Shown here: piece by piece, positions 1 through 64,000 of the stretch
Layout of the letters: every line of letters starts with the position of its first letter
Numbering within the stretch: the first letter of the stretch is position 1
Sequence record: NC_019500.1
From: Escherichia phage Bp7
Strand: one strand, 5' to 3'
Length of the DNA: 64,000 nucleotides
The notes under the pieces: model-generated
The model's database searches: none
Seen by the model: the letters and a program-made list of their open reading frames with translations, nothing else
What the model was told of the DNA's origin: nothing
Program-made: the position numbers and the translations under genes

Positions 1-855
1 ATGAAAAACCTTCGTTTTGATTCCCAGACTAAAGAGCGTTTGACTAGCCCTTATGGCGAAATCCGTAGTCATATTAAGTTAGATACTAAAAAGTTGGCCA
101 AAAGCATTCTGAATTCTGAAGCGGTATTGATGCCCATTATCGAAGCTGCTTTAGCACGTAAATTAGCAGCTGAAAAGGCAGCTGAAACTAAAGCCGCTAA
201 GAAAGCTTCTAAAGCCAAGGTCCATAAGCATATTAAAGCCAACTTATACGGCAAAGATGCTGATACAACCCTGTTCCTAACCGAAGGTGATTCCGCTATG
301 GGTCCTTTCATTGAAGTCCGTAATAAAGACCTTCAAGGTGGCTATCCATTACGTGGTAAGGTTATGAATACCTGGGGAATGACAGCAACAGATATCATGA
401 AGAACAAGGAACTATTTGATATCTGTGCAATCACTGGATTGATTATTGGTGAACCTGCAGAGAAAACTAACTATCGTAATATTGCTATTATGACTGATGC
501 TGATGTGGATGGTACTGGTTCGATTTATCCATCATTGCTAGCCTTCTTTAGCCAATGGCCTGAATTGTTCAAACAAGGCCGAGTACGTTTCTGTAAAACT
601 CCGGTAATTATTGCCCAGGTCGGTAAAGAACAGGAATGGTTCTATGATGTTCCTAGTTATACCAAAGCTAAGGACTCTCTACCAAAACATTCTATTCGGT
701 ATATCAAAGGACTAGGTTCTCTTGAGAAAGCTGAATACCGCCGAATGATTCAAGACCCTAAATTTGATGTTGTTCAATTACCTGAAGATTGGAAAGAACA
801 GTTCGAAATGCTCCTTGGTAATGACCCTCAACTCCGTAAGGCCTGGATGTCGTAA
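1..855 (+). CDS. 39: DNA topoisomerase II large subunit, C-terminal part (5' end outside window); gp39 and gp60 regions in one continuous frame
   Basis: Toprim motif IAIMTDADVDGTGSIYP and conserved tail HSIRYIKGLGSLEKAEYRRMIQ...LRKAWMS as in T4 gp60 C-terminus; rIIA follows as in T-even phages. Confidence 0.9.
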   Translation: MKNLRFDSQTKERLTSPYGEIRSHIKLDTKKLAKSILNSEAVLMPIIEAALARKLAAEKAAETKAAKKASKAKVHKHIKANLYGKDADTTLFLTEGDSAMGPFIEVRNKDLQGGYPLRGKVMNTWGMTATDIMKNKELFDICAITGLIIGEPAEKTNYRNIAIMTDADVDGTGSIYPSLLAFFSQWPELFKQGRVRFCKTPVIIAQVGKEQEWFYDVPSYTKAKDSLPKHSIRYIKGLGSLEKAEYRRMIQDPKFDVVQLPEDWKEQFEMLLGNDPQLRKAWMS

Positions 856-860
856 TAAAT

Positions 861-1061
861 ATGTATGGTACTAATTGGTGCCATACAAAAGGAGACTTTA
901 TGAGAAAGTACTGGGTTACGCTCGTCACAGGTGAATATGGTTATCTCTGGACAGATACACGTCCTCTTTTTGCAGAGTACGTTACTATCACAGTTGAAAC
1001 ATGGGACGGCGAAGTTTACCAAACCCGCGGACAAGTCTATAAGGTCGATTCAAGTAACTAA
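861..1061 (+). CDS. small hypothetical protein (rIIA.1 position); likely start at internal ATG 900
   Basis: ORF followed directly by a UUCG-loop terminator hairpin; no recognised motif. Confidence 0.35.
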   Translation: MYGTNWCHTKGDFMRKYWVTLVTGEYGYLWTDTRPLFAEYVTITVETWDGEVYQTRGQVYKVDSSN

Positions 1062-1064
1062 TAA

Positions 1065-1082
1065 GGGCCTTCGGGCCCTTTT
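1065..1082 (+). terminator. rho-independent terminator (GGGCC-UUCG-GGCCC stem then T-run)
   Basis: perfect GC stem with UUCG tetraloop followed by TTTT. Confidence 0.6.
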
Positions 1083-1086
1083 CGGG

Positions 1087-1116
1087 GTTTACAACTGATT
1101 AAAAGTATGATACGAT
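1087..1116 (+). promoter_or_regulatory. T4-type early promoter (-35 GTTTAC, -10 TACGAT)
   Basis: GTTTAC at 1087-1092 with TAnnAT hexamer about 18 nt downstream, upstream of ORF 1135. Confidence 0.45.
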
Positions 1117-1134
1117 TCTCTAAGAGGTGAGAAT

Positions 1135-1458
1135 ATGATTATGCAAGATAACAGTATAGTGAACACTGACAACCTGGCTCTATCCTTTATGGAAACAGCC
1201 ATTCGTAACTGTAACGACGAAGGAGTAGTGACTACAAGCGGTAAGGGACTTGAATACCTTAAGGCTGTAAAATCTATTGCCTTAAAGATTAAAGATAACC
1301 AGGCGCTCTCTCCTGTTGTCCAGGAAAAGGTTTTAGAGATAATGTATCGCCACAGAGAGCACAAAAGTACAATAGGTTCTATGAGAAGAATTCTGGCTGA
1401 ACTAGGTTCTACCAGAGAATATGTTCAACATGAGGTAGTTAAAAATGACAAACTTTAA
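1135..1458 (+). CDS. hypothetical early protein
   Basis: 107-aa ORF with SD (gaggtga) upstream; no recognised motif. Confidence 0.5.
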   Translation: MIMQDNSIVNTDNLALSFMETAIRNCNDEGVVTTSGKGLEYLKAVKSIALKIKDNQALSPVVQEKVLEIMYRHREHKSTIGSMRRILAELGSTREYVQHEVVKNDKL

Positions 1459-1648
1459 AGTGAATATTGATTTGTTCGATAAAGCCGTCCATAAAGAATT
1501 CCGGTTAATCCAGCGATTTTTTGATATCAATGCGGCTGAGGATTTTAAAGAACGCTTTAAAGAAATCAGATATAAAATACTCAACGACATCGCTACTAAG
1601 GACGAGCTCCTTGAAGTGGCAGACATTTTTAAACGTAACCTGAATTGA
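1445..1648 (+). CDS. hypothetical small protein
   Basis: 67-aa ORF overlapping preceding stop (translational coupling). Confidence 0.4.
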   Translation: MTNFKVNIDLFDKAVHKEFRLIQRFFDINAAEDFKERFKEIRYKILNDIATKDELLEVADIFKRNLN

Positions 1649-1655
1649 GAAAAAT

Positions 1656-3866
1656 ATGATTATTGAAACCGAAAAAGAACAAATCATTGGTAATGGTGCT
1701 AAGTCCACAGGCTTTACTATTCAGGCATCGCCTAAGGTCTTTAAAATTTTGTCATCAGACCTTTATAGTAATAAAGTACGTGCCGTAGTTCGTGAACTAA
1801 TTACCAACATGATTGATGCCCATATTCTAAATGGTAATAAAGAACGTTGGAAAGTACAGGTTCCTGGTAAACTGGACCCTCGCTTTGTATGCCGTGACTT
1901 CGGGCCGGGTATGAGTGATTTCCAAATTCGTGGTGATGAAAACGAAACAGGTTTGTATAACTCTTATTTCGCGTCGTCCAAAACCGCTTCTAACGATTTC
2001 ATCGGCGGCTTTGGCCTTGGTTCAAAATCTCCGTTCAGTTATACCGAAACGTTTAATATTACCTCATGGCACAATGGCGAAGTTCGCGGTTATGTAGCAT
2101 ATATGGATGGTGATGGCCCGCAGATTAAACCTACTTTCGTAGAACCTATGCAGCCAGGTGATAAAACAGGTATCGAAATCACGGTTCCTGTTGATGAAGA
2201 AGATTTCCGTAAGTTTGAAACTGAAGTTCGTTATATCATGCGGCCTTTCATTGGTCTTGGTGATGTAGACGGTGTTGAAGTTGATTATTTCCCTGAATTT
2301 GATGATTACTATCCTGTAACCACTACAAATTATGGCAGCTTCGAACGTTCAGGACTTTATGCAGTTTATGGTGGTATTGTTTATCCATTGGATTCCGCCT
2401 ATAATAAAGGCACGTGGATGCGTACTCGCCATGATGTAGTTTATATTAAATTCCCTATGGGTTCACTGGATATTGCTCCTTCTCGTGAAGTGTTGTCTCT
2501 TGATAAACGTACGATGGAAAATATTTCAACCCGTATCGAAGCACTGGATGCAGTGGTCTTTAAAAATGATACGAAGGAATGGGTTGAATCTGATAATCCA
2601 CGCCATGTTTATCGTGACCTTTCTAACCTTGGTTACAGTGCTCGTGACTATCTTACCAAAAAAGGTGGAACTAGCCTGTTTACTACAGAAAAATTGACAT
2701 ATGAGAAATTATACCAGCGTTATACCCTTCAAAACGACCTTATTAATTTAGGTGTGGTTTACGAAATCATTTCAGACCCACGTTTGAAACGAATTAAGTC
2801 AAGTGGTAATACTTCTTCGGTAGCAGGACTTAGTAATTTATTAGGCATTAATAAGAAAGAAATCCATGTTGTTTATGATGATGAAAAGGGTCGTGTGCCA
2901 CTAGTTCGAGGACTTTGGGCTCTAGCAATGGACAACAGTGCTTCGGCTAAGAAAATTGTTAAAGAGAACAATATTCCTAAATACGGAACTGACCTTATTT
3001 TTGTCGACCCAAATTCAATGTTGCAAATGCAACAACTTGAAAAGGTTAAAGAACTTTTTAAAGGTGACACAATTCATTTTTATAAAGTCTCTGAACTGAA
3101 TAAAATTGTTAAGCCATGGATTCCGGTTACTGTCCGTTCATCAGAACCGCGTCCTAAAACACCGAGTGCTTATCGTTGGTTCATTAAAGACGGGCGCTGG
3201 CAACAAGAGACCATGTATTTGACTGCTGCCGAAGCAGAAGAAATTACAGGTTATGTTCTGTTTGGCAGTCGTTCTGATATTATGGGAATGGATGAAGCTT
3301 ATGGTATCTTTGACATCAATACCACTACCATGTGTCGTATGGCTAATTTGATTGGTGCTACCGAATTCCATATCATTCGCCCTCAGATTGCCAAAAAGAT
3401 TAAAAAGTTAGGCCAATGCGAATGCTTGATGGAAGCTACATTAGAAGCTTATGCTGAAGCCTTAGACGCGGTAGATGTTGATGACTACCTTGGTAGCAAT
3501 ACTCGAGCTCGGTATTACCTTGAAATCATTGCTAAGTTCCCTCAGCTTAATTTCATGACCAAGTATTTCAGTGATAAGCCGGTAACTGAAGCATATACTC
3601 GTCTGAGTAATTTCTATGATATATTCCGTTATATGAATTTCCATGGTTATATCACTGATGATAAGCTTTCCGTTATCAAGAAAATTTGTAACAATACTTT
3701 TTTTAAGTTGACTGATAATGCTTCAAGCAACAATGATAAAATGACTGTACAGTTTGAATCTGATTACCATTTAGTTTCGGACTACATGTATCGTCGTGGA
3801 ACATCCATTACCGAGGCTTCTGTAGCTCAAATTGTTAAATTCATGAAAGCCGTGGAAGCGGCTTAA
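1656..3866 (+). CDS. rIIA: rIIA membrane-associated lysis-inhibition/exclusion protein with N-terminal GHKL-type ATPase fold
   Basis: 736 aa; N-terminal ATPase-like motifs (ELITNMIDAH, DFGPGM, GGFGLGSKS); size and position match T4 rIIA upstream of rIIB. Confidence 0.9.
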   Translation: MIIETEKEQIIGNGAKSTGFTIQASPKVFKILSSDLYSNKVRAVVRELITNMIDAHILNGNKERWKVQVPGKLDPRFVCRDFGPGMSDFQIRGDENETGLYNSYFASSKTASNDFIGGFGLGSKSPFSYTETFNITSWHNGEVRGYVAYMDGDGPQIKPTFVEPMQPGDKTGIEITVPVDEEDFRKFETEVRYIMRPFIGLGDVDGVEVDYFPEFDDYYPVTTTNYGSFERSGLYAVYGGIVYPLDSAYNKGTWMRTRHDVVYIKFPMGSLDIAPSREVLSLDKRTMENISTRIEALDAVVFKNDTKEWVESDNPRHVYRDLSNLGYSARDYLTKKGGTSLFTTEKLTYEKLYQRYTLQNDLINLGVVYEIISDPRLKRIKSSGNTSSVAGLSNLLGINKKEIHVVYDDEKGRVPLVRGLWALAMDNSASAKKIVKENNIPKYGTDLIFVDPNSMLQMQQLEKVKELFKGDTIHFYKVSELNKIVKPWIPVTVRSSEPRPKTPSAYRWFIKDGRWQQETMYLTAAEAEEITGYVLFGSRSDIMGMDEAYGIFDINTTTMCRMANLIGATEFHIIRPQIAKKIKKLGQCECLMEATLEAYAEALDAVDVDDYLGSNTRARYYLEIIAKFPQLNFMTKYFSDKPVTEAYTRLSNFYDIFRYMNFHGYITDDKLSVIKKICNNTFFKLTDNASSNNDKMTVQFESDYHLVSDYMYRRGTSITEASVAQIVKFMKAVEAA

Positions 3867-3880
3867 TCTAAGGAAATATT

Positions 3881-4849
3881 ATGTACAATATTAAGTGTTT
3901 GACCTCCGCTGAGCAAGTTGAAATCGTTAAGTTATATATTTCTGGTAATTATACTCAGAATGAGTTGGCTGACTGGTACAGTGTATCAGTTGATACAATC
4001 CGTAAAGTCCTGAAAAATGCTAAAGGAGCTGGACAGGCCCAGGTAGTTATTACCGGAAATATCAAAGTAACAGTTCCTAACGAGCCTCGTGAAGTTCCCG
4101 TTGAAGTTACTATTGGCGGCTCTCGCCCTGAAATTATCTGGAACGCGAGTTCTAAATTCGTATCCATCACTGAAGGTCGTACAGTATGGAACACCACTAA
4201 TAAGAACAAACATTTTGATGCCATCGTACAGGCTCTTAAAGAATCTCGTTTCGATGACGCGATTAAACTGATTTCCATTAAAGAAGCCGTTAAGGCCTTT
4301 GTTAAAGGCAACGTTCGTATTGAAGGTGGACGTCTGGTTTACCAAGGCATTGAATTGCGTTCAGGGTTGATTGACCGTATTATCACTTCAATGGAAAACG
4401 GTGAAGACTTCGAATTCTACCTGCCGTTCCTTGAGAACCTGTTAGAAAACCCAAGCGAAAAAGCTGTACAACGTTTGTTCGACTTCTTGGTGGCAAACGA
4501 CATCAAAATTACTGAAGATGGTCACTTTATTACGTGGAAGGTGGTTAACTCCGATTACACCGACTGCCGTACCGGTACGTTTGATAACTCACCAGGCAAA
4601 CCGGTTAAAATGCCTCGTTCTCGTGTAAATGACGATGATGAAGTAACCTGTTCAAGTGGTCTGCACGTTTGCTCTCGTAGTTATATCGGTCATTTTGGTA
4701 ACTCAAGCTGTAAAGTGGTTTCATGTAAAGTTAACCCACGTGATGTTGTTAGTATTCCGGTCGATTACGGTGATGCTAAAATGCGTGTATGTTATTATGA
4801 AGTTCTAGAAGACGTCACCGAACAGTTCGCAAACGAATACAAATACTAA
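3881..4849 (+). CDS. rIIB: rIIB protein
   Basis: 322 aa immediately downstream of rIIA; T-even rIIB size and synteny. Confidence 0.85.
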   Translation: MYNIKCLTSAEQVEIVKLYISGNYTQNELADWYSVSVDTIRKVLKNAKGAGQAQVVITGNIKVTVPNEPREVPVEVTIGGSRPEIIWNASSKFVSITEGRTVWNTTNKNKHFDAIVQALKESRFDDAIKLISIKEAVKAFVKGNVRIEGGRLVYQGIELRSGLIDRIITSMENGEDFEFYLPFLENLLENPSEKAVQRLFDFLVANDIKITEDGHFITWKVVNSDYTDCRTGTFDNSPGKPVKMPRSRVNDDDEVTCSSGLHVCSRSYIGHFGNSSCKVVSCKVNPRDVVSIPVDYGDAKMRVCYYEVLEDVTEQFANEYKY

Positions 4850-4886
4850 ATCAATAACGGAGGCTTCGGCCTCCTAATGAGGAATT

Positions 4887-5084
4887 ATGTTAGGTTACCA
4901 AGCACGTGTAGTTGAAGAATACGACCAGTTGGTTCTTAAAATTAACGCACTAGAAACCTTTATTGAAGGTGGTGTTTTTGAAACTCTTGATATCCGTCAA
5001 CAAGGGTTACTGATTGCACAACTGGATGCGATGGGCGCTTATGCTCATTGTTTAGAGGTTCGTATTTCTTATTTCGGTGAGTAA
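4887..5084 (+). CDS. hypothetical small protein
   Basis: 65-aa ORF after rIIB hairpin (ggaggcttcggcctcc). Confidence 0.35.
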   Translation: MLGYQARVVEEYDQLVLKINALETFIEGGVFETLDIRQQGLLIAQLDAMGAYAHCLEVRISYFGE

Positions 5085-5385
5085 AATGATTAATTACCTG
5101 AATGTCGGTGAACGTGATATCAAGATTTCTAATTTGCGTGGATTCCATAAAGCAGGTACTGTTTATTGTGCTAAGCTCGTTAAACACCCGGGTGATGTTC
5201 ATTACGCTTTTCTAGAATGCGATGAGGTGGTCGAAGGCGAATTTCCTTTAGCAGATTCTGATACTTTAGAACCCGACGACCGAATTTATTACGGTGAACT
5301 TCATATTCGAGGCATTTATGGTGAAGACGAACCCGGGACTACTCCGATTGGCAGCGATGCCGACATTTACCCTGAAGACATCTGA
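5077..5385 (+). CDS. hypothetical protein
   Basis: 102-aa ORF overlapping preceding stop. Confidence 0.4.
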   Translation: MSKMINYLNVGERDIKISNLRGFHKAGTVYCAKLVKHPGDVHYAFLECDEVVEGEFPLADSDTLEPDDRIYYGELHIRGIYGEDEPGTTPIGSDADIYPEDI

Positions 5386-5398
5386 TTTAACAGGTGAA

Positions 5399-5875
5399 AT
5401 GAAGGTTAAGATTAAGGATACCGTATTGTATTCCTTAAGCCAAGACCCGTCCCAAGATAAGAAAGAAGTATTGACTCGGTGTGTCATTGCAACGTATGCC
5501 GAGTACATGGTTGCTGATTGGTTGAAAGGATATGTTAACAGTGGTCTGGAAGACCATGACGACCCTTATACCTATGCATGGGATGTTTTAGCTCATCCTA
5601 TGTATTGTGGACTACGTGTAGAGGTCAAGACCCATCAGTCGGATTCTAAGTGGATTTCCTGCACTACAGGATACTCCGGTGACTTCCCTTATGGAACAGG
5701 GATTAACCTGGGGCCGCTCTTGAATCATAAAGTTGCAGATTGTATAATTATATTCGACACTTCGGTAAATGAGGCAGGCGATGTCCTGTTCACTCCTAAG
5801 TTCTCTGGTGACAGAGAAGCCATCACAAAGCTAGTCCGTAAGAGCAATTACAACGGCTGGTATCTCGCCTTATAA
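5399..5875 (+). CDS. hypothetical protein (158 aa); sits where denB lies in T4 but identity not verifiable
   Basis: ATG 5399 with SD aggtga; in-frame part of six-frame ORF 5294..5875. Confidence 0.45.
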   Translation: MKVKIKDTVLYSLSQDPSQDKKEVLTRCVIATYAEYMVADWLKGYVNSGLEDHDDPYTYAWDVLAHPMYCGLRVEVKTHQSDSKWISCTTGYSGDFPYGTGINLGPLLNHKVADCIIIFDTSVNEAGDVLFTPKFSGDREAITKLVRKSNYNGWYLAL

Positions 5876-5890
5876 TTTTTTAAAATAAGT

Positions 5891-5920
5891 GTTTACATAC
5901 GCCATGGATGGTGTTACTAT
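5891..5920 (+). promoter_or_regulatory. T4-type early promoter (-35 GTTTAC, -10 TACTAT) with conserved leader ...ctatcaactaatgaggag
   Basis: GTTTAC 5891-5896, TACTAT 5915-5920. Confidence 0.55.
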
Positions 5921-5948
5921 CTTCCTATCAACTAATGAGGAGAACAAA

Positions 5949-6215
5949 ATGGATATCAAATTATATTACGCTAAACACAAAGTTACAGGTATGGTTGTTG
6001 CCGCTATGTATGACGCGTCGGGTGAAGGTGATGATGTTACTACAGAGTTATCTCTTTCTGATTGTAAATTTCTCCGTCCCTTAATCGCATCAAAGGAAGA
6101 TTTAGAAAAGCTTATTGATGGAAAACTGGATAATGTTGACGGCATAGATATTCTTTATGACCTCCGCACGGCATTGTACAGGGGATTGATTGAGATAAAA
6201 GAGGTGGTGTTTTGA
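5949..6215 (+). CDS. hypothetical protein (88 aa)
   Basis: ATG 5949 preceded by SD gaggag in conserved leader. Confidence 0.45.
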   Translation: MDIKLYYAKHKVTGMVVAAMYDASGEGDDVTTELSLSDCKFLRPLIASKEDLEKLIDGKLDNVDGIDILYDLRTALYRGLIEIKEVVF

Positions 6216-6305
6216 GTAGCAAAACGTGGTGCCTTATTTGGATGGCCTGTATCCCAGTGATTTGCGTGTGTTTTAGTTTATTGTTGTGGAAATTGGCATA
6301 AATCA

Positions 6306-6358
6306 GTATACATCTCCATTAATCATGATATTATAGACCTATCAACTAATGGAGATGA
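6306..6358 (+). promoter_or_regulatory. PeSL-like early promoter inside an 11-bp perfect inverted repeat that includes the SD of the downstream ORF
   Basis: -35 GTATAC 6306-6311, -10 TATTAT 6329-6334; arms catctccatta (6311-6321) and taatggagatg (6348-6358). Confidence 0.5.
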
Positions 6359-6360
6359 TT

Positions 6361-6480
6361 ATGAAAAACTTACTTAAAGCAATTTGGAACATGTTTGTGT
6401 TGTTAATGGTATTGAGCATTTTCCCAATCGTTTTTATGATTGACCATGTACGTGTATTCTTTAACTTCTGAGGAAAATAT
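6361..6480 (+). CDS. small hydrophobic membrane peptide (39 aa)
   Basis: MKNLLKAIWNMFVLLMVLSIFPIVFMIDHVRVFFNF; SD ggag 3 nt upstream. Confidence 0.35.
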
Positions 6481-6481
6481 T

Positions 6482-6661
6482 ATGAAACTTTTTAAAGATG
6501 TGGTAGTCGGCGAGAGCTTTGTATTGCATAATGGCCAACAACTGATTCGCATTTCTCCTTTGCAAGTTGGGACCGAATTACAACCTGTTAATGCTACAGA
6601 CCTTTATGATTCAACTAAGCGGTTTTTGTGTAGGGCCAAGTGTACAGTGCCTTACTGTTGA
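6482..6661 (+). CDS. hypothetical small protein
   Basis: ATG 6482 in frame with six-frame ORF 6440..6661. Confidence 0.35.
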   Translation: MKLFKDVVVGESFVLHNGQQLIRISPLQVGTELQPVNATDLYDSTKRFLCRAKCTVPYC

Positions 6662-6704
6662 TGAACTGATGGAATTTCTGTTGACGCTGAATAAGGAAAA
6701 TATT

Positions 6705-7049
6705 ATGTCTAAATTATTTTTTGGTAATCGCAACATTATGTTCTTTAAACAGATTAGCATGTCAGAAACATTTGATTTAAGTTATTCGGGTGACACAAAA
6801 GCTGTTAACCTTAAAAATTTGGTGTCTGCAGAATTTGCATTCTATCAGGACCCTGAAACTGGTTTCTATAAATTTATTAAGTTCCGCATGACTATGGACC
6901 GCGATTATCGCGATGTTTATTATACAAGTTATGAGAGTGCTATCAATGCAATTCGCGAAGCTTATGGATTGGATTCGTTGTCTCTTGACCGCCTGTATAA
7001 TGCAAGCCTTTACACCAGCGGATTTATTTTAGAACAACTTCAAAAATAG
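6705..7049 (+). CDS. hypothetical protein (114 aa)
   Basis: ATG 6705 with SD aaggaaaa; in frame with ORF 6567..7049. Confidence 0.4.
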   Translation: MSKLFFGNRNIMFFKQISMSETFDLSYSGDTKAVNLKNLVSAEFAFYQDPETGFYKFIKFRMTMDRDYRDVYYTSYESAINAIREAYGLDSLSLDRLYNASLYTSGFILEQLQK

Positions 7050-7085
7050 TTTACAACCTCGAGAATCATGTTATAATGGTTCTCG
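7049..7085 (+). promoter_or_regulatory. T4-type early promoter (-35 GTTTAC, -10 TATAAT) with flanking 6-bp inverted repeat cgagaa/ttctcg
   Basis: GTTTAC 7049-7054, TATAAT 7072-7077, 17-bp spacer. Confidence 0.6.
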
Positions 7086-7126
7086 TTGACTGGATAACAA
7101 AACATTAATCTACTGAGGAAATTGAT

Positions 7127-7576
7127 ATGAATACTTATATGACTCGCCGTAACGTTCTGTCTGCTGGTGCTACTACTGTTGCTTATGTTAAGAACGGTGA
7201 ATACCAAAATGGTAAACCTTCTAAAGAAATCTCTGCTCAGCCAGGCTTCTACTTCTTTGTTAAAGGTGGAGCTGATTCTCGTGTCGTAGCGGCTCGTTTT
7301 TATGTCGGTAATCAACGTTCGGCCCAAGGGCTCGACGGTATCGTGGCTAACATTCGTAAGAAACGTTCTCAATCAGCTCGCACTATGGCAGTGAACGGTG
7401 TTGTGTATGAAGTTCTTTATGTACCGGCTTCTAAGATGAAACCCCTGACTACAGGTTTTGGTAAGGGTCAAATTGCAATGGCTTTCACACGTAATCATAG
7501 TTCCGACCTCCAGACACTGGAAGAAATGAACCGTATGTTGGCTGATAACTTTAAATTCATCCTTCAGGCTTACTAA
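7127..7576 (+). CDS. ndd: Ndd nucleoid-disruption protein
   Basis: 149 aa; conserved segments [30 protein letters not shown] and C-terminal [17 protein letters not shown] matching T4 Ndd. Confidence 0.85.
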
Positions 7577-7663
7577 TGAGTAATTTCCATAACGAACATG
7601 TGATGCAGTTCTATCGTAACAATCTTAAAACTAAAGGCGTCTTCGGACGCTAATGAGGAAAAT

Positions 7664-7825
7664 ATGATTATCGTAGTTTTTATTGAACTTATTACGGCTA
7701 TAGTCTGTTCGGTTTGCTTCTTTTTAGGTGTGTGGACCCCTGGTCCGATATTCTTAAGTTTTCTGCTTATTGGTTGGGTTCTTTCTACTTTTGTCGGTTT
7801 ACTTAAGACGATTAAAAATGATTAA
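7664..7825 (+). CDS. small hydrophobic membrane protein (53 aa; ac/stp neighbourhood)
   Basis: MIIVVFIELITAIVCSVCFFLGVWTPGPIFLSFLLIGWVLSTFVGLL...; SD gagga upstream. Confidence 0.4.
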   Translation: MIIVVFIELITAIVCSVCFFLGVWTPGPIFLSFLLIGWVLSTFVGLLKTIKND

Positions 7826-7958
7826 TAAAATCCTGGGCTACTCGTTAGCCCTTGCTGCTTTATTAGTAGCGCTGTATTACGGAGTAATGTTCGGACTTAT
7901 CCAAGTTGTGCTTTTTATTTCCGATGTTATTATGGCTATTCATTCACTAGTATGGTAA
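7818..7958 (+). CDS. small hydrophobic membrane protein (46 aa)
   Basis: MINKILGYSLALAALLVALYYGVMFGLIQVVLFISDV...; overlaps preceding stop. Confidence 0.4.
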   Translation: MINKILGYSLALAALLVALYYGVMFGLIQVVLFISDVIMAIHSLVW

Positions 7959-7962
7959 AATT

Positions 7963-9291
7963 ATGGAATTAACATCTCGTGGTTTAAAAAGTATTATCGA
8001 CAACGAAGCATTGGCTTATGCAATGTATACTGTCGAAAACCGAGCCATTCCGAATATGATTGATGGCTTTAAACCTGTACAACGGTTTGTAGTTGCTCGT
8101 TGTCTTGATATGGCTCGTGGTAATAAAGAAAAATTCCACAAACTAGCTTCTATTGCTGGCGGCGTAGCCGACCTTGGATATCACCACGGTGAAGGTTCTG
8201 CTCAGGAAGCAGGGGCTTTGATGGCTAACACATGGAACAACAACTATCCATTGTTAGACGGTCAAGGTAACTTTGGTTCCCGATTGGTTCAAAAAGCTGC
8301 AGCCTCTCGTTATATCTTTGCACGTATTGGAAGTAACTTTGCAAAAGTTTATAAGGACACAGAATATGCTCCGGTTCATGCGGATGTCGAACATAAGCCA
8401 CCGGCTTTTTATCTGCCTATTATTCCTACTGTTCTTCTTAATGGCGTTTCCGGTATTGCAACTGGCTATGCAACTAATATTCTTCCTCATAGTTTTGATT
8501 CTGTTAAGAAAGCTGTATTGCAAGTTCTTCAGGAAAAACGAGTAACCAAACCCAAAGTGGCTTATCCTGAATTCCGTGGTGAAGTTGTTGAGATTGAACC
8601 TGGTAGTTATGAGATTCGTGGAACGTATAAGTTCACATCCCGAACCCAAATGCATATCACGGAAATCCCATACAAATACGACCGTGAAACATATGTGGCT
8701 AAGGTATTAGACCCTCTGGAAGACAAAGGGTATATCACATATGATGATGACTGTGACGAGAACGGTTTTGGCTTCAAGGTTAAGATTCGTAAAGAATACG
8801 AATTGCCTACTGATGAAAACAAGAAGCATGAAAAAATCATGAAGGACTTCGGGTTAATCGAACGTCGTTCACAAAACCTGACTGTCATTAATGAAAAAGG
8901 TAAACTTAAGGTTTACGAAGATGCAGTTGAACTGATTCGTGATTTCGTTGAGGTCCGTAAGACCTTTGTACAGAAACGTATTGATGGTAAAATCATCGAA
9001 ACTGAAGAAGCTTTCAAACTGGCATTGGCTAAAGCCACATTTATCAAAGATGTTATTGATGGTGTAGTGGTTATCCAAGGTAAGACCCGTAAGGTTTTAA
9101 CCGAAGAATTGACCGGTAATAAAGTCTATGGCGAATATGCCGATAAACTAGTGGCCATGAACATTTTCCATATCACTTCTGACGAAGCCAAGAAACTGGC
9201 CCTCGAAGCCAAGGCTAAGAAAGAAGAGCATCAATATTGGAAAACCACTGATGTTGTAACTGAGTATGTTAAAGATTTGGAGGCTCTATGA
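7963..9291 (+). CDS. 52: DNA topoisomerase II medium subunit (GyrA-like)
   Basis: 442 aa, same length as T4 gp52; motifs AIPNMIDGFKPVQR and active-site region ASRYIFARI. Confidence 0.9.
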   Translation: MELTSRGLKSIIDNEALAYAMYTVENRAIPNMIDGFKPVQRFVVARCLDMARGNKEKFHKLASIAGGVADLGYHHGEGSAQEAGALMANTWNNNYPLLDGQGNFGSRLVQKAAASRYIFARIGSNFAKVYKDTEYAPVHADVEHKPPAFYLPIIPTVLLNGVSGIATGYATNILPHSFDSVKKAVLQVLQEKRVTKPKVAYPEFRGEVVEIEPGSYEIRGTYKFTSRTQMHITEIPYKYDRETYVAKVLDPLEDKGYITYDDDCDENGFGFKVKIRKEYELPTDENKKHEKIMKDFGLIERRSQNLTVINEKGKLKVYEDAVELIRDFVEVRKTFVQKRIDGKIIETEEAFKLALAKATFIKDVIDGVVVIQGKTRKVLTEELTGNKVYGEYADKLVAMNIFHITSDEAKKLALEAKAKKEEHQYWKTTDVVTEYVKDLEAL

Positions 9292-9392
9292 GCCTTGGAG
9301 TCGAGTTCTTGTTACTCTGTATCTTTGCTGTTATCCTAGGCCTGGCGACAGGCTTAGCTATAGGTTTAATAGCAGCCAACTTTAAAAAGTAA
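9288..9392 (+). CDS. small membrane peptide (34 aa) overlapping gene 52 stop
   Basis: MSLGVEFLLLCIFAVILGLATGLAIGLIAANFKK; ATGA overlap with gene 52. Confidence 0.3.
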   Translation: MSLGVEFLLLCIFAVILGLATGLAIGLIAANFKK

Positions 9393-9414
9393 GGAACCTT
9401 CGGGTTCCTTTTTT
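9393..9414 (+). terminator. rho-independent terminator (GGAACC-UUCG-GGUUCC then T6)
   Basis: perfect stem, UUCG loop, TTTTTT. Confidence 0.65.
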
Positions 9415-9432
9415 GGGTTTAGTGCAAAAAGA

Positions 9433-9461
9433 GTTTACATCTGCTTTAAACATGATACTAT
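9433..9461 (+). promoter_or_regulatory. T4-type early promoter, member of the near-identical cassette gtttacatctgctttaaacatgatactatagacctatcaa
   Basis: GTTTAC 9433-9438, TACTAT 9456-9461, 17-bp spacer. Confidence 0.6.
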
Positions 9462-9481
9462 AGACCTATCAAAACAACAGA

Positions 9482-9715
9482 GTGAAATGGAGATACAAAA
9501 TGAACAAGATGAAAAATACCCAAAACGCTACCGTCCGTTTCGGTAAAGTTAAACCTGGCATGAATGCTAAACGTAAAGAACTAGTTGAAAAACTAAATTG
9601 GTTGGAAGTAGAGATAAATTCCTTAGTAGTTCGCGGCTCTAATGGTCGTGAACTGGAAAAACTCCGTGAAGGAAAAGCTGCTTTAATCGCCGAGATTAAA
9701 GACCTATCAATCTAA
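9482..9715 (+). CDS. hypothetical small basic protein (start 9482, 9500 or 9509)
   Basis: 77-aa ORF downstream of early promoter. Confidence 0.4.
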   Translation: MKWRYKMNKMKNTQNATVRFGKVKPGMNAKRKELVEKLNWLEVEINSLVVRGSNGRELEKLREGKAALIAEIKDLSI

Positions 9716-9756
9716 GTAATTTTTACCAGAGCTCTTGAAAAAGAGCTCAAAATAAA

Positions 9757-9785
9757 GTTTACTTCTGCTTTAAACATGATACTAT
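9757..9785 (+). promoter_or_regulatory. T4-type early promoter (second copy of the cassette) preceded by hairpin gagctctt/aagagctc
   Basis: GTTTAC 9757-9762, TACTAT 9780-9785. Confidence 0.6.
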
Positions 9786-9820
9786 AGACCTATCAAATAA
9801 ATGGTTATCGGAGATACAAA

Positions 9821-10455
9821 ATGTCTAAAATTACTTATATCATCAAAGCTTCTGAAGACGCCCTGAATGAAAAAACGGCTTCGATCTTAGTACATATCAT
9901 CAAGCATAACTTCATCACTTCAGGCGAAGTCCGTGAAGCCCTGAGTGAGCAATTTAGTGCTGCGGTAGTTAACTCTAATATCGGTGTATTAATTAAGAAA
10001 GGATTCATCGAAAATCTGGTGACGGACTAGTGGCTACAGGTGAAGCAATGGACCTAGTTCAAAAAGCTGCTGACTTGTTCGCTTCTGAAAATGCTCCAGA
10101 GATGTTGGAAAAACGTAAAACGCGTAGTTCACGTGGTGTTACTCCTGAAATGGTAACACTGGCTGATGAAGTTAAAGCTTTATTAGAAGACCGTATCGAG
10201 ATTCGTGAAATTGCTGAAAACCGTAGCAACCTTGAAGTTCGATTCGCTAAACGTACCAACGGTATTCGTCAAATCGAAGTCCGTCGTGATGGAATGATGC
10301 GTATCTTCGGTTATAATATGACTGATAAAGAAAAACAAGTGTTTACTTCCTTGAATCTTGATGTTAAGATTAAGACTGGTGGTAAGAATACTTATATCGA
10401 CTTCCAAAACGTATCATCTGAAGTTATCAAAACCGTAACCAACGCAATTATCTGA
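9821..10455 (+). CDS. motA: MotA middle-transcription activator; reading frame needs a 1-nt correction at the A-run 10011-10014 (ORFs 9821..10030 and 10030..10455)
   Basis: N-terminal ORF MSKITYIIKASEDALNEKTASIL...NSNIGVLIKKGFIE and C-terminal ORF ...SENAPEMLEK...KRTNGIRQIEV...MRIFGYNM match T4 MotA domains; the +1 frame across the junction reads KSGDGLVATGEA, continuous with the T4-like sequence. Confidence 0.75.
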
Positions 10456-10469
10456 CTGAGGAAATTATT

Positions 10470-10799
10470 ATGAACAAGCTGAATATTGTTAATGAACTTC
10501 GTCGTTGTGCAGAACCTACTCAAGAAGGTTGGGACATTTGGTACCATGGCGCTTATCTTGGAACTATTGTCAAGGTTAAAGCAGGTAAATACTTAATCAT
10601 CCGTGGTGGTTCTGAAGCTTCTATGGGAATTCGCAAAAACTTTATGGCGGCAATCAGCACCTTTGTCCCAGCGGCTTATGAAGTCTATAAAGCGGACTAC
10701 AAAGAATACCAAGAATCACAACCGGTTATCCGTTCAATTGGTGTTAATAAAGCTCAACAGAAATCTTTATGGCAGCGTATTAAAGGATGGTTCAAATGA
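10470..10799 (+). CDS. hypothetical protein (109 aa)
   Basis: ORF with SD (tgaggaaatt) upstream; no recognised motif. Confidence 0.45.
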   Translation: MNKLNIVNELRRCAEPTQEGWDIWYHGAYLGTIVKVKAGKYLIIRGGSEASMGIRKNFMAAISTFVPAAYEVYKADYKEYQESQPVIRSIGVNKAQQKSLWQRIKGWFK

Positions 10800-11134
10800 T
10801 TCCGATGGAACTTAACTGGGACGGTGAAGGTCATTCCCTTAAATTGATTGAAGAACAACGTAATGATTGGGACGAGCGTGTAGCTTTGGTAAGCGGTATT
10901 AAGAAAATTTACCAACTCGATCTCCAGATTGATAACGTTTATCTTGAATTTGGTATGCAGTTATTACGATTTCTTGAGATTATTTTTATTGAAAAGGTAA
11001 ATATAACTTCGTATGGCGAGGGCCAAACAGTTAATATTAAATTATCATCCTATTATAAAGGTGATTTAATTGAAACTGCCACCAAAATTCAAGAATTTGC
11101 TAAAGATAACGGCCATAAGGTGATTTTCAAATGA
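10787..11134 (+). CDS. hypothetical protein (115 aa)
   Basis: overlaps preceding stop. Confidence 0.45.
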
Positions 11135-11619
11135 ATCTATTAAAAGGTAAAGCATTATCCTTTAAAGACCGTATGGCTTTATTAGATAAAGCTCTTTCTC
11201 GTGAGACGCCTGAAAGTCTAGCAGCTAAATTACGGGCATATGGTGATTACACCGAATATACAGAAGAGGATGTTTTAGAAGAGGTTCCTGAAATATGTTG
11301 GCAGATTGCTTATTGGAACAACAATGAAAAATATCAGCGCAGGATTGTGTGTGCAGCCAACCGCTTTAAGTTAAAAGACGGTGGGACTCTGGTTATTCCT
11401 GGTGCTCGTCATTATTCTAAAGATATGGCTGAAGTTCTCGACCAGGTAAGTGATAAACTTGTATCAGACCATGTTTGTGGTGATGACCAAGGATTTATTG
11501 ACCAATATTCAAACTATTGGACTCGCGAAGAAGCAATGATTATTGCGACTTATGCTAATCAAGTTCGTATTGAACGTGGCGGTAGTGAAAAAGAACTTTA
11601 CTCTGAGGACCTTTACTAA
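11131..11619 (+). CDS. hypothetical protein (162 aa)
   Basis: ATGA overlap with upstream ORF. Confidence 0.45.
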
Positions 11620-11900
11620 TGAATCTTAAACAACTCCAAATTGATGCAATCGAAGCCCATATTAATCATGTTAAACGACTGAATGTTATGGTGGAAGACA
11701 ACTGGGGAACTTATGTCAACCAGCCGGCTTGGGATGCCTTAGACCATGAATATATAAAGAATATTAGTTCTAAGACAATCCATGGTAATATGGAAGGGTT
11801 GAAGCCATTCCTACGTGATATGTATATTGCAACTAATAAAGAAATTATCAGCTCTCTTGAATATCAACTAAGGAAATTACGTGAACAATCTGGTAGCTAA
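11619..11900 (+). CDS. hypothetical protein (93 aa); position and size compatible with Arn, unverified
   Basis: sits between the motA-distal ORFs and asiA as arn does in T4. Confidence 0.4.
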   Translation: MNLKQLQIDAIEAHINHVKRLNVMVEDNWGTYVNQPAWDALDHEYIKNISSKTIHGNMEGLKPFLRDMYIATNKEIISSLEYQLRKLREQSGS

Positions 11901-11989
11901 GCACGATTTCAATAAGGCTTCTGTCCATAAGGATAAGAAGAAAAATCTTAAAGAGTCTAAACGTAAACAGAAACATAAGGGTAAAGGCT

Positions 11990-12148
11990 ATGAGTCATAA
12001 CTTAGAGAATACCGTAACAGGCATGCGTACACGTGAGCAGGAGTGCTTTGAGGAATTCCTGGGAGCTGATTTTAAGTTCCAGGAACCAATAGAAGAGATG
12101 TATCAGGAATATGTTAAAAAGAACGAAGAACATGTTTACAATCCCTAA
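11990..12148 (+). CDS. possible small acidic protein (52 aa)
   Basis: ATG 11990 after ggtaaagg SD-like sequence; 3' end overlaps the asiA promoter. Confidence 0.3.
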   Translation: MSHNLENTVTGMRTREQECFEEFLGADFKFQEPIEEMYQEYVKKNEEHVYNP

Positions 12149-12162
12149 GGATATGTTAGTAT
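12134..12162 (+). promoter_or_regulatory. T4-type early promoter for asiA (-35 GTTTAC, -10 TAGTAT)
   Basis: GTTTAC 12134-12139, TAGTAT 12157-12162. Confidence 0.55.
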
Positions 12163-12203
12163 AGCCCTATCAGATAATGACGTACTGAATTGAAGAGAAT
12201 ATT

Positions 12204-12479
12204 ATGACTAAAATTGAAATTGTTTCCGAAATTGCTACTATTGTTTCCATTTTGATTAAAACGGATTGTGAAGACATCATGCAACGTCGTGATGAGTTTA
12301 TTGCCTTTTTGAATGAGTTAGGTATTCGTAATGAACATGGAAAGGAACTTAATGGTTTGTCTTATAACAAATTATTTAAGTCATTAACTGAAGATGAACG
12401 TGATACTCTTATTGAGCAATTTAATGAAGGGTATGAAGATATACACCGCTATCTAATGATGTATACCTCCAATTTTTAA
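12204..12479 (+). CDS. asiA: AsiA anti-sigma-70 factor
   Basis: 91 aa; IVSILIK, FIAFLNE and C-terminal LIEQFNEGYEDIHRYLMMYT closely match remembered T4 AsiA. Confidence 0.8.
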   Translation: MTKIEIVSEIATIVSILIKTDCEDIMQRRDEFIAFLNELGIRNEHGKELNGLSYNKLFKSLTEDERDTLIEQFNEGYEDIHRYLMMYTSNF

Positions 12480-13129
12480 CGAGTTCGACCTAATGTCCTC
12501 CCGGCTTGACCACACATAGACGAAAGTCTAGGAAATCCTAAATCCGGTTTGACATCGTACCAGTACAACGATATCGAGCCGGAGTAGACGTTATCCAAAT
12601 TAAAAAACGGGCACGAAAACATATACGTGAATTGTGTTTTCTTCTTTGTAGGAAGGAACACAGTTTCGGTACTTGATTCAAAATAGTTCCCGTTAACTCC
12701 CGCCATATATTCTATTGACGTTTTGTCAATTGGAAACCCTCCCGTGTTTTTTGCGTCTACCGTTTCCGGTAATTTACCCTCATAAGCCACCATATCCACA
12801 AAATAATTCATGTTGGTCGGCCTAAAAGAATATATTGCTGTGAAGTCTGCACCTGAAGAAGAATGCACTATTCGGAGCTGCTCGATAGCCGCAATTTTAA
12901 ATCTATTGTCCTGGTCTTGTCTAATCATTTCAGTATAAGAGGCATAAGTAGTCTCTTTATAAAAGTTTAGAATATACTCGCCTTTATACCAAACCAATGC
13001 CATAAAGAACAATAATATTACGACTAGGACCCGGGAAAAAACTACTTTCCCGGAAGAAGTATCTTTAAAAATTCTATCAAGAAGTCCAAAAAGTAGGTCT
13101 GATAATGAAAATCCTACTTTTGGTTCCAT
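12476..13129 (-). CDS. t: holin T
   Basis: 217 aa; N-terminal LLFGLLDRIFKD, a single TM (VVILLFFMALVWY) and large periplasmic domain with YSFRP.N.NYFVD and SCPFFNLDN.Y.G.I..YWY as in T4 holin. Confidence 0.9.
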   Translation of the reverse strand: MEPKVGFSLSDLLFGLLDRIFKDTSSGKVVFSRVLVVILLFFMALVWYKGEYILNFYKETTYASYTEMIRQDQDNRFKIAAIEQLRIVHSSSGADFTAIYSFRPTNMNYFVDMVAYEGKLPETVDAKNTGGFPIDKTSIEYMAGVNGNYFESSTETVFLPTKKKTQFTYMFSCPFFNLDNVYSGSISLYWYDVKPDLGFPRLSSMCGQAGRTLGRTR

Positions 13130-13147
13130 ACTTTTCTCCTTTAAAGA

Positions 13148-13155
13148 TATTTATA
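13148..13155 (-). promoter_or_regulatory. T4 late promoter TATAAATA upstream of holin t
   Basis: plus-strand tatttata = minus-strand TATAAATA, about 20 nt upstream of t start. Confidence 0.5.
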
Positions 13156-13157
13156 AT

Positions 13158-13949
13158 TTAATACTTTCGTATTATAACCAAGAGCCATAGATAGCGCCTG
13201 TAGCGCCCCACGTTGGAGACTTCCGAATACCGCTCTACCAGGAGCACCACCGCCAGATCTAGATAAGTGATTATCCCATCCTCTCCGCCCCGACCTCCAG
13301 CATCACCGCCATTGCCTCCGCCGAATTGGGAAGTGTAACCGGCACCACCCGGGGCGTCATAACTAGCATTACCACCCGGCCAATTAACGCCGCCTCCACC
13401 GATGCCAAATGGTCTACCACCACCGCCACCTGCTGTAGCATTTGGCGCCCAGCTATTCTGTAATGACACTGCACCACCACCGCCGCCGCCTGATGCAATA
13501 ACGCCATAGTTCCAAATACGAAGTCTTCCGCCGATATCATTTTGGATTACATCGCCGCCATTTGTGCCAGGGTTTCCGTTTACAGTACCGTTACCACCTC
13601 GTCCCCACATATGAACTCCACCATGAATATTCAAAGTAACATATTCGTTAGGGGTATCACCGTACATAAAGAACAATGGAACATCTTTAGTATATGATAC
13701 TAAGTTGCCTGTGATATTAAACACTATAGGAGCACCACCAGCTTCAAAACAACGGTCTCTAAACCACTGCCCGTTAAAGTTATGGTCTGCTCCGAGCGTG
13801 TGAATAATCTCACGAGACCGACCTGCAAATTGAGACATCCAAGATGGGTTACCAAGACGCAATTCTCTAGAAGCGGCCGTCATCCAACGTTGACCTGTTT
13901 CAGCCACTGCTGATGTTCCAATCCAACCAGGAATTCCTACTACTGCCAT
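13158..13949 (-). CDS. 38: tail-fibre adhesin gp38 (T2-type, glycine-rich motifs)
   Basis: 263 aa directly after gene 37; several poly-Gly segments ([22 protein letters not shown]) separated by variable stretches, as in T2/Ox2-type gp38. Confidence 0.75.
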
Positions 13950-13978
13950 AAAAACCTCCAGGGCCCGAAGGCCCTTTC

Positions 13979-16900
13979 TTATAATAATGATTTAATTAAT
14001 GCTTTCAATTCAGCAATTTCAGATTTCAATTCCTTGATTTCGTCAGTATGCTCATTGATAGTAGCAGTATTTAAACCGATAATACCGTTATAGTTTAAAC
14101 GAAGTAAGCCAGTCTCTTTATCTTCGGTCACAAGTTCAGGCAATACTTCTTGAACTTCCTGAGCAATTAAACCTGCTGACGGTTTAACTTCGTCAGTAAC
14201 AGAGTTTTTAAGCAGATAAGTATAACCACCTAAGAGTTTGGATTTCTCTTGAGCGTTATCAATAAGCTTAATTTCAGACTTACAACGAATATCAGAACGA
14301 ATATAAACGTCGTTAACATCAATGTTATCACGAACATACATACCAGCGTTAACGTTAAGGGCCACGTCGCCAAATGTCTGGGCAAGTCCGGCTCGAATAC
14401 TGAATACACCTTGGCCATTAGCATACATGTTGTATATACCATCGGATTCCCAGACCAATCCAGTGTCAGCGTCACCAATTGCTATGCATGGCCCAGTCCA
14501 GGCGGGTTCAACACCTACGCCAATACCCGCCCAACCCGAAACAATTCTTCCCGGGGAAGTAAACTGCCCGTTGGCCAAAAATTGATAAATCGCCGCAGGA
14601 TGACCACTTTCCGGGGTATTTTCTGATGAACGGACAATTATACAACCAGTACCCCAGTCAGCATTACCACTGCGTAACGAGCCTAGTTCTACGCTTGTGT
14701 GATATCCATGCCCTGCTGAAGAACTTCGTCCTTTAATAATAGGATAGTACACGTTCCCGTTTAATTCGCCGTGTTCTACAAATATAGGGGCTTCAAGGCC
14801 ATACTGTGGATTAATAGCCCCAGCGTTTTGAGAGACCCATCTAGTAGCATTAACGTACATGCGGTTTTGGCTCATATTAACCAAACCAAACCCGCCCGGG
14901 CTAAATCCGATTGTCCTGTTATCTGATAAATCAATACCGGTAGTTGTTTTGTAGTTATAAAAAGATACTGAACCGCTTTCACCACCTTTACCAACAAACC
15001 AACTATTAGCACCACCAACTTCTGAACGAATATGCGAACTATTAGTGGCATTAGGTGCTCTAATTACTAAAGCATCATCGGCCGCAGCAATAGTCAGCTT
15101 ACCGGTCATCGTGTCACCTTCTTTAGAAACACGAGTAGCTATTGCATCACGAATGTTAGTTATATTACCTGCACCATTAAATCCGTTCCAAATGTCAGAG
15201 AAAATATTACCATTTCCAGCAATAATAGCTTTGCCGCCGCCGACCTCCACGTGTTCCGGGAAGTTAACTGTACCGTCAGCATTAAATCTTGAGGTATGAC
15301 CTCCGGTCCCGTCTTCTTTTAAATGATGTAAAACAAAAGTACCAGATTCTATTTCAGTACCTAAAGACCAAACTGCTTTTCCTTGTAAGAATTTCTGCTT
15401 GACAATAGGATAATATTTACTTACTGCGTCATCATCGATTTCCTGGAAAATAGGAGCTGCTTGAACATATTGAATATCATATCCACCGGCACCGGCGCCG
15501 TGACCAGTAAATTTAATATACCCGTTTGCTGCGAACGTATTGTAACTTGATTGTAAATCTGGAATAGTAACTTTACCAGTATCTAAAGCCAAACTAAATG
15601 GACGAAGTGGTCCGATATCACCAGTTTTACCTTCGCCAAAGGCGGTAGGAATAATATGAAGACTTCCTTCCGAACGGCGGAAAATGGCACCGTAGTCGTC
15701 GTTCCAAATTCTAAGGGCATTGACAGCATTACCAGCAATAGTACCGGATACGTTAACTTCTTCACCTACATTTATGCTTTCGTTTACACCTAAGGTGCCG
15801 TTTAAATGGCTTTGAATAGCACCTGAAGTCAGACGTTGATAATATTGAATCCAACTAGTGGCATCAGATATTTCCATTACGTTTTTGCGGTCACCTGCGA
15901 CATTAGTAAACGTATTACCCCATACAGAAATTGTCATATTATCAACTGAACTGCTACCAGTTGTGTTACCTCTAAACATCAGCGTAGAAGCATTATTTCG
16001 ACCATCAATATTAACCGAACCACCAACAACATCAATATTACCAGGAGTAACTAACAAACCGCCGTGAGTATTAACGTTTGTAGTACCTTTACCACGGAAA
16101 TAGTGGTGATAATTACCGCCTTGATAATAACCTAAAAGAGTTTGTCCGTCACCTACCGCGTTATTATCATGATAAGTGACAACTGTCGCCAAAGCATAGT
16201 TTTCCGACGGAGGAGTGGTTAAATCGGTACCGTTTACAGAATAACCCATAACCATTTTTCTAAGACTGGTGGTTTCTGCCGGGCCGCTCAGGAAAGTTCT
16301 TGTGCCGTTGTTTACACTAAAGAAATAACCATCTTGGTGCCATTGTAAGCCGGTATCATTATCACCAAGAGCAATTGAAGCCGTTCCTAATTCAGAATAT
16401 CCTTTAGAGCCACCTGGAAGACCTACAGAAATAGAATGACCTGCTTTCAATCCGCCCGACCATGTAAATGACCAAAGATAGGCGTCTAATCCATCTCCAG
16501 CATACCAGGTTATTCCATCATTATCTTTAACTTCATGGAAAATGCCCGAACCAACTGCATTTCGCATAACACGGAGATGGTTAATAGCTGTTTCACTTTC
16601 TGCCAATGGGGTATTATCGGCCAATGAATAGATATCATAATCTCCTGCAACTTTACCGTTGGTAATAACTTTATTGGTATAAATTACCGGAGTTGATACA
16701 GATTTCCATCCAAAAACTTCAGGAGAAGAAAACACACCATTGCCTGAAAACGCATAAGTGCTTTCGCCACTTGTCGCATAATCTTGTACGCGAATATTAA
16801 CTACCTGAGTGGTCGCTCCAGCATTATTTGGCGAAAAGATAATGCCACGTTCGCGGTTATTGCCATCGAAAAAACGAACATGTGATGTACTTGAACTTTT

Positions 16901-17239
16901 TGTAATAAGTTCTCCACCCTCAGTCATAATCTGCCCGGCGGCAATAATGTCACGAGTTACACGAGCAATACCGGTTAAATTAAAATCACCGGTTTGGGTA
17001 AAGGTACCATTTAGGGTGTAATCGCCTGTCTGGTTATAGTTACCGTTATGAATAACATTGCCGTCAATATTACCACCTTTAGCAAAGCCAAGGTCGATAA
17101 TCGCTCCGGTATCGTCTTTAGTAAAAAGTAATCGGTCCTTTAAGTTAATAGCCAGTTCGCCTTCAGCCAACTGTGCCGGTGTCGGACGTACACCGGCTAC
17201 TTTACTTCTTTTAAATTGGATTTGCTTTAAAGTAGCCAT
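13979..17239 (-). CDS. 37: long tail fibre distal subunit gp37
   Basis: 1086 aa, position after gene 36, Gly/Asn/Thr-rich beta-structure composition. Confidence 0.85.
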
Positions 17240-17247
17240 AATGCCTC

Positions 17248-17895
17248 TTAATAATAACCAAAATCTTGAATAGAATCTTTAATAACAATCTGGTCAAAAC
17301 GAGGAACGTGTCCTGCGTCAGAGGCCGGATTCAGCGAAATAAAGTTAGGAGCAGCAAGTACTCCGGTCATTGTTTGCATGTTAGTATTATTTATTTGGAC
17401 CTGTTTTGCGTTATCTACTAACGATAATCCTACTTGAGCTTTAGTAGGGGTGTTGCCTGGGCTGAATACACGACCTGATTCGTCATAAACTTGACGGAAT
17501 AATGAATCACCCATTACTGTAAGGCGTTTAGCACCTACTACTGTACTTGGGTTGAATATTATGAACGGAGTAGCGTCTTCCGTTTCATATCCAAAAGCGC
17601 CTTTAATACGGAAAGAAGCCGTGAACGGTGCTCCGCCAGTTCTTGCTCCTAATTTAATACCGTATCCATTAGTATCATTAAAGGTCAGCCCTTTTTCAAA
17701 ATACACGTTATTCTTATAATTACCACCATTTGCTTTTGAAACAAAGTCGTTATCAGTGGCTTGTGGTTTATTATATTCTGTGTAAACTTTATATGTTTTG
17801 TAAAGAAGGTCATTTGATACAGGCGTTAAGGGGAAATTACCTTGGTGCCATAATACTGAACCTCCTGCTGTAGAACCTAATTTTAAATCTGCCAT
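17248..17895 (-). CDS. 36: long tail fibre distal-half connector gp36
   Basis: 215 aa between 35 and 37. Confidence 0.8.
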   Translation of the reverse strand: MADLKLGSTAGGSVLWHQGNFPLTPVSNDLLYKTYKVYTEYNKPQATDNDFVSKANGGNYKNNVYFEKGLTFNDTNGYGIKLGARTGGAPFTASFRIKGAFGYETEDATPFIIFNPSTVVGAKRLTVMGDSLFRQVYDESGRVFSPGNTPTKAQVGLSLVDNAKQVQINNTNMQTMTGVLAAPNFISLNPASDAGHVPRFDQIVIKDSIQDFGYY

Positions 17896-17947
17896 TTGAG
17901 TTTCCTTTGGGAGTTATAGCCTTTTATATATTTATGGCTGTAAAAAC

Positions 17948-17969
17948 GAAAAAGGAACCCGAAGGTTCC
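17948..17969 (-). terminator. hairpin terminator directly after gene 35 stop (GGAACC-UUCG-GGUUCC then U-run on minus strand)
   Basis: plus-strand aaaaaggaacccgaaggttcc; on the minus strand the stem is followed by TTTTT. Confidence 0.5.
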
Positions 17970-19091
17970 TTAATATTTTTCTCTAAATTCGGCGACCCAA
18001 ACCTGACCAGGTTTAGTGCCTGTTTTATCATATAGCTGGGCTATGGTAGTACCCATATTTTTAGTTTCTGTACCAAAGTTCATACGAATACCGTTAACAC
18101 CAAATTCAGCAGGTTTTGGCTGAGGTTCTGATTCAGATATCTCACCGAACATAACATTTCGAACTCCGCCTTGGCCAGCCGAAGCTGTTTTTCTGGCATA
18201 AAGGGTAAAGTCTGTAGTACCTTCAGGAACCATTACTACCCGTTCAAATGTCATCCATGCACCAGCAGGAACATTGGAAGGAACTTCCATATTAACTGTC
18301 CCGGTTAAAGCACCTGAGGCATTAAAAAATCTAACAGACATCTGAGAGGTCCCGACGTCTTTTAAAGCTTGGTCACACATTAATTGAAACTTAAGGTAAA
18401 AGAATTCACCTGGCTTCATGTTATAATCTGTTAATGGGGTGGTAGGAGATTCGGTAGGAAATCGCTTAATTTCATCTCCCTCATTGCTTAGATAAGTGCT
18501 TTCGTCTTCAACAATTCTGACAGGATATCCTGTACCGCCAACGTCGCTGATATCATCAAATACCACTTCTAATGGAGTAGAAACATCTTCGACCAATACC
18601 CCATCATTATAAAGCACATGTTCCATTACTATAGCATTCCTTCCTGAAACATAAAATGCAGAATAAGATGGCTCAAACCGGTCTATTAACCATTTAGTCG
18701 GGAATGCGGTACTTCCTGCTGCACGGAACCAATCGATAAGTTTTTGTGAAGCATTTAATCTACCAGAAGATACTAAACAAACTATTCTATTGGCCGGTAT
18801 AGAATTTATATACATTATAAAAGCTTCAGAAATAACATCAAAATCTTTTGTAAAACTATAAGTTTTGTTAGCCACTATTTTAGGTTCAGCACTAACATCA
18901 ATTTCTATAAGGTTTAATCCATTTTGAAAATTCTGGGAACCGAAGTTCCCATCTTGAAATTTAACATATGCTTTTGTGGTAGACTTAGTACAACTACCCG
19001 CTATACTAAGTTTATACCTTACAGCATTGTTTTCAGATAATGTAGGAACCTGGACATATCCTTGTCCAAATTCTGCCATAAATCTTTCCAT
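17970..19091 (-). CDS. 35: long tail fibre hinge protein gp35
   Basis: 373 aa (T4 gp35 is 372 aa) between 34 and 36. Confidence 0.8.
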   Translation of the reverse strand: MERFMAEFGQGYVQVPTLSENNAVRYKLSIAGSCTKSTTKAYVKFQDGNFGSQNFQNGLNLIEIDVSAEPKIVANKTYSFTKDFDVISEAFIMYINSIPANRIVCLVSSGRLNASQKLIDWFRAAGSTAFPTKWLIDRFEPSYSAFYVSGRNAIVMEHVLYNDGVLVEDVSTPLEVVFDDISDVGGTGYPVRIVEDESTYLSNEGDEIKRFPTESPTTPLTDYNMKPGEFFYLKFQLMCDQALKDVGTSQMSVRFFNASGALTGTVNMEVPSNVPAGAWMTFERVVMVPEGTTDFTLYARKTASAGQGGVRNVMFGEISESEPQPKPAEFGVNGIRMNFGTETKNMGTTIAQLYDKTGTKPGQVWVAEFREKY

Positions 19092-19102
19092 AATACCTCC
19101 TC

Positions 19103-22100
19103 TTATTCAATCCACTCAAACTTAACGGATTTAGTGACCGGGTCAGGAATAATACGAACGTTACCAATACGTAACCAATCAAGGATTGTAATGTTACCCA
19201 TTGTAGCGTTATCAGCAGGCAATGCACCAACCTCTTCCGCAGAAGGAGGGTTATCTGCCGTATAGACCATAGAGAACGTAGTCCATGCGTTTTTATTTTT
19301 CTGCCAGGTACGTGTATAACGAATAGTACCACCATTCAGTCCTGTAGGATAGCACACCCAATCTTGATAACATGAATCCAATGTATTACCAAACTGAGTT
19401 AACGTACCAGGATATTTAACTTCCTTATCACGAACAGAATAATCAAACCAAGTACCACGTAATTTCTGACCCGTCGTACTGAGAACTTCGTCACCAAAAC
19501 TACCGTCTTCGTTACGATAACGAATAGCCGGAGAACTAAATGCACCCGTTTCTGTCAACCAACCAGAAGCATTCCATATCTCATCAGAAACACCGGCAGG
19601 TTTAGTTTGGACCGTATCGATATTAACCTGACGTTTAGTTTTCATCGTCCAATAACCAGGGAACAGGTTAAATGTAGCCGAATCATTGATATCGACAGAC
19701 CAGAAGCCAACGGTTTCTGCAGTAGGGGCCTGGGATGCTAATGTAGGTTTAACACCAACAGAACGGACGTATTTTTGAGCAACCAAACCATTATTTGCCG
19801 ATACCTGCCCGGTAGAAACGATAGTACCTGAAGTAGTTACGTTTTGTAATGAAGACAGAGCAGAAGCATTTAATGTAGTTGTAGAAACACCGTTAGAAGT
19901 AGTTGTACCGGTGATATTAGCGTTCTTGGAAATACTAATAGAACCACTATTAACAGCAAAATCACCGGTCGTATTAAAGGTCCAGTAGAAAGATTCTAAA
20001 GAACCCGGCGATGGAAGATAATGTATTTTAAAATCACGAGTTCCGTCGTTTACAGTGCCTAAAGAGAATGTACCTTGCCCTAAACGTTGTTTAACAATAG
20101 GATGGAACTTGGCATCCGGGGTCGAATTTATCTCGGCAAAAATCGGAGCTAAAGTATCACCTTGAGAGTTCCAAGTACCTGCACCAGATTGGGGTCCTAC
20201 AAATTTAATAGATTTACCTGAGCTAACAGATACATCATTTTTAAAAGTAGAATTTCCAGTTACTTCTAGAGAACCTAAAATAGTGTTGCCGGTAATATTA
20301 GCCGTACTAGAAGACACCAGAGGAGCGGCCAGGTTCAATTGTTTTGTCAACGTTAAAGAACCATTAACCGTTTGGTCAACGTCTCTACGAATGAACTGGA
20401 GTGAATCTAGGCCATCCAATTTCTCGGAGTTCACAGCCGTAGCATTTATAGGTAAAAAGTTCTGTAAAGTTTTATTCATCTCGTAAGATGAAACAGCATA
20501 ACCTGTTTTAGGGTAGTTAGCTGCGTTCAGAACAGTATCGTCGTTCTCATAAAGGCCTGTACCTGAGTTAAATTTAACACCAGAACCGGTAACTTTATTT
20601 CCTGAATAGGTTAAAGCACCTTCGGTTAATTTAACAAATCCACGACGAAGTGCAGTAGCTTCCCAAGTGGTTTCGGTCTGTACTACATATTTTAAACCAG
20701 AAGGGCTTACAGCCAGAACTTTAGAAGTTCCTGCGGTTGTTTCGGTATTCGTTGCAACACGAATAATACCTTCAGAACTTTCAGTAGATTTTTTAGAATG
20801 TAATTTCAAAGGAGTGACGATAGTTTTATCATCAGTACCAACGTTGACTTCGGTCTGGGTCGCCAGGCGAGCAGTACCACGTTGAGTCTCATTTGCTTCT
20901 CTAATATCTAGTGTATAATGGTTCCATAAGGTTCCTGATTCAACCAAACCACTGGCTGCTGAGACAGAAGTTCTAGCGGTATCATTAAATCTTGTTTTAA
21001 TTTTCAACGGAGTTGAAATAACATTATCTAATACACCTGCATCAAATTCTACCTGTGTTGCAATTCTAGCAATACCAGTCAATCTTTCCGTAGCTTTCCT
21101 ATCATTTAACGTCTTAGGCGTTACCGCACGAGTATAATCTGTTCCAGTATCAGTCTCTGTTTGCGTAGCAATTTCAATTAACCCTGTACGAGTATCAAGA
21201 GCCACACGAGCATGTAATGTTTCAGGAGAAACAGCACTGTTGGCAAATCCACTTGCAGTTTGACCTGCGTTAACTTCAGATTGGTTAGAAAGATATACTG
21301 TACCCTGTTGAACTTGGGTAGCTTTATACTGGTCGAGAGCTTTAGGAGAAATAACCAAATTGCCTACGTTCTTATTATAAACGTTAGTACCTACAGTGTC
21401 TCTAGCAGTCGCAGGAGTGGTTCCTACAGTAGAGGTATATGTTACAATACCTGAAAGACTTTCCGAACCCTGGCGTGCTTGTAGCTTCTTAGGAGTGATG
21501 ATTGTAGTATCATCTGTACCCGTGTTAGTTTCAACTTGCGTAGCAATTTCAGCAACACCACGGCGAGTTTCGGTTGCAGTACGTTCGTTTAATTTCTTAG
21601 GAGAAATAATCAAATCGTCCTGGAATGCGAAGGTTGTGTCCTGGTTCACCTGAGCAGTAGTAGCAATACGAGCAATACCACGACGAGATTCAGTCGCTAC
21701 ACGATTAGCTAAAGTCTGTGGAGTAATTGCAAGTTCTTTCTCAGGGTTATTTTCATGGTCAACGTTTGCCTGAGTCTGCGACGCAAGGGCAATAACACCT
21801 AAACGAGCACGAGTTAAATCATCTTTAGAATCTACACGTTCTATAGTAGGAACGTTCTGAGCAACAACCCAATATTTGCCACCTGTAGTGGTGTCTTCGA
21901 TATAACTCAGTTCAATAACCGGAGTATAACTTATATCGCCATTAAAGGTCAGTACATCATTCAACACCCATTCAGTATCCGGCGGATATTCAGAACGTTT
22001 AGGGAACTGGAGCAATTGAACTGAAGAAGCAATTTTATATCCTACAGCAGCCTTAATATTTACCGTCTGAGCTTTACGGAGATAGTTCAGAGCAATCTTA

Positions 22101-23152
22101 ACGACATCACCCTGGGCTACGCCTGTAGGTAATGTGATATTAATCGTCTGCGGCGTTGTATTATTAGGACCAAAAACAATAATACTTTCGTTAGCCAAGA
22201 GTTCAACATCATCGCGAATTACACGTAAACGGGTTTTAAGGTCACCGTCCCAAACATACCATAATTTTTCGGTAGAGTTATAAACAAAGAATCCATCACC
22301 GGAGGTACGGAATTCCATGCTATGCTGTCCGGGTTTACCTAATGCAGACGAAGCATCAAACGTTTCAACGATTAAATGGAATTTACTTCCTAAACCATCG
22401 ATATCAGCGGTTTTAATAATATCGCCTTGGTTCGCATACTTAGGAAGAGTAAACTTAATTACTGCACCTGAAGTATAACGACGGAGGATGTTATCACCAG
22501 CTTGAGCTTGGAACTGGGCGGTGTTAGGTTCTACACGGATACCACGTTCTTCGTTACCTGATTCCCAGAAATGCCATAAACGGTTGGCAAAGATAATCAT
22601 ATTATAGGAAAAAGGCTTCGTAATTAAGGTCTCAGTGAACTGGTTACCGAAACGGACAATTTTCTGGTTACCACCGCCCGGAGCAGAACTAGACTGAACC
22701 TTGATTTCATTATAACCAACACGTCCACCGATATCTTTAATTACAACGGTATCGCCATCTGTAGGGTTAGGAGGCAGGGTAAATGTAGTAAAGCTAGCAG
22801 CAGAATCCACTGCAATATATTCACCAGAAGCCAGTTGGCGTGTAGGAGATGCTACGGTAATCCATTTAGGGTCAGTACGGGTAGCAGTCCAATAACCAGG
22901 TACAAAGGTTCCTGCTGGAGCATTGATATCACGTTGAGCAACCCAGATACGTTGGTCATGGATTACGGCAAACCCTTTCTTATATCCGCGCGTCTCGTCG
23001 TACGCCTGGATGGTGTTCTCATCTATAAAGAATTCAACGTTGACGCCGTCGTCTAATACATTGTAATCGGCTTTGGCAACATTGATAACTTTCTCGCCTG
23101 CAGCATCGAGTCCGGATGTAGCACGGAAGGCAGGTTTTAAAATATCGGCCAT
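19103..23152 (-). CDS. 34: long tail fibre proximal subunit gp34
   Basis: 1349 aa with internal repeats (ATQ.E...GT....AVTP..L), adjacent and opposite to rnh as in T4. Confidence 0.85.
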   Translation of the reverse strand: MADILKPAFRATSGLDAAGEKVINVAKADYNVLDDGVNVEFFIDENTIQAYDETRGYKKGFAVIHDQRIWVAQRDINAPAGTFVPGYWTATRTDPKWITVASPTRQLASGEYIAVDSAASFTTFTLPPNPTDGDTVVIKDIGGRVGYNEIKVQSSSAPGGGNQKIVRFGNQFTETLITKPFSYNMIIFANRLWHFWESGNEERGIRVEPNTAQFQAQAGDNILRRYTSGAVIKFTLPKYANQGDIIKTADIDGLGSKFHLIVETFDASSALGKPGQHSMEFRTSGDGFFVYNSTEKLWYVWDGDLKTRLRVIRDDVELLANESIIVFGPNNTTPQTINITLPTGVAQGDVVKIALNYLRKAQTVNIKAAVGYKIASSVQLLQFPKRSEYPPDTEWVLNDVLTFNGDISYTPVIELSYIEDTTTGGKYWVVAQNVPTIERVDSKDDLTRARLGVIALASQTQANVDHENNPEKELAITPQTLANRVATESRRGIARIATTAQVNQDTTFAFQDDLIISPKKLNERTATETRRGVAEIATQVETNTGTDDTTIITPKKLQARQGSESLSGIVTYTSTVGTTPATARDTVGTNVYNKNVGNLVISPKALDQYKATQVQQGTVYLSNQSEVNAGQTASGFANSAVSPETLHARVALDTRTGLIEIATQTETDTGTDYTRAVTPKTLNDRKATERLTGIARIATQVEFDAGVLDNVISTPLKIKTRFNDTARTSVSAASGLVESGTLWNHYTLDIREANETQRGTARLATQTEVNVGTDDKTIVTPLKLHSKKSTESSEGIIRVATNTETTAGTSKVLAVSPSGLKYVVQTETTWEATALRRGFVKLTEGALTYSGNKVTGSGVKFNSGTGLYENDDTVLNAANYPKTGYAVSSYEMNKTLQNFLPINATAVNSEKLDGLDSLQFIRRDVDQTVNGSLTLTKQLNLAAPLVSSSTANITGNTILGSLEVTGNSTFKNDVSVSSGKSIKFVGPQSGAGTWNSQGDTLAPIFAEINSTPDAKFHPIVKQRLGQGTFSLGTVNDGTRDFKIHYLPSPGSLESFYWTFNTTGDFAVNSGSISISKNANITGTTTSNGVSTTTLNASALSSLQNVTTSGTIVSTGQVSANNGLVAQKYVRSVGVKPTLASQAPTAETVGFWSVDINDSATFNLFPGYWTMKTKRQVNIDTVQTKPAGVSDEIWNASGWLTETGAFSSPAIRYRNEDGSFGDEVLSTTGQKLRGTWFDYSVRDKEVKYPGTLTQFGNTLDSCYQDWVCYPTGLNGGTIRYTRTWQKNKNAWTTFSMVYTADNPPSAEEVGALPADNATMGNITILDWLRIGNVRIIPDPVTKSVKFEWIE

Positions 23153-23184
23153 TTTATTTCCTTTTCGTTTTCAGGGTATAGAAC

Positions 23185-23192
23185 TATTTATA
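23185..23192 (-). promoter_or_regulatory. T4 late promoter TATAAATA for gene 34
   Basis: plus-strand tatttata = minus-strand TATAAATA, 33 nt upstream of gene 34 start. Confidence 0.6.
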
Positions 23193-23199
23193 GCAAGAT

Positions 23200-23229
23200 G
23201 TTTACTTCCTTAAAACCCATGATATAATG
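23200..23229 (+). promoter_or_regulatory. T4-type early promoter for rnh (-35 GTTTAC, -10 TATAAT)
   Basis: GTTTAC 23200-23205, TATAAT 23224-23229. Confidence 0.55.
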
Positions 23230-23259
23230 GACCTCTCAACTACTTGAACAGAGGTTCAT

Positions 23260-24207
23260 ATGAACGATTTAGATTTTTTACTTCCTGAAGAAGACCAACA
23301 AAAAGATGGATTTTTACTCCTAGATTTCAGCCAAATCATTATGGCGGCGGCTTTCCAAGAGTTTGGTGAGAATGCTGGATTTCCTAAAGTAACTACCGCA
23401 ATGCTTCGACACCTCGTGTTGAATTCAATTAAGAAAAACATTAAAGACTTCCGTAAACAAGGTTACAACCAATTAATTATTTGTGTTGATAACTCCAAAT
23501 CAGGTTATTGGCGTCGTCGTTATTCTTCTTATTATAAGAAAAACCGTGCTAAGGCTCGTGACGAATCACCATTTGATTGGGAAGGTTTATTCACAGCAAT
23601 GCATATTATTGTTGATGAACTGGAACAAAACATGCCTTATATTGTTATGAATATCGATACAATCGAAGCTGACGACCATATTGCTGTTTTAACCCGAATC
23701 CTTACGGCTTTAGGCCACCCTGTTATGATTGGTTCTTCTGATGGTGACTTTACCCAACTTCATAAATTCCCTGGTGTAAAACAATGGTCCCCAATGCAGA
23801 AAAAATTCGTCAAAACAAAATCTGGTGATGCATTGCTTGATTGCGTGACTAAGGTTGTTAAAGGTGACCGTAAAGATAACGTCGCGAGTATTAAAGTTCG
23901 TGGTGATTATTGGTTGACCATGGTTGAAGGCGAGCGTACTCCTAGCACTCGTGCCAAGGAACTTGAAGCAATTGCTCTTAATTATTATGACCATGATATA
24001 ATTAAAACACTTCTTACTGAAGAACAATATGAACGTTTCTGTGAAAACCAAATCTTAATTGATATGGACTTTATTCCGGATGATATTGTTGCTTTAATTA
24101 CTGAAAGATATAATACGTATAACAAACCTTCGAAATCTAAAGTTTATCCTTATTTCGTTAAATCGGGTTTGTCTAAACTAACCGCTACAGTAGCTGATTT
24201 TTATTAA
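23260..24207 (+). CDS. rnh: RNase H (5'-3' exonuclease/flap endonuclease)
   Basis: 315 aa; LNSIK, CVDN.KSGYWRR..YYKKNR, EADDHIAVL, SSDGDFTQLHK, KDNVASIKVR match T4 RNase H. Confidence 0.9.
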   Translation: MNDLDFLLPEEDQQKDGFLLLDFSQIIMAAAFQEFGENAGFPKVTTAMLRHLVLNSIKKNIKDFRKQGYNQLIICVDNSKSGYWRRRYSSYYKKNRAKARDESPFDWEGLFTAMHIIVDELEQNMPYIVMNIDTIEADDHIAVLTRILTALGHPVMIGSSDGDFTQLHKFPGVKQWSPMQKKFVKTKSGDALLDCVTKVVKGDRKDNVASIKVRGDYWLTMVEGERTPSTRAKELEAIALNYYDHDIIKTLLTEEQYERFCENQILIDMDFIPDDIVALITERYNTYNKPSKSKVYPYFVKSGLSKLTATVADFY

Positions 24208-24217
24208 GGTGAATATA

Positions 24218-24487
24218 ATGGCTAAAGAAAAAGTGAAAGTTGAATTCAATCAAGAAGAACATGGTAACACATTGGCACAACTGATTAAGTCTGCTTCCGA
24301 TACTAAATTAAAAATGGAAGCTTACGGCGACGAAATTAAAGATATCAAAGACCGTGCTAAGACTGAACTTGGCGTAGACGGTAAAATGTTTAACCAACTG
24401 TTCTCTCTGTACCATAAAGGCACTCGTGAACGTTTCGAAGACGAAAAAACTGAAGTGGTAGAACTGTATGACACAATCTTTGAATGA
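24218..24487 (+). CDS. dsbA: DsbA double-stranded-DNA-binding late-transcription protein
   Basis: 89 aa from ATG 24218 (T4 DsbA is 89 aa); between rnh and 33. Confidence 0.7.
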   Translation: MAKEKVKVEFNQEEHGNTLAQLIKSASDTKLKMEAYGDEIKDIKDRAKTELGVDGKMFNQLFSLYHKGTRERFEDEKTEVVELYDTIFE

Positions 24488-24770
24488 TTTTGATGGAGCG
24501 GTTAATACCGCTTCCGAACCTGTCCATGTGCTCGTAAACAAACAACAGAACGGTCTTGATATTGAGGCCTTTGTTGAAGCTGAAGGTTGTAGCTATCTCG
24601 AAGCGGCTACCGCATGGTTGGAAGAGAACAGCATCCCTGAAGGTAACTTTGCTCGTTATTTGCCTGCAGGAATTATTGATAAAATTATGAACGAAGCCAT
24701 TGATGATAACTTGCTTCGACCTTCAATGGCTCGAACGCAAAAAACTAATACTCTGGATTTCTTGTTATGA
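24468..24770 (+). CDS. 33: gp33 late-transcription co-activator
   Basis: 100 aa between dsbA and 59; acidic with hydrophobic C-terminal tail. Confidence 0.65.
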   Translation: MTQSLNDFDGAVNTASEPVHVLVNKQQNGLDIEAFVEAEGCSYLEAATAWLEENSIPEGNFARYLPAGIIDKIMNEAIDDNLLRPSMARTQKTNTLDFLL

Positions 24771-25420
24771 TTAAGATTCGCATGCCACCAAACAATAACC
24801 GTATGGTGAACGGCAAAAGTGTATATTCCCTATATTTGATGTTAAAGCATCATTTCAACGCCAAATACGACGTTATCAAATACAACTGGGTCATGCGAAT
24901 CTCTGATACGGCTTATCAAAAACGTCGTGACAAATATTTCTTTGAGAAATTGAGTGATAAATACACTTTGAAAGAGCTTGCTCTTATATTCATGAGTAAC
25001 TTGGTAGCTAACCAAGACGCATGGATTGGCGACATCAGTGATGCTGACGCCTTAGTCTTTTACCGAGAATATATCGGTAGACTTAAAAGAATAAAACAAG
25101 TTTTTGAGGATGATATCAAAAACATTTATTATTTTAGTAAGAAAGTGGAAGTTCAAGCGCTTTCTGAAATTTTTGATTATAATAAAAAAGTTAACTCGAG
25201 CTATATTTTTAAGCTCCTTCAATCGAATGTTATTTCATTCGAAACGTTTATTTTGCTTGATTCATTTATGGATATAATTGATAAGCACGATGAAAAGACT
25301 AACGATTTAGTGTGGTCTAAGTATTCGACTAAATTAAATGCTTACAAAAAAATTCTTATAGTAGATTCTATTGAGGCTCGTAAATTGTTCATTGAAACAA
25401 TTAAGGGTTGTAAATTTTGA
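24767..25420 (+). CDS. 59: gp59 helicase-loading protein
   Basis: 217 aa (same as T4); KSVYSLYLM.K.H.N.KYDVIKYNW.MR.SD.AYQKRRDKYFF.KLS.KY.LKELALIF.SNLVANQDAWIGDISDADALVFYREYIGRLK almost identical to T4 gp59. Confidence 0.9.
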   Translation: MIKIRMPPNNNRMVNGKSVYSLYLMLKHHFNAKYDVIKYNWVMRISDTAYQKRRDKYFFEKLSDKYTLKELALIFMSNLVANQDAWIGDISDADALVFYREYIGRLKRIKQVFEDDIKNIYYFSKKVEVQALSEIFDYNKKVNSSYIFKLLQSNVISFETFILLDSFMDIIDKHDEKTNDLVWSKYSTKLNAYKKILIVDSIEARKLFIETIKGCKF

Positions 25421-26052
25421 ATATAGTTTATAAAATGACTTGGCTTAATCGTCAGGCTAATAATATTAAGCCGTTTTCGTACATAGGTTCTAAAACTAAT
25501 TGTACTTTTGAAAATGGCGTGATTATTGACTGTAAAGGTAAAGAGTATTGGACCTCTTGCGAGCAATCAAGATTTAAAGAGGCCATCGAAGAAGAAAAAC
25601 CTATTGTTGAAATTTTGGCTATAACGCCATTTGATATTGTTATTAATATTGAACGTTCAGAACAATTGGAAGTTCAAGCTAGAGATAATGATGATTATTT
25701 TAATTTGGTTTATGCCGGTGGCGGATTTGGAGTCTTTGGATGCACTCACCCAGCCAAACGTCCTGAAGTTAGAGCCCATATGAAAGCTGCTAACTATATG
25801 AATCAACCCGATTACCGTCCTTGGAAAACTTCTAGAGCAAACCCTTTAGATTGGATGCTTAGTGATATTGCTTATACTAATTATTGTATAATTAATTCTA
25901 GTGGAAGAGCTTGTGGATGGAGGCGTCTCATTAACTCTGGTATAAATGTTAGTGAAACTACATCAAAGAGTATGATTAAACAATTTAATGAGGGTTGGGT
26001 TCCTAATGATGACCCTGAATTCATTAAGTTAAAAATGCTTTATTCGAAGTGA
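25417..26052 (+). CDS. ORF at the segG position; possible degenerate GIY-YIG-type homing endonuclease (start TTG 25417 or ATG 25435)
   Basis: inserted between 59 and 32 where T4 carries segG; N-terminus IVYK...PFSYIGSKT loosely resembles GIY...YIG; overlaps gp59 stop. Confidence 0.4.
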   Translation: MNIVYKMTWLNRQANNIKPFSYIGSKTNCTFENGVIIDCKGKEYWTSCEQSRFKEAIEEEKPIVEILAITPFDIVINIERSEQLEVQARDNDDYFNLVYAGGGFGVFGCTHPAKRPEVRAHMKAANYMNQPDYRPWKTSRANPLDWMLSDIAYTNYCIINSSGRACGWRRLINSGINVSETTSKSMIKQFNEGWVPNDDPEFIKLKMLYSK

Positions 26053-26150
26053 TATATAATTACTTCATCTTCAAAACCTAGTTATCAAGGTAAACGTGAT
26101 AACAACAACTGTTAATAAATTTATTAAATATATCAAATAAGGTAAATAAT

Positions 26151-27062
26151 ATGTCTATGTTTAAACGCCGTAATCCTGCTGAACTTGCTGCTCAACTGTC
26201 TGCAATGAAAGGTGGCTCTTCTTTCTCGTCTGATGACAAATCCGAATGGAAATTGAAAGATGACAATGGCGTAGGAACCGCAGTTATTCGATTCCTTCCT
26301 TCGAAAAACGAAGCTAATCCATCCCCATTCGTTAAGCTTGTTAACCATGGTTTTAAGAAAAATGGTCAGTGGTATATCGAATCATGTACGTCTACTCATG
26401 GTGATTTCGATTCATGTCCTGTATGTAAATACATGAACCAGAATGATACCTTTAATACTAATAATGCCGAATACAAACTGATGAAACGTAAAACTTCCTT
26501 CTGGGCTAACATCCTTGTTATTAAGGATAGTGCAGTGCCTGCTAACGAAGGTAAAGTGTTTAAATTCCGTTTCGGTCAGAAAATTATGGATAAAATCAAC
26601 CAGATGGTTGAAGTTGATACTGATATTGGTGAAGTGCCGGTTGACGTAACATGTCCGTTTGATGGTGCGAACTTCGTACTGAAATCTAAGAAAGTTGGCG
26701 ACTTCAAAAACTACGACGATTCCAAATTCATGGGTCAGTCTGAAATTCCTAACATCAATGATGAAGCTTACCAAGCTAAATTGATGGAAGAAATGCACGA
26801 CCTTTCTAAACTGCTCGATTTCAAATCATTCGAAACTAACGAAGCCAAGTTTAAGAAAGTTGTTGGTACAGCTGCTCTTGGTGGTGCTGCCGCTAAAGCT
26901 TCTGCTGCCGCTGATAAGATTGGTGATGACCTGGACGCATTCAGTGCAGACCTTGATGCATATGATTCCAAACCGTCTACACCTGCTCGTTCCACCACTC
27001 CTGAGCCGTCAGTAAGTCCTTCTGATGACGATGGTCTGGACGACCTGTTAGCTGGTCTATAA
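26151..27062 (+). CDS. 32: gp32 single-stranded DNA-binding protein
   Basis: 303 aa; [65 protein letters not shown], acidic C-terminal tail. Confidence 0.9.
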
Positions 27063-27078
27063 GTTATTGATTTATAAT

Positions 27079-27103
27079 GGGAAGACTTCGGTCTTCCCTT
27101 TTT
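27079..27103 (+). terminator. rho-independent terminator after gene 32 (GGGAAGAC-UUCG-GUCUUCCC then T5)
   Basis: perfect stem-loop plus T-run. Confidence 0.65.
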
Positions 27104-27114
27104 GGCATTTAATG

Positions 27115-27143
27115 GTTTACAATGCCTTTAAACATGATACTAT
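27115..27143 (+). promoter_or_regulatory. T4-type early promoter (cassette variant ggtttacaatgcctttaaacatgatactatagacc)
   Basis: GTTTAC 27115-27120, TACTAT 27138-27143. Confidence 0.6.
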
Positions 27144-27173
27144 AGACCTTATCAACTACATGAGGAAATAAAA

Positions 27174-27536
27174 ATGGAAACTGGTAAAACTTACGCATTA
27201 GACCCTTCTTCTAAAAGAAAATTCATTGAGGGTAGTCCTGACGATAACTCACGTATGGTCAAACTGATGGAACAACACGGTGGTTCCTTTAAAGTCCTGG
27301 ATATGTGTTATATCGACGGTGATTATTTTGTTGAAAAAGTTGAAATGAAAGACGGTACTATCTTAGATAGCCTAGATAATGCTGATGAATATTTTGAACT
27401 CGCTGAATGGGAATTCAAACACTTCATAGAAGTAGATGATACCCCTGTAATAGATATCCAAACCATTCATGTACAAGTCAATCATAAAAATGCGGCAGAA
27501 GTTGTTGCCTTGATTAAAGCTACCTTTGGAATTTAA
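27174..27536 (+). CDS. hypothetical protein (120 aa; frd.3 position)
   Basis: ORF after early promoter and SD gaggaaa. Confidence 0.5.
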   Translation: METGKTYALDPSSKRKFIEGSPDDNSRMVKLMEQHGGSFKVLDMCYIDGDYFVEKVEMKDGTILDSLDNADEYFELAEWEFKHFIEVDDTPVIDIQTIHVQVNHKNAAEVVALIKATFGI

Positions 27537-27798
27537 CATGACTAAAGATGATTTCCTGGATGCAGTAGAAAAAGCCAGCGAACAATTCGAAGTTATGGGT
27601 GTACGAGTCCATAAAGACAGAAATTACGGGCTCGATATCCAAACGTATTCATTATGGCTTGTAGGTGAACATAGTCTTGTAACCACCTTAGTTATGGGTG
27701 TTGATGCACAACCTTTACTGGTTAAATTCAGAAGTATGGAAAAAGCTACCAAAGAAATGATTAAACTTGGTAAATGGCTCGATAAAATTCAAAAATAA
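27526..27798 (+). CDS. hypothetical protein (about 87-90 aa; frd.2 position)
   Basis: overlaps upstream stop; alternative ATG 27538. Confidence 0.45.
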   Translation: MEFNMTKDDFLDAVEKASEQFEVMGVRVHKDRNYGLDIQTYSLWLVGEHSLVTTLVMGVDAQPLLVKFRSMEKATKEMIKLGKWLDKIQK

Positions 27799-27800
27799 GC

Positions 27801-27829
27801 GTTTACATCTGCTTTAAACATGATACTAT
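27801..27829 (+). promoter_or_regulatory. T4-type early promoter (third near-identical cassette copy)
   Basis: GTTTAC 27801-27806, TACTAT 27824-27829; 40/40 identical to 9433-9472. Confidence 0.6.
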
Positions 27830-27861
27830 AGACCTATCAACTAATGAGTGAGGAAAATAAA

Positions 27862-28089
27862 ATGGCTAAGGTTAATATTGATATCGTTGATTTTGAATAC
27901 ACTTACGAAGTTATCCGTAATCGTTATCCTTCTTTAGTTATGACCCATATTAAAGATACTCAATTCTGTAGTATGCAAATTGAAGTCCAAGGTCCTCTTG
28001 AAGACCTTACCCGCTTTATGGCTGACGAGTATTGTGACGGTATGCACCCGGAAGACGCTAAATTTTATACGGGCTTAATTCAAAAATAA
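27862..28089 (+). CDS. hypothetical protein (75 aa)
   Basis: ATG 27862 after leader ctaatgagtgaggaaaataaa; the 27844 ATG lies in the SD region and is rejected. Confidence 0.45.
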
Positions 28090-28123
28090 GTTTACACCAG
28101 GCTATGGTAGTGATACTATAGCC
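28090..28123 (+). promoter_or_regulatory. T4-type early promoter with 7-bp inverted repeat aggctat/atagcct around the -10
   Basis: GTTTAC 28090-28095, TACTAT 28114-28119. Confidence 0.55.
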
Positions 28124-28144
28124 TTATCAACTAAGGAGAATAAA

Positions 28145-29830
<1,686 letters not shown>

Positions 29831-29891
29831 AAATTCAAATAATCTGTACTCTGTTTTTGGTTATTATGGTTGGGCTGAATTTGGTGCTATA

Positions 29892-30185
29892 ATGAGAGTT
29901 TGCAGAGTTGTTAACAAGTATAAAGAAGACTTTGATGTCAATATCCAACGTGGAACTATGTGGGGTAATCCATTTAAAGTTGGAACCCGCGAGGAAAACA
30001 TCAAGAACTTTAAAGAATACTTTATTGCTAAAATAAAATCGGGCGAAATTAAAAGAGAACATCTTGAAACCCTTAGAGGTATGCGTATAGCGTGTACCTG
30101 TAAACCTAAGGACTGTCATGGGGATGTGATAGCCCTGGTTGTTAACAAACTTTTCAAAGACACGTTCTCATTAGAAGACCTATAA
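29892..30185 (+). CDS. small conserved protein (97 aa) with WGNPF and C-x-C...C-H motifs; nrdA.1/nrdA.2 position
   Basis: MRVCRVVNKY...GTMWGNPFKVG...MRIACTCKPKDCHGDVIALVV; start 29892 chosen from in-frame ATG. Confidence 0.45.
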   Translation: MRVCRVVNKYKEDFDVNIQRGTMWGNPFKVGTREENIKNFKEYFIAKIKSGEIKREHLETLRGMRIACTCKPKDCHGDVIALVVNKLFKDTFSLEDL

Positions 30186-30194
30186 ATATCAGTC

Positions 30195-30233
30195 CATGCT
30201 TAACAGGTTCTATGATAGAATAATTATAGAACC
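30195..30233 (+). promoter_or_regulatory. candidate MotA-dependent middle promoter for nrdA inside an 8-bp inverted repeat ggttctat/atagaacc
   Basis: MotA-box-like TGCTTAA 30197-30203, -10 TAGAAT 30216-30221 at 12-bp spacing; a TATAAATA late-promoter match also lies at 30181-30188. Confidence 0.4.
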
Positions 30234-30251
30234 TAACATATTGAGGAAATT

Positions 30252-32507
30252 ATGCAAGTACAAAAAAGTAGTGGTGTATCCCAAGATTTTGACGCACAAA
30301 AAATTATTAAAGTTCTGACTTGGGGCTGTGAAGGAACCCAAATCGACCCCTATGAATTATACGAAGAAATCAAATCCCATCTTCGTGACGGTATGACTAC
30401 CAAAGATATCCAAAATCTGACTGTTAAGGTAGCAGCCAACCTTATCTCGGTTGAAGAGCCTGATTACCAATATGTTGCTGCAAAAGAATTGATGTTTGCA
30501 CTGCGTAAAGAAGTTTATGGGCAGTTCGAACCACGTAGCTTTATCGACCATATTTCCTATTGTGTTAACGAAGGTAAATATGACCCTGAATTGTTGTCTC
30601 GATATTCTGCAGAAGAAATTACTTTCTTAGAATCTCATATAAAGCATGAACGCGATTTCGAATTGACTTATGCTGGTGCGATGCAGCTTAAAGAGAAATA
30701 TCTGGTTAAAGATAAAACAACCGGTAAAATCTACGAAACCCCTCAGTTCGCTATCATGTGTATTGGTATGGCCTTACACCAAGACGAGCCAGGTAATCGT
30801 TTAGCACATATTATTCGTTTTTATGATGCTGTAAGTACCCGTCAGGTTTCATTACCAACTCCTATTATGGCTGGAGCACGTACACCAACCCGTCAATTTA
30901 GTTCTTGTGTGGTTATTGAAGCAGGCGACTCACTGAAATCTATTAACAAAACTGCTAACTCAATAATTGAATACATTTCTAAACGTGCCGGTATTGGTAT
31001 CAACGTTGGTATGATTCGTGCTGAAGGTTCTCGTATTGGCATGGGCGAAGTCAAGCATACCGGTGTTATTCCATTCTGGAAACATTTCCAGACTGCTGTT
31101 AAATCATGTTCACAAGGTGGAATCCGTGGCGGCGCTGCTACTGCTTATTATCCTATTTGGCATTTGGAAGTTGAAAATCTGCTCGTTCTGAAAAACAACA
31201 AAGGTGTCGATGAGAACCGTATTCGCCATATGGACTACGGAATCCAGATGAACGACCTTATGATGGAACGTTTCGGTAAAAATGATTACATCACGTTGTT
31301 TAGTCCTCATGAAATGGGTGGTGAGCTTTACTATTCTTATTTCGAAGACCAAGACCGTTTCCGTGAATTGTATGAAGCCGCAGAAAAAGACCCTAGTATT
31401 CGTAAGAAACGTATTAAGGCACGCGACCTTTTCGAATTGTTCATGACTGAACGTTCAGGCACTGCACGAATTTATCCTCAGTTCGTTGATAACACTAACA
31501 ACTTCACACCATTTATTCGTGAAAAAGCTCCTATTCGTCAGAGCAACTTGTGTTGTGAAATTGCTATCCCGACTACTGACGTGAATAGTCCTGACGCTGA
31601 AATTGGTTTGTGTACGTTGTCTGCATTCGTATTGGATAACTTCGATTGGCAGGACCAAGACAAAATCAACGAGCTGGCTGAAGTACAAGTACGTGCACTT
31701 GATAACCTGTTGGACTATCAAGATTATCCTGTTCCTGAAGCTCTGAAGGCTAAGAAACGTCGTAACCTGGGTGTTGGTGTTACGAACTACGCCGCTTGGT
31801 TAGCAAGCAACTTTGCTTCTTATGAAGACGCTAACGATTTAACTCATGAATTGTTTGAGAGATTACAATATGGACTTATCCGAGCATCCATCAAGCTGGC
31901 CGAAGAAAAAGGACATTGCGAGTATTATTCAGACACTAAATGGTCTCGAGGCGAATTACCTATCGACTGGTACAATAAAAAGATTGACCAAATCGCAGCC
32001 CCTAACTATGTTTGTGACTGGACGTCGTTGCGGGAAGACTTGGCTAAACATGGCATCCGTAATAGCACATTATCAGCACTTATGCCGTGTGAATCAAGCA
32101 GCCAGGTTTCCAACTCTACAAACGGTATCGAACCTCCACGTGGTCCGGTAAGTATTAAAGAATCTAAAGAAGGTAACTTCCGTCAGGTAGTTCCTAATGT
32201 AGAACATAACCAAGGACTCTACGATTACGCTTGGAGCCTCGCTAAGAAAGGTAATAAACCTTATCTTACCCAAGTGGCAATAGCGTTGAAATGGGTGTGT
32301 CAATCGGCATCAGCTAATACATATTATGACCCACAGATTTTTCCAAAAGGAAAAGTTCCGATGTCGGTAATGCTTGATGACCTGCTGTATTTCTGGTACT
32401 ACGGTGGTAAGAACCTTTACTATCATAATACCCGTGATGGCTCTGGTACTGATGACTATGAAATCGAAACTCCTAAAGCCGATGATTGTGCAGCTTGTAA
32501 GCTTTAA
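30252..32507 (+). CDS. nrdA: ribonucleotide reductase large subunit
   Basis: 751 aa; N-terminal ATP-cone, class Ia catalytic motifs (NLCCEI, C-terminal Cys pair CAACKL). Confidence 0.9.
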   Translation: MQVQKSSGVSQDFDAQKIIKVLTWGCEGTQIDPYELYEEIKSHLRDGMTTKDIQNLTVKVAANLISVEEPDYQYVAAKELMFALRKEVYGQFEPRSFIDHISYCVNEGKYDPELLSRYSAEEITFLESHIKHERDFELTYAGAMQLKEKYLVKDKTTGKIYETPQFAIMCIGMALHQDEPGNRLAHIIRFYDAVSTRQVSLPTPIMAGARTPTRQFSSCVVIEAGDSLKSINKTANSIIEYISKRAGIGINVGMIRAEGSRIGMGEVKHTGVIPFWKHFQTAVKSCSQGGIRGGAATAYYPIWHLEVENLLVLKNNKGVDENRIRHMDYGIQMNDLMMERFGKNDYITLFSPHEMGGELYYSYFEDQDRFRELYEAAEKDPSIRKKRIKARDLFELFMTERSGTARIYPQFVDNTNNFTPFIREKAPIRQSNLCCEIAIPTTDVNSPDAEIGLCTLSAFVLDNFDWQDQDKINELAEVQVRALDNLLDYQDYPVPEALKAKKRRNLGVGVTNYAAWLASNFASYEDANDLTHELFERLQYGLIRASIKLAEEKGHCEYYSDTKWSRGELPIDWYNKKIDQIAAPNYVCDWTSLREDLAKHGIRNSTLSALMPCESSSQVSNSTNGIEPPRGPVSIKESKEGNFRQVVPNVEHNQGLYDYAWSLAKKGNKPYLTQVAIALKWVCQSASANTYYDPQIFPKGKVPMSVMLDDLLYFWYYGGKNLYYHNTRDGSGTDDYEIETPKADDCAACKL

Positions 32508-32561
32508 TAAAATCCGATTATAATTGACTCACGGATGAGTCACTAACAAAATGAGAATAAT

Positions 32562-33236
32562 ATGTCTACAGTTTTTAATACTACCCCAGTTGATGTTTTA
32601 GTCGAGCCGATGTTCTTTGGTTCAGGATTAGGTATCGCCCGTTATGATATCCAACGTCATAAAGTGTTCGAAGAGCTTTGTGAAAAGCAACTATCATTTT
32701 TCTGGCGTCCAGAGGAAGTTAACTTGATGATGGACTCTGCGCAGTTAATAAGCTTCCAGAGTTCCAACAAAATATATTTACCAATAACTTGAAATATCAG
32801 TCGCTTTTGGACAGTATTCAGGGCCGGGCTCCTTCTGCTGCACTCCAAGCCTTGATTTCTGACCCTAGCCTTGATACATGGGTGGCAACATGGACCTTTA
32901 GTGAAACTATTCACTCGCGTTCGTATACCCATATCATGCGTAACCTCTATACAGACCCATCTAAGGTATTTGATGAAATTCTGTTAGATGACGCTATCAT
33001 GAAGCGCGCTGAATCCATTGGTCGTTATTATGATGACGTTATTGAGAAAACTAGATATTGGCAGAATGCTAAAGCTGATATTGAGTACCAAAAAGAAATT
33101 AACGCAGACGAAGATGATATTGAAGATGCCATAGAGCATGAGATGTATTGGAAACGTGAACTGATGCGTTCTCTTTATCTCTGTTTGCATGTTATCAATG
33201 CCTTAGAAGCTATTCGTTTTTATGTATCTTTTGCGT
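32562..33236 (+). CDS. nrdB: ribonucleotide reductase small subunit, exon 1; apparent 1-nt frameshift near 32723-32750 (ORFs 32562..32792 and 32789..33238)
   Basis: N-terminus ...FFWRPEEV in one frame; downstream NrdB motifs [35 protein letters not shown] in the -1 frame; exon ends with U at 33236. Confidence 0.8.
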
Positions 33237-33320
33237 AAAATGCGCCTTTAAACGGTAACGTTTATCGAAAACTCCTTTAATTGCTGGAAAGTCCTTTATA
33301 GGAAAACTAGCAGCCAAGGT

Positions 33321-33354
33321 TTTGCTTGCACCTTTAATTAGTATAATATAAATA
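33321..33354 (+). promoter_or_regulatory. candidate middle (MotA-box-like + TATAAT) and late (TATAAATA) promoters upstream of the intron endonuclease ORF
   Basis: tttgcttgca 33321-33330, TATAAT 33342-33347, TATAAATA 33347-33354, SD aagagga 33367-33373. Confidence 0.35.
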
Positions 33355-33381
33355 TGATTATACTTTTAAGAGGATGCACAA

Positions 33382-34188
33382 TTGAACTATAGAAAAATTT
33401 GGATAGATGCTAACGGACCTATACCTAAAGATTCTGATGGAAGAACATACGAAATCCATCATAAAGACGGTAACCGTGAAAATAATGATTTAGATAATTT
33501 GATGTGCCTTTCTATACAGGAACATTATGATATACATTTAGCTCAAAAAGATTACCAGGCTTGTCATGCTATAAAGCTTAGAATGAAATATTCTCCTGAA
33601 GAAATTTCTGAATTAGCTTCTAAAGCCGCAAAATCTAGAGAAATCCAGATTTTTAATATCCCTGAAGTACGAGCTAAAAATATTGCCTCTATTAAATCTA
33701 AGATAGAAAATGGTACATTTCATCTTTTAGACGGTGAAATACAGCGTAAATCTAATTTAAATAGAGTTGCATTAGGTATACATAATTTCTCTAGAGGAGC
33801 CCATGCAAAAGTTAAAGAACGCAATATTGCAGCTATAAAAGAAGGTACTCATGTATTTTGCGGTGGTAAAATGCAGTCAGAAACTCAATCAAAACGGGTA
33901 AATGACGGTTCACATCATTTCTTGTCAGAAGACCATAAGAAAAGAACATCAGCAAAAACATTAGAAATGGTTAAGAACGGGACCCATCCTGCACAAAAAG
34001 AAATCACATGTGATTTCTGCGGTCACATTGGTAAAGGTCCTGGATTTTATCTAAAACATAATGACAGATGTAAATTAAATCCAAATAGAATTCAATTGAA
34101 TTGTCCATATTGTGATAAGAAAGATTTATCACCATCAACATATAAACGATGGCACGGCGACAATTGCAAAGCAAGGTTCAACGACTAG
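33382..34188 (+). CDS. HNH-family homing endonuclease (I-TevIII-like), intron-encoded; apparent TTG start
   Basis: 268 aa; N-terminal HNH motif EIHHKDGNRENNDLDNLMCLS..EH and C-terminal Cys/His-rich region (CDFCGH, CPYCDK); lies in the nrdB intron as I-TevIII does. Confidence 0.8.
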   Translation: MNYRKIWIDANGPIPKDSDGRTYEIHHKDGNRENNDLDNLMCLSIQEHYDIHLAQKDYQACHAIKLRMKYSPEEISELASKAAKSREIQIFNIPEVRAKNIASIKSKIENGTFHLLDGEIQRKSNLNRVALGIHNFSRGAHAKVKERNIAAIKEGTHVFCGGKMQSETQSKRVNDGSHHFLSEDHKKRTSAKTLEMVKNGTHPAQKEITCDFCGHIGKGPGFYLKHNDRCKLNPNRIQLNCPYCDKKDLSPSTYKRWHGDNCKARFND

Positions 34189-34324
34189 TCTTCGGACGTA
34201 GGGTCAAGCGACTCGAAATGGGGAGAATCCCTCTGGGATTGTGATATAGTCTGGTCTGCATAGTAATATGTAGCAGTTCATAAGAGAACGGGTTGAGAAT
34301 TAGCGAGCTCAATCGAACATAACG

Positions 34325-34827
34325 GTACCTTTAACTTCCATAAGAACATGGAAATCATGGAAGGTAATGCTAAGATTATGAAGTTCATTGCACGTGATGA
34401 ACAGCTCCACCTTAAAGGCACCCAGTACATTATTCGTCAGCTCCAACTTGGTACTGATGGCGACGAATGGGTTAAAATTGCTCAAGAGTGCGAACAAGAA
34501 GCAGTTGATATTTTCATGGAAGTTAACCGTCAAGAAAAAGAATGGGCCGCTCACCTGTTCAAAGATGGTACTTGCCCTGGATTAAATACTCAGAACATGG
34601 GTGCTTTTGTCGATTACCTGACAGTTTCTCGTATGAAGCAATGTGGCTTACCGTGTCCTATTACTGATGCTCCTACTCGCCATCCTTATCCTTGGATTCG
34701 CGAATACCTGAACTCTGATGCTGTACAGGCTGCTCCTCAGGAAGTGGAAATCAGTTCTTACCTTGTAGCACAAATTGATAACGATGTTGATGAAAAAGTA
34801 ATGGCATCGTACAAGAAATATTTTTAA
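34325..34827 (+). CDS. nrdB: ribonucleotide reductase small subunit, exon 2
   Basis: ELMEGNAKI...ARDE.LHL.GTQ...C-terminal APQEVE.SSYLV.QID; in frame after splicing. Confidence 0.8.
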
Positions 34828-34830
34828 GGA

Positions 34831-35268
34831 ATGGGGCTTCGGCCCCTTATTGCTATGAAAGAAATCGCAGACGAATTTAGCTTTATCAAGTACGTCACCC
34901 TAGAACTCCAAGATGACGCCACCATAGCTCCACTCACAGTACCAAATAAACAAAATGTCATATATGCTATAGCGGTTGATGATATACTAGTCTACGTTGG
35001 GAAGACTAAAAATCTTCGTAAGCGCATCAACTACTACCGAACCGCTATTAATCGTAAGGACCAAACGTCGGATTCGACTAAGTCCATTCTGATTCATGAA
35101 GCATTAATGGCTGGTAAAAAGGTAGAGTTCTATGCACGGCAGTGCTTTAATCTGTCGATGACTAACGAACTTGGAACTATGTCAGTTGAGACCATGTCTC
35201 TTGAAGAGCCAATGTTCATAAAGAAATTTAATCCACCTTGGAATACCCAACACCGATTAAAAGGATAA
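34831..35268 (+). CDS. denA: endonuclease II (GIY-YIG family); start 34831 or ATG 34855
   Basis: 145-aa ORF with GIY-YIG-like core VIYAIAVDDILVYVGKT...RKRINYY; position between nrdB and rnlA. Confidence 0.7.
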   Translation: MGLRPLIAMKEIADEFSFIKYVTLELQDDATIAPLTVPNKQNVIYAIAVDDILVYVGKTKNLRKRINYYRTAINRKDQTSDSTKSILIHEALMAGKKVEFYARQCFNLSMTNELGTMSVETMSLEEPMFIKKFNPPWNTQHRLKG

Positions 35269-35272
35269 AGCA

Positions 35273-36421
35273 ATGATTGAATTATATGATAACTTGATGG
35301 CCCTGGTTAAAAACTCGACTAAATCTAAGTTCTTCTTTAAAGACTTTCAGAGTGCGCTAGGAGTCAACTATCGCATCTTTAGTTATAACTATGCCTCGTA
35401 CAGTGATTGGTTGGAAGACGGCGCGCTAGAGGGCCGAGGCATTATGTTTGAAATGGACGAGAACGGTCCAGTACGTATTGCTGCTCGTCCTATGCAAAAG
35501 TTCTTTAACCTTGACGAAAACCCTCTGACCATCGGTCTAGATTTGTCACCAGAAAATATTGACCTCGTAATGGCTAAGGAAGATGGTTCTCTGATTTCTA
35601 CATTCATGGACCGACAGTATCTTTCTGTTAAATCTAAAGGCTCTATCCATTCATCAATGGTGCATGATTCTTTACGGTTCCTTCGTCTCCCTGAGAACGA
35701 GGCTTTTGCCGCACGTCTAGAAGAAATCACCAAAGCTGGGTATACCTGCAACCTTGAATATGTAGCACCTACCAACCGTATCGTTCTGGCTTACCAAGAA
35801 ACAAACCTCATCCTGTTGAACGTTCGTAATAATGAAACAGGTGAATATATTCCGTATGCTGAATTGTTTAAAGATGGTGCCCTGCGTAAGCATTTGGTTG
35901 AAAGCTATGACCTCGCTGAAGGTGATTTCGTAGAAAACATCCGTAAACAAGAAGGTATTGAAGGTTTCATCTTTGTACTGAAAGATGGTACGTTCTTTAA
36001 ACTCAAAACCGCCTGGTACAGTGCACTGCACCATACCAAAGATTCCATTAACAATAACGAACGTTTGTTTGAAGTTGTAGTGGCTGGTGGAACTGATGAC
36101 CTTCGTGGATTGTTCAGTACAGATTCGTTTGCTATCGAGAAAATCGATGCCTTTGAACGTATCCATTTAGATTACTTAGAACAATCATTAGCCTTGTTAG
36201 AAGCAGCGTACTCCCAACTTAAGGGTCGCGACCGTAAGGACTACGCCGTTACTGGTCAACTAATCCTTAAGGACTTTCCAGGGTTGTTCTCTATTCTTAT
36301 GCAGGCGTACGTAGGCGGCATTAATTATGATACGGTCATGGACCAGATTAACTCTGTGTTCTTGAAAAACCATAAAGCCCAAATCCCTGAAAAATATTTG
36401 AAAGAAATTGTGGTAGAGTAG
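35273..36421 (+). CDS. rnlA: RNA ligase 1
   Basis: 382 aa; YRIFSYNYASYSDW, GIMFEMD, RPM.KFFNL.ENP, FVAPTNRIVLAYQE, LLNVRNNETGEYI match T4 Rnl1 (gp63). Confidence 0.9.
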   Translation: MIELYDNLMALVKNSTKSKFFFKDFQSALGVNYRIFSYNYASYSDWLEDGALEGRGIMFEMDENGPVRIAARPMQKFFNLDENPLTIGLDLSPENIDLVMAKEDGSLISTFMDRQYLSVKSKGSIHSSMVHDSLRFLRLPENEAFAARLEEITKAGYTCNLEYVAPTNRIVLAYQETNLILLNVRNNETGEYIPYAELFKDGALRKHLVESYDLAEGDFVENIRKQEGIEGFIFVLKDGTFFKLKTAWYSALHHTKDSINNNERLFEVVVAGGTDDLRGLFSTDSFAIEKIDAFERIHLDYLEQSLALLEAAYSQLKGRDRKDYAVTGQLILKDFPGLFSILMQAYVGGINYDTVMDQINSVFLKNHKAQIPEKYLKEIVVE

Positions 36422-36473
36422 TTTACATCTCCTCATGATGTGTTAGTATAGACTTACCAACTAATGAGGAGAA
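36421..36473 (+). promoter_or_regulatory. PeSL-like early promoter with 9-bp inverted repeat tctcctcat/atgaggaga that includes the alc SD
   Basis: GTTTAC 36421-36426, TAGTAT 36444-36449; arms 36428-36436 and 36465-36473. Confidence 0.55.
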
Positions 36474-36479
36474 AACAAA

Positions 36480-36980
36480 ATGAATATGCAAATGATTACT
36501 AACGAAATGGTTGTTAAGGCTTTTGGTGACTCTACCGACGGTATCCAAGTTTTTAAAGGTTCTCGTGCAGTAGGTTACCTGACCGATCTTCGTGTTACTT
36601 TAGCTAAAAATGCTAAAAAGAAAATCAAGCAAAAAGAATACTCTACCCGTTACGCTGAAGAAAAGCGTGAAGCCATGCCCGAAGCTGTTAACTCTATGGT
36701 TGAGTTTCTCCGAAACAACCTTTCCAAGTATGATGCTGAGGTGTTCATTAATATTAGCCAACCTAATGTTAAAATCTCAGGCATCACTTTCTATTTGATT
36801 TGTGACCCATTAAGCGACAAGTTTAATCGCCTTGGCATTTCAAGTCCTTACCATACCGCTGAAGAATTGTGTTTTATGTTCGAAACGTACAAAATTCAGT
36901 GCGAAAATCCTAAAACGGTTCTTATTAATTCCCTGTCACGTGATGACATCATCGAGATTATTACCAAATGTCTAAATTAA
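36480..36980 (+). CDS. alc: probable Alc (transcription-unfolding protein); assignment by synteny and size only
   Basis: 166 aa (T4 Alc 167 aa) between rnlA and the spanin pair. Confidence 0.45.
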   Translation: MNMQMITNEMVVKAFGDSTDGIQVFKGSRAVGYLTDLRVTLAKNAKKKIKQKEYSTRYAEEKREAMPEAVNSMVEFLRNNLSKYDAEVFINISQPNVKISGITFYLICDPLSDKFNRLGISSPYHTAEELCFMFETYKIQCENPKTVLINSLSRDDIIEIITKCLN

Positions 36981-37321
36981 GTATTTACCTTTTAGCTGGA
37001 GCCATTGCAGTAGGTGCTTACGGTTTTATTTCGTATCAATCAAGTCGTATTGATACCCTTACCGAAGAACTGAAAACAACCCAGCAAACAGCTAAACAGA
37101 ACGCTGAAGCTGTAGAGGACCTTCGCGGTCAATACTCTGATATCGAATTCCGTACTACTGAAATGAATGCCCGAATGGATAAAATTAAGGTAGAAAATGA
37201 AAAGCTCCGTAAAGATTCGAAGAAGGCGCACGTGGTGGCAAGTAAGCCAGGACTGGTCGAAAAACAAATCAACAAGTCCTTCGATTCCTTTACAGAAGAC
37301 TTCAGGAGCATTACAGAATGA
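36968..37321 (+). CDS. i-spanin (Rz-like; pseT.3 position)
   Basis: N-terminal TM (IYLLAGAIAVGAYGFI) followed by charged coiled-coil region. Confidence 0.6.
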   Translation: MSKLSIYLLAGAIAVGAYGFISYQSSRIDTLTEELKTTQQTAKQNAEAVEDLRGQYSDIEFRTTEMNARMDKIKVENEKLRKDSKKAHVVASKPGLVEKQINKSFDSFTEDFRSITE

Positions 37322-37608
37322 TTAAATTATCTGTGGTAGTATTATCTATTGGCTTGTTAGTTGGATGTGCCCAGGATATCCCTGTAGTGCCTAAGCAACA
37401 GCTGCATCCTTCATGGCCACAACCTATTGCCGAACATAATGTTAAATGGCAGGTTAAGGTAATCGATGGTAAAGCTTGGGTTGGAATGCCTTTCGAAGAC
37501 TCCCAAGAACATCGTATTTGGTTGAATGACGTAAAAAGATATGTACAAGACCAGAAATCTATGTTATGTTATTATCGTTCTGGACTAAAAGAGGAGAAGT
37601 GCAAATGA
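37318..37608 (+). CDS. o-spanin lipoprotein (Rz1-like; pseT.2 position)
   Basis: signal peptide with lipobox LLVGC, Pro-rich mature region; overlaps i-spanin stop. Confidence 0.6.
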   Translation: MIKLSVVVLSIGLLVGCAQDIPVVPKQQLHPSWPQPIAEHNVKWQVKVIDGKAWVGMPFEDSQEHRIWLNDVKRYVQDQKSMLCYYRSGLKEEKCK

Positions 37609-37712
37609 TTGAGTCTTGTATCGATGGGTCGGATATCATTCTATTTGGCTTTACATGCTTTTGTTTTGGAATCGTGCTTAGCATGTGTATGCATGGTCTT
37701 TTTGGAAAGTAG
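37605..37712 (+). CDS. small membrane peptide (35 aa)
   Basis: MIESCIDGSDIILFGFTCFCFGIVLSMCMHGLFGK; ATGA overlap with upstream gene. Confidence 0.3.
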   Translation: MIESCIDGSDIILFGFTCFCFGIVLSMCMHGLFGK

Positions 37713-37746
37713 TTTACAAACTCTTGGGAGCAGAGTATAATGCTCC
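37712..37746 (+). promoter_or_regulatory. T4-type early promoter with 6-bp inverted repeat ggagca/tgctcc around the -10
   Basis: GTTTAC 37712-37717, TATAAT 37736-37741. Confidence 0.55.
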
Positions 37747-37775
37747 TACGGATTATAAAAATTGAGGAAATTATT

Positions 37776-38075
37776 ATGAAAGAATTATTAGAGAATTACA
37801 TCAAGTGTTCAGACAATTACGTGGATTTATGTTATGGATTGAAAATATCTGAACATGATGAAGATGCGGCGCATCTGGCATTAGATACCGCAGGTAAAGC
37901 CTTGCGTAAAGCAGCTAAAGCCCAGGGCGTTGATATGGCTGAACTAAAGAAACATTTAATTATGTTTATCTCTGCTAACGTCTCTAGCCGGTCGGGTAAC
38001 AAAGCTGTCGCAAAATCAGGTGAAGAACGCACTGAACTACGCATTCAGCTCCTCAAAACCTCTGTTGGGAATTAA
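37776..38075 (+). CDS. hypothetical protein (99 aa; pseT.1 position)
   Basis: ATG 37776 after SD gaggaaa. Confidence 0.45.
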   Translation: MKELLENYIKCSDNYVDLCYGLKISEHDEDAAHLALDTAGKALRKAAKAQGVDMAELKKHLIMFISANVSSRSGNKAVAKSGEERTELRIQLLKTSVGN

Positions 38076-38983
<908 letters not shown>

Positions 38984-38984
<1 letters not shown>

Positions 38985-39181
38985 TGAATAATATCGAAAA
39001 GATTTTTCGTACAATCGAAGAAATTGAAAAACGTAAATGCTTTTTCTTCGGCGTATGGCCTTTAACTGATGGACGTATTGGCCTGGATGTGATGGACTAT
39101 AAAGATGAAGACAAGGTCGATGGTGGTATTTTTAAATCCGCTCCTGAACTCCTTGCCTTCTTGGAAGAACATTATGTATAA
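38984..39181 (+). CDS. hypothetical small protein
   Basis: 65-aa ORF; ATGA overlap with pseT. Confidence 0.4.
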
Positions 39182-39389
39182 CAAACACCATGAAGTTGAA
39201 GAAGAAGCTTATAAAGAGCTTCAGAAATTGGTAGGTCAGAATATGTCTCCTACCCTCATTAACTCACTAGCGGCCCTTCGTAATGACCTCAATGAACGTT
39301 ACAAAGGCGAGTACTATGTTGAGTTCGTTCCTCTGACTGAAGTCGTTGACCGGTTTATTGTTAACGTGAAGGTCCATACAGTACACTGA
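39174..39389 (+). CDS. hypothetical small protein (71 aa)
   Basis: ATG 39174 overlaps preceding stop (ATGTATAA). Confidence 0.4.
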   Translation: MYNKHHEVEEEAYKELQKLVGQNMSPTLINSLAALRNDLNERYKGEYYVEFVPLTEVVDRFIVNVKVHTVH

Positions 39390-39396
39390 GGTAATT

Positions 39397-39675
39397 ATGT
39401 TCCCTACTTATTCTGAAATTGTTAAAGTAGTTTTTAGTCAGATTGTATCTGATTATCTATACGAAACCGTCGACACGTCGACTGAACTAAAAGTGCACGG
39501 TCGTTTGTCTGCTATTCTGGAAATCATGTTCCCGGATGCAGTTGATGCAATCACTGTTCAACTCACGCCTGGTGCAGCATTTGCAATTGTTCCATTTAAA
39601 ATTGATAACCACATTTTGGCTATTTCATGCAAAATGGACTTCCAGAAACAAACGGTAGTTGTCGAAGCAATTTAA
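39397..39675 (+). CDS. hypothetical protein (92 aa)
   Basis: ORF with SD gaggtaatt upstream. Confidence 0.45.
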   Translation: MFPTYSEIVKVVFSQIVSDYLYETVDTSTELKVHGRLSAILEIMFPDAVDAITVQLTPGAAFAIVPFKIDNHILAISCKMDFQKQTVVVEAI

Positions 39676-39677
39676 GT

Positions 39678-39716
39678 GTTTACACTATGGTAGGACTGTG
39701 GTATAGTAGTCCTACC
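39678..39716 (+). promoter_or_regulatory. PeSL-like early promoter with 9-bp perfect inverted repeat ggtaggact/agtcctacc around the -10
   Basis: GTTTAC 39678-39683, TATAGT 39702-39707; arms 39689-39697 and 39708-39716. Confidence 0.55.
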
Positions 39717-39737
39717 GAAACAAATGAGGAAATCGAA

Positions 39738-40292
39738 ATGAGCCAGTTCTTTGAAGAGCGTAAGTTTTATAAGTTCGTTGGTGAATACACTAAAAACAAA
39801 TTCACTAATAACGGTGCTTATGGCCTCAATACAGCTTTTGCCAAGTATGTAGGTATGAACCCGTTTGAAGTTGAAATTGATTACCATAACGGGAAGCCAC
39901 GTGTAAGCCGAATTCGTGTATACGATGAGTTGATGTTTGTTGACCTGAGCAAAATCACAGGTAATCCCGATGATGCAACTAGTGTTCTTTTTAATTCAGT
40001 AGGCGCCTTTGCCCATGAATTCGAATACTTTATTGAAGTAGTACGTCCACTGGCTACTACGAGTATTGCTGTAAAGCCGGAACCTAAGCCAGTAAAAGCT
40101 ACAGCCGATTGGAAAGTGCTTATTGTTAAAAATGGTAAGATTGAAGTTCATTCTCGCCATAACACAAAGGAACAAGCCGATCGTCAGGCTGAAGAGCTTT
40201 TGACTAAGTCGTTCCAACAAGTGTGTTATATTGTTAAAGGCGACATTACCCAAGCTACCACTACCAAACAACTTAAGTTGGAGAGCATCTAA
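39738..40292 (+). CDS. hypothetical protein (184 aa)
   Basis: ATG 39738 after SD gagga; in frame with ORF 39627..40292. Confidence 0.5.
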   Translation: MSQFFEERKFYKFVGEYTKNKFTNNGAYGLNTAFAKYVGMNPFEVEIDYHNGKPRVSRIRVYDELMFVDLSKITGNPDDATSVLFNSVGAFAHEFEYFIEVVRPLATTSIAVKPEPKPVKATADWKVLIVKNGKIEVHSRHNTKEQADRQAEELLTKSFQQVCYIVKGDITQATTTKQLKLESI

Positions 40293-40525
40293 TGCTGAGC
40301 GAACAACCTATTACTGTAGAGCAGTTCCAAGTTAAAGTTAAAGAATTTGCTCAGGCCCTGATTAATAAGGTTTCTGTACGTTTTCCTGACGCAACTCTGC
40401 GAGTAATTCAGGAATCACCACGTGCGGTATTGGTTATCGTTAATCCTAAAAATGGCGGCCAGATTACCCAGTTGAAACTTGGTTCTGATGGTCTGGTCGA
40501 AGCGCAGCGAGTGTTCATAGAATGA
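40292..40525 (+). CDS. hypothetical small protein (77 aa)
   Basis: overlaps upstream stop and the cd start. Confidence 0.45.
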   Translation: MLSEQPITVEQFQVKVKEFAQALINKVSVRFPDATLRVIQESPRAVLVIVNPKNGGQITQLKLGSDGLVEAQRVFIE

Positions 40526-41067
40526 AAGCAAGCACATACCTTCAGATTGCATATCTGATTTCTCAGGAATCAAAATGTTGTTCATGGAAAGTGGGCGCGG
40601 TTATTGAAAAGAATGGCCGCATTATTTCTACAGGGTATAACGGTTCACCATCCGGTGGTGTTAACTGTTGTGACCACGCTGTGGAACAAGACTGGACCCG
40701 TGTTGTGTATGACCCAGCGCGGATGTCGCACAAATCCGTTCTTCTTAAAGAACACCGTATGGCTCATGCAGCATGGTCATCCAAAAATGAAATCCATGCT
40801 GAACTGAATGCCATTTTGTTTGCAGCTCGTACCGGAAGTTCTATTGACGGCGCTACGATGTACGTGACGTTATCTCCATGTGCAGATTGTGCTAAGTCTA
40901 TTGCGCAGTCTGGAATTAAAACATTGGTTTATGCTGAGCTATATGACCGAAATCCTGAAGGATGGGACGATATCCTCCGTGAATCAGGCATAGAAGTTAT
41001 CCAGTATAATCGTACAGGTCTCCGTTCTCTGAACTGGGAATCAATTCAAAACTATTGTGGTGAATAA
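40522..41067 (+). CDS. cd: dCMP deaminase
   Basis: 181 aa; zinc-binding deaminase motifs HAE...NAI and SPCADCAK; characteristic ISTGYNGSPSG. Confidence 0.85.
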   Translation: MKASTYLQIAYLISQESKCCSWKVGAVIEKNGRIISTGYNGSPSGGVNCCDHAVEQDWTRVVYDPARMSHKSVLLKEHRMAHAAWSSKNEIHAELNAILFAARTGSSIDGATMYVTLSPCADCAKSIAQSGIKTLVYAELYDRNPEGWDDILRESGIEVIQYNRTGLRSLNWESIQNYCGE

Positions 41068-41339
41068 TGAAATTTCGTCTAGTTAAATTTTCAGGTCTGA
41101 ACTCAAAAGGTGAAAGCTTAGTAGCCTATTCAGTAGAATATAAAAAGTACTTTTTCTCTCGATGGAAATCGTACTATAAATCTGATTGGGTTTATGCCAA
41201 CATGAATTACAAAACAGTACCTATTCTTGATAATTGCCATAGCCTATTAAGAGCTCTAAAAGAGCGTAACGCAACCACTATCAAAACTATCTGGAATAAT
41301 TATGATTTTAACCGAACAAGAAACAATTCGTCTCCGTGA
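41067..41339 (+). CDS. hypothetical protein (90 aa)
   Basis: ATGA overlap with cd. Confidence 0.4.
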   Translation: MKFRLVKFSGLNSKGESLVAYSVEYKKYFFSRWKSYYKSDWVYANMNYKTVPILDNCHSLLRALKERNATTIKTIWNNYDFNRTRNNSSP

Positions 41340-41601
41340 AAAAGTCAAGACTATTTTGTCTGTGGGTACTCACGAAGTCCTGTTTGAAAAGGCCGACGGT
41401 AGTGCACGTCGTATGACTTGTACACGTGACTTAGACCTGCTTCCATATAAAGAAGTCCAGGCCCCTGGGCCTGAAGCCAATAAAGAACCTGTTAATTATA
41501 TCAGAGTATTTGATACCAAGGTTAATGAATGGCGTTCATTCCGTTTCGATAAGCTGATTTCCGTTAATGGGCTTCAGACTGAAACTCTGCTTGTCATGTA
41601 A
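41302..41601 (+). CDS. hypothetical protein (99 aa)
   Basis: ORF between cd and gene 31. Confidence 0.45.
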   Translation: MILTEQETIRLREKVKTILSVGTHEVLFEKADGSARRMTCTRDLDLLPYKEVQAPGPEANKEPVNYIRVFDTKVNEWRSFRFDKLISVNGLQTETLLVM

Positions 41602-41628
41602 TATGCTTTAAGAATAGCGTGTTATTAT
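41602..41628 (+). promoter_or_regulatory. candidate MotA-dependent middle promoter for gene 31
   Basis: MotA box TGCTTTA 41604-41610, -10 TATTAT 41623-41628 at 12-bp spacing. Confidence 0.45.
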
Positions 41629-41659
41629 TAATCTATCAACAAAACAATATGGATTAAAT

Positions 41660-41983
41660 ATGGAACTTCCTATTAAAGCGGTCGGAGAATATGTTATTCT
41701 CGTTTCCGAACCAAAACAAGCTGGTGATGAAGAAACTACTGCATCTGGTATCGTTATTGGCAAACTTCATCAAGGTGAAATCCCTGAACTTTGTGAAATT
41801 TATTCTGTAGGACCTGATGTCCCTGAAGATTTTTGTGAAGTAGGCGATTTGACTCCACTTCCTGTTGGTAAGATTGCTAACGTGCCTCATCCTTTGGTTG
41901 CATTGGGTATTAAACAACCTAAAGAAATTAAACAAAAATTCGTTACCTGTCACTATAAAGCTATTCCTTGTCTTTATAAGTGA
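41660..41983 (+). CDS. 31: gp31 co-chaperonin (GroES analogue)
   Basis: 107 aa; [21 protein letters not shown]...[21 protein letters not shown]-terminal [23 protein letters not shown] as in T4 gp31. Confidence 0.9.
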
Positions 41984-42129
41984 TATAAATAATAATATGG
42001 ATTGGCTGCCGGACTAGTTAGTTAACCGGAGAATCCTAAGCGGTGGACTACAACTGAGAGACTTGCCGAAAGGAAGTGAAATTCAGAAGAACGTGTCCAC
42101 CAATCTTTATCTCGAATTGAGAAACTAAA

Positions 42130-42378
42130 ATGAACAAACAATTGAATCACGCTCTTGAACTGCAACGCAACGCTTGGAACAACGGTCACGAAAACTACGG
42201 CGCATCTATTGATGTTGAAGCCGAAGCACTGGAAATCCTGCGTTATTTCAAACATCTGAATCCTGCTCAGGCTACTCTGGCTGCTGAACTGGAAGCTAAA
42301 GATGAACTGAAATTTGCTAAGCCTTTGGCTTCAGCAGCTCGTAAAGCAGTACGTCATTTTATTATTACCCTGAAGTAA
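42130..42378 (+). CDS. rIII: rIII lysis-inhibition accessory protein
   Basis: 82 aa (same as T4 rIII), immediately downstream of gene 31. Confidence 0.8.
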   Translation: MNKQLNHALELQRNAWNNGHENYGASIDVEAEALEILRYFKHLNPAQATLAAELEAKDELKFAKPLASAARKAVRHFIITLK

Positions 42379-42642
42379 ATTAAATCGAGGAGCCGTCGAA
42401 CTGTTTGATTAATGATTTGCGAATCATTATAGTTTTAAGACCCCAACAGTTTTACGGTGTACCTCTTGAATGTATTTTGTACTATCACGCGTCAGAAAAA
42501 GGTTATCTGTCTAAGCCGTGGTCGGTATGATGACGAGGTTTATGGTTATCCTGTCGTTAAATATCCGAAACCTATGTTCCCCTTGAGGGCTTGCGCAGGC
42601 AACGCCAATAAGTCCTGCATCCTAATTTAAGAGATTTAAAAA

Positions 42643-42804
42643 TGGCTAAGAAAGAAGTTAAAGTAGTTGACGGTACCTCTAAACGCGCTGGTTACAAGCG
42701 TGCGTCCAACAAGCGTATCAATCAGGTAGTTGATAAGCTTCAAGCTCGTGCTCGTGCAGTATTGCGTGCAGATGCTGCTTGCTTTGGTAAGCCTCAGGCA
42801 TAAG
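42643..42804 (+). CDS. small basic protein (53 aa)
   Basis: ATG 42643 after aagagatttaaaa; followed directly by a strong terminator. Confidence 0.35.
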
Positions 42805-42808
42805 TTAT

Positions 42809-42833
42809 GGGACTCTTCGGAGTCCCATTTTTG
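42809..42833 (+). terminator. rho-independent terminator (GGGACUC-UUCG-GAGUCCC then T-run)
   Basis: perfect 7-bp stem, UUCG loop, TTTTTG. Confidence 0.65.
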
Positions 42834-42854
42834 TTTCTAAATCTTTAAAAAAGG

Positions 42855-42883
42855 GTGTACATCTCCGGTAGGCATGATACTAT
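42855..42883 (+). promoter_or_regulatory. T4-type early promoter (-35 GTGTAC, -10 TACTAT) followed by duplicated 45-nt leader
   Basis: GTGTAC 42855-42860, TACTAT 42878-42883. Confidence 0.5.
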
Positions 42884-42924
42884 AGACATGTACCAAATAA
42901 TACGAAAACAAACTGGAGAATAAA

Positions 42925-43257
42925 ATGAAAACTGTAAATCTGAATGCATCTGTTAAAGCTAAATGTTTCAACGGTGAATATCAAGAAACCATGTGGGTCC
43001 TGACTGCAGTTGAAGGTGATATCATCGAAGTTGAAACAACTGAAGGTATGGGTACTGATTTTACATTCACCATCGAGCTTCACAACTTCTTTACAGGTTG
43101 GATTTATGAACTGAAAACTGTAATTACTGGTCGTATTGAAGAAAACAAAAATGGTGAATTCTATTATGTTAATGCCCGTACACGTGCTGAACGTCTGATT
43201 GCTCAGATGAAAAAAGTTGGTAAACTTGATATGAAAAATTGGAATGTTGTGAAATAA
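42925..43257 (+). CDS. hypothetical protein (110 aa)
   Basis: ATG after SD ggagaa in duplicated leader. Confidence 0.5.
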   Translation: MKTVNLNASVKAKCFNGEYQETMWVLTAVEGDIIEVETTEGMGTDFTFTIELHNFFTGWIYELKTVITGRIEENKNGEFYYVNARTRAERLIAQMKKVGKLDMKNWNVVK

Positions 43258-43260
43258 ATG

Positions 43261-43300
43261 TTTTACTTTGGTACAGGTTGTGTTATTATAGACCTGTACC
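43261..43300 (+). promoter_or_regulatory. PeSL-like early promoter with 8-bp perfect inverted repeat ggtacagg/cctgtacc around the -10
   Basis: -35 TTTTAC 43261-43266, -10 TATTAT 43284-43289; arms 43270-43277 and 43293-43300. Confidence 0.5.
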
Positions 43301-43330
43301 AAATAATACGAAAACAAACTGGAGAATAAA

Positions 43331-43696
43331 ATGAACTACATCAACTTCGAACGTAAATATGTTTCTAACGGTATCGCTGGTTCTTCTGAAGTTATTTGCC
43401 TGTGGAAACACAACAACGGCGCGGTGTGCGAAATCGAACAGTGCATGACTCCTAACTACGTTTATATGCGCTTTGAAAATGGTATTACGGTTTCAATCAC
43501 AATGGAAGGTTCTACTTTTAAAATCGCTTTAGATGATGATTTCCGTCAACGTGATTTAGGTACCCATCCTTGCTGGAACGGTTCTAATCGTAAGCTTCTG
43601 GTTAAAACCTGGATTCGTCACATCCTGAGCAACCGAGCTAAACCTGAACACCTGGAAGCAATCTTTGATGTAGTTCTGAATGAATTCGATATCTAA
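43331..43696 (+). CDS. hypothetical protein (121 aa)
   Basis: ATG after second copy of the duplicated leader. Confidence 0.5.
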   Translation: MNYINFERKYVSNGIAGSSEVICLWKHNNGAVCEIEQCMTPNYVYMRFENGITVSITMEGSTFKIALDDDFRQRDLGTHPCWNGSNRKLLVKTWIRHILSNRAKPEHLEAIFDVVLNEFDI

Positions 43697-43737
43697 TCTT
43701 AAAAATGGAGGCTTCGGCCTCCTTTGAGGAAAATATT

Positions 43738-44025
43738 ATGTTTATGACCACTTATTTTGATACTCGTAAAAATTTCTGTGAAGTTGTTTTCTCTAAAGCA
43801 GGTAAAGATGTTCCTGCCGACAAACAACCTACTCGTGAATCTATTAAGGCTTATGCCGATGTTGTATGCCCGGTAGAATTCCGTACTGTTAATGGTCGTG
43901 ATACCCTAGCAATCACTAAGCTAAACCATGATATCAATATCGACCCAAGTGTCGCCCGTGAAGTCAATACCTCTGACATCTATGGTGGTAATGTTAAATC
44001 ACATGGCTTTCAGATGAGGTTCTAA
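43738..44025 (+). CDS. hypothetical protein (95 aa)
   Basis: ATG 43738 after SD gagga; the 43705 ATG lies in the upstream hairpin and is rejected. Confidence 0.45.
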   Translation: MFMTTYFDTRKNFCEVVFSKAGKDVPADKQPTRESIKAYADVVCPVEFRTVNGRDTLAITKLNHDINIDPSVAREVNTSDIYGGNVKSHGFQMRF

Positions 44026-44219
44026 TGCAACTATTCTTATCACAAACTGTTCAGCTAAAAGGTGTAGGTATTCCTGGAATGATTTCAAAGGTTCTACCTG
44101 CTTTTAAATTAGGTAATGTTACTATTAAAGAAGCCTACACCGTCCTATGGGTCGATGGAACTGAAGATGTTCGCATGGGTGGTGAACTGTCTGTAATCAA
44201 ATGTTTAAAGCGAGGATAA
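44025..44219 (+). CDS. hypothetical small protein (64 aa)
   Basis: ATGA overlap with upstream ORF. Confidence 0.4.
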   Translation: MQLFLSQTVQLKGVGIPGMISKVLPAFKLGNVTIKEAYTVLWVDGTEDVRMGGELSVIKCLKRG

Positions 44220-44220
44220 T

Positions 44221-44436
44221 ATGGTTAAGAAATTGATTCAGAAATTATTAGGTACGGAAATGGTCGAAGTGACTTATCGTGTGACTGATGTTTCTCCTCA
44301 TACGGCAGACCATTTAGAACCTTATATCATGACAATTAAAATGGCCAAATATGACGGTGGTTTATCCATTGAAGACCGTCTGCCAGGTTACGGGCATTGG
44401 GCTGATGTCGAAATTATAAGTGTCAAAGATGTCTGA
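44221..44436 (+). CDS. hypothetical small protein (71 aa)
   Basis: tightly packed between neighbours. Confidence 0.4.
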   Translation: MVKKLIQKLLGTEMVEVTYRVTDVSPHTADHLEPYIMTIKMAKYDGGLSIEDRLPGYGHWADVEIISVKDV

Positions 44437-44887
44437 GTTAGAAATCAGAAGTAATTTTCCGTGGCCATCGTGTGCATTAAGTAACTTTGCTAAATGGCCT
44501 TTCGTTATGGATGGTATCCAATTTGGAGGGCTCGAAGGATTCCTCCAAGGGTGTAAGGTGAGAAATCATGAACAACAAAAACGTATATTTGGGATGTCCG
44601 GTCTGGCCGCACAACAAACTGGAAGAGCTTATGCAAGAGCTGCGGACCGTGGGACGCTTTTCTGGCTTGGAATTCCCTTTTCAAGATACTCTACATCATG
44701 GAAAGAGTTGTATACAAATGCATATTTTGAAGCAGCGCTCCAAAACAAAGGATTCCGCGACGCATTACAAGCTACAAAGGGCAAAGTTTTAAAGCATTCG
44801 ATGGCGAGCCACCTTACAGAATGTGATACAATACTAACTGAAAAAGAGTTTATCGACATCCTAAACAAATTGAGAGATTTATTATGA
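44420..44887 (+). CDS. YbiA/NADAR-like (DUF1768-type) protein, putative N-glycosidase / ADP-ribose-processing enzyme
   Basis: N-terminal core SNFAKWPFVMDGIQFGGLEGFLQGCK resembles the YbiA/NADAR signature (SNF..WP...DG......EHYFQ..K); call is from memory of the family. Confidence 0.5.
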   Translation: MSKMSELEIRSNFPWPSCALSNFAKWPFVMDGIQFGGLEGFLQGCKVRNHEQQKRIFGMSGLAAQQTGRAYARAADRGTLFWLGIPFSRYSTSWKELYTNAYFEAALQNKGFRDALQATKGKVLKHSMASHLTECDTILTEKEFIDILNKLRDLL

Positions 44888-45522
44888 AACCAGTTATCTT
44901 AACAGATATCGATGGAGTATGTTTAAGTTGGCAGTCCGGCTTGCCTTATTTCGCACAGAAATATAATTTGCCTTTAGAACATATTTTGAATATGATTCAG
45001 GACGAACGTTTCTTATCTCCTGGTGAGCTGTTTAATTGTGATAATGAATTAGGCGCTCGTTTAATCGAGAAGTACAATCAGTCAGATTTTATTCGTTATC
45101 TGTCTCCTTACATGGACGCATTAAAACATATCAACAAGCTCAAAAAAGACTTCGATTTTGTAGCCGTGACTGCGCTAGGCGACTCAATTGATGCACTGCT
45201 GAATAGACAATTCAATTTGAATGCTTTGTTCCCTGGCGCATTCAAGGAGATTCTGATGTGTGGTCATTCAGAATCAAAAGAAGACCTCTTCATAAGAGCT
45301 AAAAATACGTACGGTAAACGTATTAAGTTTTATGTTGATGATTTGGCTCACCACTGTGATGCTGCATCTAATGTTCTCATGGATATCCAAGTTTATTGGT
45401 TAGCTCGTGGTGAACGTGACTTTAAACCTAATTTAGCCGTAAAGGTTAATTCATGGGACGATATCGCAGCAATCGAATCCCTTCGTAATAATGCCGCAGT
45501 TGAATGGATTGCTCGAGGTTAA
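44884..45522 (+). CDS. HAD-superfamily hydrolase (putative nucleotidase/phosphatase)
   Basis: N-terminal HAD motif I ILTDIDGV; later FYVDDLAHH consistent with HAD motif III/IV; ATGA overlap with the NADAR-like ORF. Confidence 0.55.
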   Translation: MKPVILTDIDGVCLSWQSGLPYFAQKYNLPLEHILNMIQDERFLSPGELFNCDNELGARLIEKYNQSDFIRYLSPYMDALKHINKLKKDFDFVAVTALGDSIDALLNRQFNLNALFPGAFKEILMCGHSESKEDLFIRAKNTYGKRIKFYVDDLAHHCDAASNVLMDIQVYWLARGERDFKPNLAVKVNSWDDIAAIESLRNNAAVEWIARG

Positions 45523-45523
45523 T

Positions 45524-45802
45524 ATGTTTGTAGTTCATACAATTTCAGACTATGGTCCTACCACTACAATGGATTATGGTCATGTAAACCAGTTTATTCG
45601 TCATGTGAATCATGATTACTCATTTGATGTAAATCCGGCTAAAGACCATCCTGTTTGGCGCGAATGCGTCGAACAGGGATTCATTTATGTCCACTTTATG
45701 TCCAAGTTCAAATCTGATGGGCGAATGAGATTTGTGTTCTCTTATCATAAGCGATTAGACTTGCTTTTGGCTGATGTGGCTTATAATAGAATCCATGACT
45801 AA
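45524..45802 (+). CDS. hypothetical protein (92 aa)
   Basis: ATG 45524 in frame with ORF 45491..45802. Confidence 0.4.
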   Translation: MFVVHTISDYGPTTTMDYGHVNQFIRHVNHDYSFDVNPAKDHPVWRECVEQGFIYVHFMSKFKSDGRMRFVFSYHKRLDLLLADVAYNRIHD

Positions 45803-45812
45803 TGAGGTGATT

Positions 45813-47336
45813 ATGATTTTAGATATTTTAAACGAAATTGCTGCTATTGATTCTACTAAAGCTAAAGAAGCCATTATTGCTCGTGAAAAGGACAATGAGC
45901 TTCTGAAACGTGTTTATCGTATGGCTTATACCCGTCGTCTGAACTACGGTATTAAAAAGTGGCCAGAACCTGGATTTACATCTCAATCCTTTGGTATGAT
46001 TACTCTTGAAGACCTTCTTGATTTCGCTGAATTCACATTAGCCACACGTAAGATTACGGGTAATGCGGCTATTGAAGAACTGGCTCAAATCATTGCTGAT
46101 GCTAAGGCCCCGGATGCCGAGGTATTACGTCGTGTAATGATGCGCGACCTTGAATGTGGTGCATCGATTTCTATTGCTAACAAGGTTTGGAAAGGTTTAA
46201 TCCCTGAACAACCGCAGATGTTGGCGAGTTCTTATGATGAAGCTTTGATTAAGAAAAATATTAAATGGCCAGCGTTTGCTCAATTAAAAGCTGATGGCGC
46301 TCGTTGTTTTGCTGAAGTTCGTAACGATGGTGTGACATTCCTTACTCGTGGTGGTAATGAATATCAAGGGCTTAATCTTTTGGCGGCTGAATTAATGGCC
46401 ATGACCGAAGAAGCTCGCCAGCGCCATCCTAATGGTGTTATGATTGACGGTGAATTAGTTTACCATACTCCTAAGGTAGAACCTAAAGCATCTAATGATT
46501 TGTTTAGTATGTTTGATGAGGAACTTCCTGAATTAAGTAAGGCTAAGGAATTCCAAACTGTCGCCGATCGTTCTACGTCAAATGGATTGGCTAATAAGGC
46601 TCTTCAAGGAACTATTACTCCAGCCGAAGCAGCCGGTATGGTATTACAGGCGTGGGATTATGTCCCATTGGATGTCGTATATTCCGAAGGTAAAATTAAA
46701 GGCGATAAGTATGATGTACGCTTTACAGCCTTAGAACTTATGGTTGCTCATAATGTCGTATTGCATGGTGCAACGCGTGTTGAAGCTATCGAAAACCAGT
46801 GGGTTAATAATCTTGAAGAAGCTAAAGTTGTTTATAAGAAATATGTCGACCAGGGCCTGGAAGGCATTATCCTTAAGAACATGGACTCCTACTGGGAAAA
46901 CCGCCGTTCTAAGAATCTTATCAAGTTCAAAGAAGTAATCGATATTGCTTTAGAAGTGGTAGGTTATTATGAACACTCGAAGGACCCTAACAAACTTGGT
47001 GGTGTCGAGTTGGTATCGCGTTGTCGTCGAATTACAAGTGACTGCGGTTCAGGCTTTAAAGATACCACCCATAAGAAAGATAAATCAGGTAAAAAGGTAT
47101 TAATTCCATTGGAAGACCGTCCTGATTTAGACCGTGAACTTCTTATGAAACAAGCTCGTGAAGGTAAGTTGATTGGACGTATTGCTGACTGTGAATGTAA
47201 TGGTTGGGTTCATTCTAAAGGACGTACTGATACTGTAGGTATTTTCCTTCCAATCATTAAAGGTTGGCGTTTCGATAAAACAGAAGCTGATACATTTGAA
47301 GATGTATTCGGTGATTGGTCTCAAACTGGTCTATAA
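45813..47336 (+). CDS. 30: ATP-dependent DNA ligase
   Basis: about 507 aa from ATG 45813 (SD gaggtga); adenylation motif KADGARC, EGIILKN, KFKEVIDI, C-terminal FEDVFGDW; close to T4 gp30. Confidence 0.9.
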   Translation: MILDILNEIAAIDSTKAKEAIIAREKDNELLKRVYRMAYTRRLNYGIKKWPEPGFTSQSFGMITLEDLLDFAEFTLATRKITGNAAIEELAQIIADAKAPDAEVLRRVMMRDLECGASISIANKVWKGLIPEQPQMLASSYDEALIKKNIKWPAFAQLKADGARCFAEVRNDGVTFLTRGGNEYQGLNLLAAELMAMTEEARQRHPNGVMIDGELVYHTPKVEPKASNDLFSMFDEELPELSKAKEFQTVADRSTSNGLANKALQGTITPAEAAGMVLQAWDYVPLDVVYSEGKIKGDKYDVRFTALELMVAHNVVLHGATRVEAIENQWVNNLEEAKVVYKKYVDQGLEGIILKNMDSYWENRRSKNLIKFKEVIDIALEVVGYYEHSKDPNKLGGVELVSRCRRITSDCGSGFKDTTHKKDKSGKKVLIPLEDRPDLDRELLMKQAREGKLIGRIADCECNGWVHSKGRTDTVGIFLPIIKGWRFDKTEADTFEDVFGDWSQTGL

Positions 47337-47337
47337 T

Positions 47338-47520
47338 ATGAAAGCTTATTTAGAAACCGTGGTTATTGGATATAAAGAAGGTGGGGATGTCTCCACTGCA
47401 GTGTCCCAAATTGTCCTTGAATTTGAAAATGAAATCGCGTTCGCTGATTTTAAAGATAATTTCGACCGCTATGAAAAGGGTCCTAAATTTGAAGTGTACC
47501 GTACGCTGTTAGTACTTTAA
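47338..47520 (+). CDS. hypothetical small protein (60 aa)
   Basis: ATG 47338 overlapping ligase stop; followed by terminator. Confidence 0.35.
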   Translation: MKAYLETVVIGYKEGGDVSTAVSQIVLEFENEIAFADFKDNFDRYEKGPKFEVYRTLLVL

Positions 47521-47523
47521 TAA

Positions 47524-47540
47524 AGGCCTTCGGGCCTTTT
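47524..47540 (+). terminator. rho-independent terminator (AGGCC-UUCG-GGCCU then TTTT)
   Basis: UUCG-loop hairpin plus T-run. Confidence 0.6.
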
Positions 47541-47574
47541 CTGGCATAAATAAGGTTATTAAAGAGGAATTATT

Positions 47575-49659
47575 ATGACCGAACAATTAAATGAAGTGTT
47601 TGAGTCCGAAGGCACACTGCCTACAGTAAACTTGAACCCAAAACTTAAAGTACCCCAGATTTGGAAGATTGGTGACGCAGAATCCCAATTAGTGGCGCGT
47701 ATGGTATCCTACGCTTCTGAAGGTGATGCTATTAAACAGGTTAAGATGGGTGATAAATATGCCCACGTTATCCTTATGAGCCTTTCAGCTAAAGGTTCGC
47801 CTGCCGAACTTAAAGGTGGCCTAGGCCCTACTCCCGTAGATGCGATTAATACTATTTTTGATGTGGTTTATGACCAAGTTAAAAAGCTTCGTATGGATGC
47901 CGTGATGTTCCGTTTCCCTACTAAGAAAATGAAAGGTCAAGGCCCTATCGTTCAACGGATTATCCAACGTTTGGTAGCACAGAAAACAGGTGGACGTTTT
48001 AAAGTAGTTCCGGCTATGTACCAATTTACCGGTAAACATACTTATATCCTAGTAGTTCGTAAACAGGCTGATATCGAAGATATCAAAGGTATGCCAGGAA
48101 TTAATGCCGAATTATACACTAAGGTAGATTCTGATGTCGGTGAAGTTTATATTTCTAAAAAAGAAGGCGTGCAGGTTACTAAAGAAACTGCTATTGCCGG
48201 CAGTATTGCTAAAGTTGAAGAACGTCGCACTGATAAAATGGTTATAACCAAGACTAAGATTTCTCGTCGTGCCATTGCAGCAAGTCAATCGTTAGAATCT
48301 TATCGTAATGAAAGTGAACTGTTTAAGAAATATGAAGCAAATGCCGTAGATTTTAATAAACCTGCAACAGCTCCATTAATCCCTGAGGCCCAGGAAATGG
48401 TTACTAATAACAATTCTCCCGCGGCTAAAAATAAGGTTGCTAATATAGTAGCTGAAGGTACTGCTGAAGAATTGCATTATGATTATAAAATGTTTCCTCT
48501 TCACGGTATAGGTGAAATCCAAGAGAAAATTAAAGATAAAATTCTTGCGGCCATCAAAAACGAACCTTTGACATCTGTTAAAGCTCTAGAAAAATATGCC
48601 TCTGCTATTAATACCGTTTTCGAAGAATACAAAGGTGAATGGCTGGCCCGGCATAACAAAACTCGTAAAGGCCAACCTGACGACCTCTGGAATGAATTGA
48701 CCGATGCGAAGTGGAAAGCCGCCAAGACCAAGTTCATTAAAAAACGTGTATATAGTTTTGCCGGTGTAGGTGGCGGTATTATGGTCGATATTACTATTGC
48801 TCGTGAGGGCTCTAAATATACCCCATCACAAAAGCGCGGCATCAGAGAATATTGTGGCTCAGGATATACAGACATAAATAATCTTCTTTTAGGACGCTAT
48901 AACCCTCAGAACTATGAGGTTATGGGCGAAAAAGATATCGAATCTGCAGTTAATAATTTGGATTCTGCTTTTGAAAATGGCGACCGTATACCAGAAGGCA
49001 TCACAGTTTATCGTGCACAGAGTATGACTGCTCCTATATACGAAGCACTAGTTAAAAATAAAGTGTTCTATTTCAGAAATTTTGTATCCACTTCATTGAC
49101 TCCTATCATTTTTGGACGTTTTGGTGTTACACACGCCGGTATCGGTCTTTTAGAACCGGAAGTTCGCGATGAATTGACAGTCGATAAAAATGAAGAAGGA
49201 ATAACTATTAATCCTAATGAAATAAGAGCATATAAAGAAAATCCTGATTATGTTAAAGTTCAAATAGGATGGGCTATTGATGGGGCTCATAAAGTTAATG
49301 TCGTATATCCAGGAAATCTCGGAATAGAAACTGAAGCCGAAGTTATTCTACCGCGTGGATTAATGGTCAAAGTTAATAAAATAACAGATGCTTCTAATAA
49401 TGATGGAACAACATCTAGTAATACAAAACTCATCCAAGCTGAAGTTATGACAACAGATGAGCTTCAAGAATCTGTGGTATATGATGGTGACGTACTAATG
49501 GAAACCGGCGAGTTGGTCGTATATAAAGATGACTTCGATACTTCCGAAAGCCCTGTATCTTTTGATTCATTTGTTAAATCTACACGGTTTGATGTATTGC
49601 CTCTTTTGGCTTCATGCATAGACCTCTATGACATCCCAGAAAAATTCATCCAAGGGTAA
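47575..49659 (+). CDS. alt: Alt-like ADP-ribosyltransferase, paralog 1
   Basis: 694 aa (T4 Alt 682 aa); C-terminal R-S-E ART motifs (KRGIREY, FVSTSL, ETEAEVILPRG); N-terminal region shared with paralog 2. Confidence 0.8.
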   Translation: MTEQLNEVFESEGTLPTVNLNPKLKVPQIWKIGDAESQLVARMVSYASEGDAIKQVKMGDKYAHVILMSLSAKGSPAELKGGLGPTPVDAINTIFDVVYDQVKKLRMDAVMFRFPTKKMKGQGPIVQRIIQRLVAQKTGGRFKVVPAMYQFTGKHTYILVVRKQADIEDIKGMPGINAELYTKVDSDVGEVYISKKEGVQVTKETAIAGSIAKVEERRTDKMVITKTKISRRAIAASQSLESYRNESELFKKYEANAVDFNKPATAPLIPEAQEMVTNNNSPAAKNKVANIVAEGTAEELHYDYKMFPLHGIGEIQEKIKDKILAAIKNEPLTSVKALEKYASAINTVFEEYKGEWLARHNKTRKGQPDDLWNELTDAKWKAAKTKFIKKRVYSFAGVGGGIMVDITIAREGSKYTPSQKRGIREYCGSGYTDINNLLLGRYNPQNYEVMGEKDIESAVNNLDSAFENGDRIPEGITVYRAQSMTAPIYEALVKNKVFYFRNFVSTSLTPIIFGRFGVTHAGIGLLEPEVRDELTVDKNEEGITINPNEIRAYKENPDYVKVQIGWAIDGAHKVNVVYPGNLGIETEAEVILPRGLMVKVNKITDASNNDGTTSSNTKLIQAEVMTTDELQESVVYDGDVLMETGELVVYKDDFDTSESPVSFDSFVKSTRFDVLPLLASCIDLYDIPEKFIQG

Positions 49660-51714
49660 ATGATGGAAAATTTAAACGAAGTTTTTGATAGCGATTCCGC
49701 TAAAAACTATCCAGTAATAAATCTTAAACCAGGTTCCGGTATCCCACAGATTTTCTCTATTAAAGCACCGGGTAATGATAACCTGGTTGCTCGTATGGTA
49801 TCTTATGCGTCTCAAGGAGACGCTATTAAAATGGTTAAGCCGGGCGACAAATATGTCCACGTTATTCTAATGAGTTTGTCAAGCAAGGGTGCTCCGGCTG
49901 AACTCAAAGGTGGTCTTGGTTCTGACCCACTCGGTACGCTGAATACCATTTTTGATACTGTATACGAACAAGTAAACAAACTTAAAATGGATGCGGTTTT
50001 ATTCCGTTTCCCTACCAAGAAAATGAAAGGTAAGGGCCCTACTGTTCAGCGTGTATTAGCTCGTTTGGCTATGGCTCGTACTGGTGGTAAGTTTAAAGTT
50101 GTTGATGCCATGTACCAATTCACTGGAAAACATACCTATGTTCTTTTAGTACGTCGTGGCACTAATATTGAAGATATCAAGGGTATGCCTGAAATTGATG
50201 CCGAACTTTATACTAAGGTTGAGTCCAAAGTTGGCGAAGTTTATGTTTCTAAGGAAACCGGCCAGTCCGTAAGTAAGGCCGAAGCTGTCTCGGCAAGTAT
50301 AGCTAAGGTTGAAGAGAAACGTACTGATAAGGCCGTCATTACCAAGACTAAGATTTCTCGTCGTGCTATTGCTATGTCGCAATCCTTAGAATCGTCACGA
50401 TTTGAAACTCCTATGTTTAAGAAATTTGATTCTAATGCTGCTGAATTGAATAAACCGGCTACGGCTCCTTTAATGTCAGAAGCAAATGAAATAAAGGTTA
50501 TTTCTAATTCTTTCTTGGCTTTAGAAAATACCATTAGTGCTAATACTGGTGGTATGTCGTTTAAAGACAACCTTCTTATTCCAGAAGATAAAATGGAAGA
50601 AATTAATACCGACATAAAAATGAGAGCTTTTGAGAAATTACATGGATTAAATGTGACTTCAGTAAAAGCCCTAGAAAATTATGCTTCAGTGGTTGATGAC
50701 GTCATCGAAGAATATAAAGGTCCTTGGCTTCAAAAGCTAATGGCTCAACATTCACACCTAGGTTATCACGAAGCAGTCGAGTTGGCTGAAAATTCTTGGA
50801 ATGCTATAAAGACCAAAATTATTCAACGTGAGCTGCGTGTTTACGCTCTTACCGCCGGTTGGCAATTGCATTCTATTATAGAAAATAAAGACGCGTCTCG
50901 TTATACTCCTGCCCAGAAACGTGGTATTCGTGAATATGTTGGCTCCGGTTACGAAGATATGAATAATGTTCTTTTAGGTCTCCATGACCCGAATGTAAGA
51001 AGCAGTATTCTGACTAATGAAGACATAGAAAAAGCTATCAATAACTTAGATTCTGCTTTTGAAAATGGCGAACGTCTACCACCAGGTATTACTCTTTATC
51101 GTTCCCAACGAATGATTCCTGATATTTACTTGGCTATGATTAGCAATAAAGTATTCTATTTCAGAAACTTTGTTTCAACTGCGATATATCCGAATATTTT
51201 TGGTACATGGATGACTGATTCTGGTGTTGGTCTTTTGCCTGACGAAAAACGTCGTGATGTTGCATTAGACAAATCGGATGAAGGTTTAGTATATTCGAAT
51301 AAAGATACTTTAGTAGGTATTGGTTGGGCCTTTACCGGTACAGATAAGGTAAATGTCGTTTTACCTGGTGGAGACTTGGCTCCTTCTAACGAAATGGAAG
51401 TAATTCTTCCTAGGGGTTTGATGGTCAAAATCAATAAAATTACAGATGCTTCATACAATAACGGAACTACTCGTTCTAACAATAAGTTCGTTCAAGCCGA
51501 AGTAATGACTGCAGACGAACTTAATGAAGCCGTGGTGTACGATGGTGATGCTCTGATGGAAACAGGCGAACTAGTTGTCTATAAAGAGGGTAATGAGCTT
51601 TCTTTTGATTCTTTTGTTTCTAATGAGAAGAAAAAGAAATCAGACAGAGGTCTTGGCTTGTTAGCTTCTTGTATAGATATCGACGCTCTCCAGTATAAAT
51701 TTGTACAAGGGTAG
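49660..51714 (+). CDS. Alt-like ADP-ribosyltransferase, paralog 2
   Basis: 684 aa; N-terminal region closely similar to paralog 1 (ARMVSYAS.GDAIK.VK.GDKY.HVILMSLS.KG.PAELKGGLG); ART motifs KRGIREY, FVSTAI, NEMEVILPRG; starts 1 nt after paralog 1 stop. Confidence 0.8.
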   Translation: MMENLNEVFDSDSAKNYPVINLKPGSGIPQIFSIKAPGNDNLVARMVSYASQGDAIKMVKPGDKYVHVILMSLSSKGAPAELKGGLGSDPLGTLNTIFDTVYEQVNKLKMDAVLFRFPTKKMKGKGPTVQRVLARLAMARTGGKFKVVDAMYQFTGKHTYVLLVRRGTNIEDIKGMPEIDAELYTKVESKVGEVYVSKETGQSVSKAEAVSASIAKVEEKRTDKAVITKTKISRRAIAMSQSLESSRFETPMFKKFDSNAAELNKPATAPLMSEANEIKVISNSFLALENTISANTGGMSFKDNLLIPEDKMEEINTDIKMRAFEKLHGLNVTSVKALENYASVVDDVIEEYKGPWLQKLMAQHSHLGYHEAVELAENSWNAIKTKIIQRELRVYALTAGWQLHSIIENKDASRYTPAQKRGIREYVGSGYEDMNNVLLGLHDPNVRSSILTNEDIEKAINNLDSAFENGERLPPGITLYRSQRMIPDIYLAMISNKVFYFRNFVSTAIYPNIFGTWMTDSGVGLLPDEKRRDVALDKSDEGLVYSNKDTLVGIGWAFTGTDKVNVVLPGGDLAPSNEMEVILPRGLMVKINKITDASYNNGTTRSNNKFVQAEVMTADELNEAVVYDGDALMETGELVVYKEGNELSFDSFVSNEKKKKSDRGLGLLASCIDIDALQYKFVQG

Positions 51715-51743
51715 TTTACAAACGCCAAGGATGGTGGTACTAT
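51714..51743 (+). promoter_or_regulatory. T4-type early promoter (-35 GTTTAC, -10 TACTAT)
   Basis: GTTTAC 51714-51719, TACTAT 51738-51743; leader with SD gaggag. Confidence 0.55.
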
Positions 51744-51771
51744 TACCTTACACAAACATGAGGAGAACATT

Positions 51772-52062
51772 ATGAAATCTGCATTCCGCTTTAACGGTCA
51801 AGAACTGGTAGTTGAAAACGTTATCCCTGCTTCCGAAGAGTTTGACAGTGCAGTTGGTAATGAATTGCGTCGAGTTTTCGGTGAAGATAAGCAATTTGAT
51901 ATCCGTCCTGTTGAGAACTTTTCTCATCCGGAACAAACCGAAAACATTTTTAATGGTGTAGTGACTGGTCAGCTTGAATCTGAAGCTCCTATTTCAGTTA
52001 CGGTGTTTGTTAAAAAGCAACCACTAATGACTGCAGCAGGTTTCATTTCGTTCCGTAAATAA
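51772..52062 (+). CDS. hypothetical protein (96 aa)
   Basis: ORF between own early promoter and strong terminator. Confidence 0.5.
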   Translation: MKSAFRFNGQELVVENVIPASEEFDSAVGNELRRVFGEDKQFDIRPVENFSHPEQTENIFNGVVTGQLESEAPISVTVFVKKQPLMTAAGFISFRK

Positions 52063-52070
52063 ACCCCTAA

Positions 52071-52095
52071 AGGAGAGCGTACGCTCTCCTTTTTT
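52071..52095 (+). terminator. rho-independent terminator (AGGAGAGCGU/ACGCUCUCCU then T5) between convergent genes
   Basis: 10-bp perfect palindromic stem followed by TTTTT. Confidence 0.65.
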
Positions 52096-52108
52096 GTTAT
52101 AGCAACCT

Positions 52109-53050
52109 CTATATTCCATTATTAATAGCACGCCCGCCGAATGTATTAACTAATCCTGTTAATCCACTAGAAGCTCCTGAAAGTCTACTTAATTTGGCCA
52201 CTGAAGAACTCAGGGAATTGCTCTCACTTATACCCGCCACGCCTTTAAGGACTTTATCTTCCAGCCATTCGTAAGCAGCCTGTTTACCGACTGCGCCTGT
52301 CTGTACACTTCTATAAGCAAATGTAACATCAAACGAAGCAATTTGGTTATCGCCGTCGTAAGATAATTCCGGGGAAGATACGCTCACAGGAACGCAACCA
52401 TTAAGCATTACTACCGTATGTGGTAATCCATTACGGGAATGAAGGTTGACTTGAATGTCAGCTTCAACATCCTCCGGTAATGCTCTTAATTGTGTAATAG
52501 GGTCTTGAACACTATTGACCCAATCATTAAAAGCACGGTAGTTAGCAGCTTCAGAATCCATACGGAAGCTTAATACTAATGGAGAATATTCTCTTCCGGT
52601 AATTTTGATGTTAGGTGAGTTGTGGTTCAAATCCATTTCATAGTTCAAAGTATTATCCGGGATTTTAACGGCGTGGACTAAAAGACCTGCCGTAGGATAG
52701 GCCATATTGAAAAAATCCATCAGATATGTACCTACTTCAAACTCCCCTAGTAAGCTCTGCACAACCCTGGATGACATAGCTCCAATCAAATATTTACTTA
52801 TGCCTGACTTACGAATCAACTTCTGAGTGCCCGCTGTCACTAATGTCGTAACACCTTGGGTCAACTCTCCTTGTGTAATACCAAACAAATCGCTATTCAA
52901 TGGGATATTGTTAAATAAAGCTCCACCGAACTGGTCGAGGAGCGTCTGAGATTTAGAAGAAGGAACTGTGGCAAATACCACACTAAACAGGTTATTCCTT
53001 TGTAGGTCAATATTAATTGCCTGATTCTGAAATTCTTGTAAAGTATACAT
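52109..53050 (-). CDS. 54: baseplate tail-tube initiator gp54
   Basis: 313 aa (T4 gp54 320 aa), follows gp48 on the same strand. Confidence 0.8.
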   Translation of the reverse strand: MYTLQEFQNQAINIDLQRNNLFSVVFATVPSSKSQTLLDQFGGALFNNIPLNSDLFGITQGELTQGVTTLVTAGTQKLIRKSGISKYLIGAMSSRVVQSLLGEFEVGTYLMDFFNMAYPTAGLLVHAVKIPDNTLNYEMDLNHNSPNIKITGREYSPLVLSFRMDSEAANYRAFNDWVNSVQDPITQLRALPEDVEADIQVNLHSRNGLPHTVVMLNGCVPVSVSSPELSYDGDNQIASFDVTFAYRSVQTGAVGKQAAYEWLEDKVLKGVAGISESNSLSSSVAKLSRLSGASSGLTGLVNTFGGRAINNGI

Positions 53051-54138
53051 TAGAATCCTTCCGTATAAAGTGAGCCACGGTTCAGAGTAATAATTTCACG
53101 GAAAGTAACTTCTAAACTAAACGTAGATGGTAAGTTAGGAGCAATAGCCAATCCGTTAAAATGGCCGTCCGGAGTTTTATCAAAACGGATACTCTGGATT
53201 TGGCATGGGCCAAAAATATCTTCACGACCATCATATGAACTGCTATCACCAAAGTTTCGGATATACCAAATGGTTGGGTTACTTACCACAATAACATTAG
53301 AAAGGAAGCTTGTAATACTTTCCCCTAATAGCTTACCATCAAACTTGTCAATAGCTTCTTTTTTAAATGTAGAACGATACCAAGTATCAATCTTCTCTTT
53401 TAATTCACCTGCGAAAGCCGAATTACCCGTTTCGCCGTAAGAATAATAGTTGAAGATTTCGTATATTTTAATAATCTGGATAAGGTCTTGGGCATTTCGT
53501 GGAGTCATTTCCCAAGTGAATACCTTAGTACGGTTATCCGGACCGGCGTACATACTACGAGCTGTAGTGTATATCTGTTCGCCTGAATCAGCCATTACGC
53601 CGTTAGTCACAGATTCTAATGCACCAAATACCGCGGTACTAGCAACGTTACTTAAAATACCTGTAGCAGTACCACCGCCTTTAGTAATTAAGGACTCACC
53701 AACATCATTAAATTTGTGTGATACGGAATCCACATCAGATTTAGAACGAGGTAAAAGGATATTAGCTAAGGCTTGGGTATCAAATTTAACGCCCTTAGTA
53801 TTTCCACCAAATAAGTTTTTAACAGCACTATATGTTCCACTATTGCCTGTTAATTTGCTGGCTGCACTTGAGAACTTTTTAGTCATTTGACTCGAACGGT
53901 CGTTACGCAAATCCGGAGATACACGAGAACTAAAATTATATGCGGTAAAAAGCAATCCATTTTTATAGAGGTCGTTTAATACCATATCGGTTGAGGTATC
54001 ATTACCTGAAGCACGCTCAGCTGGATACTGAGCGGTTACCGTGGTTTTTATTGCTGGTGTTTTAGATTGACCTGCGGAGGTCTTTGAACCTCCTTTAAAC
54101 AAGGAGGCTACATCAAAGTCAAGTTCTTTTACTTTCAT
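53050..54138 (-). CDS. 48: baseplate tail-tube cap gp48
   Basis: 362 aa (T4 gp48 364 aa), between 29 and 54. Confidence 0.8.
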   Translation of the reverse strand: MKVKELDFDVASLFKGGSKTSAGQSKTPAIKTTVTAQYPAERASGNDTSTDMVLNDLYKNGLLFTAYNFSSRVSPDLRNDRSSQMTKKFSSAASKLTGNSGTYSAVKNLFGGNTKGVKFDTQALANILLPRSKSDVDSVSHKFNDVGESLITKGGGTATGILSNVASTAVFGALESVTNGVMADSGEQIYTTARSMYAGPDNRTKVFTWEMTPRNAQDLIQIIKIYEIFNYYSYGETGNSAFAGELKEKIDTWYRSTFKKEAIDKFDGKLLGESITSFLSNVIVVSNPTIWYIRNFGDSSSYDGREDIFGPCQIQSIRFDKTPDGHFNGLAIAPNLPSTFSLEVTFREIITLNRGSLYTEGF

Positions 54139-54146
54139 TATTAATC

Positions 54147-55883
54147 CTAATTAACTTTAGTAGCTTGACGCATACCAGGGGCCGGAGTAGAGGACTGTGG
54201 AGGTAAATTATAGCTTGTCTTACTCGTTTTCTTGATATTCGTTTGCTGATTTATTTGAGTTGGAGCTTGCTGACTATATTTAGCATTTTCCTTTGCTCTC
54301 ATTTGCTCATCAACCTTTTTAACCTGGGTATTTTCAGGAGATTCCGCTACAGAAGCAGGTTTAGGCTTTTCAGCTTCATTAAATTTCTCTAAAGATTTAT
54401 TCATCTTATCAAGTAATTGCTGGATATTAAGGTCCTTCGGTGCTCCGCCTTTAGCCATAATAGGGTCGGCCAATTGTTTCTCGATATCAGCTTTAAATGC
54501 TTTGGCATTTTCGATATCTTTAGAATCAGGCTTCATTATATTATCGGCAGTTTGAGTCAAACGAATAATATCAGCCTGGGCTTTATCACGTTTCTTGAAA
54601 TACTCTAAACGTTCTTCTTCAGGGAGGTCACGGAAGCTTGTGTCAATTCCACCTGCGCGTAATTGGTCAGCTTGTTCTTTAGTAAGATTACCGTATTTCT
54701 CTGCCTGGTTTATAAGCTCAGGTTTATCCTTATACTTCTTATTCATTTTCTCGGCTGTTTCTAAAGCCTCAGCAGAACGTCTATCATGGTACTTGGCTAC
54801 TTTAGTTTGGTCTTCGACATCCAAAGTGGCTCCGGTATTTTGTTGATACGACATTAAAGCAGAAGCCTCTACGTTTTCAGCCAACTCACCCATACCAGGT
54901 ATTTTGCTTAAAATAGCAGAAATCAACTTAGAAATACCGAGCATTAAAAGCTGGGCCATATTTTTAGTAAGATTAACCATACCACGAATAATGGCTTCAG
55001 CCAGACCTAACCAGTTCCCTTCACTAAACATAGCTTCGGCATTCTTGGCCCATGTCATTAATCCTTCAAGTAACGGGCCCCACTCTTTAAACTTATCATT
55101 AAATTCTTTCCACCCTGACTCAAATTGGTCCATGAAATATTGGAAGTACACACGAATGGCATCTATACCAAATATTAAAAGGACTAAACCTGCGGCGAGT
55201 TTAGCAGCTTCAGCGGCAGCGGTAATGGTATACTTAAAAAGCATGCCTGAAATTCTATCAGCGACGCCTATAGAAGCTTTAAATCCCTTTTCAGTTATTT
55301 TAGTAAGGGCTTCAATTTTATCAGAAAGAGAAGTCTTATCACCTTCTTTACCTTCATCTGAATTTTTAGGAGGCTCGGGCATAAATTCAGCGTCAGGTTT
55401 ATTATCTTCAGGCGGAAGAATATCTTCAACAACAGCAGGAACTTTAGGAGTTTCGGCCTTAGGTTCTTCTGGAATAGAGTCTTCAATAACCTTTAATGAA
55501 CTCCCTTCCGGTGGAATAGAAATACCAGAAAATTTAGCCTCTAACATATTAGAAAGCTTATTAATCTTTTCGTTTAGTGCATCCGAAAGAGCTTTAGATT
55601 GTTGAGTTTGTTCTGATATAGCTTCAGCCGTTAATTCTGTCCCAGCAACAACATCTTGGACGCTTTTATCTACTCGGTCTACAGAACTAATAATCTGATT
55701 GGACTTTGTCTCAACCACTTCAGAGAGCAATTCAGACGCCGCCTGGGAATCGGATAAAACATCTGATATATTTCCTAATTCGTCGTTCTGAGTTTGGGCT
55801 AGCGCCTCAGCACGACGCTGAGGAGCCATTTCTTCAATCAGTTTATTGCGACGAAAACTATTCTGATTAGATTCGTTCTTCAT
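54147..55883 (-). CDS. 29: baseplate hub / tail-length determinator gp29
   Basis: 578 aa (T4 gp29 590 aa); extended coiled-coil composition typical of tape-measure-like proteins. Confidence 0.8.
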   Translation of the reverse strand: MKNESNQNSFRRNKLIEEMAPQRRAEALAQTQNDELGNISDVLSDSQAASELLSEVVETKSNQIISSVDRVDKSVQDVVAGTELTAEAISEQTQQSKALSDALNEKINKLSNMLEAKFSGISIPPEGSSLKVIEDSIPEEPKAETPKVPAVVEDILPPEDNKPDAEFMPEPPKNSDEGKEGDKTSLSDKIEALTKITEKGFKASIGVADRISGMLFKYTITAAAEAAKLAAGLVLLIFGIDAIRVYFQYFMDQFESGWKEFNDKFKEWGPLLEGLMTWAKNAEAMFSEGNWLGLAEAIIRGMVNLTKNMAQLLMLGISKLISAILSKIPGMGELAENVEASALMSYQQNTGATLDVEDQTKVAKYHDRRSAEALETAEKMNKKYKDKPELINQAEKYGNLTKEQADQLRAGGIDTSFRDLPEEERLEYFKKRDKAQADIIRLTQTADNIMKPDSKDIENAKAFKADIEKQLADPIMAKGGAPKDLNIQQLLDKMNKSLEKFNEAEKPKPASVAESPENTQVKKVDEQMRAKENAKYSQQAPTQINQQTNIKKTSKTSYNLPPQSSTPAPGMRQATKVN

Positions 55884-56394
55884 TTAAGATATCCATGATT
55901 TTAAGCAATCCTTTGATAGGACCATTAGGACCAGGGATAGCTATAGTAGAAGTTATATCGTCGGCCCATGTAGCAACAAAGGCAGGCATATCCAGAAAAT
56001 CTGGTACATCATCACCAAGGTAAAGGGACTGTAATACACTATCAACAGGTCCAAATGTTTGAAATGGTTCATGTGATTTAAATTTAAATGTTTTACCTTG
56101 GAATTGGAATTCAAGTCGTTGGCAGATATAAAGGTCATTTAAGTTATAAGTAAACCCGTCTTTGGTTACTTTACTTTTTAATCTTCCGTTGAATTCTAAA
56201 AGGTGAAGAGCGGCAAAATCGGTCTCTGCCGCGGATAAATCTTTATAAATGGAATTCATTAATATGTGAAGAGCCTTGTAAGGGTCTTTTTCATCTTTAA
56301 CCAATTTCTGGTGTTTAAGACCCAATTTAGGAATAGAAATCTCTTTATCACCCAGCGTTATTTTCTTGATCGGGAGTATCAGTTTTAAGTTCAT
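55867..56394 (-). CDS. 28: baseplate hub distal subunit gp28 (start uncertain; six-frame ORF extends to 56436)
   Basis: about 175 aa from internal Met (T4 gp28 177 aa), between 27 and 29. Confidence 0.65.
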
Positions 56395-57517
56395 TTTTAA
56401 CCTTCGGTGGTTCTTCAATCTTAATAGGCTTACCATTAGTAAACATATAAAGGTTTGTAATTGATGTATTGTTACTCACTTCATGAATAACTTCGTCTAC
56501 ATAAAAATCGTATTGGAATTGGTTTTTAGGGTCATAGAAATTAATCTTATCGCCTGGAGTTAGTTCAAAGTTACCGTATACCTTACAATGCGCGTAGCCG
56601 TCGTATTGGGCCATAGTAACTAATCTATCGGCTTCTTCAAATCCGTTTCGGTAGGTATAATCAGAATATCCACCAGAGCGAGAAACCAATATACTGTTTT
56701 GCCCATCGCCAAAAGTAATTCGTGTGGCGTTTTTGTCTAAGAAAGAGTGGGCGTATATAGTAGCGTTTTCATATGGCTTTCTGGAATGCTGGTTGGCTTT
56801 AGTTAACCATTCAAAATCAAATGCGATAGGAGTATCCATATCTTGAACGTATTGGCCTATTAAACGCGGCTCACCCACCACAAAATTAATTGGCTCTTGA
56901 TTAACCATAAATTCATAGTCCATAATAGAAATACCATCTATATCTTCCCAGACAAATACAAATTTATCAGATTCAACGGCCATACCTACTTCTCGTACAA
57001 ATTCCATATAACGGTCCATTGAATCGCACCAAGGGACATTAGGAACATAAACGTTTATCCCGTTCAATGGAGGTGCAAGAAGTGGACGGTCTTGGTAAAT
57101 AACACCAATCATTTCTGTTAATGTTTCTTGAACACTAGGGAAGAACATACGCCCGAATTTAAGATTTTCTAAAAAGTGGATTGGGGCGAGTTGTATTGTT
57201 ATGATATTGTCGCCCTTCGAATCCACTCCTACAGCAAAGTGTTTGCTTCCATAAATTCTTGACTGGGTACGCTCGGAGTTAGCGTTCTTAACAGAAATTT
57301 GGATAATCTGCTCACCGTCCATTTTAGTATGAAGGTTCTTTGCATCATAAAACTGGAGCAGCCCTTCATTACTACCGTAAAGCCCATCTCGCATTGTTAG
57401 AGTAGTAAATGTTGCGCCTAGTTCAACAAAACGATGCTCTAACCAGGCGTCATAATCTTCGTAAAGGCGTATACTGATATTAGGAAAGCCTTCACGTTGC
57501 ATAGTTTTTGAACTCAT
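56348..57517 (-). CDS. 27: baseplate hub subunit gp27
   Basis: 389 aa (T4 gp27 391 aa). Confidence 0.8.
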
Positions 57518-58266
57518 TTCTTAAGGTCCTTTTCAACCAAAGACAAAGCAATACCGCGTTCGATTGGAATCATCTGCATAATGCTTTCTAATGAATAATT
57601 GTTCTTTACCAATAAATGGTTTATTTGGTAAAATAAAAATATCTCATCCGGATTGACTATAAGCTTAAACACCTCTAAAATATCGGTATACGTAATTGTT
57701 CTACGATTACAGCACCCATATTTGAGTTCGAAATGAATAGGGCTAGTTTGTTTAACTATATCCTCTAAAGTGGATAAGTCAATAGCATCTATTACGGCTA
57801 ATTGGTCCTCTTCTGAAAGGTCTGACCAATTATATTTTCCGTTTTCATCTTCTACGGTTTGGAGGGTGTTCAAAATCAATTCAGATTTATCGTGATATTC
57901 TATTTCCGGAAATTTGAATGTTAGCTTCAAGCCTGCCACTTCAATTGTAGGGTTATCTAACTTGGCCTGTTTCAAATTGAATAAGACTTGTCTATCCTTT
58001 TCACACTTACTGCAAGTGTATCGGATAGGAATTTTTGTCTTGCCGAGTGATGACGTGTAAAGTTCAATGAACATATACGGGCGCCATGACATAGGATATT
58101 CACCGAAGTATTCTTCCAGTAACTCATCTAAAATTTGTTTTTGCTCTTCAGGCGATTTATTATTCATGTCATTTCGAATCAAAATAAAATCACGATAATC
58201 AGCTACTGTAAAAGGTTTAAATCGGTGGACTCCATCAGGCATTTCACAACGTACTATATTAGCCAT
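57514..58266 (-). CDS. 51: baseplate hub assembly protein gp51 (start at internal Met MANIVRCE)
   Basis: 250 aa from ATG 58266 (T4 gp51 249 aa); SD aagagga and late promoter upstream. Confidence 0.75.
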
Positions 58267-58286
58267 AGGGTGTCCTCTTATTGATG

Positions 58287-58294
58287 TATTTATA
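58287..58294 (-). promoter_or_regulatory. T4 late promoter TATAAATA for gene 51
   Basis: plus-strand tatttata = minus-strand TATAAATA, 21 nt upstream of ATG 58266. Confidence 0.6.
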
Positions 58295-58298
58295 AATA
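58291..58298 (+). promoter_or_regulatory. T4 late promoter TATAAATA for gene 26, overlapping the divergent gene-51 promoter
   Basis: TATAAATA 58291-58298, SD aaaggag 58304-58310, ATG 58317. Confidence 0.65.
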
Positions 58299-58316
58299 AG
58301 CTTAAAGGAGAAGACA

Positions 58317-58940
58317 ATGAATTATACTTTTGACGTAAAAATTAAAAACAAAACCATAAAATGCAGAGCATTTACCCTCAGAGAGTATAAGGACTTGCTC
58401 CAAGCTAAATTAGAAGGCAGAATAGAGTCCTTTATCAATGAACTCATTTCGAATTGCACAGATGCTCGTGATTTAAACAAGCAAGAATCTGAGCTCCTGG
58501 TGATAAACCTGTGGGCCCATTCATTAGCTGAAGTGAATATAGAACGTGAGTGGAGTTGTAGTTGTGGTCGCTCACAGGTTGTCCCTATGACACTAACTCG
58601 AGCAACATTGGGTAAAGAGCCGGATGTTATTAAAGACTTTGGCAACTTTAAAATTGTTTTCAGATATCCTAAACTCTTTGAAGATAAAAATAGAGCTATG
58701 ATGGTCGCCGGGTGTATCGATTATATTTTAACTTCTGCAGGCGAAAAGCTTTTTCTTTCCGATTTAAGCGATGCGGAACTTGATGACCTTTATTCTGTGA
58801 TAACAGAAAAAGATATAAAAGAAGTTTATGATGCACTAGTCGCCCCTAAGCCTATTTTGGCTATACCTATTTCTTGTGAATGTGGTGAACACACCGTCCA
58901 CGTTATTGAGGGACTTAAAGAGTTCTTTAAGGTGATGTAA
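58317..58940 (+). CDS. 26: baseplate hub subunit gp26
   Basis: 207 aa (T4 gp26 208 aa), divergent from 51. Confidence 0.8.
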   Translation: MNYTFDVKIKNKTIKCRAFTLREYKDLLQAKLEGRIESFINELISNCTDARDLNKQESELLVINLWAHSLAEVNIEREWSCSCGRSQVVPMTLTRATLGKEPDVIKDFGNFKIVFRYPKLFEDKNRAMMVAGCIDYILTSAGEKLFLSDLSDAELDDLYSVITEKDIKEVYDALVAPKPILAIPISCECGEHTVHVIEGLKEFFKVM

Positions 58941-59329
58941 TGAATATCAATAAAATGTATTCAGATTTAGACCCTGAAATGAGGACGTCTTGGAATAGAG
59001 ACGTCGCTAAAGCTACAGGTGCTCGCGCAGTAAAAAATAGTTTGTTAGGCATTATTACTACTCGCAAAGGTTCACGCCCTTTTATGCCAGAATTCGGTTG
59101 TGATATCAGTAACCAACTGTTTGAGAATATTACTCCACTAATCACGGATACCATTAAGCGTAATATAGTTTCCGCTGTGCGGAACTTCGAACCCAGAATT
59201 TCTACCCTGGCTGTAGGTGTGACACCTGTGTACGATGATAACTCGATTATAGTGACGGTTCAGTTTAGTATAGTTGATGACCCTGATACATTAGAGCAAA
59301 TTAGAATCCAACTCTCACAGAGTGGTTAA
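58940..59329 (+). CDS. 25: baseplate wedge subunit gp25 (gpW/lysozyme-like fold)
   Basis: 129 aa; LLGIITTRKGSRPF.PEFGCD...QLFEN and RNI.SAVRN.EPRI match T4 gp25. Confidence 0.9.
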   Translation: MNINKMYSDLDPEMRTSWNRDVAKATGARAVKNSLLGIITTRKGSRPFMPEFGCDISNQLFENITPLITDTIKRNIVSAVRNFEPRISTLAVGVTPVYDDNSIIVTVQFSIVDDPDTLEQIRIQLSQSG

Positions 59330-59330
59330 T

Positions 59331-59356
59331 TGCTGTTCAATTGAATAGTGTATAAT
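59331..59356 (+). promoter_or_regulatory. candidate middle promoter for uvsY (MotA-box-like TGCTGTTCA + TATAAT)
   Basis: tgctgttca 59331-59339, TATAAT 59351-59356 at 11-bp spacing. Confidence 0.4.
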
Positions 59357-59387
59357 GGTCCTATGGTTATTACACAGGAAACATGCG

Positions 59388-59822
59388 ATGAGTAAAGAGA
59401 TTGAATATAAATTAGAGTCGTTTCAAGATGCTTTGGATGAAGATTTAAAGATTGATGGGACTCGTTTACAGTACGAAGTACAGAACAACGTTTTGCTGCA
59501 CAGCAAATGGCTAAGGCTGTATACGAATTGTAAGAAAGAAATAATGAGATTAGAAATCCAGAAAAAGACCTCACTTAAGAAGCGATTAGATTTCTACACG
59601 GGCCGTGGAGAGCCTGGTGATGAGGTTTGTATGGACCAATATGAGAAGTCTGAATTAAAGACCGTTATGGCTGCGGATTCTAGTGTAATTAAAATCGACA
59701 CATCAATTCAGTATTGGGCTTTATTACAAGACTTTTGTAGTTCAGCACTTGATGCTATTAAGGCGCGTGGTTTTAACCTTAAGACCATGCATGAGATGAG
59801 ACAATTTGAGGCAGGTAAATAA
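59388..59822 (+). CDS. uvsY: UvsY recombination mediator
   Basis: 144 aa from ATG 59388; LQYE..NN..L.SKWL, RLDFYTGRG, YEKSELKTV, C-terminal IKARGF.LK..HEMRQFEAGK match T4 UvsY. Confidence 0.9.
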   Translation: MSKEIEYKLESFQDALDEDLKIDGTRLQYEVQNNVLLHSKWLRLYTNCKKEIMRLEIQKKTSLKKRLDFYTGRGEPGDEVCMDQYEKSELKTVMAADSSVIKIDTSIQYWALLQDFCSSALDAIKARGFNLKTMHEMRQFEAGK

Positions 59823-59920
59823 TGAGACGTACTAAAAATACCAAACCCATTAAAGTAGATGCCGATAAAATGAAACTTCTTCAAGAATTCATTAATGCCG
59901 CTTTATCAAGTAATAAATAG
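59822..59920 (+). CDS. small basic peptide (32 aa; uvsY.-1 position)
   Basis: ATG overlaps uvsY stop. Confidence 0.3.
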   Translation: MRRTKNTKPIKVDADKMKLLQEFINAALSSNK

Positions 59921-59948
59921 ATATGTAAGTTAAACTAAGGAGACAATC

Positions 59949-60116
59949 ATGTCAGATAAGATTTGCGTTGTCTGTAAAACTCCAATCGATGCTGCATTGG
60001 TTGTTGAAACAGAAAAAGGTCCGGTTCATCCGGGTTCATGTTATAATTACGTTCAAAGCCTGCCTGTTACGGAAAACACTGAAGAACAGCTGAACGAAAC
60101 CCAATTACTACTTTAG
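59949..60116 (+). CDS. small zinc-ribbon-like protein (55 aa; uvsY.-2 position)
   Basis: MSDKICVVCKTPID...HPGSCYNY with CxxC...C spacing; SD aaggag upstream. Confidence 0.4.
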   Translation: MSDKICVVCKTPIDAALVVETEKGPVHPGSCYNYVQSLPVTENTEEQLNETQLLL

Positions 60117-60143
60117 TCTAGTGAGTCTAGCCCTTTAGGGTTA

Positions 60144-60173
60144 CCGGCCCTTCCGAAAGGTTGGGCCTTTTTT
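60144..60173 (+). terminator. rho-independent terminator at the convergence of the uvsY operon and uvsW.1
   Basis: stem ggccc...gggcc followed by TTTTTT. Confidence 0.55.
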
Positions 60174-60175
60174 GT

Positions 60176-60403
60176 TTAGAAATCTTCCTCTTCCTCGTCG
60201 TCCATCGACTCCAATTCAGCTCTCTTACCAGCCAATGCATCACGCACGCTAATATCATCCGAATCACGAAGTTCGGCTTCCTTACTACGAGTTTTGTAAT
60301 ACTTTTCCAATTCCTTCAGACCATCCATAGTCTGACAAGAACCAATTTTAGCCATGAAGCTTTCAATAGATGCTTCCTGAATAACTTCTTTAAAGGTTTT
60401 CAT
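60176..60403 (-). CDS. UvsW.1 small acidic protein
   Basis: 75 aa (T4 UvsW.1 76 aa) with acidic C-terminal tail DDEEEEDF. Confidence 0.6.
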   Translation of the reverse strand: MKTFKEVIQEASIESFMAKIGSCQTMDGLKELEKYYKTRSKEAELRDSDDISVRDALAGKRAELESMDDEEEEDF

Positions 60404-61182
60404 AATATTTCCTCGAAAAATTTGGTAACCATTTTACCGTAATGCACATTAGGATAACCGGCTTTAATGGCTTCTTTTGTAAATTTACCAACTTTAAGCT
60501 TTCCTGTATTTATCCAAAGCTCTTTAAGCTCATCATACATTAACCAGTGTGGATATTTCTTAGCCAAAGTAGCTTGCCAATTTTTAGAATGGTCCTCAGA
60601 CCTAAACGATTTCTTTACACCTTTATTGGCTTTGCCAGCTTTTGAACACGTTTCATAATCTCCGGCTTTAATAGGTGTAAATCCTTTCATTGCTTTAGAC
60701 CTTTTGGCTATGGTCTCTTTGGATTGCTTGGAGCCTTTATTTTTGGTCCAAGCCTTTTCTAAAGCTTTTAATTTGGCTTCTGTTAATCCAACTTTAGCCA
60801 TAGCTTTTCGGTGTATTTCTCTTCGTTCATCAGTCCATTCATAAGAACCGTTTGTATTACCAATCATGGCTTCGCTTATTAATCTAGAAGCATTTTCTTT
60901 TAAAATGGAAATAGACCTAGAGCTTATCTCATTTAATCTTTTGCCACATGTCATACCAAATGCGGCACGCCATAATTTTCCACCTTGAGCTTTAGCCAAG
61001 ATTATATGGCCCAAAATATGTTCCCTAATAGTCAATGCAACTAAATTGTTAGGGTCATCGGAACCACCTATCGACTTAGGAATAATATGATGAATTTCGA
61101 TTTTACAGGGCGCAGTAGCTTTGGTCCATCCTCTGGACCTAGCATTCTCTATTAAATCATCGTAAATTTTCTGATAATTCAA
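60400..61182 (-). CDS. free-standing HNH homing endonuclease inserted between uvsW and uvsW.1
   Basis: 260 aa; N-terminal HNH motif CKIEIHHIIPKSIGGSDDPNNLVALTIREH; basic C-terminal DNA-binding-like region; start and stop overlap both neighbours. Confidence 0.75.
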   Translation of the reverse strand: MNYQKIYDDLIENARSRGWTKATAPCKIEIHHIIPKSIGGSDDPNNLVALTIREHILGHIILAKAQGGKLWRAAFGMTCGKRLNEISSRSISILKENASRLISEAMIGNTNGSYEWTDERREIHRKAMAKVGLTEAKLKALEKAWTKNKGSKQSKETIAKRSKAMKGFTPIKAGDYETCSKAGKANKGVKKSFRSEDHSKNWQATLAKKYPHWLMYDELKELWINTGKLKVGKFTKEAIKAGYPNVHYGKMVTKFFEEIL

Positions 61183-62682
61183 AGCTGCACCTCTTTCATA
61201 ACATAATTAAATTTCTCGTCGGCGTATCGTTGTATACGTTCCAATCCATGTTTCAGGCAATAATTTAAATGAACATATTTCTTTTTAGAATCTTTAGATT
61301 TAGGGCGGACTCCCATATCATCCACGAGGTCCCAGACTTGGGCCACTTGTTTGCTATCGTGCTTACGTAGAACACGCCCAATTGTTTGCAGAACAATGAT
61401 TTTAGATTTTACGCCGTGAGCAAATACAACGTGGTGAAGGTTCTTAACGGAAATACCAGTAGAGAACACACCATAACTTGCCACAACAATAATACCCTTA
61501 CCATTTTCCGCCATTACTTTCAGAGCATTACGCGTTTCGGTATTAACTTCACCTGATACGTAATAAACTTCTTTATGTTGCTCTTTAACCATTTCAAAAA
61601 GAGTTTTACCGTGTTCGATGTTTTTAAACATCAGGAATACGTTCTCTTCTTTCTTAGCGAGTTTAACAGCTAAATTAGCAACCCATTTATTACGACGAGT
61701 AGCCTTAGTAATGACCTTGATTTCTGATTGGTAATCTTTACCTTTCATCTTAACAGTGAATTCGTCTGGGTATCGAAGGAAAATACTGTTGATTTTAAGG
61801 TCGGTAACCTGTCCTTCTTCCATTAACTGGGAAGTGGATACCGGCTTAAACACATCACCAAACAAACCCATATATTGCATTAAATTAGCTTTACCATCTT
61901 TTAAAGAACCAGACAAACCGAATTTAAACATACAGTTGGTTAGGCCTTCGATGATAGTAGAAATAGATTTACCTGTAGCCAAATGGCATTCGTCGTTCAT
62001 AAACATACCGAACTGAGCAAACCATTCTTTAGGTTGCTTGATAGCAGTTTGATAAGTTGAAACGTAAATCATTGCATCAGAATCACGAGCAGTACCTGAA
62101 CGAATACCAAGCATTGCTGCTTTAGGGAACAATCGATAATCGATGAAGTCATTAATCATCTGGTCGACAAGTGCAGTAGTAGGAACCAGAATAAGGATTT
62201 TACCTTCATAGTTCTCAACGTAATATCGACTCAGGAGCGCCTGGATTAATGATTTACCTGCGGATGTAGGTAAATTCAGAATTGCACGACGTTTTGTCAG
62301 GCCGTTGTATACGGCTTCATTCTGATACCAATGAGGCTCAATCTTGGTAGACCCTGAATAAATTTCTTGAGAAGCTACCCATGAATCAAAATCTTCACGA
62401 GAAATATCTTCCTGTTCAAGAATACGCGGGTCAATCCACAGAGAATATTCAAATTGTTCAGCGAACTTTTTAATTTGAGGGACAAGTCCATAAGGGCAAG
62501 TTTACGGCAGTTACGTAATCTAGAAGAAGAAGACTTCCATCCCATTGCCCATAACGAAATTTAGGGTTGAATTTATATCCATCGGCTTCAAAGCTAAAAT
62601 AGTCTCTGAGTTCGTAGAATGTGGATTCATCACACTCAATACGAACATGACTAAAATTATCGAAATGTACTTGAATTTGCAT
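61179..62682 (-). CDS. uvsW: UvsW helicase (SF2); reading frame needs a 1-nt correction at the G-run 62494-62496 (ORFs 62470..62682 and 61179..62159)
   Basis: N-terminal ORF VHFDNFSHVRIECDESTF.ELRDYFSFEADGYKFNPKFRYG.WDG matches the T4 UvsW N-terminus; the -1 frame continues with PYGLVPQIKKF...NLPTSAGKS (Walker A), DECH, QTIGRVLR. Confidence 0.8.
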
Positions 62683-62696
62683 AAGTAATTCTCAGT

Positions 62697-62704
62697 TATA
62701 AATA
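62697..62704 (+). promoter_or_regulatory. T4 late promoter TATAAATA for inh
   Basis: TATAAATA 34 nt upstream of ATG 62738. Confidence 0.55.
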
Positions 62705-62710
62705 TAGTTA

Positions 62711-62718
62711 TATTTATA
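62711..62718 (-). promoter_or_regulatory. T4 late promoter TATAAATA for uvsW
   Basis: plus-strand tatttata = minus-strand TATAAATA, about 29 nt upstream of uvsW ATG. Confidence 0.55.
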
Positions 62719-62737
62719 CACCAACAAGAGACTAATT

Positions 62738-63409
62738 ATGGATACTCAATATATTGAAGAGCTTCGTGCACTCGAAGATAAAAAAGAAGCTAAAGCTAAG
62801 TTAATCGAATACGGCGAACAGTTCGGTTTAAAACTTAAGAAAACCCGTTCGTTTGATAATTTGATTATCGATATCTCTGAAGGCCTTAAAGCCCTGGCTG
62901 ATGAACCACTTCCAGAAACCGAAGGGTTGTCTATTTCTGATTTGATTGATGCTGATAACGAACTCACCGGTGGTAATGACTTTATCGAAGGTGTAGAACC
63001 AGCTAAAGAAGAAGCCACCCTGTTGTTCGATGCTCCTGAGGCTGTAGTCGAAGTCATTGAGGTAGCCGAACTTCCTAAGGTCGAGATTATTGAAGAAGAT
63101 GTCCCATTTGACGAAGAGAAATTCAAAGAGGCTGTAGCCAAGGTTGTTGAATTGGAAAAACCTGTATTCTCTTTACCTGAAAACTTCAGCCCTAATCTTT
63201 TGCTTATCGGTAAGAACCCTGGCTATTGCACCGTTCCTTGGTGGATTTACCAATGGATTTCTGAGACCCCGGATTGGAAAGAACGTCCAACTGCTTTCCA
63301 ACATCCTTCTGCCCACCAAACATTATTTAGTCTGATTTATTACATTAATCGTAATGGTTCAGTATTAGTACGTGAAACTCGTAACTCATCTTTTGTCACT
63401 TTAAAATAA
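62738..63409 (+). CDS. inh: probable Inh (inhibitor of prohead protease); by size and position
   Basis: 223 aa, acidic, between uvsW and hoc as in T4. Confidence 0.5.
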   Translation: MDTQYIEELRALEDKKEAKAKLIEYGEQFGLKLKKTRSFDNLIIDISEGLKALADEPLPETEGLSISDLIDADNELTGGNDFIEGVEPAKEEATLLFDAPEAVVEVIEVAELPKVEIIEEDVPFDEEKFKEAVAKVVELEKPVFSLPENFSPNLLLIGKNPGYCTVPWWIYQWISETPDWKERPTAFQHPSAHQTLFSLIYYINRNGSVLVRETRNSSFVTLK

Positions 63410-63418
63410 GGGTTTATT

Positions 63419-64000
63419 ATGGCTTATACCGTAGATATGGCTCCTTTGGCGGCTACGGCCGTTATTGGAGCAACAACCAATTTCACTGCGACCGGTTCCG
63501 GTGCTGCAGCTGAAGGTACCGAATCATTTGTCTGGACCGTTGATGGCGTTCCTCAATCTTCTGTGACTGCTGCAATGGATTATGTTGCTGTTGGCCCGGC
63601 AGGCAGCAAGACTATTAAAGTTGTTGCAACAACTACACCGGCGGACGGCGAACCAGAAACAGCTGAAGCCGAAACAACTTTAACTATCCAGAATAAAACC
63701 ATTTCCGGTGTTTCTGTGACATTAACCCCAGCTTCGATTAATGTTCCGGAAGGCACTCCAGCTTCTTTTAAAGCGGATGTGGTCGGCGCTCCTGCTGGTG
63801 CTACTTTTGCCTATTCTTGGAAGAAAGACGGTTCTCCTGTAGTTGGCACCACGGATACTCTAGCAATCGATACAAGCACTGAAGGTTCACAGGTTATTGA
63901 AGTTTCTGTTGTGGTTTCGGCGACTGATTATAACCCGGCGACTGTCACAAAAACCGGTAATGTAACAGTCACGGCTAAAGTCGCACCGGTTCCGGATGGC
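63419..64000 (+). CDS. hoc: Hoc outer capsid decoration protein, N-terminal part (3' end outside window)
   Basis: Ig-like repeats with T4 Hoc signatures: FTAT.SG, KTIKVVAT, GEPETAEA.TT.TI.NKT, FAYSWKKD.SPV.G.T, TDYNPATVTKTGNVTVTAKVAP. Confidence 0.8.
   Translation, partial: MAYTVDMAPLAATAVIGATTNFTATGSGAAAEGTESFVWTVDGVPQSSVTAAMDYVAVGPAGSKTIKVVATTTPADGEPETAEAETTLTIQNKTISGVSVTLTPASINVPEGTPASFKADVVGAPAGATFAYSWKKDGSPVVGTTDTLAIDTSTEGSQVIEVSVVVSATDYNPATVTKTGNVTVTAKVAPVPDG

Follow-up and report, generated by a model that had tools for sequence, protein, structure and literature searches.

The two large reading frames that adjoin each other at this locus, here named W1 and W2, raise the question whether a phage can carry two injected Alt enzymes with different targets. 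They lie in a window of 64,000 nucleotides, i.e. the whole stretch of DNA that was analysed, and are two intact alt genes of Escherichia phage Bp7, a T4-like Dhakavirus. Both match annotated Bp7 proteins exactly (Table 1), which are both named Alt-like RNA polymerase ADP-ribosyltransferase in the database. As the databases already annotate both genes in Bp7 itself, the tandem Alt pair is not new, and the finding as such is minor. Tandem paralogs in T4-like phages go back in the literature to 2006, when alt duplications were described for 44RR, RB49 and T4 (alt.-1/alt.-2) (Nolan et al. 2006). What is added beyond the known annotation is the head/body modularity of these genes and the exchange of bodies between copies and genera.

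W1 and W2 are positioned between DNA ligase/alt.1 and alt.-3/gene 54, in an order syntenic with T4 (30 - alt.1 - alt - alt.-3 - 54). The TAA stop of W1 ends at 49659 and the ATG of W2 starts at 49660; the gap is therefore 0 nt and not 1 nt, as an earlier sequence-only reading had it. It is 3 nt if the second ATG is the real start, as the annotations of FB and AnYang have it. The motif AAGGG is found 5' of the ATGATG start of W2, within the end of W1. The starts annotated for alt.1 in relatives are further downstream than 47296.

Table 1. Features of the alt locus of Bp7 in window positions.
Feature	Position	Strand	Basis
alt.1 homologue, flank	47296..47520	+	phrog_1976; annotated alt.1 in IME08, JS10
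Hairpin AAAGGCC-TTCG-GGCCTTT, directly 3' of alt.1 stop codon	47522..47539	+	Read from sequence
Late-promoter-like box CATAAATA	47545..47552	+	7/8 match to T4 late consensus TATAAATA
W1, Alt paralog 1, 694 aa, head NA + body A	47575..49659	+	YP_007004247.1
W1 putative N-terminal propeptide, aa 1-7, LNE end	47575..47595	+	Aligns with T4 Alt ITE-6
W1 N-terminal head domain, up to KISRR (aa 228-232)	47596..48270	+	AlphaFold2 model
W1 helical middle, aa 233-410	48271..48804	+	All-helical in model; 36% identity to W2
W1 ADP-ribosyltransferase domain, aa 411-632	48805..49470	+	Pfam, Foldseek
W1 catalytic codons R480; S505; E587; E589	49012-49014; 49087-49089; 49333-49335; 49339-49341	+	
W1 putative acidic C-terminal propeptide, aa 633-694, after LQE-632	49471..49656	+	Aligns with T4 LTE-619
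W2, Alt paralog 2, 684 aa, head NB + T4-Alt-type body (T)	49660..51714	+	YP_007004248.1
W2 putative N-terminal propeptide, aa 1-7, LNE end	49660..49680	+	Motif alignment
W2 KISRR codons, aa 231-235, head/body recombination junction	50350..50364	+	Identity shift, megablast
W2 ADP-ribosyltransferase domain, aa 411-623	50890..51528	+	Pfam; 77% identity to T4 Alt
W2 catalytic-site codons R481; S506; A508; E578; E580	51100-51102; 51175-51177; 51181-51183; 51391-51393; 51397-51399	+	
W2 putative acidic C-terminal propeptide, aa 624-684, after LNE-623	51529..51711	+	Aligns with T4 site
alt.-3 homologue, flank	51772..52062	+	phrog_1739; annotation in relatives
Terminator-like hairpin, 3' of alt.-3 homologue	52069-52092		Terminator scan

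Pfam PF03496 (ADPrib_exo_Tox), the profile for R-S-E mono-ADP-ribosyltransferases of the cholera-toxin group (Alt/VIP2 clade), was matched by W1 with 121.1 bits over aa 379-627 and by W2 with 91.6 bits at a gathering cut-off of 23.4 bits. PHROG 802, the Alt-like RNA polymerase ADP-ribosyltransferase family of T4 Alt, was matched end to end with E-values of 1e-263 (W1, aa 1-693) and 1e-254 (W2, aa 1-683), N-terminal head domain included. A precomputed match to PF26846 (Tevenvirinae_ADPRT) is present on W2 (P0001) and on P0002, which bears a W1-type head. The Alt-type paralogs proposed by the sequence-only reading are thus borne out by the Pfam and PHROG matches, in line with the database annotation. 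W1 and W2 are 56% identical over their full length (BLASTP, E = 0), namely 69% over aa 1-240, 36% over aa 241-410, 60% over aa 411-640 and 59% over aa 641-694. The catalytic regions had been called otherwise diverging but are 60% identical; in this pairwise comparison it is the helical middle that diverges most. Against T4 Alt, W2 reached 60% in the middle and 77% in the catalytic segment, W1 34% and 64% in the same segments, and both heads 43-47% to the T4 head. Orthologue comparisons gave dN/dS values of 0.02-0.16 for each of four segments (head, middle, catalytic region, C-propeptide) in W1 as well as in W2; both genes are under strong purifying selection.

The AlphaFold2 model of W1 had an overall pLDDT of 84.6 with low confidence from approx. 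residue 630 (block means 44-75). In an AlphaFold2 model of aa 1-242 (pLDDT 87, pTM 0.85), three helices come after an alpha/beta domain. The modelled C-terminal domain has an ADP-ribosyltransferase fold and matched the solved toxins Vis, CDTa, Ia, C3 and VIP2 (Foldseek E 3e-8 to 1e-5). The same fold is expected for W2 by homology, its domain being 60% identical to that of W1 and 77% to that of T4 Alt.

The catalytic Arg is R480 in GITVYR (W1) and R481 in GITLYR (W2), preceded by the aromatic Y479 and Y480, respectively. GITVYR aligns with LTVYRR of CDTa in the HMMER alignment. KRGIREY, taken for the Arg motif in the sequence-only reading, was rejected as this alignment puts it in a helix before the core; the S and E motifs had been read correctly. 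The S-T-S motif is S505-T-S507 in W1 and S506-T-A508 in W2, and the E-x-E motif, E587-A-E589 (W1) and E578-M-E580 (W2), aligns with E-Y-E of CDTa in both. An E-x-E motif is common in arginine-modifying enzymes. All 61 sequences of the family alignment share the Arg, the first Ser and the two Glu. A loss of catalytic residues in one paralog, which would have spoken against two enzymes, was looked for and not found, W2 deviating solely by the Ala at the third S-T-S position.

Among 70 family representatives, W2 alone has this Ala, which occurs in three out of 122 close relatives. Taken by itself, it could mean that W2 is a pseudo-enzyme with reduced or no catalysis and acts as a decoy, as a structural part of the head or in binding. 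We regard this as extremely unlikely, given that R481, S506, E578 and E580 are all intact and that the sister phage FB has Ser at the position of A508, i.e. S-T-S, on a body 94% identical to that of W2. Given the uniqueness of the Ala among the representatives and the Ser in FB, a somewhat lower activity of W2 is possible.

For T4 Alt, the sites of the prohead protease gp21 were determined by mass spectrometry as ITE-6 and LTE-619, with 63 aa removed after the latter (PMC5694885). Candidate L-x-E motifs align with these sites at LNE-7 and LQE-632 in W1 and at LNE-7 and LNE-623 in W2. Out of 70 representatives, 65 have Glu in the column of the N-terminal site; 59 extend as far as the C-terminal site column, and 58 of them have Glu there. 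The predicted mature W1 has 69.4 kDa and a pI of 8.7, and the predicted mature W2 has 68.2 kDa, which equals the published mass of T4 Alt in its mature form (PMC5694885). The conserved C-terminal tail F..F...LA...P.KF is present in both. T4 Alt is ejected from heads that hold approx. 40 copies (PMC9026906), and the virions of a Rb69virus-genus phage were found to contain an Alt orthologue (PMC6563131). The literature searched yielded neither virion proteomics nor transcript data nor enzymology for Bp7 or any other Dhakavirus. The view of two injected enzymes gains indirect support from the N-terminal Alt domain, protease motifs, catalytic residues and purifying selection in both genes, from which we infer packaging and injection themselves.

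The AAGGCCTTCGGGCCTT hairpin upstream of W1 is also found at the equivalent place upstream of T4 alt, and a conserved terminator upstream of alt has been described (Nolan 2006). Between hairpin and alt, T4 has the exact late consensus TATAAATA at a position homologous to the Bp7 box CATAAATA. Since the latter has one mismatch and such matches occur in the window at chance frequency (124 found, 151 expected), it is only its position that speaks for a candidate promoter.

It might be supposed that just one protein of the pair enters the head and that the other acts late inside the producing cell, like the unpackaged ModA and ModB of T4, all the more as the head-loading signals of Alt are defined by experiment no further than the short propeptide. 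However, neither W1 nor W2 has lost any part of the head domain, either protease motif or the conserved C-terminal tail, W2 has neither a promoter of its own nor a spacer before it, and ModA and ModB, at approx. 200 aa, are short and have no Alt-type head. This arrangement is therefore considered very improbable. With catalytic residues, protease motifs and low dN/dS in both genes, a packaged, injected and active pair of arginine ADP-ribosyltransferases is the best reading. W1 and W2 would probably be transcribed late as one unit from a putative late-type promoter after the conserved hairpin, and the 76-77 kDa precursor of each gene would be built into the prohead core. Cleavage by the prohead protease after LNE-7 and LQE-632 (W1) or LNE-623 (W2) would yield basic mature enzymes of ∼69 and ∼68 kDa, to be ejected into the cell along with the DNA. 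There, they would mono-ADP-ribosylate arginines of host proteins with NAD+ via the R / S-T-S / E-x-E site.

Each gene consists of an N-terminal head (approx. 232 aa) and an exchangeable enzyme body, with the joint directly behind KISRR. The nucleotide identity between W2 and IME08 altB is 84-96% to approx. codon 220 and approx. 45% past codon 240, and at the KISRR junction its identity to T4 alt goes up from 42-60% to 62-79%. Megablast matches of six Dhakaviruses end at window position ∼50365. Head tree and body tree conflict, and the latter joins W2 with T4 at 100% bootstrap. W2 is a Dhakavirus head on a T4-Alt-type body, and enzyme bodies were exchanged between copies as well as between phage genera. 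Slot-1 heads in the other Dhakaviruses examined share 97-100% identity with that of W1; the corresponding value for slot-2 heads is 89-94%. Body A is shared across two genera (W1 and the slot-1 body of Tequatrovirus teqskov, 78% identity) as is body T (W2 and T4, 68%), while A and T are approx. 54% identical overall. Among phage-collection records at 60-80% identity, ∼319 had an A-type and ∼176 a T-type body; bodies T with >90% identity to that of Bp7 were found only in FB, IME540 and Ec2-ASingh.

Written as head+body, the arrays are N1+T and a remnant in T4, N1+A and N2+B in teqskov, NA+A and NB+T in Bp7, NA+A and NB+B in IME08, and NA+A, NB+C and NB+B in AnYang; a metagenome holds a single-gene recombinant NA+T. 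Tentatively, the T-even alt locus could be seen as an array of interchangeable injected effectors with genus- and slot-specific heads and at least four old cross-genus bodies (A, T, B, C), a generalisation that is almost as likely as not. The head of approx. 232 aa probably fits the phage's own head core. Recombination at the fixed KISRR junction would deal differing head/body combinations to different isolates, and selection among these would come from the targets or defences that local hosts possess, comparable to polymorphic toxin systems. The Alt head fold may be a delivery module in other large myoviruses, too.

The targets of T4 Alt include R265 of the RNA polymerase alpha subunit. W2, with its T4-Alt-type body, is likely the counterpart of T4 Alt; the loops before E-x-E (PGGDLAPSNEME in W2, PGGSLAPSNEME in T4) differ in one residue. 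W1 probably has a partly different target set because its body A, a type of equal age, deviates in the helical region and in the loop that precedes E-x-E; different substrates for the two enzymes are plausible. T4 Alt modifies at least 27 proteins (PMC8120803), and with such promiscuity the targets of W1 and W2 likely overlap, perhaps heavily. Pushed further, both would be packaged and active on essentially the same host targets, and the duplication would add dose or robustness. The catalytic domains, which are 60% identical with E-x-E in both, and the breadth of T4 Alt by itself are compatible with such redundancy, as is the metagenomic NA+T gene, according to which a phage can manage without an A-type body. 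Nevertheless, redundancy appears rather unlikely in view of the conservation of A and T bodies across two genera each, their divergence (36% identity in the middle region), the strong purifying selection on both genes and the differing loop. Two late-made, packaged, trimmed and injected Alt enzymes with partly different targets are, as a whole, the probable explanation. Host defence proteins, suggested as targets by the sequence-only reading, are already known as such for T4 Alt, which modifies MazF at R84 (PMC8120803). Nothing in the analysis of W1 and W2 points to nucleic acids, which it had also suggested, and both carry E-x-E.

Bp7-like phages have two body types side by side and are a natural system to ask for the targets of each. 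To our knowledge, the T4 (T-type) enzyme is the only Alt body type ever characterised biochemically. The head/body modularity also suggests a practical way to load chosen enzymes into T4-type heads.

T4 Alt (gpAlt, P12726) resembles W1 and W2 in gene position, length class (682 aa), three-part layout, R / S-T-S / E-x-E residues and two protease motifs. However, T4 has one alt and the alt.-1/alt.-2 remnant where Bp7 has two full genes, and the body of W1 is of another type. The Dhakaviruses JS10, IME08 (altA/altB), AnYang and QL01 (three genes) belong to the same genus and carry their alt genes at the same locus. Both altA of IME08 and the first alt gene of AnYang are 96-97% identical to W1. 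Body B is found in JS10, IME08, IME281, IME341 and CLB_P2, and C plus B in AnYang and QL01, whereas the second gene of Bp7 has T. Tequatrovirus teqskov also has a two-gene array at the alt locus with an A-like slot-1 body, and its slot-2 head corresponds to the T4 remnant (89-96% identity). It differs from Bp7 in its T4-genus-type heads and in a slot-2 body that is B-like and not T.

The internal proteins IPI-III of T4 are, like Alt, packaged, processed by the protease and ejected, and combine a conserved targeting part with variable cargo (PMC9026906). Their targeting propeptide of 10-20 residues is removed, whereas mature Alt retains its head of approx. 230 aa. CDTa, iota Ia, VIP2, C3 and Vis have the catalytic fold and motifs in common with W1 at 14-21% sequence identity; unlike Alt, they are secreted toxins without an Alt head or protease-processed tails. 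ModA and ModB of T4 are, like W1 and W2, tandem diverged ADP-ribosyltransferases of the R-S-E group, and their targets differ. In contrast to W1 and W2, they are short proteins from early genes and not packaged. ModB also joins RNA chains to proteins, which T4 Alt does in vitro to no more than a slight extent (PMC10468400).

The two tandem genes of the Bp7 alt locus, W1 in slot 1 and W2 in slot 2, were recognised correctly in outline as Alt-type paralogs by the sequence-only reading. The proteins are 56% identical over their full length (BLASTP), match the ADP-ribosyltransferase exoenzyme family PF03496 well above threshold (Pfam) and match PHROG 802 ("Alt-like RNA polymerase ADP-ribosyltransferase") end to end; the NCBIfam profiles gave no match to either. 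The feature is real, but it was already annotated and is of a kind already described. W1 and W2 are exact matches of the Bp7 entries AEN93923.1/YP_007004247.1 and AEN93924.1/YP_007004248.1, named ADP-ribosylase or Alt-like RNA polymerase ADP-ribosyltransferase. The same pair is annotated as altA and altB in the Dhakaviruses IME08 and JS10, and AnYang, QL01, MX01 and C6 carry three alt copies. Duplications of alt in T4-like phages were listed by Nolan et al. in 2006, namely, a full-length second copy in 44RR, ORFs in RB49 and alt.-1/alt.-2 in T4 (PMC1524935). The T4 record words the latter as a remnant of the duplicated first part of alt. The tandem pair must therefore be regarded as known, and a literature search found no discussion of Alt copies in Dhakaviruses. 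Within the phage collection, the nearest genome is Dhakavirus vB_EcoM_FB with 94.7% identity across 5.2 kb. Instead of the proposed 1 nt, the gap between the genes is 0 nt because ATGATG directly follows the TAA of W1 without any spacer, or 3 nt with the second ATG, the start annotated in relatives.

Coordinates of the alt genes, their predicted parts and neighbouring features
Feature	Sequence	Position (nt)	Strand	Residues (aa)	Remarks
W1	Bp7 window	47575-49659	+	694	ORF call
W2	Bp7 window	49660-51714	+	684	ORF call
W1 head	Bp7 window			to ~200	alpha/beta; AlphaFold2 model
W1 body (type A)	Bp7 window	48271-49656
W1 helical stretch	Bp7 window			203-410	AlphaFold2 model
W1 ADP-ribosyltransferase domain	Bp7 window			411-625	AlphaFold2 model
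W1 tail	Bp7 window			from ~630	low confidence; AlphaFold2 model
C-terminal propeptide of W1, predicted	Bp7 window	49471-49656			strongly acidic
C-terminal propeptide of W2, predicted	Bp7 window	51529-51711			strongly acidic
KISRR codons of W2	Bp7 window	50350-50364
Codon of W2 A508	Bp7 window	51181-51183
alt.-3 homologue	Bp7 window	51772-52062		96	just 3' of W2
30.3 homologue	Bp7 window	44420-44887
ORF nested in 30.3 homologue	Bp7 window	44568-44792		74	other frame
Single alt gene	Metagenomic contig L010	325-2370			ENA ERZ17811656
Second alt gene	Tequatrovirus teqskov (L011)	3902-5959
alt.-1/alt.-2 remnant	T4 (L004)	3066-3451

Two other ORFs of the window have counterparts in T4. C-terminus-extending mutations of T4 Alt.-3 lead to escape from the CmdTAC defence system (PMC11618068), and the ORF nested in the 30.3 homologue resembles the annotated T4 gene 30.3' inside 30.3.

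Divergence between W1 and W2 had been placed in the catalytic region. However, it is the helical middle that diverges most, with 36% identity (aa 241-410) compared to 69% for aa 1-240, 60% for the catalytic domain (aa 411-640) and 59% for aa 641-694. The motif KRGIREY, taken for the arginine motif, sits in a helix before the core, and it is GITVYR that aligns with LTVYRR of the toxin CDTa (HMMER). Both copies do keep the R-S-E residues, as had been claimed: R480, S505-T-S507 and E587-A-E589 in W1, R481, S506-T-A508 and E578-M-E580 in W2. The alignment was checked for loss of catalytic residues and none was seen. Across a family alignment of 61 sequences, the Arg, the first Ser and the two Glu do not vary. 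A508 of W2 is the sole Ala at the third S-T-S position among 70 family representatives, and the FB allele, 94% identical to W2, has Ser there. We give scarcely any credence to W2 being a weakened or pseudo-enzyme. Nei-Gojobori dN/dS ratios, calculated for W1 against IME08 altA, AnYang-1 and FB-1 and for W2 against FB-2, were 0.02-0.16 in each of four segments; judged by these ratios, neither gene is decaying. The S-T-A of W2 is shared by the alt gene of the metagenomic contig L010, but not by the sister phage FB.

The AlphaFold2 model of W1 (pLDDT 84.6, pTM 0.75) has four parts. When it was compared with the PDB by Foldseek, solely ADP-ribosyltransferase toxins were matched (Vis, CDTa, Ia, C3, VIP2 and Certhrax; E 3e-8 to 1e-5). 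By sequence, the nearest solved structures are CDTa and Ia (E ~1e-3), and no solved Alt structure was found in this search.

Each protein can be divided into a head, the N-terminal ~232 aa up to KISRR, and a body comprising the helical middle, the ADP-ribosyltransferase domain and the tail. W1 combines head NA with body A and W2 head NB with body T, the T4-Alt type; bodies B and C occur in other Dhakaviruses. In its head (aa 1-235), W2 shows 89-91% identity to altB of IME08 and to the second and third alt genes of AnYang. For the W2 body, T4 Alt is the best match, with 60% identity across the middle and 77% across the catalytic domain, compared to 36% and 60% for W1 and 16-21% and 39-40% for bodies B and C. 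On the nucleotide level, identity to IME08 altB drops from 84-96% up to about codon 220 to ~45% past codon 240, and identity to T4 alt shifts in the opposite direction at the same point. The switch lies immediately 3' of the KISRR codons, where the megablast matches of six Dhakaviruses stop as well. Recent gene conversion between the W1 and W2 heads was ruled out (nucleotide identity 53-74%, dS saturated), as was a recent transfer of body T from a T4-type phage (62-79% nucleotide and 68% amino-acid identity). Slot 1 holds NA with body A in all ten loci examined. In later slots, NB is joined to body B in JS10, IME08, IME281, IME341 and CLB_P2, to C and then B in QL01 and AnYang, and to T in Bp7 and FB; body T is also found in IME540 and Ec2-ASingh. 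The single alt gene of L010, from a metagenomic phage, lies between alt.1 and alt.-3. It is of W1 type in codons 1 to ~205 (82-100% nucleotide identity) and of W2 type in the remainder (mostly 94-100%), a clean chimera of the kind expected when an unequal crossover between the two tandem genes causes a deletion.

T4 heads contain ~40 copies of Alt each, and the protein is ejected (PMC9026906). The prohead protease gp21 cleaves it at ITE-6 and LTE-619, as determined by mass spectrometry; with the latter cut, 63 residues are lost from the C-terminus and a protein of 68.2 kDa remains (PMC5694885). At the aligned positions, W1 has LNE-7 and LQE-632, and W2 has LNE-7 and LNE-623. The Glu is found in 65 of 70 representatives at the N-terminal site and in 58 of the 59 reaching the C-terminal column. 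Packaging of just one of the two proteins seems very unlikely, with Glu at both positions in each. The predicted mature masses are 69.4 kDa (W1) and 68.2 kDa (W2), and without the acidic tails the calculated pI is 8.7 and 7.8, respectively, instead of ~6. This shift may play a role beside the packaged DNA, or the propeptide may keep the enzyme inactive before cleavage. A pattern F..F...LA...P.KF is conserved in both predicted propeptides.

The hairpin AAGGCCTTCGGGCCTT 5' of W1 is the same as the one 5' of T4 alt. Next comes CATAAATA at the place of the T4 late promoter TATAAATA, with one mismatch; since such matches occur at chance frequency in the window, the argument for a late promoter is one of position. 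An exact TATAAATA was found 5' of neither gene. Sigma-70 promoter-like sites in the locus were about as frequent as expected by chance (14 against 14.4), with none on the plus strand just upstream of W1 or W2, and no promoter-like site precedes W2.

Taken together, it is fairly likely that both proteins would be synthesised late and taken up into the prohead, would be cleaved at either end and ejected with the DNA, and that they would then ADP-ribosylate arginines of host proteins, with W2 as the equivalent of T4 Alt. T4 Alt modifies at least 27 proteins in all, among them RNA polymerase alpha (R265) and MazF (R84) (PMC8120803). The loop before E-x-E differs by one residue between W2 (PGGDLAPSNEME) and T4 (PGGSLAPSNEME). 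As W1 has a different loop and a different helical region, its target range is probably partly unlike that of W2. Redundancy of the two enzymes in their targets appears rather unlikely. There is no sign of nucleic acids as targets, which had been suggested earlier; in vitro, T4 Alt links NAD-capped RNA to RNA polymerase to a slight extent only (PMC10468400).

The W2 head retrieved only 69 proteins from 1.84 billion representatives, nearly all of which are 600-712 aa long and begin with the head. PF03496 was found in 59 of 70 aligned family members and the others were short fragments or had no Pfam match; cargo other than ADP-ribosyltransferases was sought on sequence-detectable Alt heads and not found. 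The remote matches P0183-P0191 were set aside as unnamed metagenome proteins, and P0190, a fish protein of repetitive sequence, is probably a spurious hit. The head region is labelled PF26846 (Tevenvirinae_ADPRT) in the precomputed annotation of the collection; in the Pfam-A copy searched, the head had no match at E up to 10. Against BFVD, it matched not just homologues of Alt but also large uncharacterised proteins from several other myoviruses, and other named domains are present in a few of these. The head could hypothetically be a general delivery module.

Body A is not confined to Dhakaviruses. It matches about 319 phage records (60-80% amino-acid identity), with several Tequatroviruses among the matches listed, and body T matches about 176 in the same range. 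In teqskov, gene 1 joins a T4-type head (98% identical) to an A-like body (78%) and gene 2 a second head to a B-like body (54%). Neighbour-joining trees of heads and bodies are incongruent: heads cluster by genus, bodies by type irrespective of genus, and the A, T and B groups have 100% bootstrap support. Given this incongruence and the switches in segment identity, heads and bodies have separate histories. On these comparisons, the Bp7 pair combines types A and T from an old repertoire of four or more enzyme types. The record counts and the A-like body in slot 1 of at least one Tequatrovirus, teqskov, suggest that the well-studied T4-type enzyme may be the less common one. Worth attention are the shuffling of heads and bodies and the occurrence of two widespread, biochemically unequal enzyme types side by side. 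The second teqskov head shares 68% identity with the head of T4 Alt, but 89-96% with the alt.-1/alt.-2 remnant of T4. In T4, therefore, the body of a slot-2 gene was lost, and no partial duplicate was gained. Slot 2 is occupied by this remnant in T4, whereas teqskov has a full-length gene there.

Follow-up and report, generated by a model that had tools for sequence, protein, structure and literature searches.

The DNA between the alt genes of Escherichia phage Bp7 and its convergent late baseplate genes holds one small ORF, and the locus raises the question of what this gene is, how it is expressed, and what its product may do in infection. The stretch analyzed, hereafter the window, comprises 64,000 nucleotides of sequence record NC_019500.1. 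An earlier note had described the locus as a promoter–leader–ORF–terminator unit between the alt genes and the late baseplate block, and its parts were all found, namely, the promoter, the ribosome site GAGGAG, an ORF of 96 codons, and a hairpin. The anatomy of the cassette is demonstrated by sequence, conservation, and published T4 data. For T4 and its relatives, records already exist of the gene, of where it lies, and of its early expression, and there is nothing new in the cassette as stated.

The ORF (51772..52062, plus strand; ATG at 51772, TAA at 52060–52062) encodes a protein of 96 aa, 10.8 kDa, and pI 4.9. It is the ortholog of phage T4 alt.-3 (DUF5498) and a genuine coding gene. Its product matched Pfam DUF5498 (PF17602) over positions 1–96 of 96 with 117.8 bits (cut-off 27) and phrog_1739 over positions 1–97 of 97 with an E-value of 1.1e-42. 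Alignment of 48 sequences revealed eight invariant columns, i.e., E11, F24, F50, G66, E71, F91, F94, and R95; besides phenylalanine (four columns) and glycine (one), these are the charged residues E11, E71, and R95. All eight are carried by the window protein. The C-terminus F-x-x-F-R-K is also conserved in the family. Profile match, locus position, and conserved residues all place the protein in the T4 Alt.-3 family (PF17602/phrog_1739). Only T4-like phages carry the family, and it is small: a set of 1.84 billion proteins contains 22 of its representatives at 50% identity. Orthologs were detected by tblastn in 845 phage records, in each case over 80% or more of the query, and the gene is named alt.-3 in the records of T4, SP18, IME08, and PEi20. 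A search of the profile against the six-frame translation revealed no paralog elsewhere in the window; the gene is single-copy. Purifying selection on the ORF is strong (dN/dS 0.01–0.3), the individual values being 0.013 against phage C6 (pS 0.28, pN 0.004), whose protein is 99% identical to that of the window, 0.05 against SP18, and 0.31 against T4.

Comparison with T4 Alt.-3 (P39493/Y12A_BPT4) showed 58% identity over the full length, both proteins being 96 aa long. The motif of the early promoter, the ribosome site, the downstream hairpin, and the position between alt and gene 54 are likewise common to both phages. However, the place of the T4 remnants alt.-1 and alt.-2 is taken in the window by a second full-length alt, and the hairpin of the window is much the stronger one (10 bp and −15.5 kcal/mol; T4, 5 bp and −7.8 kcal/mol). 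Orthologs from Dhakavirus and Gaprivervirus (C6, vB_EcoM_FB, IME540, IME08, and SP18), annotated as hypothetical protein or alt.-3, showed 88–99% identity at the protein level and 93–98% at the DNA level over the whole cassette. For many of them, similarity at the DNA level begins at the alt stop/promoter (window position 51711), and the upstream 3′ end of alt has diverged. The SP18 protein is annotated as 107 aa with a start inside the promoter and is probably over-extended.

A T4-type early (host sigma-70) promoter was located at 51714..51743 on the plus strand. It consists of the −35 element GTTTACA (G-TTTACA, 51714–51720), a 17-nt spacer, and the extended −10 element TGg TACTAT, with TG at 51735–36 and TACTAT at 51738–51743. 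In its −35, spacer length, TGn-extended TAnnnT, and strand, the site agrees with the T4-type early consensus, i.e., GTTTAC(A) as −35, a 17-nt spacer, and a TGn-extended TAnnnT as −10, on the early-transcribed strand. A generic sigma-70 scan of the region showed no enrichment (18 sites vs. 19.8 expected). The T4-style pattern GTTTAC-N15-TGNTANNNT occurred in the window six times exactly and once with one mismatch vs. 2.0 expected, always on the plus strand, and none of 100 shuffles reached seven matches. The −35, TG, and TAnnnT are invariant ahead of the ortholog in nine genera, as is the TGAGGA of the ribosome site. The predicted 5′ leader of ∼22 nt (51750..51771, plus strand), the start of which was placed by promoter geometry, carries GAGGAG at 51760–51765 and showed no notable structure (z +0.44). 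A nearly identical leader follows an early promoter at 5891. The sequence TATAAAT at 51694 was considered as a dedicated late promoter and rejected, as it lies within conserved C-terminal coding sequence of alt; the motif is kept in close relatives only.

On the 3′ side, an intrinsic terminator was identified at 52069..52098 (plus strand), within the 46 nt that separate the stop codon of alt.-3 from that of gene 54. Its 10-bp stem AAAGGAGAGC/GCTCTCCTTT, in which 52069–52078 pairs with 52083–52092 through 5 GC pairs among the 10, encloses the 4-nt loop GTAC and is followed by a T-run that reaches 52095 and then by GTT. The stem–loop had a predicted free energy of −15.5 to −16.3 kcal/mol, with z-scores of −4.4 to −5.0; among 200 shuffled sequences, none folded equally well. 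The hairpin, the direct U-run, and the stability above chance mark the element as an intrinsic terminator. The hairpin is kept at this position in nine of nine genera with differing stem sequences. The opposite strand also folds (−18 kcal/mol) and has a poor tail, UUUAGGGG; no minus-strand terminator was called by the scan at the alt.-3/54 junction. Gene 54 (52109..53050, minus strand), the convergent late gene for the baseplate tail-tube initiator, has its stop codon at 52109–52111, 17 nt past the terminator stem. Its position matches that of gp54 in T4, SP18, and C6, and its product gave a weak match to Pfam Phage_T4_gp19 (27 bits, under the cut-off of 28.2). A search of Rfam in E-value mode returned only sub-threshold, terminator-like noise.

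Upstream lies the second of two tandem full-length alt paralogs (49660..51714, plus strand), which encodes an ADP-ribosyltransferase of 684 aa (Pfam ADPrib_exo_Tox, E 5e-26) and whose stop codon TAG (51712–51714) overlaps the −35 of the alt.-3 promoter. The scan revealed no terminator-like site between this stop codon and the promoter; hence, the cassette is insulated on the 3′ side only. The earlier description of an insulated unit is accurate at the terminator and fails at the 5′ side, which is open to alt transcription. Genes annotated as Alt were found by tblastn in 1221 phage records. The order alt → alt.-3 → ← gene 54 is present in T4, SP18, C6, PEi20, ABTNLPp2, PG7, Kpn6N, and FBB1, and across nine Tevenvirinae genera the junction always contains exactly one gene, alt.-3, the neighboring variation being in alt copy number. 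In Serratia phage Muldoon, Acinetobacter phage AbTZA1, and Aeromonas phage asfd_1h, which represent three lineages outside Tevenvirinae, alt is present and alt.-3 is absent from the junction, which is empty or rearranged; Muldoon keeps the hairpin there without the ORF. The presence of the same single gene in the nine genera and the empty or rearranged junction in the three outside lineages contradict the suggestion of a slot where accessory genes accumulate. Universal conservation together with a known function had been named as the finding that would tell against the earlier reading. That finding holds by half: conservation was found to extend across the enterobacterial T4-like phages, but alt.-3 still stands without an assigned function in PMC11618068 and in the supplement of PMC11879866. 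Literature searches under the DUF, UniProt, and locus-tag names returned nothing on alt.-3 beyond the works cited here.

Early expression, as claimed in the earlier note, is confirmed for the T4 ortholog. T4 Alt.-3 (P39493) belongs to the early class both as RNA and as protein, and the protein was seen as soon as 1 min after infection (PMC9697503, Tables S2–S4). Its LFQ intensity rises from zero before infection to ∼1e8 at 1 min and 1–2e9 from 5 min on, and the protein stays abundant throughout infection, beyond the early phase (PMC9697503). T4 alt itself is not an early gene; it falls in the middle class as RNA and in the late class as protein (PMC9697503). T4 with alt.-3 deleted is viable (PMC11618068). 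The CRISPRi-ART score of the gene is 'Not Fit' (PMC11879866 supplement), which we take to mean that its knock-down carries no measurable cost in fitness. C-terminally extended T4 Alt.-3 (117 or 110 aa) protects the antitoxin CmdA from ClpP-dependent decay and overcomes the CmdTAC defense; a C-terminal extension was found in five of five evolved T4 replicates (PMC11618068). Wild-type T4 Alt.-3 neither triggered nor inhibited CmdTAC (PMC11618068).

Tertiary structure prediction of Alt.-3 using AlphaFold gave a single ββ-α-β-α-ββ domain (pLDDT 96.1, pTM 0.84). Judging from the alignment, the invariant columns are read as probably belonging mainly to the structural core, with a variable surface. 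Foldseek revealed no fold match to the model in the PDB (best E 0.16, TM ≤0.35); hot-dog thioesterases and tombusvirus p19 appeared at chance level only and were rejected. Sequence searches of the PDB with the single protein and with the 48-sequence profile likewise gave chance-level matches (E at least 0.69). Against BFVD, Foldseek matched uncharacterized proteins only; the matches with E ≤1e-3 were all from enterobacterial phages, mostly T4-like by name, and weaker, unnamed matches came from Erwinia and Cellulophaga phages. Pfam showed no domain besides DUF5498, NCBIfam and PADLOC gave no matches, and no enzymatic or nucleic-acid-binding signature was seen in the Pfam, PDB-sequence, and Foldseek searches.

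Several small immediate-early proteins of T4, such as Dmd, Arn, PinA, and TifA, bind and disable host factors or defenses. Alt.-3 shares with them an early sigma-70 promoter, small size, dispensability in the laboratory, and restriction to T4-like phages. Of the roles considered, the most likely one, which we propose tentatively, is that of an abundant immediate-early product that binds a host protein without enzymatic action and serves take-over or counter-defense. On the anatomy described above, host RNA polymerase with sigma-70 would fire the T4-type early promoter once the DNA enters, and the short unstructured leader and strong ribosome site would allow fast, high translation of the 96-aa acidic single-domain protein. 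The intrinsic terminator would stop the transcript before an antisense run into late gene 54. Alt.-3 would then be stoichiometric on its putative host partner during the first minutes of infection, as a dispensable accessory factor. Unlike the class of Dmd, Arn, PinA, and TifA, Alt.-3 shows no sequence or fold similarity to a characterized protein (Foldseek against PDB and BFVD), and in its wild-type T4 form it does not inhibit CmdTAC, the sole defense tried (PMC11618068). Further points speak against the binder role. The sole phenotype, that of extended T4 Alt.-3 against CmdTAC, is a gain of function; being small, acidic, early, and dispensable amounts to a profile and not to a test; and one gene at one locus in many genera resembles a core-like accessory rather than fast-turnover anti-defense cargo.

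Several observations on the locus could be accounted for in other ways. The location of alt.-3 directly 3′ of alt, or of the last alt paralog, in nine of nine Tevenvirinae genera could point to a partner of Alt, i.e., an early inhibitor, re-targeter, or modulator of injected Alt, comparable to an immunity protein or a specificity factor. Made early, Alt.-3 would be present while injected Alt is active; the packaging and injection of Alt are given in a note of the T4 record. Such a partnership is quite unlikely, as obligate co-occurrence fails in Muldoon, AbTZA1, and asfd_1h, which have alt without alt.-3 at the junction, and a single alt.-3 is found regardless of whether there are one, two, or three alt copies. 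The two genes also have separate promoters and different T4 time classes (PMC9697503), and Pfam, Foldseek, and PADLOC revealed no likeness to known ART immunity proteins.

A phage-internal early process, such as the tuning of phage transcription, replication, or mRNA fate, would suit the fixed locus and the purifying selection across genera, which are like those of conserved phage housekeeping accessories, as well as the stability and abundance of the T4 protein all through infection (PMC9697503). It is nevertheless unlikely, since T4 alt.-3 is dispensable (PMC11618068, PMC11879866), the protein is acidic (pI 4.9) without a nucleic-acid-binding or enzymatic signature, and its only phenotype involves a host defense system and a host protease (PMC11618068). 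The hairpin, being present in every genus and also in Muldoon without the ORF, could alternatively belong to an RNA-level unit in which promoter and terminator buffer transcription where the cassette meets gene 54 head-on, the ORF being incidental. The T4 gene 54 transcript is oddly 'early' (PMC9697503), which could reflect read-through across the weak hairpin of −7.8 kcal/mol. That the unit matters mainly at the RNA level is highly improbable in view of the strong purifying selection on the ORF (dN/dS 0.013–0.3), the abundance of the protein in T4 (PMC9697503), and the confident predicted domain into which its product folds; moreover, a terminator alone would be enough for buffering, as in Muldoon.

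Alt.-3 retains value through its standing among the first and more abundant proteins of T4-like phages and through its conservation across enterobacterial Tevenvirinae. It has a high-confidence predicted fold without a solved analog, and a slight alteration at the C-terminus makes it inhibit an abortive-infection system. Its native partner would fill a gap in the T4 early program and might reveal a new manipulation of host protein turnover. It is conceivable, though rather improbable, that wild-type Alt.-3 already engages the axis of host proteolysis and antitoxin turnover, e.g., a Clp component, an adaptor, or a SecB-like chaperone client; this would explain why a short extension is enough to block ClpP-dependent CmdA decay in every evolved T4 replicate. 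If so, Alt.-3 would be a phage modulator of host protein turnover with a new fold, relevant to toxin–antitoxin immunity generally. The Alt.-3 of the window has the wild-type length, unlike the CmdTAC-inhibiting T4 variants of 110 and 117 aa. As the post-stop sequences differ between T4 and the window, extensions of the T4 escape type would read differently here. Loss of the stop codon in the window would yield 117 aa, as in one T4 escape variant; this was set aside as a coincidence, read-through lengths ranging from 4 to 50 codons across genera. In T4 alt.-3, in-frame read-through would add 50 codons, and neither 117 nor 110 aa fits simple loss of the stop codon.

The plus-strand ORF at 51772-52062 (96 codons, ATG to TAA) is orthologous to alt.-3 of phage T4. 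The proteins of the window and T4 share 58% identity across 96/96 residues, and the gene order alt → alt.-3 → ← 54 is common to both. Pfam DUF5498 covers the ORF end to end (117.8 bits, cut-off 27), phrog_1739 also matches it, and tblastn with the ORF retrieved 845 phage records, every match being full length. Comparison with alt.-3 of phage C6 gave a pS of 0.28 and a pN of 0.004, i.e., synonymous changes far exceeding replacements, and the dN/dS of the window gene was 0.013 against C6, 0.05 against SP18, and 0.31 against T4; the ORF is clearly a genuine gene. The cassette DNA is 97.8% identical to that of vB_EcoM_FB, the protein shares 99% identity with its phage C6 counterpart, and the window derives from a Dhakavirus-like relative of T4. 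The gene is already catalogued, as T4 alt.-3/DUF5498 in its usual location, and several records give it this name. The family is tiny, with 22 profile matches among 1.84 billion representative proteins, three of which, long and repetitive, look spurious; plausible members are all ~90–115 aa, and a profile search found no paralogue elsewhere in the 64-kb window. Some records and gene calls carry a 107-aa form (SP18 record L002, 4968-5291; proteins P0004, P0005, and P0010), the start of which lies 33 nt upstream, within the promoter −10 region. We argue from the conserved M-K-S start and the ribosome site that these forms are over-extended annotations.

The earlier note had described a self-contained early unit, and that observation was accurate, the ORF, promoter, and hairpin each being supported beyond chance. 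On the plus strand, the early promoter consists of the −35 element G-TTTACA (51714-51720), a 17-nt spacer, TG (51735-51736), and TACTAT (51738-51743), followed by a predicted leader of ~22 nt with the ribosome site GAGGAG (51760-51765). Beyond the ORF, the hairpin AAAGGAGAGC-GTAC-GCTCTCCTTT (52069-52092, plus strand) leads into a T-tract. Two full-length alt genes, both matching Pfam ADPrib_exo_Tox, lie upstream in tandem on the same strand (47575-49659 and 49660-51714); the second is the immediate neighbor, and its TAG stop overlaps the −35 region of the alt.-3 promoter. Downstream, gene 54 (52109-53050) is on the minus strand, as are genes 48 and 29, and the stop codons of alt.-3 and gene 54 are 46 nt apart with the hairpin in between. 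The description of the unit as insulated holds at its 3′ side, where the hairpin terminator lies, but not at its 5′ side: a terminator scan found none between the alt stop and the alt.-3 promoter, and this side is open, alt transcription not being stopped ahead of the promoter.

A generic sigma-70 scan around the cassette was uninformative (18 sites, 19.8 expected). The T4-style early promoter pattern GTTTAC-N15-TGNTANNNT matches the 64-kb window exactly at six sites, every one on the plus strand (1087, 5891, 10341, 28090, 39678, and 51714), and at seven in total when one mismatch is allowed, against 2.0 expected; 0 of 100 shuffles reached seven. Four of the five other exact sites are arranged like 51714, with an ORF behind a short leader and a GAGG-type ribosome site; the exception, 10341, lacks these. 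Sites 5891 and 51714 are near-identical base for base from the spacer through the leader to the ribosome site (ATGAGGAGAAC), a pattern resembling reuse of a promoter-leader module. Across nine genera, the −35 element, TG, TAnnnT, TGAGGA, and ATG are invariant 5′ of the alt.-3 orthologues, the coding sequences of which have diverged to 25–58% protein identity. The ribosome site includes GGAG, the motif that the T4 endoribonuclease RegB cleaves in early mRNAs; four of the nine aligned orthologous leaders have GGAG (window, C6, PG7, and FBB1), whereas that of T4 does not. For many Dhakavirus relatives, megablast alignments with the cassette start at window position 51711, at the alt stop/promoter, and the preceding alt has a 3′ end too diverged to align. 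This suggests that the promoter marks a boundary of recombination or divergence.

The hairpin has a free energy of −15.5 to −16.3 kcal/mol (z −4.4 to −5.0), and 0 of 200 shuffles were equally stable. It is found at the same position in 9/9 genera with differing stem sequences, indicating that structure, not sequence, is retained. The minus strand forms the same hairpin but with a poor tail, and the hairpin is mainly the terminator of the alt.-3 unit. This cross-genus support for promoter and terminator adds to the earlier note, and the identity and anatomy of the cassette as the T4 alt.-3 unit, taken together, are regarded as virtually certain.

Comparison of the alt-54 junction, as the earlier note had proposed, revealed that in nine genera a single alt.-3 separates gene 54 from the last alt copy, the junctions including those of Dhakavirus (C6 and the window), Tequatrovirus, Gaprivervirus, Kanagawavirus, Gelderlandvirus, Karamvirus, Jiaodavirus, and Roskildevirus. 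The variable feature of the neighborhood is alt copy number: T4 carries one alt with the remnants alt.-1 and alt.-2, SP18 and the window two copies each, and phage C6 three. In three alt-bearing phages outside Tevenvirinae, alt.-3 is absent from the junction. In Serratia phage Muldoon, a terminator and then gene 54 come straight after alt; in Aeromonas phage asfd_1h, the gap from alt to gene 54 is ~70 nt; and in Acinetobacter phage AbTZA1, alt is rearranged and lies co-oriented after gene 54. Since the gene is constant and single in nine genera and missing from these three phages, the suggestion of a slot accumulating accessory genes did not hold. Judged by gene content, alt.-3 is a fixed, lineage-specific gene and its site no cargo slot, and alt has no need of it, a further addition to the earlier picture. 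Just 5′ of the first alt, at 47522-47552, a hairpin (GGCCTTCGGGCC) and Ts are followed by CATAAATA, which matches the T4 late-promoter motif TATAAATA at 7/8 positions. This late-promoter-like site fits with T4 alt being a middle transcript and a late protein (PMC9697503 Table S2).

Alt.-3 of the window has a mass of 10.8 kDa, a pI of 4.9, and a net charge of ~−4. AlphaFold2 modeling with a 48-sequence alignment yielded a pLDDT of 96.1 and a pTM of 0.84, with the predicted elements β1(2-7), β2(10-15), α1(22-36), β3(41-46), α2(53-64), β4(70-80), and β5(83-95). Foldseek against solved structures returned nothing with E <0.1 or TM >0.35; a confidently predicted fold with no analogue among solved structures is also added. 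BFVD matches at E ≤1e-3 were uncharacterized phage proteins only, all from enterobacterial phages and most T4-like by name, and weaker ones were unnamed proteins from a few other phages. Eight columns are invariant (four phenylalanines, one glycine, and the charged residues E11, E71, and R95), and the C-terminal six residues, F-x-x-F-R-K-COOH, are almost fixed. In Pfam, PDB profile, PADLOC, and NCBIfam searches, Alt.-3 matched no profile linked to enzymatic activity, nucleic-acid binding, defence, or anti-defence.

T4 alt.-3 is an early transcript and an early protein (PMC9697503 Table S2), and the LFQ of its product, P39493, is zero pre-infection, ~1e8 at 1 min, and 1–2e9 at 5–30 min, exceeding that of adjacent table rows (PMC9697503). 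It is strongly supported that the cassette is a monocistronic immediate-early unit transcribed by unmodified host RNA polymerase, that its product is translated quickly and in abundance, and that its transcription ends ahead of collision with gene 54. CRISPRi-ART lists alt.-3 as "function unknown" with the score "Not Fit" (PMC11879866), which we read as knock-down without fitness cost. Without alt.-3, T4 remains both viable and restricted, and wild-type Alt.-3 neither activates nor inhibits the host defence system CmdTAC (PMC11618068). C-terminally extended Alt.-3, of 117 or 110 aa, was found in 5/5 evolved T4 replicates escaping CmdTAC and protects the antitoxin CmdA from ClpP-dependent degradation (PMC11618068). 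The authors of that study called alt.-3 uncharacterized, and the literature searched contained no mention of the gene under any of its names beyond these three papers.

Under the favored reading, Alt.-3 would bind a host protein without acting as an enzyme, and such binding would serve host take-over or counter-defence. This is proposed because of the timing and abundance of the protein, its dispensability on laboratory hosts, its confinement to one phage lineage, its lack of catalytic features, and its ability, once given a short tail, to inhibit an immune trigger that depends on a host protease. The whole reading, early unit and host-protein binder together, is tentative and falls slightly short of an even chance; that wild-type Alt.-3 already contacts the Clp/antitoxin-turnover machinery is doubtful. 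A role as partner of Alt is quite unlikely, as lineages with alt only exist, a single alt.-3 stands against one to three alt copies, and the two genes are separate in timing. A phage-internal early role is given a small chance, and a purely RNA-level buffer is hardly credible, being contradicted by codon-level selection and by the abundance of the protein.

In the window, loss of the TAA would add 20 codons (TPKGERTLSFFVIATSIFHY; 52063-52125), reading across the terminator hairpin, and a +1 shift would add 12. The likeness of these lengths to those of the T4 CmdTAC-escape forms was considered and set aside as incidental, extension lengths being unconserved across genera. The T4 alt.-3 hairpin (T4 record L001, 5289-5317) is weak, with 5 bp, −7.8 kcal/mol, and no U-run. 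In PMC9697503, the text of which does not give the strand-specificity of the RNA-seq, Table S2 pairs an "early" transcript with a "late" protein for T4 gene 54; antisense read-through from T4 alt.-3 might explain this.

Follow-up and report, generated by a model that had tools for sequence, protein, structure and literature searches.

The genes uvsW and uvsW.1 are direct neighbours in phage T4, and the genome of Escherichia phage Bp7 (NC_019500.1) raises the question of why an open reading frame (ORF) of 260 codons stands between them. The original prediction started from the T4 arrangement and read the ORF as a mobile insertion, a free-standing HNH homing endonuclease gene. We ask whether it is such an element and, if so, which DNA it would attack. 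In the window analysed (64,000 nucleotides, to which all positions refer), the ORF occupies 60400..61182 on the minus strand and overlaps each neighbour by 4 nt, exactly as had been described. Its TTG start (61182-61180) runs into the uvsW stop codon TGA (61181-61179) in the string TTGA, and its TGA stop (60402-60400) likewise overlaps the ATG of uvsW.1 (60403-60401) in the string ATGA. TTG is a poor start codon. At the stop-codon frequency of the window, the chance of a 260-codon open frame is ~4e-8 per start, so the length of the ORF is not a chance event.

The helicase gene uvsW (61179..62682, minus strand), which is the host gene of the insertion and its presumed target, was recognised by the Pfam families UvsW_N, ResIII and Helicase_C, and its frame is broken at 62496-62513. 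The C-terminal part of uvsW (ResIII, Helicase_C; PHROG 'DNA helicase', 3e-138) makes up the ORF directly upstream of the endonuclease ORF. On the other side, uvsW.1 (60176..60403, minus strand) encodes 75 aa and matched Pfam UvsW-1 (PF11637, 2.5e-24). Direct adjacency of the two genes was confirmed for JS98, in which uvsW (1497 bp) adjoins uvsW.1 by an ATGA overlap. In T4, whose ORFs show the same, and in five further T4-like genomes, nothing separates the pair (PMC1524935).

The ORF matched Pfam HNH (PF01844) over residues 28-50, where its score of 26.7 bits exceeds the gathering cut-off (21.4), and it also matched PHROG 655 ('homing endonuclease') with E = 3e-47. The predicted N-terminal HNH motif, EIHHIIPKSIGGSDDPNNLVALTIREH, is present at residues 29-55. 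HNH_3 (PF13392) and AP2-like domains had also been proposed as search targets; neither was found in the ORF by Pfam at E ≤ 10, and the domain present is PF01844. NUMOD3 gave 11.9 bits (cut-off 20.4; E = 0.22) against residues 150-167, and the NCBIfam search returned a sub-threshold HNH-core match to IscB and nothing else. The HNH catalytic core (residues 29-59; 61006..61098, minus strand) was delimited by residue conservation, an AlphaFold model and Foldseek. Its seven core residues (E29, H31, H32, N46, E54, H55 and H59) are invariant in an alignment of nine homologues, and across 46 sequences the same columns vary little or not at all (N46, H55 and H59 invariant, H31 and H32 at least 90%). 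Judged by this conservation, the catalytic site is intact.

The AlphaFold model of the whole protein had a mean pLDDT of 81 and a pTM of 0.45. It contains a confident beta-beta-alpha unit at residues 28-66 (strands 28-32 and 47-51, helix 52-66; pLDDT >90), followed by a helical middle at lower confidence and by disorder at 172-191. The C-terminal half was predicted to be all-helical and ends in a module of four helices (residues 196-259; 60406..60597, minus strand; pLDDT >90), which aligns to the C-terminus of an ORF of phage VR5 labelled MobE and is presumed to be the DNA-binding domain. Foldseek returned weak matches to HNH domains only (probability 0.96, E = 0.35); structure searches recovered HNH cores alone and nothing informative on the remainder.

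A tblastn search of the whole T4 genome matched all five mob loci, with E values from 2e-25 to 7e-16. The mobD position (assigned by location; the T4 record used has no annotated mobD CDS) was matched over residues 1-258 (28.7% identity, E = 2e-25). The mobE, mobC, mobA and mobB loci were matched by the N-terminal 64-106 residues (40-53% identity), and residues 154-255 matched the segA position of T4 (36% identity, E = 2e-7). In the modular mob genes of T4, the HNH domain is joined to C-terminal regions of various kinds (PMC2988022), and the ORF in the window shares this build. No group I intron or other Rfam family scored above chance in 59900-62800. With its own start and stop between two complete ORFs and no intron, the gene is free-standing. 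By homology it belongs to the Mob (HNH) family of T4, as an uncharacterised protein with a predicted nuclease activity.

The uvsW region of the window is 92-97% identical to Dhakavirus (JS98-like) T-even phages. In 36 of the 40 best-matching records, which include RefSeq and GenBank copies of the same phage, uvsW is followed directly by uvsW.1, and ~780 bp are missing exactly at this point. Two of the other four records carry a different HNH ORF. The remaining two, UGJNEcP3 and UGJNEcP4, are the only carriers of the window's ORF among the 40 (98.8% amino acid identity), and there it is annotated 'homing endonuclease'. When the uninterrupted JS98 junction was used as the query, a contiguous match was found in 644 records. 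A conserved gene carried at this position by all relatives is therefore not what these genomes contain.

Outside the closest relatives, an identical endonuclease protein is encoded beside uvsW and uvsW.1 in two metagenome assemblies. Orthologues with 53-76% amino acid identity follow uvsW directly, again with a 4-nt overlap, in Gaprivervirus (P479 and Yersinia phage P8), Karamvirus (EnC07, KMB20, UFV01 and KMB17) and Acinetobacter Hadassahvirus (AbTZA1, for example), and within each carrier genus most members are without the gene. More distant members in the same slot, in Vibrio phage PVA23 and Aeromonas phage AsFcp_2, are 40-45% identical and have a different, I-TevI-like tail. A second HNH lineage (231 aa) fills the slot in PSD2002, UP19, SP18, ACG-C40 and numerous phages of Klebsiella, Proteus and Yersinia. 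Decay was also found: the copy at locus L059 of IMG/VR retains ~65 N-terminal and ~20 C-terminal codons in different frames, and the ORF is split in Maestro, Morttis and AB-Navy71. The occurrence of empty, occupied and decaying states at one site matches the life cycle expected of a homing endonuclease gene. Our literature search found no paper on an endonuclease at the uvsW/uvsW.1 site, which GenBank annotators already label 'homing endonuclease' in close relatives.

Comparison of the junctions places the insertion within the last codons of uvsW and not in a spacer. Carriers have a replacement uvsW tail, which ends in NYVMKEVQL in the window, where JS98 has NYVMKQVDL. At the right end, the ORFs of P479 and PSD2002 run into the recipient's original uvsW tail and stop. 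The right end of the window's ORF has diverged (KFFEEIL before the stop), yet it still provides a Shine-Dalgarno (SD) sequence GAGGA (60414-60410) and the ATGA overlap for uvsW.1 (60400..60414, minus strand), which mirrors the native JS98 junction (AGGTGG, then ATGA). The start region of the endonuclease (61179..61193, minus strand) was read from the sequence as an SD element GAGGTG (61193-61188), a 5-nt spacer and a TTG that overlaps the uvsW stop (TTGA); this layout is common to 11 carriers, with TTG or ATG as the start, and looks like a diverged copy of a neighbour's coupling signal. Given the replacement tail on the left and GAGGA/ATGA on the right, both neighbours retain their coupling signals.

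Taken together, we consider it highly probable (roughly 80%) that the ORF belongs to the T4 Mob family as a free-standing homing endonuclease gene that still works or did so until very recently, sits in the last codons of uvsW with its own replacement uvsW tail and stop, and spreads by intronless homing. The ORF itself, its catalytic residues, its Mob homology, its sporadic distribution in a fixed slot, the purifying selection on it and a one-sided foreign tract with a reproducible boundary in the adjoining uvsW are all directly supported. The insertion originally proposed from the junction and the HNH motif is thus borne out by the empty junctions of relatives, the intact catalytic core and the Mob homology.

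A defunct relic, which arrived by homing, no longer cuts and persists only because precise loss is rare, is an improbable reading. Many T4 mob genes are without demonstrated activity (PMC2988022 Table 1), the ORF has a TTG start codon, and decayed copies exist in other phages. However, the window's copy has a full-length frame with all catalytic residues in place, and an identical protein was found in three different genomic backgrounds. Relative to its nearest relative, UGJNEcP3, the gene has a dN/dS of 0.035 (dN 0.003, dS 0.093), pointing to purifying selection on the coding sequence; together with the seven core residues, this also speaks against a protein without a functional HNH site. Over the endonuclease gene and the foreign tract, the window and the Logan contig L066 differ by 0.5%, compared with 6.7-7.8% in inh and hoc, which suggests recent spread. 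This near-identical block extends to about 62117, beyond the tract, so the comparison shows mosaicism and does not locate the target.

It is more doubtful still that the gene has been domesticated, benefiting the phage by excluding the markers of competitors or by tuning the expression of uvsW and uvsW.1 instead of behaving selfishly. T4 Seg and Mob enzymes do exclude markers of related phages (PMC2988022), and the preserved coupling signals of both neighbours would suit such a role. Against it, the majority of phages in each genus lack the gene, the slot alternates between two unrelated lineages, and decayed copies occur; such sparse presence, alternation and decay indicate a selfish cycle of gain and loss, not a conserved function.

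The homing endonuclease gene is probably transcribed together with its neighbours. No endonuclease-specific promoter or internal terminator rose above the shuffled background, and no hairpin sequestering the ribosome-binding site (RBS), as in T4 and Aeh1 mobE, was found at its start (z = -0.69). The uvsW ATG is preceded, at a distance of 29 nt, by the T4-type late promoter motif TATAAATA (62711..62718, minus strand), the probable source of the transcript; the count of late motifs across the window is not above chance, so it is the position alone that supports this promoter. A conserved bidirectional terminator has been described downstream of uvsW.1 (PMC1524935), and a GC-rich hairpin 3' of uvsW.1 (60147..60168, minus strand; -15.6 kcal/mol, z = -0.93, by itself not significant) is probably this element. 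The gene would then be transcribed late from the uvsW promoter, probably on a message of uvsW, endonuclease and uvsW.1. Translation would begin at the weak TTG, with an SD sequence and overlap like those of the native uvsW/uvsW.1 coupling signal, and because of this resemblance its expression is probably low and coupled to uvsW. We therefore regard late, translationally coupled expression as probable, and weak, coupled translation with borrowed transcription is the pattern for the promoter-less seg/mob cassettes of T4 (PMC2988022).

The sequence beside the insertion provides the clue to the target. The last ~235 nt of uvsW (61183..61418, minus strand) form a foreign, apparently co-converted tract that is 72-77% identical to JS98, against a background of 92-100%. 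Between the window and JS98, the last 80 uvsW codons contain 29 synonymous and 14 non-synonymous differences, and the preceding 150 contain 8 and 0. We compared further carriers of the window's lineage with non-carriers (P479 vs VR20, EnC07 vs PG7, PhT2-v2 vs PhT2) and did the same for the second lineage (PSD2002 and UP19 vs JS98, SP18 vs VR20, ACG-C40 vs T4). Carrier/non-carrier pairs had 27-29 synonymous and 12-15 non-synonymous differences per 80 codons in the tract, against 5-13 and 0-2 in the preceding 150 codons, and every same-genus pair examined showed a jump in mismatches towards the end of uvsW, with 0-2 per 30 nt before and 4-13 per 30 nt within its last ~240 nt. The Acinetobacter pair PhT2-v2 and PhT2 showed 0 mismatches over the 450 nt preceding the switch. 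We considered whether PhT2-v2 is a laboratory derivative of PhT2, in which case the pair would have captured the acquisition as it happened, and rejected this, as the two are only 97-98.5% identical and the paper describes no derivation; they are a useful natural carrier/non-carrier pair. Downstream of the endonuclease gene, carrier/non-carrier pairs differ by 0-1 mismatches. The foreign tract is one-sided, on the uvsW side only.

The left edge of the tract is reproducible. In the window's lineage, four genera of two subfamilies (Dhakavirus, Gaprivervirus, Karamvirus and Hadassahvirus) have the switch point within ~20 nt of a single homologous codon. At this codon, same-genus non-carriers have Pro (CCR) in HPVKSK and carriers have Gly (GGN) in HG(V/I)KSK, just before LQTIGRVLRK; in the window the codon is GGC (61413..61415, minus strand), which we predict to be the immunity or target position. 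The QTIGRVLR codons, which we take to be motif VI of the SF2 helicases (61365..61388, minus strand), lie inside the tract and have many synonymous differences from non-carriers. The donor of the tract was not found: the tract is about equally distant from P479, EnC07 and PSD2002, and compared with P479 or EnC07 it is no closer than the genome background. Intronless homing predicts a co-converted segment that reaches from a separate cut site to the gene (PMC2988022). The tract is a segment of this kind, bounded by a fixed point and the gene, and we infer a target near the AHPVKS codons, ~235 bp upstream of the insertion and inside uvsW. The uninterrupted junction, which the original prediction had proposed as the substrate for a cleavage assay, is then probably not where the enzyme acts.

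An element of the same kind might instead cut at or beside the uninterrupted uvsW/uvsW.1 junction, the divergent tract being ordinary co-conversion of variable length. The insertion point is precise and common to the carriers, the P479 and PSD2002 ORFs end in the recipient's uvsW tail, so that a conserved sequence was interrupted, and intron-encoded endonucleases cut within 25 bp of their insertion sites (PMC2988022). However, resection from the junction should yield variable, two-sided tracts, and the observed tract is strictly one-sided, with 0-1 mismatches downstream and a far end within ~20 nt of one codon in four genera. Free-standing T4 endonucleases, moreover, typically cut hundreds of bp from their own genes (PMC2988022). 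We therefore consider cutting at the junction unlikely and prefer a target within uvsW. The fixed boundary could also have another origin: crossover might favour the stretch beside the conserved motif V codons, or back-recombination might later have eroded the tract up to the edge of an immune site.

The Pro to Gly change may contribute to immunity. In IMG/VR, none of the 33 loci with the Pro allele (31 assessable) had an endonuclease after uvsW, and the nine Gly-allele loci comprised one with this lineage, one with a decayed copy, two with the second lineage and five that are T4-like and empty. Counting against Pro/Gly immunity, the Pro codon is retained in the distant same-slot members of Vibrio PVA23 and Aeromonas AsFcp_2. 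A joint reading of these data is tentative, and we rate it at somewhat below even odds: the sharp left edge would mark the recognition or cut site at the AHPVKS codons, and CCR to GGN would be the immunity determinant. T4-type phages natively have Gly, and this lineage was not found in them; they would either be resistant by nature or carry the footprint of a past invasion. The two HNH lineages, whose DNA-binding tails are unrelated, would compete for one slot while recognising neighbouring but different sites in uvsW.

Under intronless homing, we propose that when a carrier and a gene-less relative infect the same cell, the enzyme would recognise the relative's uvsW around the AHPVKS codons and nick or cut it. 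Recombination-dependent replication would then use the carrier as the template for repair and copy both the interval from cut to insertion and the gene into the recipient, resulting in intronless homing with obligatory one-sided co-conversion. The carrier's own uvsW would be spared, since it has a different version of the site, with the Pro to Gly codon among the changes. Parts of this scheme are predictions, namely that the protein is a nuclease, where its target lies, how it cuts and how it is expressed. The one-sidedness and sharp end of the tract would be compatible, too, with a nick that replication converts into a one-ended break.

The frame disruption in uvsW had been placed a few hundred bp from the endonuclease gene; it actually lies ~1.3 kb from the start of the ORF, and the inferred target is ~1.1 kb away from it. 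The break consists of one patch (62496-62513) with insertions of 5 nt (62509-62513) and 2 nt (62496-62497) and clustered substitutions, all within ~45 nt. The N-terminal uvsW frame ends at 62470, and beyond the patch the correct frame stays open up to the normal stop. The gene is intact (1497 bp) in UGJNEcP3, JS98, PSD2002, UP19 and the Logan contig L066, and no independent copy of the patch was found: it had no exact match in IMG/VR and is unique to the window among the relatives compared. One Logan contig with an identical endonuclease has an intact uvsW and is a different phage (96.5% identity), and a second contig ends short of the patch. Only four indels separate the window from UGJNEcP3 over 12 kb, so the window sequence is not generally error-ridden. 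The break may be a real mutation or an assembly error. A link to SegE was rejected, as the patch is not at SegE's site, and no link to the endonuclease is evident. If real, the frame shift at codon ~57 would uncouple endonuclease translation from uvsW.

Among the T4 Mob enzymes, MobD is the only one whose locus aligned over the full length of the window's protein, and it shares with the window's gene a free-standing position, an HNH domain at the N-terminus and a helical region after it at the C-terminus. It differs in genomic site, lying between nrdC.11 and mobD.1, and is only 29% identical. No activity or target is listed for MobD (PMC2988022 Table 1), so it is no functional guide to the window's endonuclease. 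MobE is a free-standing HNH enzyme encoded between nrdA and nrdB that nicks nrdB, as summarised in a review (PMC2988022, citing Wilson and Edgell 2009). Its N-terminal HNH domain is 50.6% identical to that of the window's enzyme over 79 residues. Both genes are promoter-less cassettes whose start overlaps the stop of the upstream gene, and both are associated with flank co-conversion and with a conserved DNA-metabolism gene beside the insertion as the target, which in our case would be uvsW instead of nrdB. In contrast, their C-terminal regions are unrelated, and T4 mobE has an AUG start and an internal terminator and Aeh1 mobE an RBS hairpin, neither structure being found here.

The second HNH lineage resembles the window's lineage in its slot, its TTGA overlap, a near-identical replacement uvsW tail and N-terminal 65 residues that are 55% identical. 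The C-terminal two thirds are unrelated, however, with NUMOD3 (5.6e-12) and an I-TevI-like DNA-binding tail; its tract boundaries vary (-241 to -199), the Pro codon is unchanged, and its genus range is another one that includes Tequatrovirus. T4 SegE, a GIY-YIG enzyme encoded between inh/hoc.1 and uvsW, homes into RB30 with co-conversion of flanks (PMC2988022). Like the window's enzyme, it is free-standing and associated with uvsW, but it belongs to another nuclease family and lies at the opposite end of that gene. The window is without segE, and inh adjoins uvsW. Intronless homing by SegF and SegG, as reported in the same review (PMC2988022, citing Belle 2002, Liu 2003), follows the mechanism that we propose here: the cut site lies apart from the gene, which means that the intervening stretch is co-converted every time. 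These two are GIY-YIG enzymes that make double-strand breaks, whereas the window's enzyme may make either nicks or breaks.

As an object, a free-standing endonuclease is routine, since seg and mob genes of this kind are abundant in T4-like phages, and the added interest of this one lies in a testable prediction of its target. The site offers a clean natural data set, in which two HNH lineages share one slot in six or more genera and the empty, occupied and decayed states have all been sampled. For annotation, the insertion explains the anomalous divergence of the last 80 uvsW codons in carrier genomes. For an uncharacterised Mob-type enzyme, it yields the specific prediction of a target ~235 bp upstream, in uvsW, with immunity at a Pro/Gly codon. 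If the reading of the tract as a nick turned into a one-ended break is true, it would bear on how HNH nickases promote homing.

A second HNH endonuclease lineage, 231 aa in length, was found in other phages in exactly the same post-uvsW slot as the endonuclease gene of the window. Its gene lies at local positions 2001-2696 in PSD2002 (retrieved locus L003), 2003-2698 in UP19 (L004), and 2001-2693 in ACG-C40 (L016), and is also present in SP18 (L015). Members of this lineage contain NUMOD3 repeats and an I-TevI-like tail, and are carried by other Dhakavirus phages, by Gaprivervirus and Tequatrovirus, and by Klebsiella, Proteus, and Yersinia phages. What the second lineage has in common with the window's gene is limited to the replacement uvsW tail and the first 65 residues of the protein. 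A further second-lineage copy, 98.3% identical to that of PSD2002, was located at 101106-101798 in Escherichia phage ESCO10 (OM386655.1). This copy adjoins a 'tail completion protein' gene rather than uvsW, and its insertion there may be ectopic.

In L059, a retrieved locus (IMGVR_UViG_650627005_000001), the window-type endonuclease survives as a decayed remnant directly after the uvsW stop at local position ~995. It consists of about 65 N-terminal codons that end in a stop and, in a different frame, a C-terminal fragment (..GHLGKMVAKF..). The uvsW gene of this locus retains the Gly allele, the codon state of same-genus carriers of the window's lineage. A further annotated homing endonuclease gene is present in Acinetobacter phage PhT2-v2 (L018, 2026-2703), between the gene for the major head protein and that for the head vertex protein; PhT2 (L019) lacks it. 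In T4, the GIY-YIG endonuclease gene segE separates inh from uvsW, whereas the window, where inh and uvsW are adjacent (62683-62737), lacks segE.

The uvsW gene of the window is interrupted by a frame-breaking patch at 62496-62513 (codons ~57-63), which combines two length changes (+5 nt and +2 nt) with a cluster of substitutions, all within about 45 nt, and outside which the gene is in frame and intact. The patch is unique to the window, being found in none of the relatives, IMG/VR, or the Logan metagenome contig encoding an identical endonuclease, and could be an assembly error or a real recent mutation.

At 59721-59914, the window matches JS98 at 93-96% but UGJNEcP3 at only 68-75% identity, with a 6-nt length difference at 59837. 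This segment, which lies downstream of the uvsY-like ORF (59355-59822), is a small mosaic patch unrelated to the endonuclease. Dhakavirus has two circulating alleles of uvsW.1 (60176-60403 in the window). One, MKTFKEVIQ...AKIG, is shared by the window, UGJNEcP3, and PSD2002; JS98 and UP19 have the other, MKSFKEVIY...SKIS. The uvsW.1 allele is not strictly linked to the slot occupant, whether either endonuclease or none.

Follow-up and report, generated by a model that had tools for sequence, protein, structure and literature searches.

Introduction

The gene uvsW, as it stands in the sequence record of Escherichia phage Bp7, cannot be read in a single frame: a 70-aa open reading frame (ORF) is followed by a 440-codon open frame in another phase, and an uninterrupted frame of about 500 codons is absent. 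The question raised by this locus is whether the break is one extra base, a genuine loss of the gene, a device of its expression, or an error in the record. In this study, the whole stretch of 64,000 nt of Bp7 (record NC_019500.1), hereafter the window, was analysed. The lesion was aligned between the window and UGJNEcP3, JS98 and PSD2002, with a global alignment in addition, and the whole window was scanned for frame breaks by tblastn with approximately 90 CDS annotated in relatives, the outcome holding for those of them that could be aligned at useful identity.

Results

Setting and identity of the interrupted gene

Judged by its sequence, the region around uvsW is that of a JS98-like (Dhakavirus) T4-type coliphage, and the best long match to the window in the phage collection is about 95-96% identical. 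The records nearest to the uvsW region are those of the Escherichia phages UGJNEcP3 (OV876907) and UGJNEcP4 (OV877765), with 96.3% nucleotide identity over 1661 nt, and about 50 other Dhakavirus genomes match the region at 91-94%. The T4-type synteny of inh, uvsW, uvsW.1 and uvsY is kept in the window, and the full order of inh, uvsW, an HNH homing-endonuclease gene, uvsW.1 and uvsY is identical in UGJNEcP3 (Table 1). The uvsW.1 protein is identical to its UGJNEcP3 counterpart, and the HNH endonuclease is identical to the annotated homing endonuclease at the same position in UGJNEcP3 at 259 of 261 aligned positions, the stop codon counted; its TTG start overlaps the uvsW stop (CTTTGAAT). UGJNEcP4 has the HNH endonuclease between uvsW and uvsW.1 as in UGJNEcP3, and no endonuclease gene lies between the two genes in JS98 and WG01. 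In PSD2002 the uvsW/uvsW.1 junction is occupied by an unnamed and shorter ORF of 696 nt (about 231 aa), and an annotated homing endonuclease lies under the uvsW-region match in UP19, the likeness of both to the window endonuclease being by position only.

Table 1. Features of the uvsW region of the Bp7 window (positions are those of the window)
Feature	Coordinates	Strand	Evidence
inh	62738..63409	+	
uvsW, whole gene	ATG 62682, stop 61179	-	
uvsW 5' ORF, 70 aa: 49 native UvsW residues and 21 aberrant/out-of-frame residues, TAA 62472-62470	62470..62682	-	
uvsW lesion, private 42-nt patch with 3 substitutions and ~4 insertions	62494..62535	-	alignments to relatives
CCC run (plus-strand GGG) in uvsW; CC in relatives	62494..62496	-	
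uvsW stretch with upstream and helicase frames both open; only possible joining site by frame change	62473..62501	-	
uvsW 3' open frame, 440 codons: end of UvsW_N and SF2 helicase core	61179..62501	-	
HNH homing-endonuclease gene, 260 aa, between uvsW and uvsW.1	60400..61182	-	Pfam HNH
uvsW.1, 75 aa, intact	60176..60403	-	Pfam PF11637 UvsW-1, E 2.5e-24

The two pieces of the broken gene were readily identified. The 70-aa ORF, read from 62682 to 62470, matches positions 2-60 of 81 of Pfam UvsW_N (E 1.6e-29), and the 3' frame matches positions 59-81 of the same family, followed by ResIII/DEAD and Helicase_C; the UvsW-type domain order (UvsW_N, ResIII/DEAD, Helicase_C) is accordingly present across the two pieces. 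When one C is removed, the repaired protein matches T4 UvsW (PDB 2OCA) over residues 1-500 with an E-value of 1e-254, and UvsW is 498 aa long in all five of the relatives translated (JS98, WG01, UGJNEcP3, PSD2002 and vB_EcoM_FB). The naming of the gene as uvsW in the first-pass annotation is upheld by the Pfam matches of both pieces and by the 2OCA match, and the gene is an ordinary uvsW orthologue; in T4 its product is the SF2 helicase that acts in recombination-dependent replication and unwinds R-loops.

Anatomy of the lesion

The same annotation had the 70-aa minus-strand ORF end in ...LLLLDYVTAVNLPLWTCPSN* and the other frame read TCPYGLVPQIKKFAEQ...LNLPTSAGKS..., and both readings were confirmed from the sequence, the second frame being open without a stop from 62501 to 61179. 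The break that it had put near codon 60 was placed at about codons 50-63. The minus-strand CCC (plus-strand GGG) to which it had traced the break is indeed present, and removal of one C does produce a continuous protein of the expected length of about 500 aa, as a 500-aa ORF with no internal stop was obtained. Its central claim, that the lesion is one extra base in the G-run, did not stand: the lesion is a 42-nt patch with a net gain of 7 nt and three nonsynonymous changes. The 86-nt query 62465-62550 is spanned by 79 nt in 55 of the 55 matching Dhakavirus records, which are shorter by 7 nt and not by 1, and over the uvsW region 1661 query bases are covered by 1654 bases of relatives.

At the lesion the relatives read GGACGTATTCGTCTTCTAGATTATAACCGTAAACTGCCTTATGG (G-RIRLLDYNRKLPY-G) and the window reads GGAAGTCTTCTTCTTCTAGATTACGTAACTGCCGTAAACTTGCCCTTATGG. 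The codons of the relatives are GGA CGT ATT CGT CTT CTA GAT TAT AAC CGT AAA CTG CCT TAT GGA, and those of the window are GGA AGT CTT CTT CTT CTA GAT TAC GTA ACT GCC GTA AAC TTG CCC TTA TGG A. The ancestral spacing is 64 nt (GRIRLLDYNRKLPYG), with an ancestral reading of GGACGTATTCGT...TTATAACCGTAAACTGCCTTATGG. Three consecutive codons are changed by one substitution each: C>A at 62535 (R50S), A>C at 62532 (I51L) and G>T at 62528 (R52L). About four small insertions totalling 7 nt lie between 62515 and 62494, namely two bases (CG) near 62515-62514, three near 62510-62507, a T at 62499/62498 and one more C in the run 62496-62494. Two of these insertions extend homopolymers (T>TT and CC>CCC). Since the extra C is one of seven extra bases, the frameshift is not assignable to that C specifically.

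At the level of the protein, the one-C-deleted Bp7 product would read WDGSLLLLDYVTAVNLPYG at the lesion, where WDGRIRLLDYNR-x-LP(Y/F)G stands in the UvsW proteins of Dhakavirus, T4 and CC31. The homologues from the RB49-like phage JSE, a Vibrio phage and a cyanophage retain the WDG(R/K)IRL(L/M) core, with Aeromonas phage 25 (WSGDIFLL) as the exception among the homologues fetched. The length of the loop is constant across these homologues except for the cyanophage, which has one more residue, and the first 142 residues of UvsW can be aligned gap-free with homologues as distant as about 52% identity. The repaired protein lacks the WDG-RIR-LL motif, conserved out to cyanophage, and carries a two-residue insertion found in no homologue. 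Because the removal of one C leaves the conserved motif lost and two residues in excess, we regard the whole 42-nt patch as the lesion.

Age and uniqueness of the lesion

The 438 codons downstream of the patch differ from those of UGJNEcP3 in 43 cases, all of them synonymous (protein 100% identical), and codons 1-49 differ in 5 cases, again without a nonsynonymous change. Going by these counts, uvsW outside the patch is under strict purifying selection. An evolved pseudogene is ruled out by the lack of nonsynonymous changes outside the patch, together with the finding of the lesion in none of the 55 related records. The lesion is therefore either very recent or not biological.

The exact 33-mer of the lesion is absent from the IMG/VR viral, metagenome and GTDB genome collections. 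A flank-anchored pattern search disclosed four contigs in IMG/VR, all with the normal spacing, and no match in the metagenome collection, and neither uvsW ORF product was found by exact-protein look-up in an index of 153 billion genes. Within the 64-kb window, on either strand, no match of at least 11 nt to the novel bases was detected and 10-mer matches were at chance level; a templated or ectopic source of these bases was rejected for want of such a donor in the window. Reports of a disrupted uvsW or motA in JS98-like phages were sought in the literature, with no relevant result.

Expression of the gene as written

With regard to expression, the upstream frame ends at 62472-62470, and the helicase frame is closed on its upstream side by a TAA at 62504-62502. 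The first ATG, GTG or TTG after this TAA in the helicase frame is at 62159, beyond the Walker A motif (LPTSAGKS), and a restart yielding a functional helicase was discarded on this ground. An ATT overlapping the stop (62474-62472) would yield a protein without the N-terminal domain. As written, Bp7 uvsW would thus give a 70-aa N-terminal stub only and no helicase product.

Companion frame breaks in motA and nrdB

The scan of the window against the CDS of relatives disclosed exactly three frame breaks, in uvsW, nrdB and motA. The motA gene (plus strand, ATG 9821, normal stop near 10455) carries a private one-base deletion of A5 to A4 at 10011-10014 in codon 64, reading ATCGAAAAATCT in WG01 and ATCGAAAATCT in the window, and the A5 run is kept in 42 of the 42 matching related records. 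The gene is divided into the ORFs 9821..10027 (activation domain) and 10030..10455 (DNA-binding domain), its protein is 100% identical to that of WG01 on both sides of the break, and more than 400 surrounding nucleotides are identical to WG01. Through the break, the DNA-binding domain is lost entirely, together with the end of the activation domain. In T4, deletion of motA is lethal and leaky point mutants give tiny plaques (Hinton's review, PMC2988021), so that a stock dominated by a motA frameshift is unlikely, and this in turn raises the prior for technical frame breaks in the Bp7 record.

In nrdB (plus strand, ATG 32562), TTT has become TT at 32745-32746 in codon 62, which leaves the ORFs 32562..32792 and 32789..33238; the site is 1 nt longer in all 27 matching records. 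This break lies within a divergent 5' patch of 261 nt that is only 89% identical to any record, with differences that are mostly synonymous; it has the look of a mosaic segment derived from a lineage not yet sampled. The three other private one-base indels found (17943, 27149 and 32548) are intergenic and look like ordinary variation. A suspected N-terminal truncation of gp52 was dismissed, as its gene is intact in the window, with a start of the T4 type.

The distances of the three breaks from their own ATG are 191-194 nt in motA, 184-185 nt in nrdB and 187-189 nt for the C-run of uvsW (codons 62-64), and the whole uvsW patch occupies offsets 148-189. In simulation, three random CDS positions fall within 10 nt of one another with a probability of about 2e-4, and within 45 nt with a probability of 3.4e-3, both being post hoc figures. 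No motif shared by the three breaks was detected; GGACT occurs near all three, with a simulated probability of 0.2-0.4. A private change of four bases (TTTAAAAAA to TTCCGTAAA) was noticed at 23451-23454 in rnh, whose ATG is at 23260, at an offset of 191-194. It was rejected as a fourth lesion at the same offset, as it is in frame: AAA>CGT alters all three codon bases and replaces Lys with Arg, a conservative exchange, and the change is probably ordinary variation.

Homing endonucleases and the nrdB insertion

A homing-endonuclease scar at uvsW was considered and gained no support from the comparisons made. UGJNEcP3 has the endonuclease gene adjacent to uvsW and no lesion. The site of SegE is placed in papers at or upstream of the 5' end of uvsW, with no coordinate matching codons 50-63. 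MobE nicks nrdB at nt 122-126 (PMC2790892), about 60 nt from the Bp7 nrdB break at nt 184-185. The MobE nick site in T2 nrdB corresponds to codon 42 (PMC2790892), and it is directly adjoined in the window by a private cluster of six substitutions at 32690-32696 (CAACTATCA vs CAGTTGAGT), all synonymous (Q-L-S), in nrdB codons 43-45. This cluster could be a target-site immunity polymorphism or a remnant of co-conversion; no mobE was found between nrdA and nrdB in the window.

Further downstream, an insertion of 1.09 kb in nrdB (33236-34326) is absent from JS98, WG01, UGJNEcP3 and FB, and many phages of the Tequatrovirus type have it, with an identity of about 89%. The inserted sequence contains an HNH_3 ORF of 268 aa that begins with TTG (33382..34188) and presumably resembles I-TevIII. 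At 34033..34273 it also gives an Rfam match to a group I intron, with a score below threshold (34 bits, E 1.3e-6). On these features the insertion, in a Dhakavirus, is predicted to be a group I intron that carries an endonuclease ORF. Again, an extra 211-aa ORF with a TTG start was observed at 25417-26052, between genes 59 and 32, which is the position of segG in T4. No such ORF is annotated there in JS98, WG01 and UGJNEcP3, one is annotated at the equivalent site in vB_EcoM_FB (the likeness being by position and length only), and no Pfam match was obtained for the window ORF.

Discussion

We consider that the uvsW patch is probably an error in the sequence record, with a technical cause that we infer from several observations. 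The consensus may rest at this point on low-quality or single-read data, or else a mutated clone or amplicon may have been sequenced. The lesion is private, as all 55 relatives are shorter, the four IMG/VR contigs are normal, and the 33-mer and the ORF products are unmatched; it is evolutionarily instantaneous, as shown by the ratios of synonymous to nonsynonymous differences on its two sides (43/0 and 5/0); and its 42 nt contain about ten edited bases, most of them inserted, a pattern that would resemble raw-read error and not a single spontaneous mutation. It also destroys WDG-RIR-LL and adds two residues to a segment otherwise free of gaps. The two further private one-base homopolymer deletions, in the otherwise conserved genes motA and nrdB, argue in the same direction, and with the deletion of motA being lethal in T4 a viable phage with all three lesions is unlikely. 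Against an error stand two observations: the rest of the window is clean among the alignable CDS, which does not describe a generally error-ridden assembly, and the near-equal offsets of the breaks (184-194 nt) are unexpected from random sequencing error.

A possible but clearly less probable reading is that the lesion is real, being a very recent and complex loss of function of uvsW in the stock or lineage, for instance by imprecise repair or slippage. Both uvsW and nrdB are non-essential for plaque formation in T4, and real null alleles of both could therefore occur; the otherwise clean assembly agrees with this reading, and so does the absence of nonsynonymous changes among the 43 differences downstream, as expected if the event is very recent. 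The genes uvsW and nrdB, moreover, adjoin homing-endonuclease genes, so that double-strand breaks and repair would be frequent there (PMC2790892), but UGJNEcP3, with the same endonuclease gene, has an intact uvsW. Ten edited bases in at least four separate events within 42 nt are atypical of a single mutation, the window offers no template of 11 nt or more for the new bases, the genome also carries the motA frameshift, which should be close to lethal, and the patch was found in no other public sequence.

It is unlikely that a single non-random cause, linked to how far each site lies from the start of its gene, underlies all three frame breaks. Speculatively, such a cause might be selection against toxic intact genes during cloning or amplification, a deliberate or engineered disruption, or some unknown process at 5' ends. 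The agreement of the offsets would arise by chance at about 2e-4, or at 3.4e-3 when the whole uvsW patch is counted, but the comparison is post hoc and covers three events only, no sequence motif common to the breaks was detected, and the lesions differ in kind, two being clean 1-nt deletions and the third a complex patch of +7. We know of no mechanism that fits a common offset of about 190 nt.

Still less probable is the single-base explanation of the first-pass annotation, which would require Bp7 to carry a natural in-frame variant (+2 codons, RIR>SLL) whose sole defect is one extra G/C at 62494-62496. The deletion of one C does open a frame of 500 aa, and the run is CC in the relatives and CCC in the window. 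Nevertheless, this variant would replace a motif kept from Dhakavirus to cyanophage and lengthen a segment that is gap-free down to about 52% identity, and with 0 amino-acid changes elsewhere relative to UGJNEcP3, five changed residues and a 2-aa insertion within 14 residues are not credible as drift.

We give hardly any weight to the reading in which the motA, nrdB and uvsW breaks are all real and have a shared cause acting at about 185-195 nt from the start codon; an example would be damage or error-prone repair linked to the 5' ends of genes in a phage deprived of the R-loop helicase UvsW. The least credible of all is programmed recoding, in which full-length UvsW would be made by a +1 shift on CCC-U (62496-62493) or by a hop from GGA to GGA in the style of gene 60: a +1 slip of tRNA-Pro from CCC to CCU is geometrically possible and gives ...NLPYGLVPQ..., and matched GGA codons (62538-62536 and 62489-62487) lie 46 nt apart in the right frames, but all relatives are single-frame and none needs or has a shift, both GGA codons occur in intact relatives too, the codon after the shift site is an ordinary UUA and the one after the take-off GGA is AGU and not a stop, the folding of the 94 nt downstream does not surpass that of shuffled sequence (z +0.59), the local fold for a bypass has a z of -1.12 with 25 of 200 shuffles folding equally well and no take-off stem-loop, and the product would still be without the conserved residues.

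If the patch is an artefact of the record, as we favor, the state of uvsW, motA and nrdB in the Bp7 record is no ground for annotating pseudogenes or for inferring that genes were lost. If the lesion is real, Bp7 would be a natural UvsW-null Dhakavirus with an ordinary loss-of-function allele, of modest interest for recombination-dependent replication. From T4 genetics, such a UvsW-null phage would be expected to be sensitive to UV and hydroxyurea, to perform less late recombination-dependent replication and to suppress the DNA-arrest phenotype of gene 59. Only the common offset of the breaks could point to something new, its support being a post hoc coincidence.

Comparison with known systems

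In comparison with T4 UvsW (PDB 2OCA and 1RIF), Bp7 has the gene position (inh, uvsW, uvsW.1, uvsY) and the domain order in common, whereas its frame is broken within the N-terminal domain, the equivalents of T4 R50-I51-R52 and the following loop are altered, and an HNH endonuclease gene lies between uvsW and uvsW.1. The intact uvsW of UGJNEcP3 and UGJNEcP4 is without the seven extra bases and the three substitutions and encodes a 498-aa protein, of which residues 61-498 are 100% identical to those of Bp7.

The genes-in-pieces made by homing endonucleases in T4-like phages offer another comparison, such as the split of the Aeh1 nrdA gene into nrdA-a and nrdA-b. Bp7 likewise has an HNH gene between uvsW and uvsW.1 and an nrdB intron with an endonuclease ORF. 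However, its uvsW break at codons 50-63 is about 1.3 kb from the endonuclease gene and has no inserted gene, and the 3' part of uvsW is without a start codon; the gene is not a functional split. Indel errors of the homopolymer or low-quality-consensus type in phage records are like the Bp7 breaks in being private and in affecting genes under perfect purifying selection; two of the three Bp7 breaks fit a homopolymer error, while uvsW carries a patch of several events and not a single homopolymer miscount.
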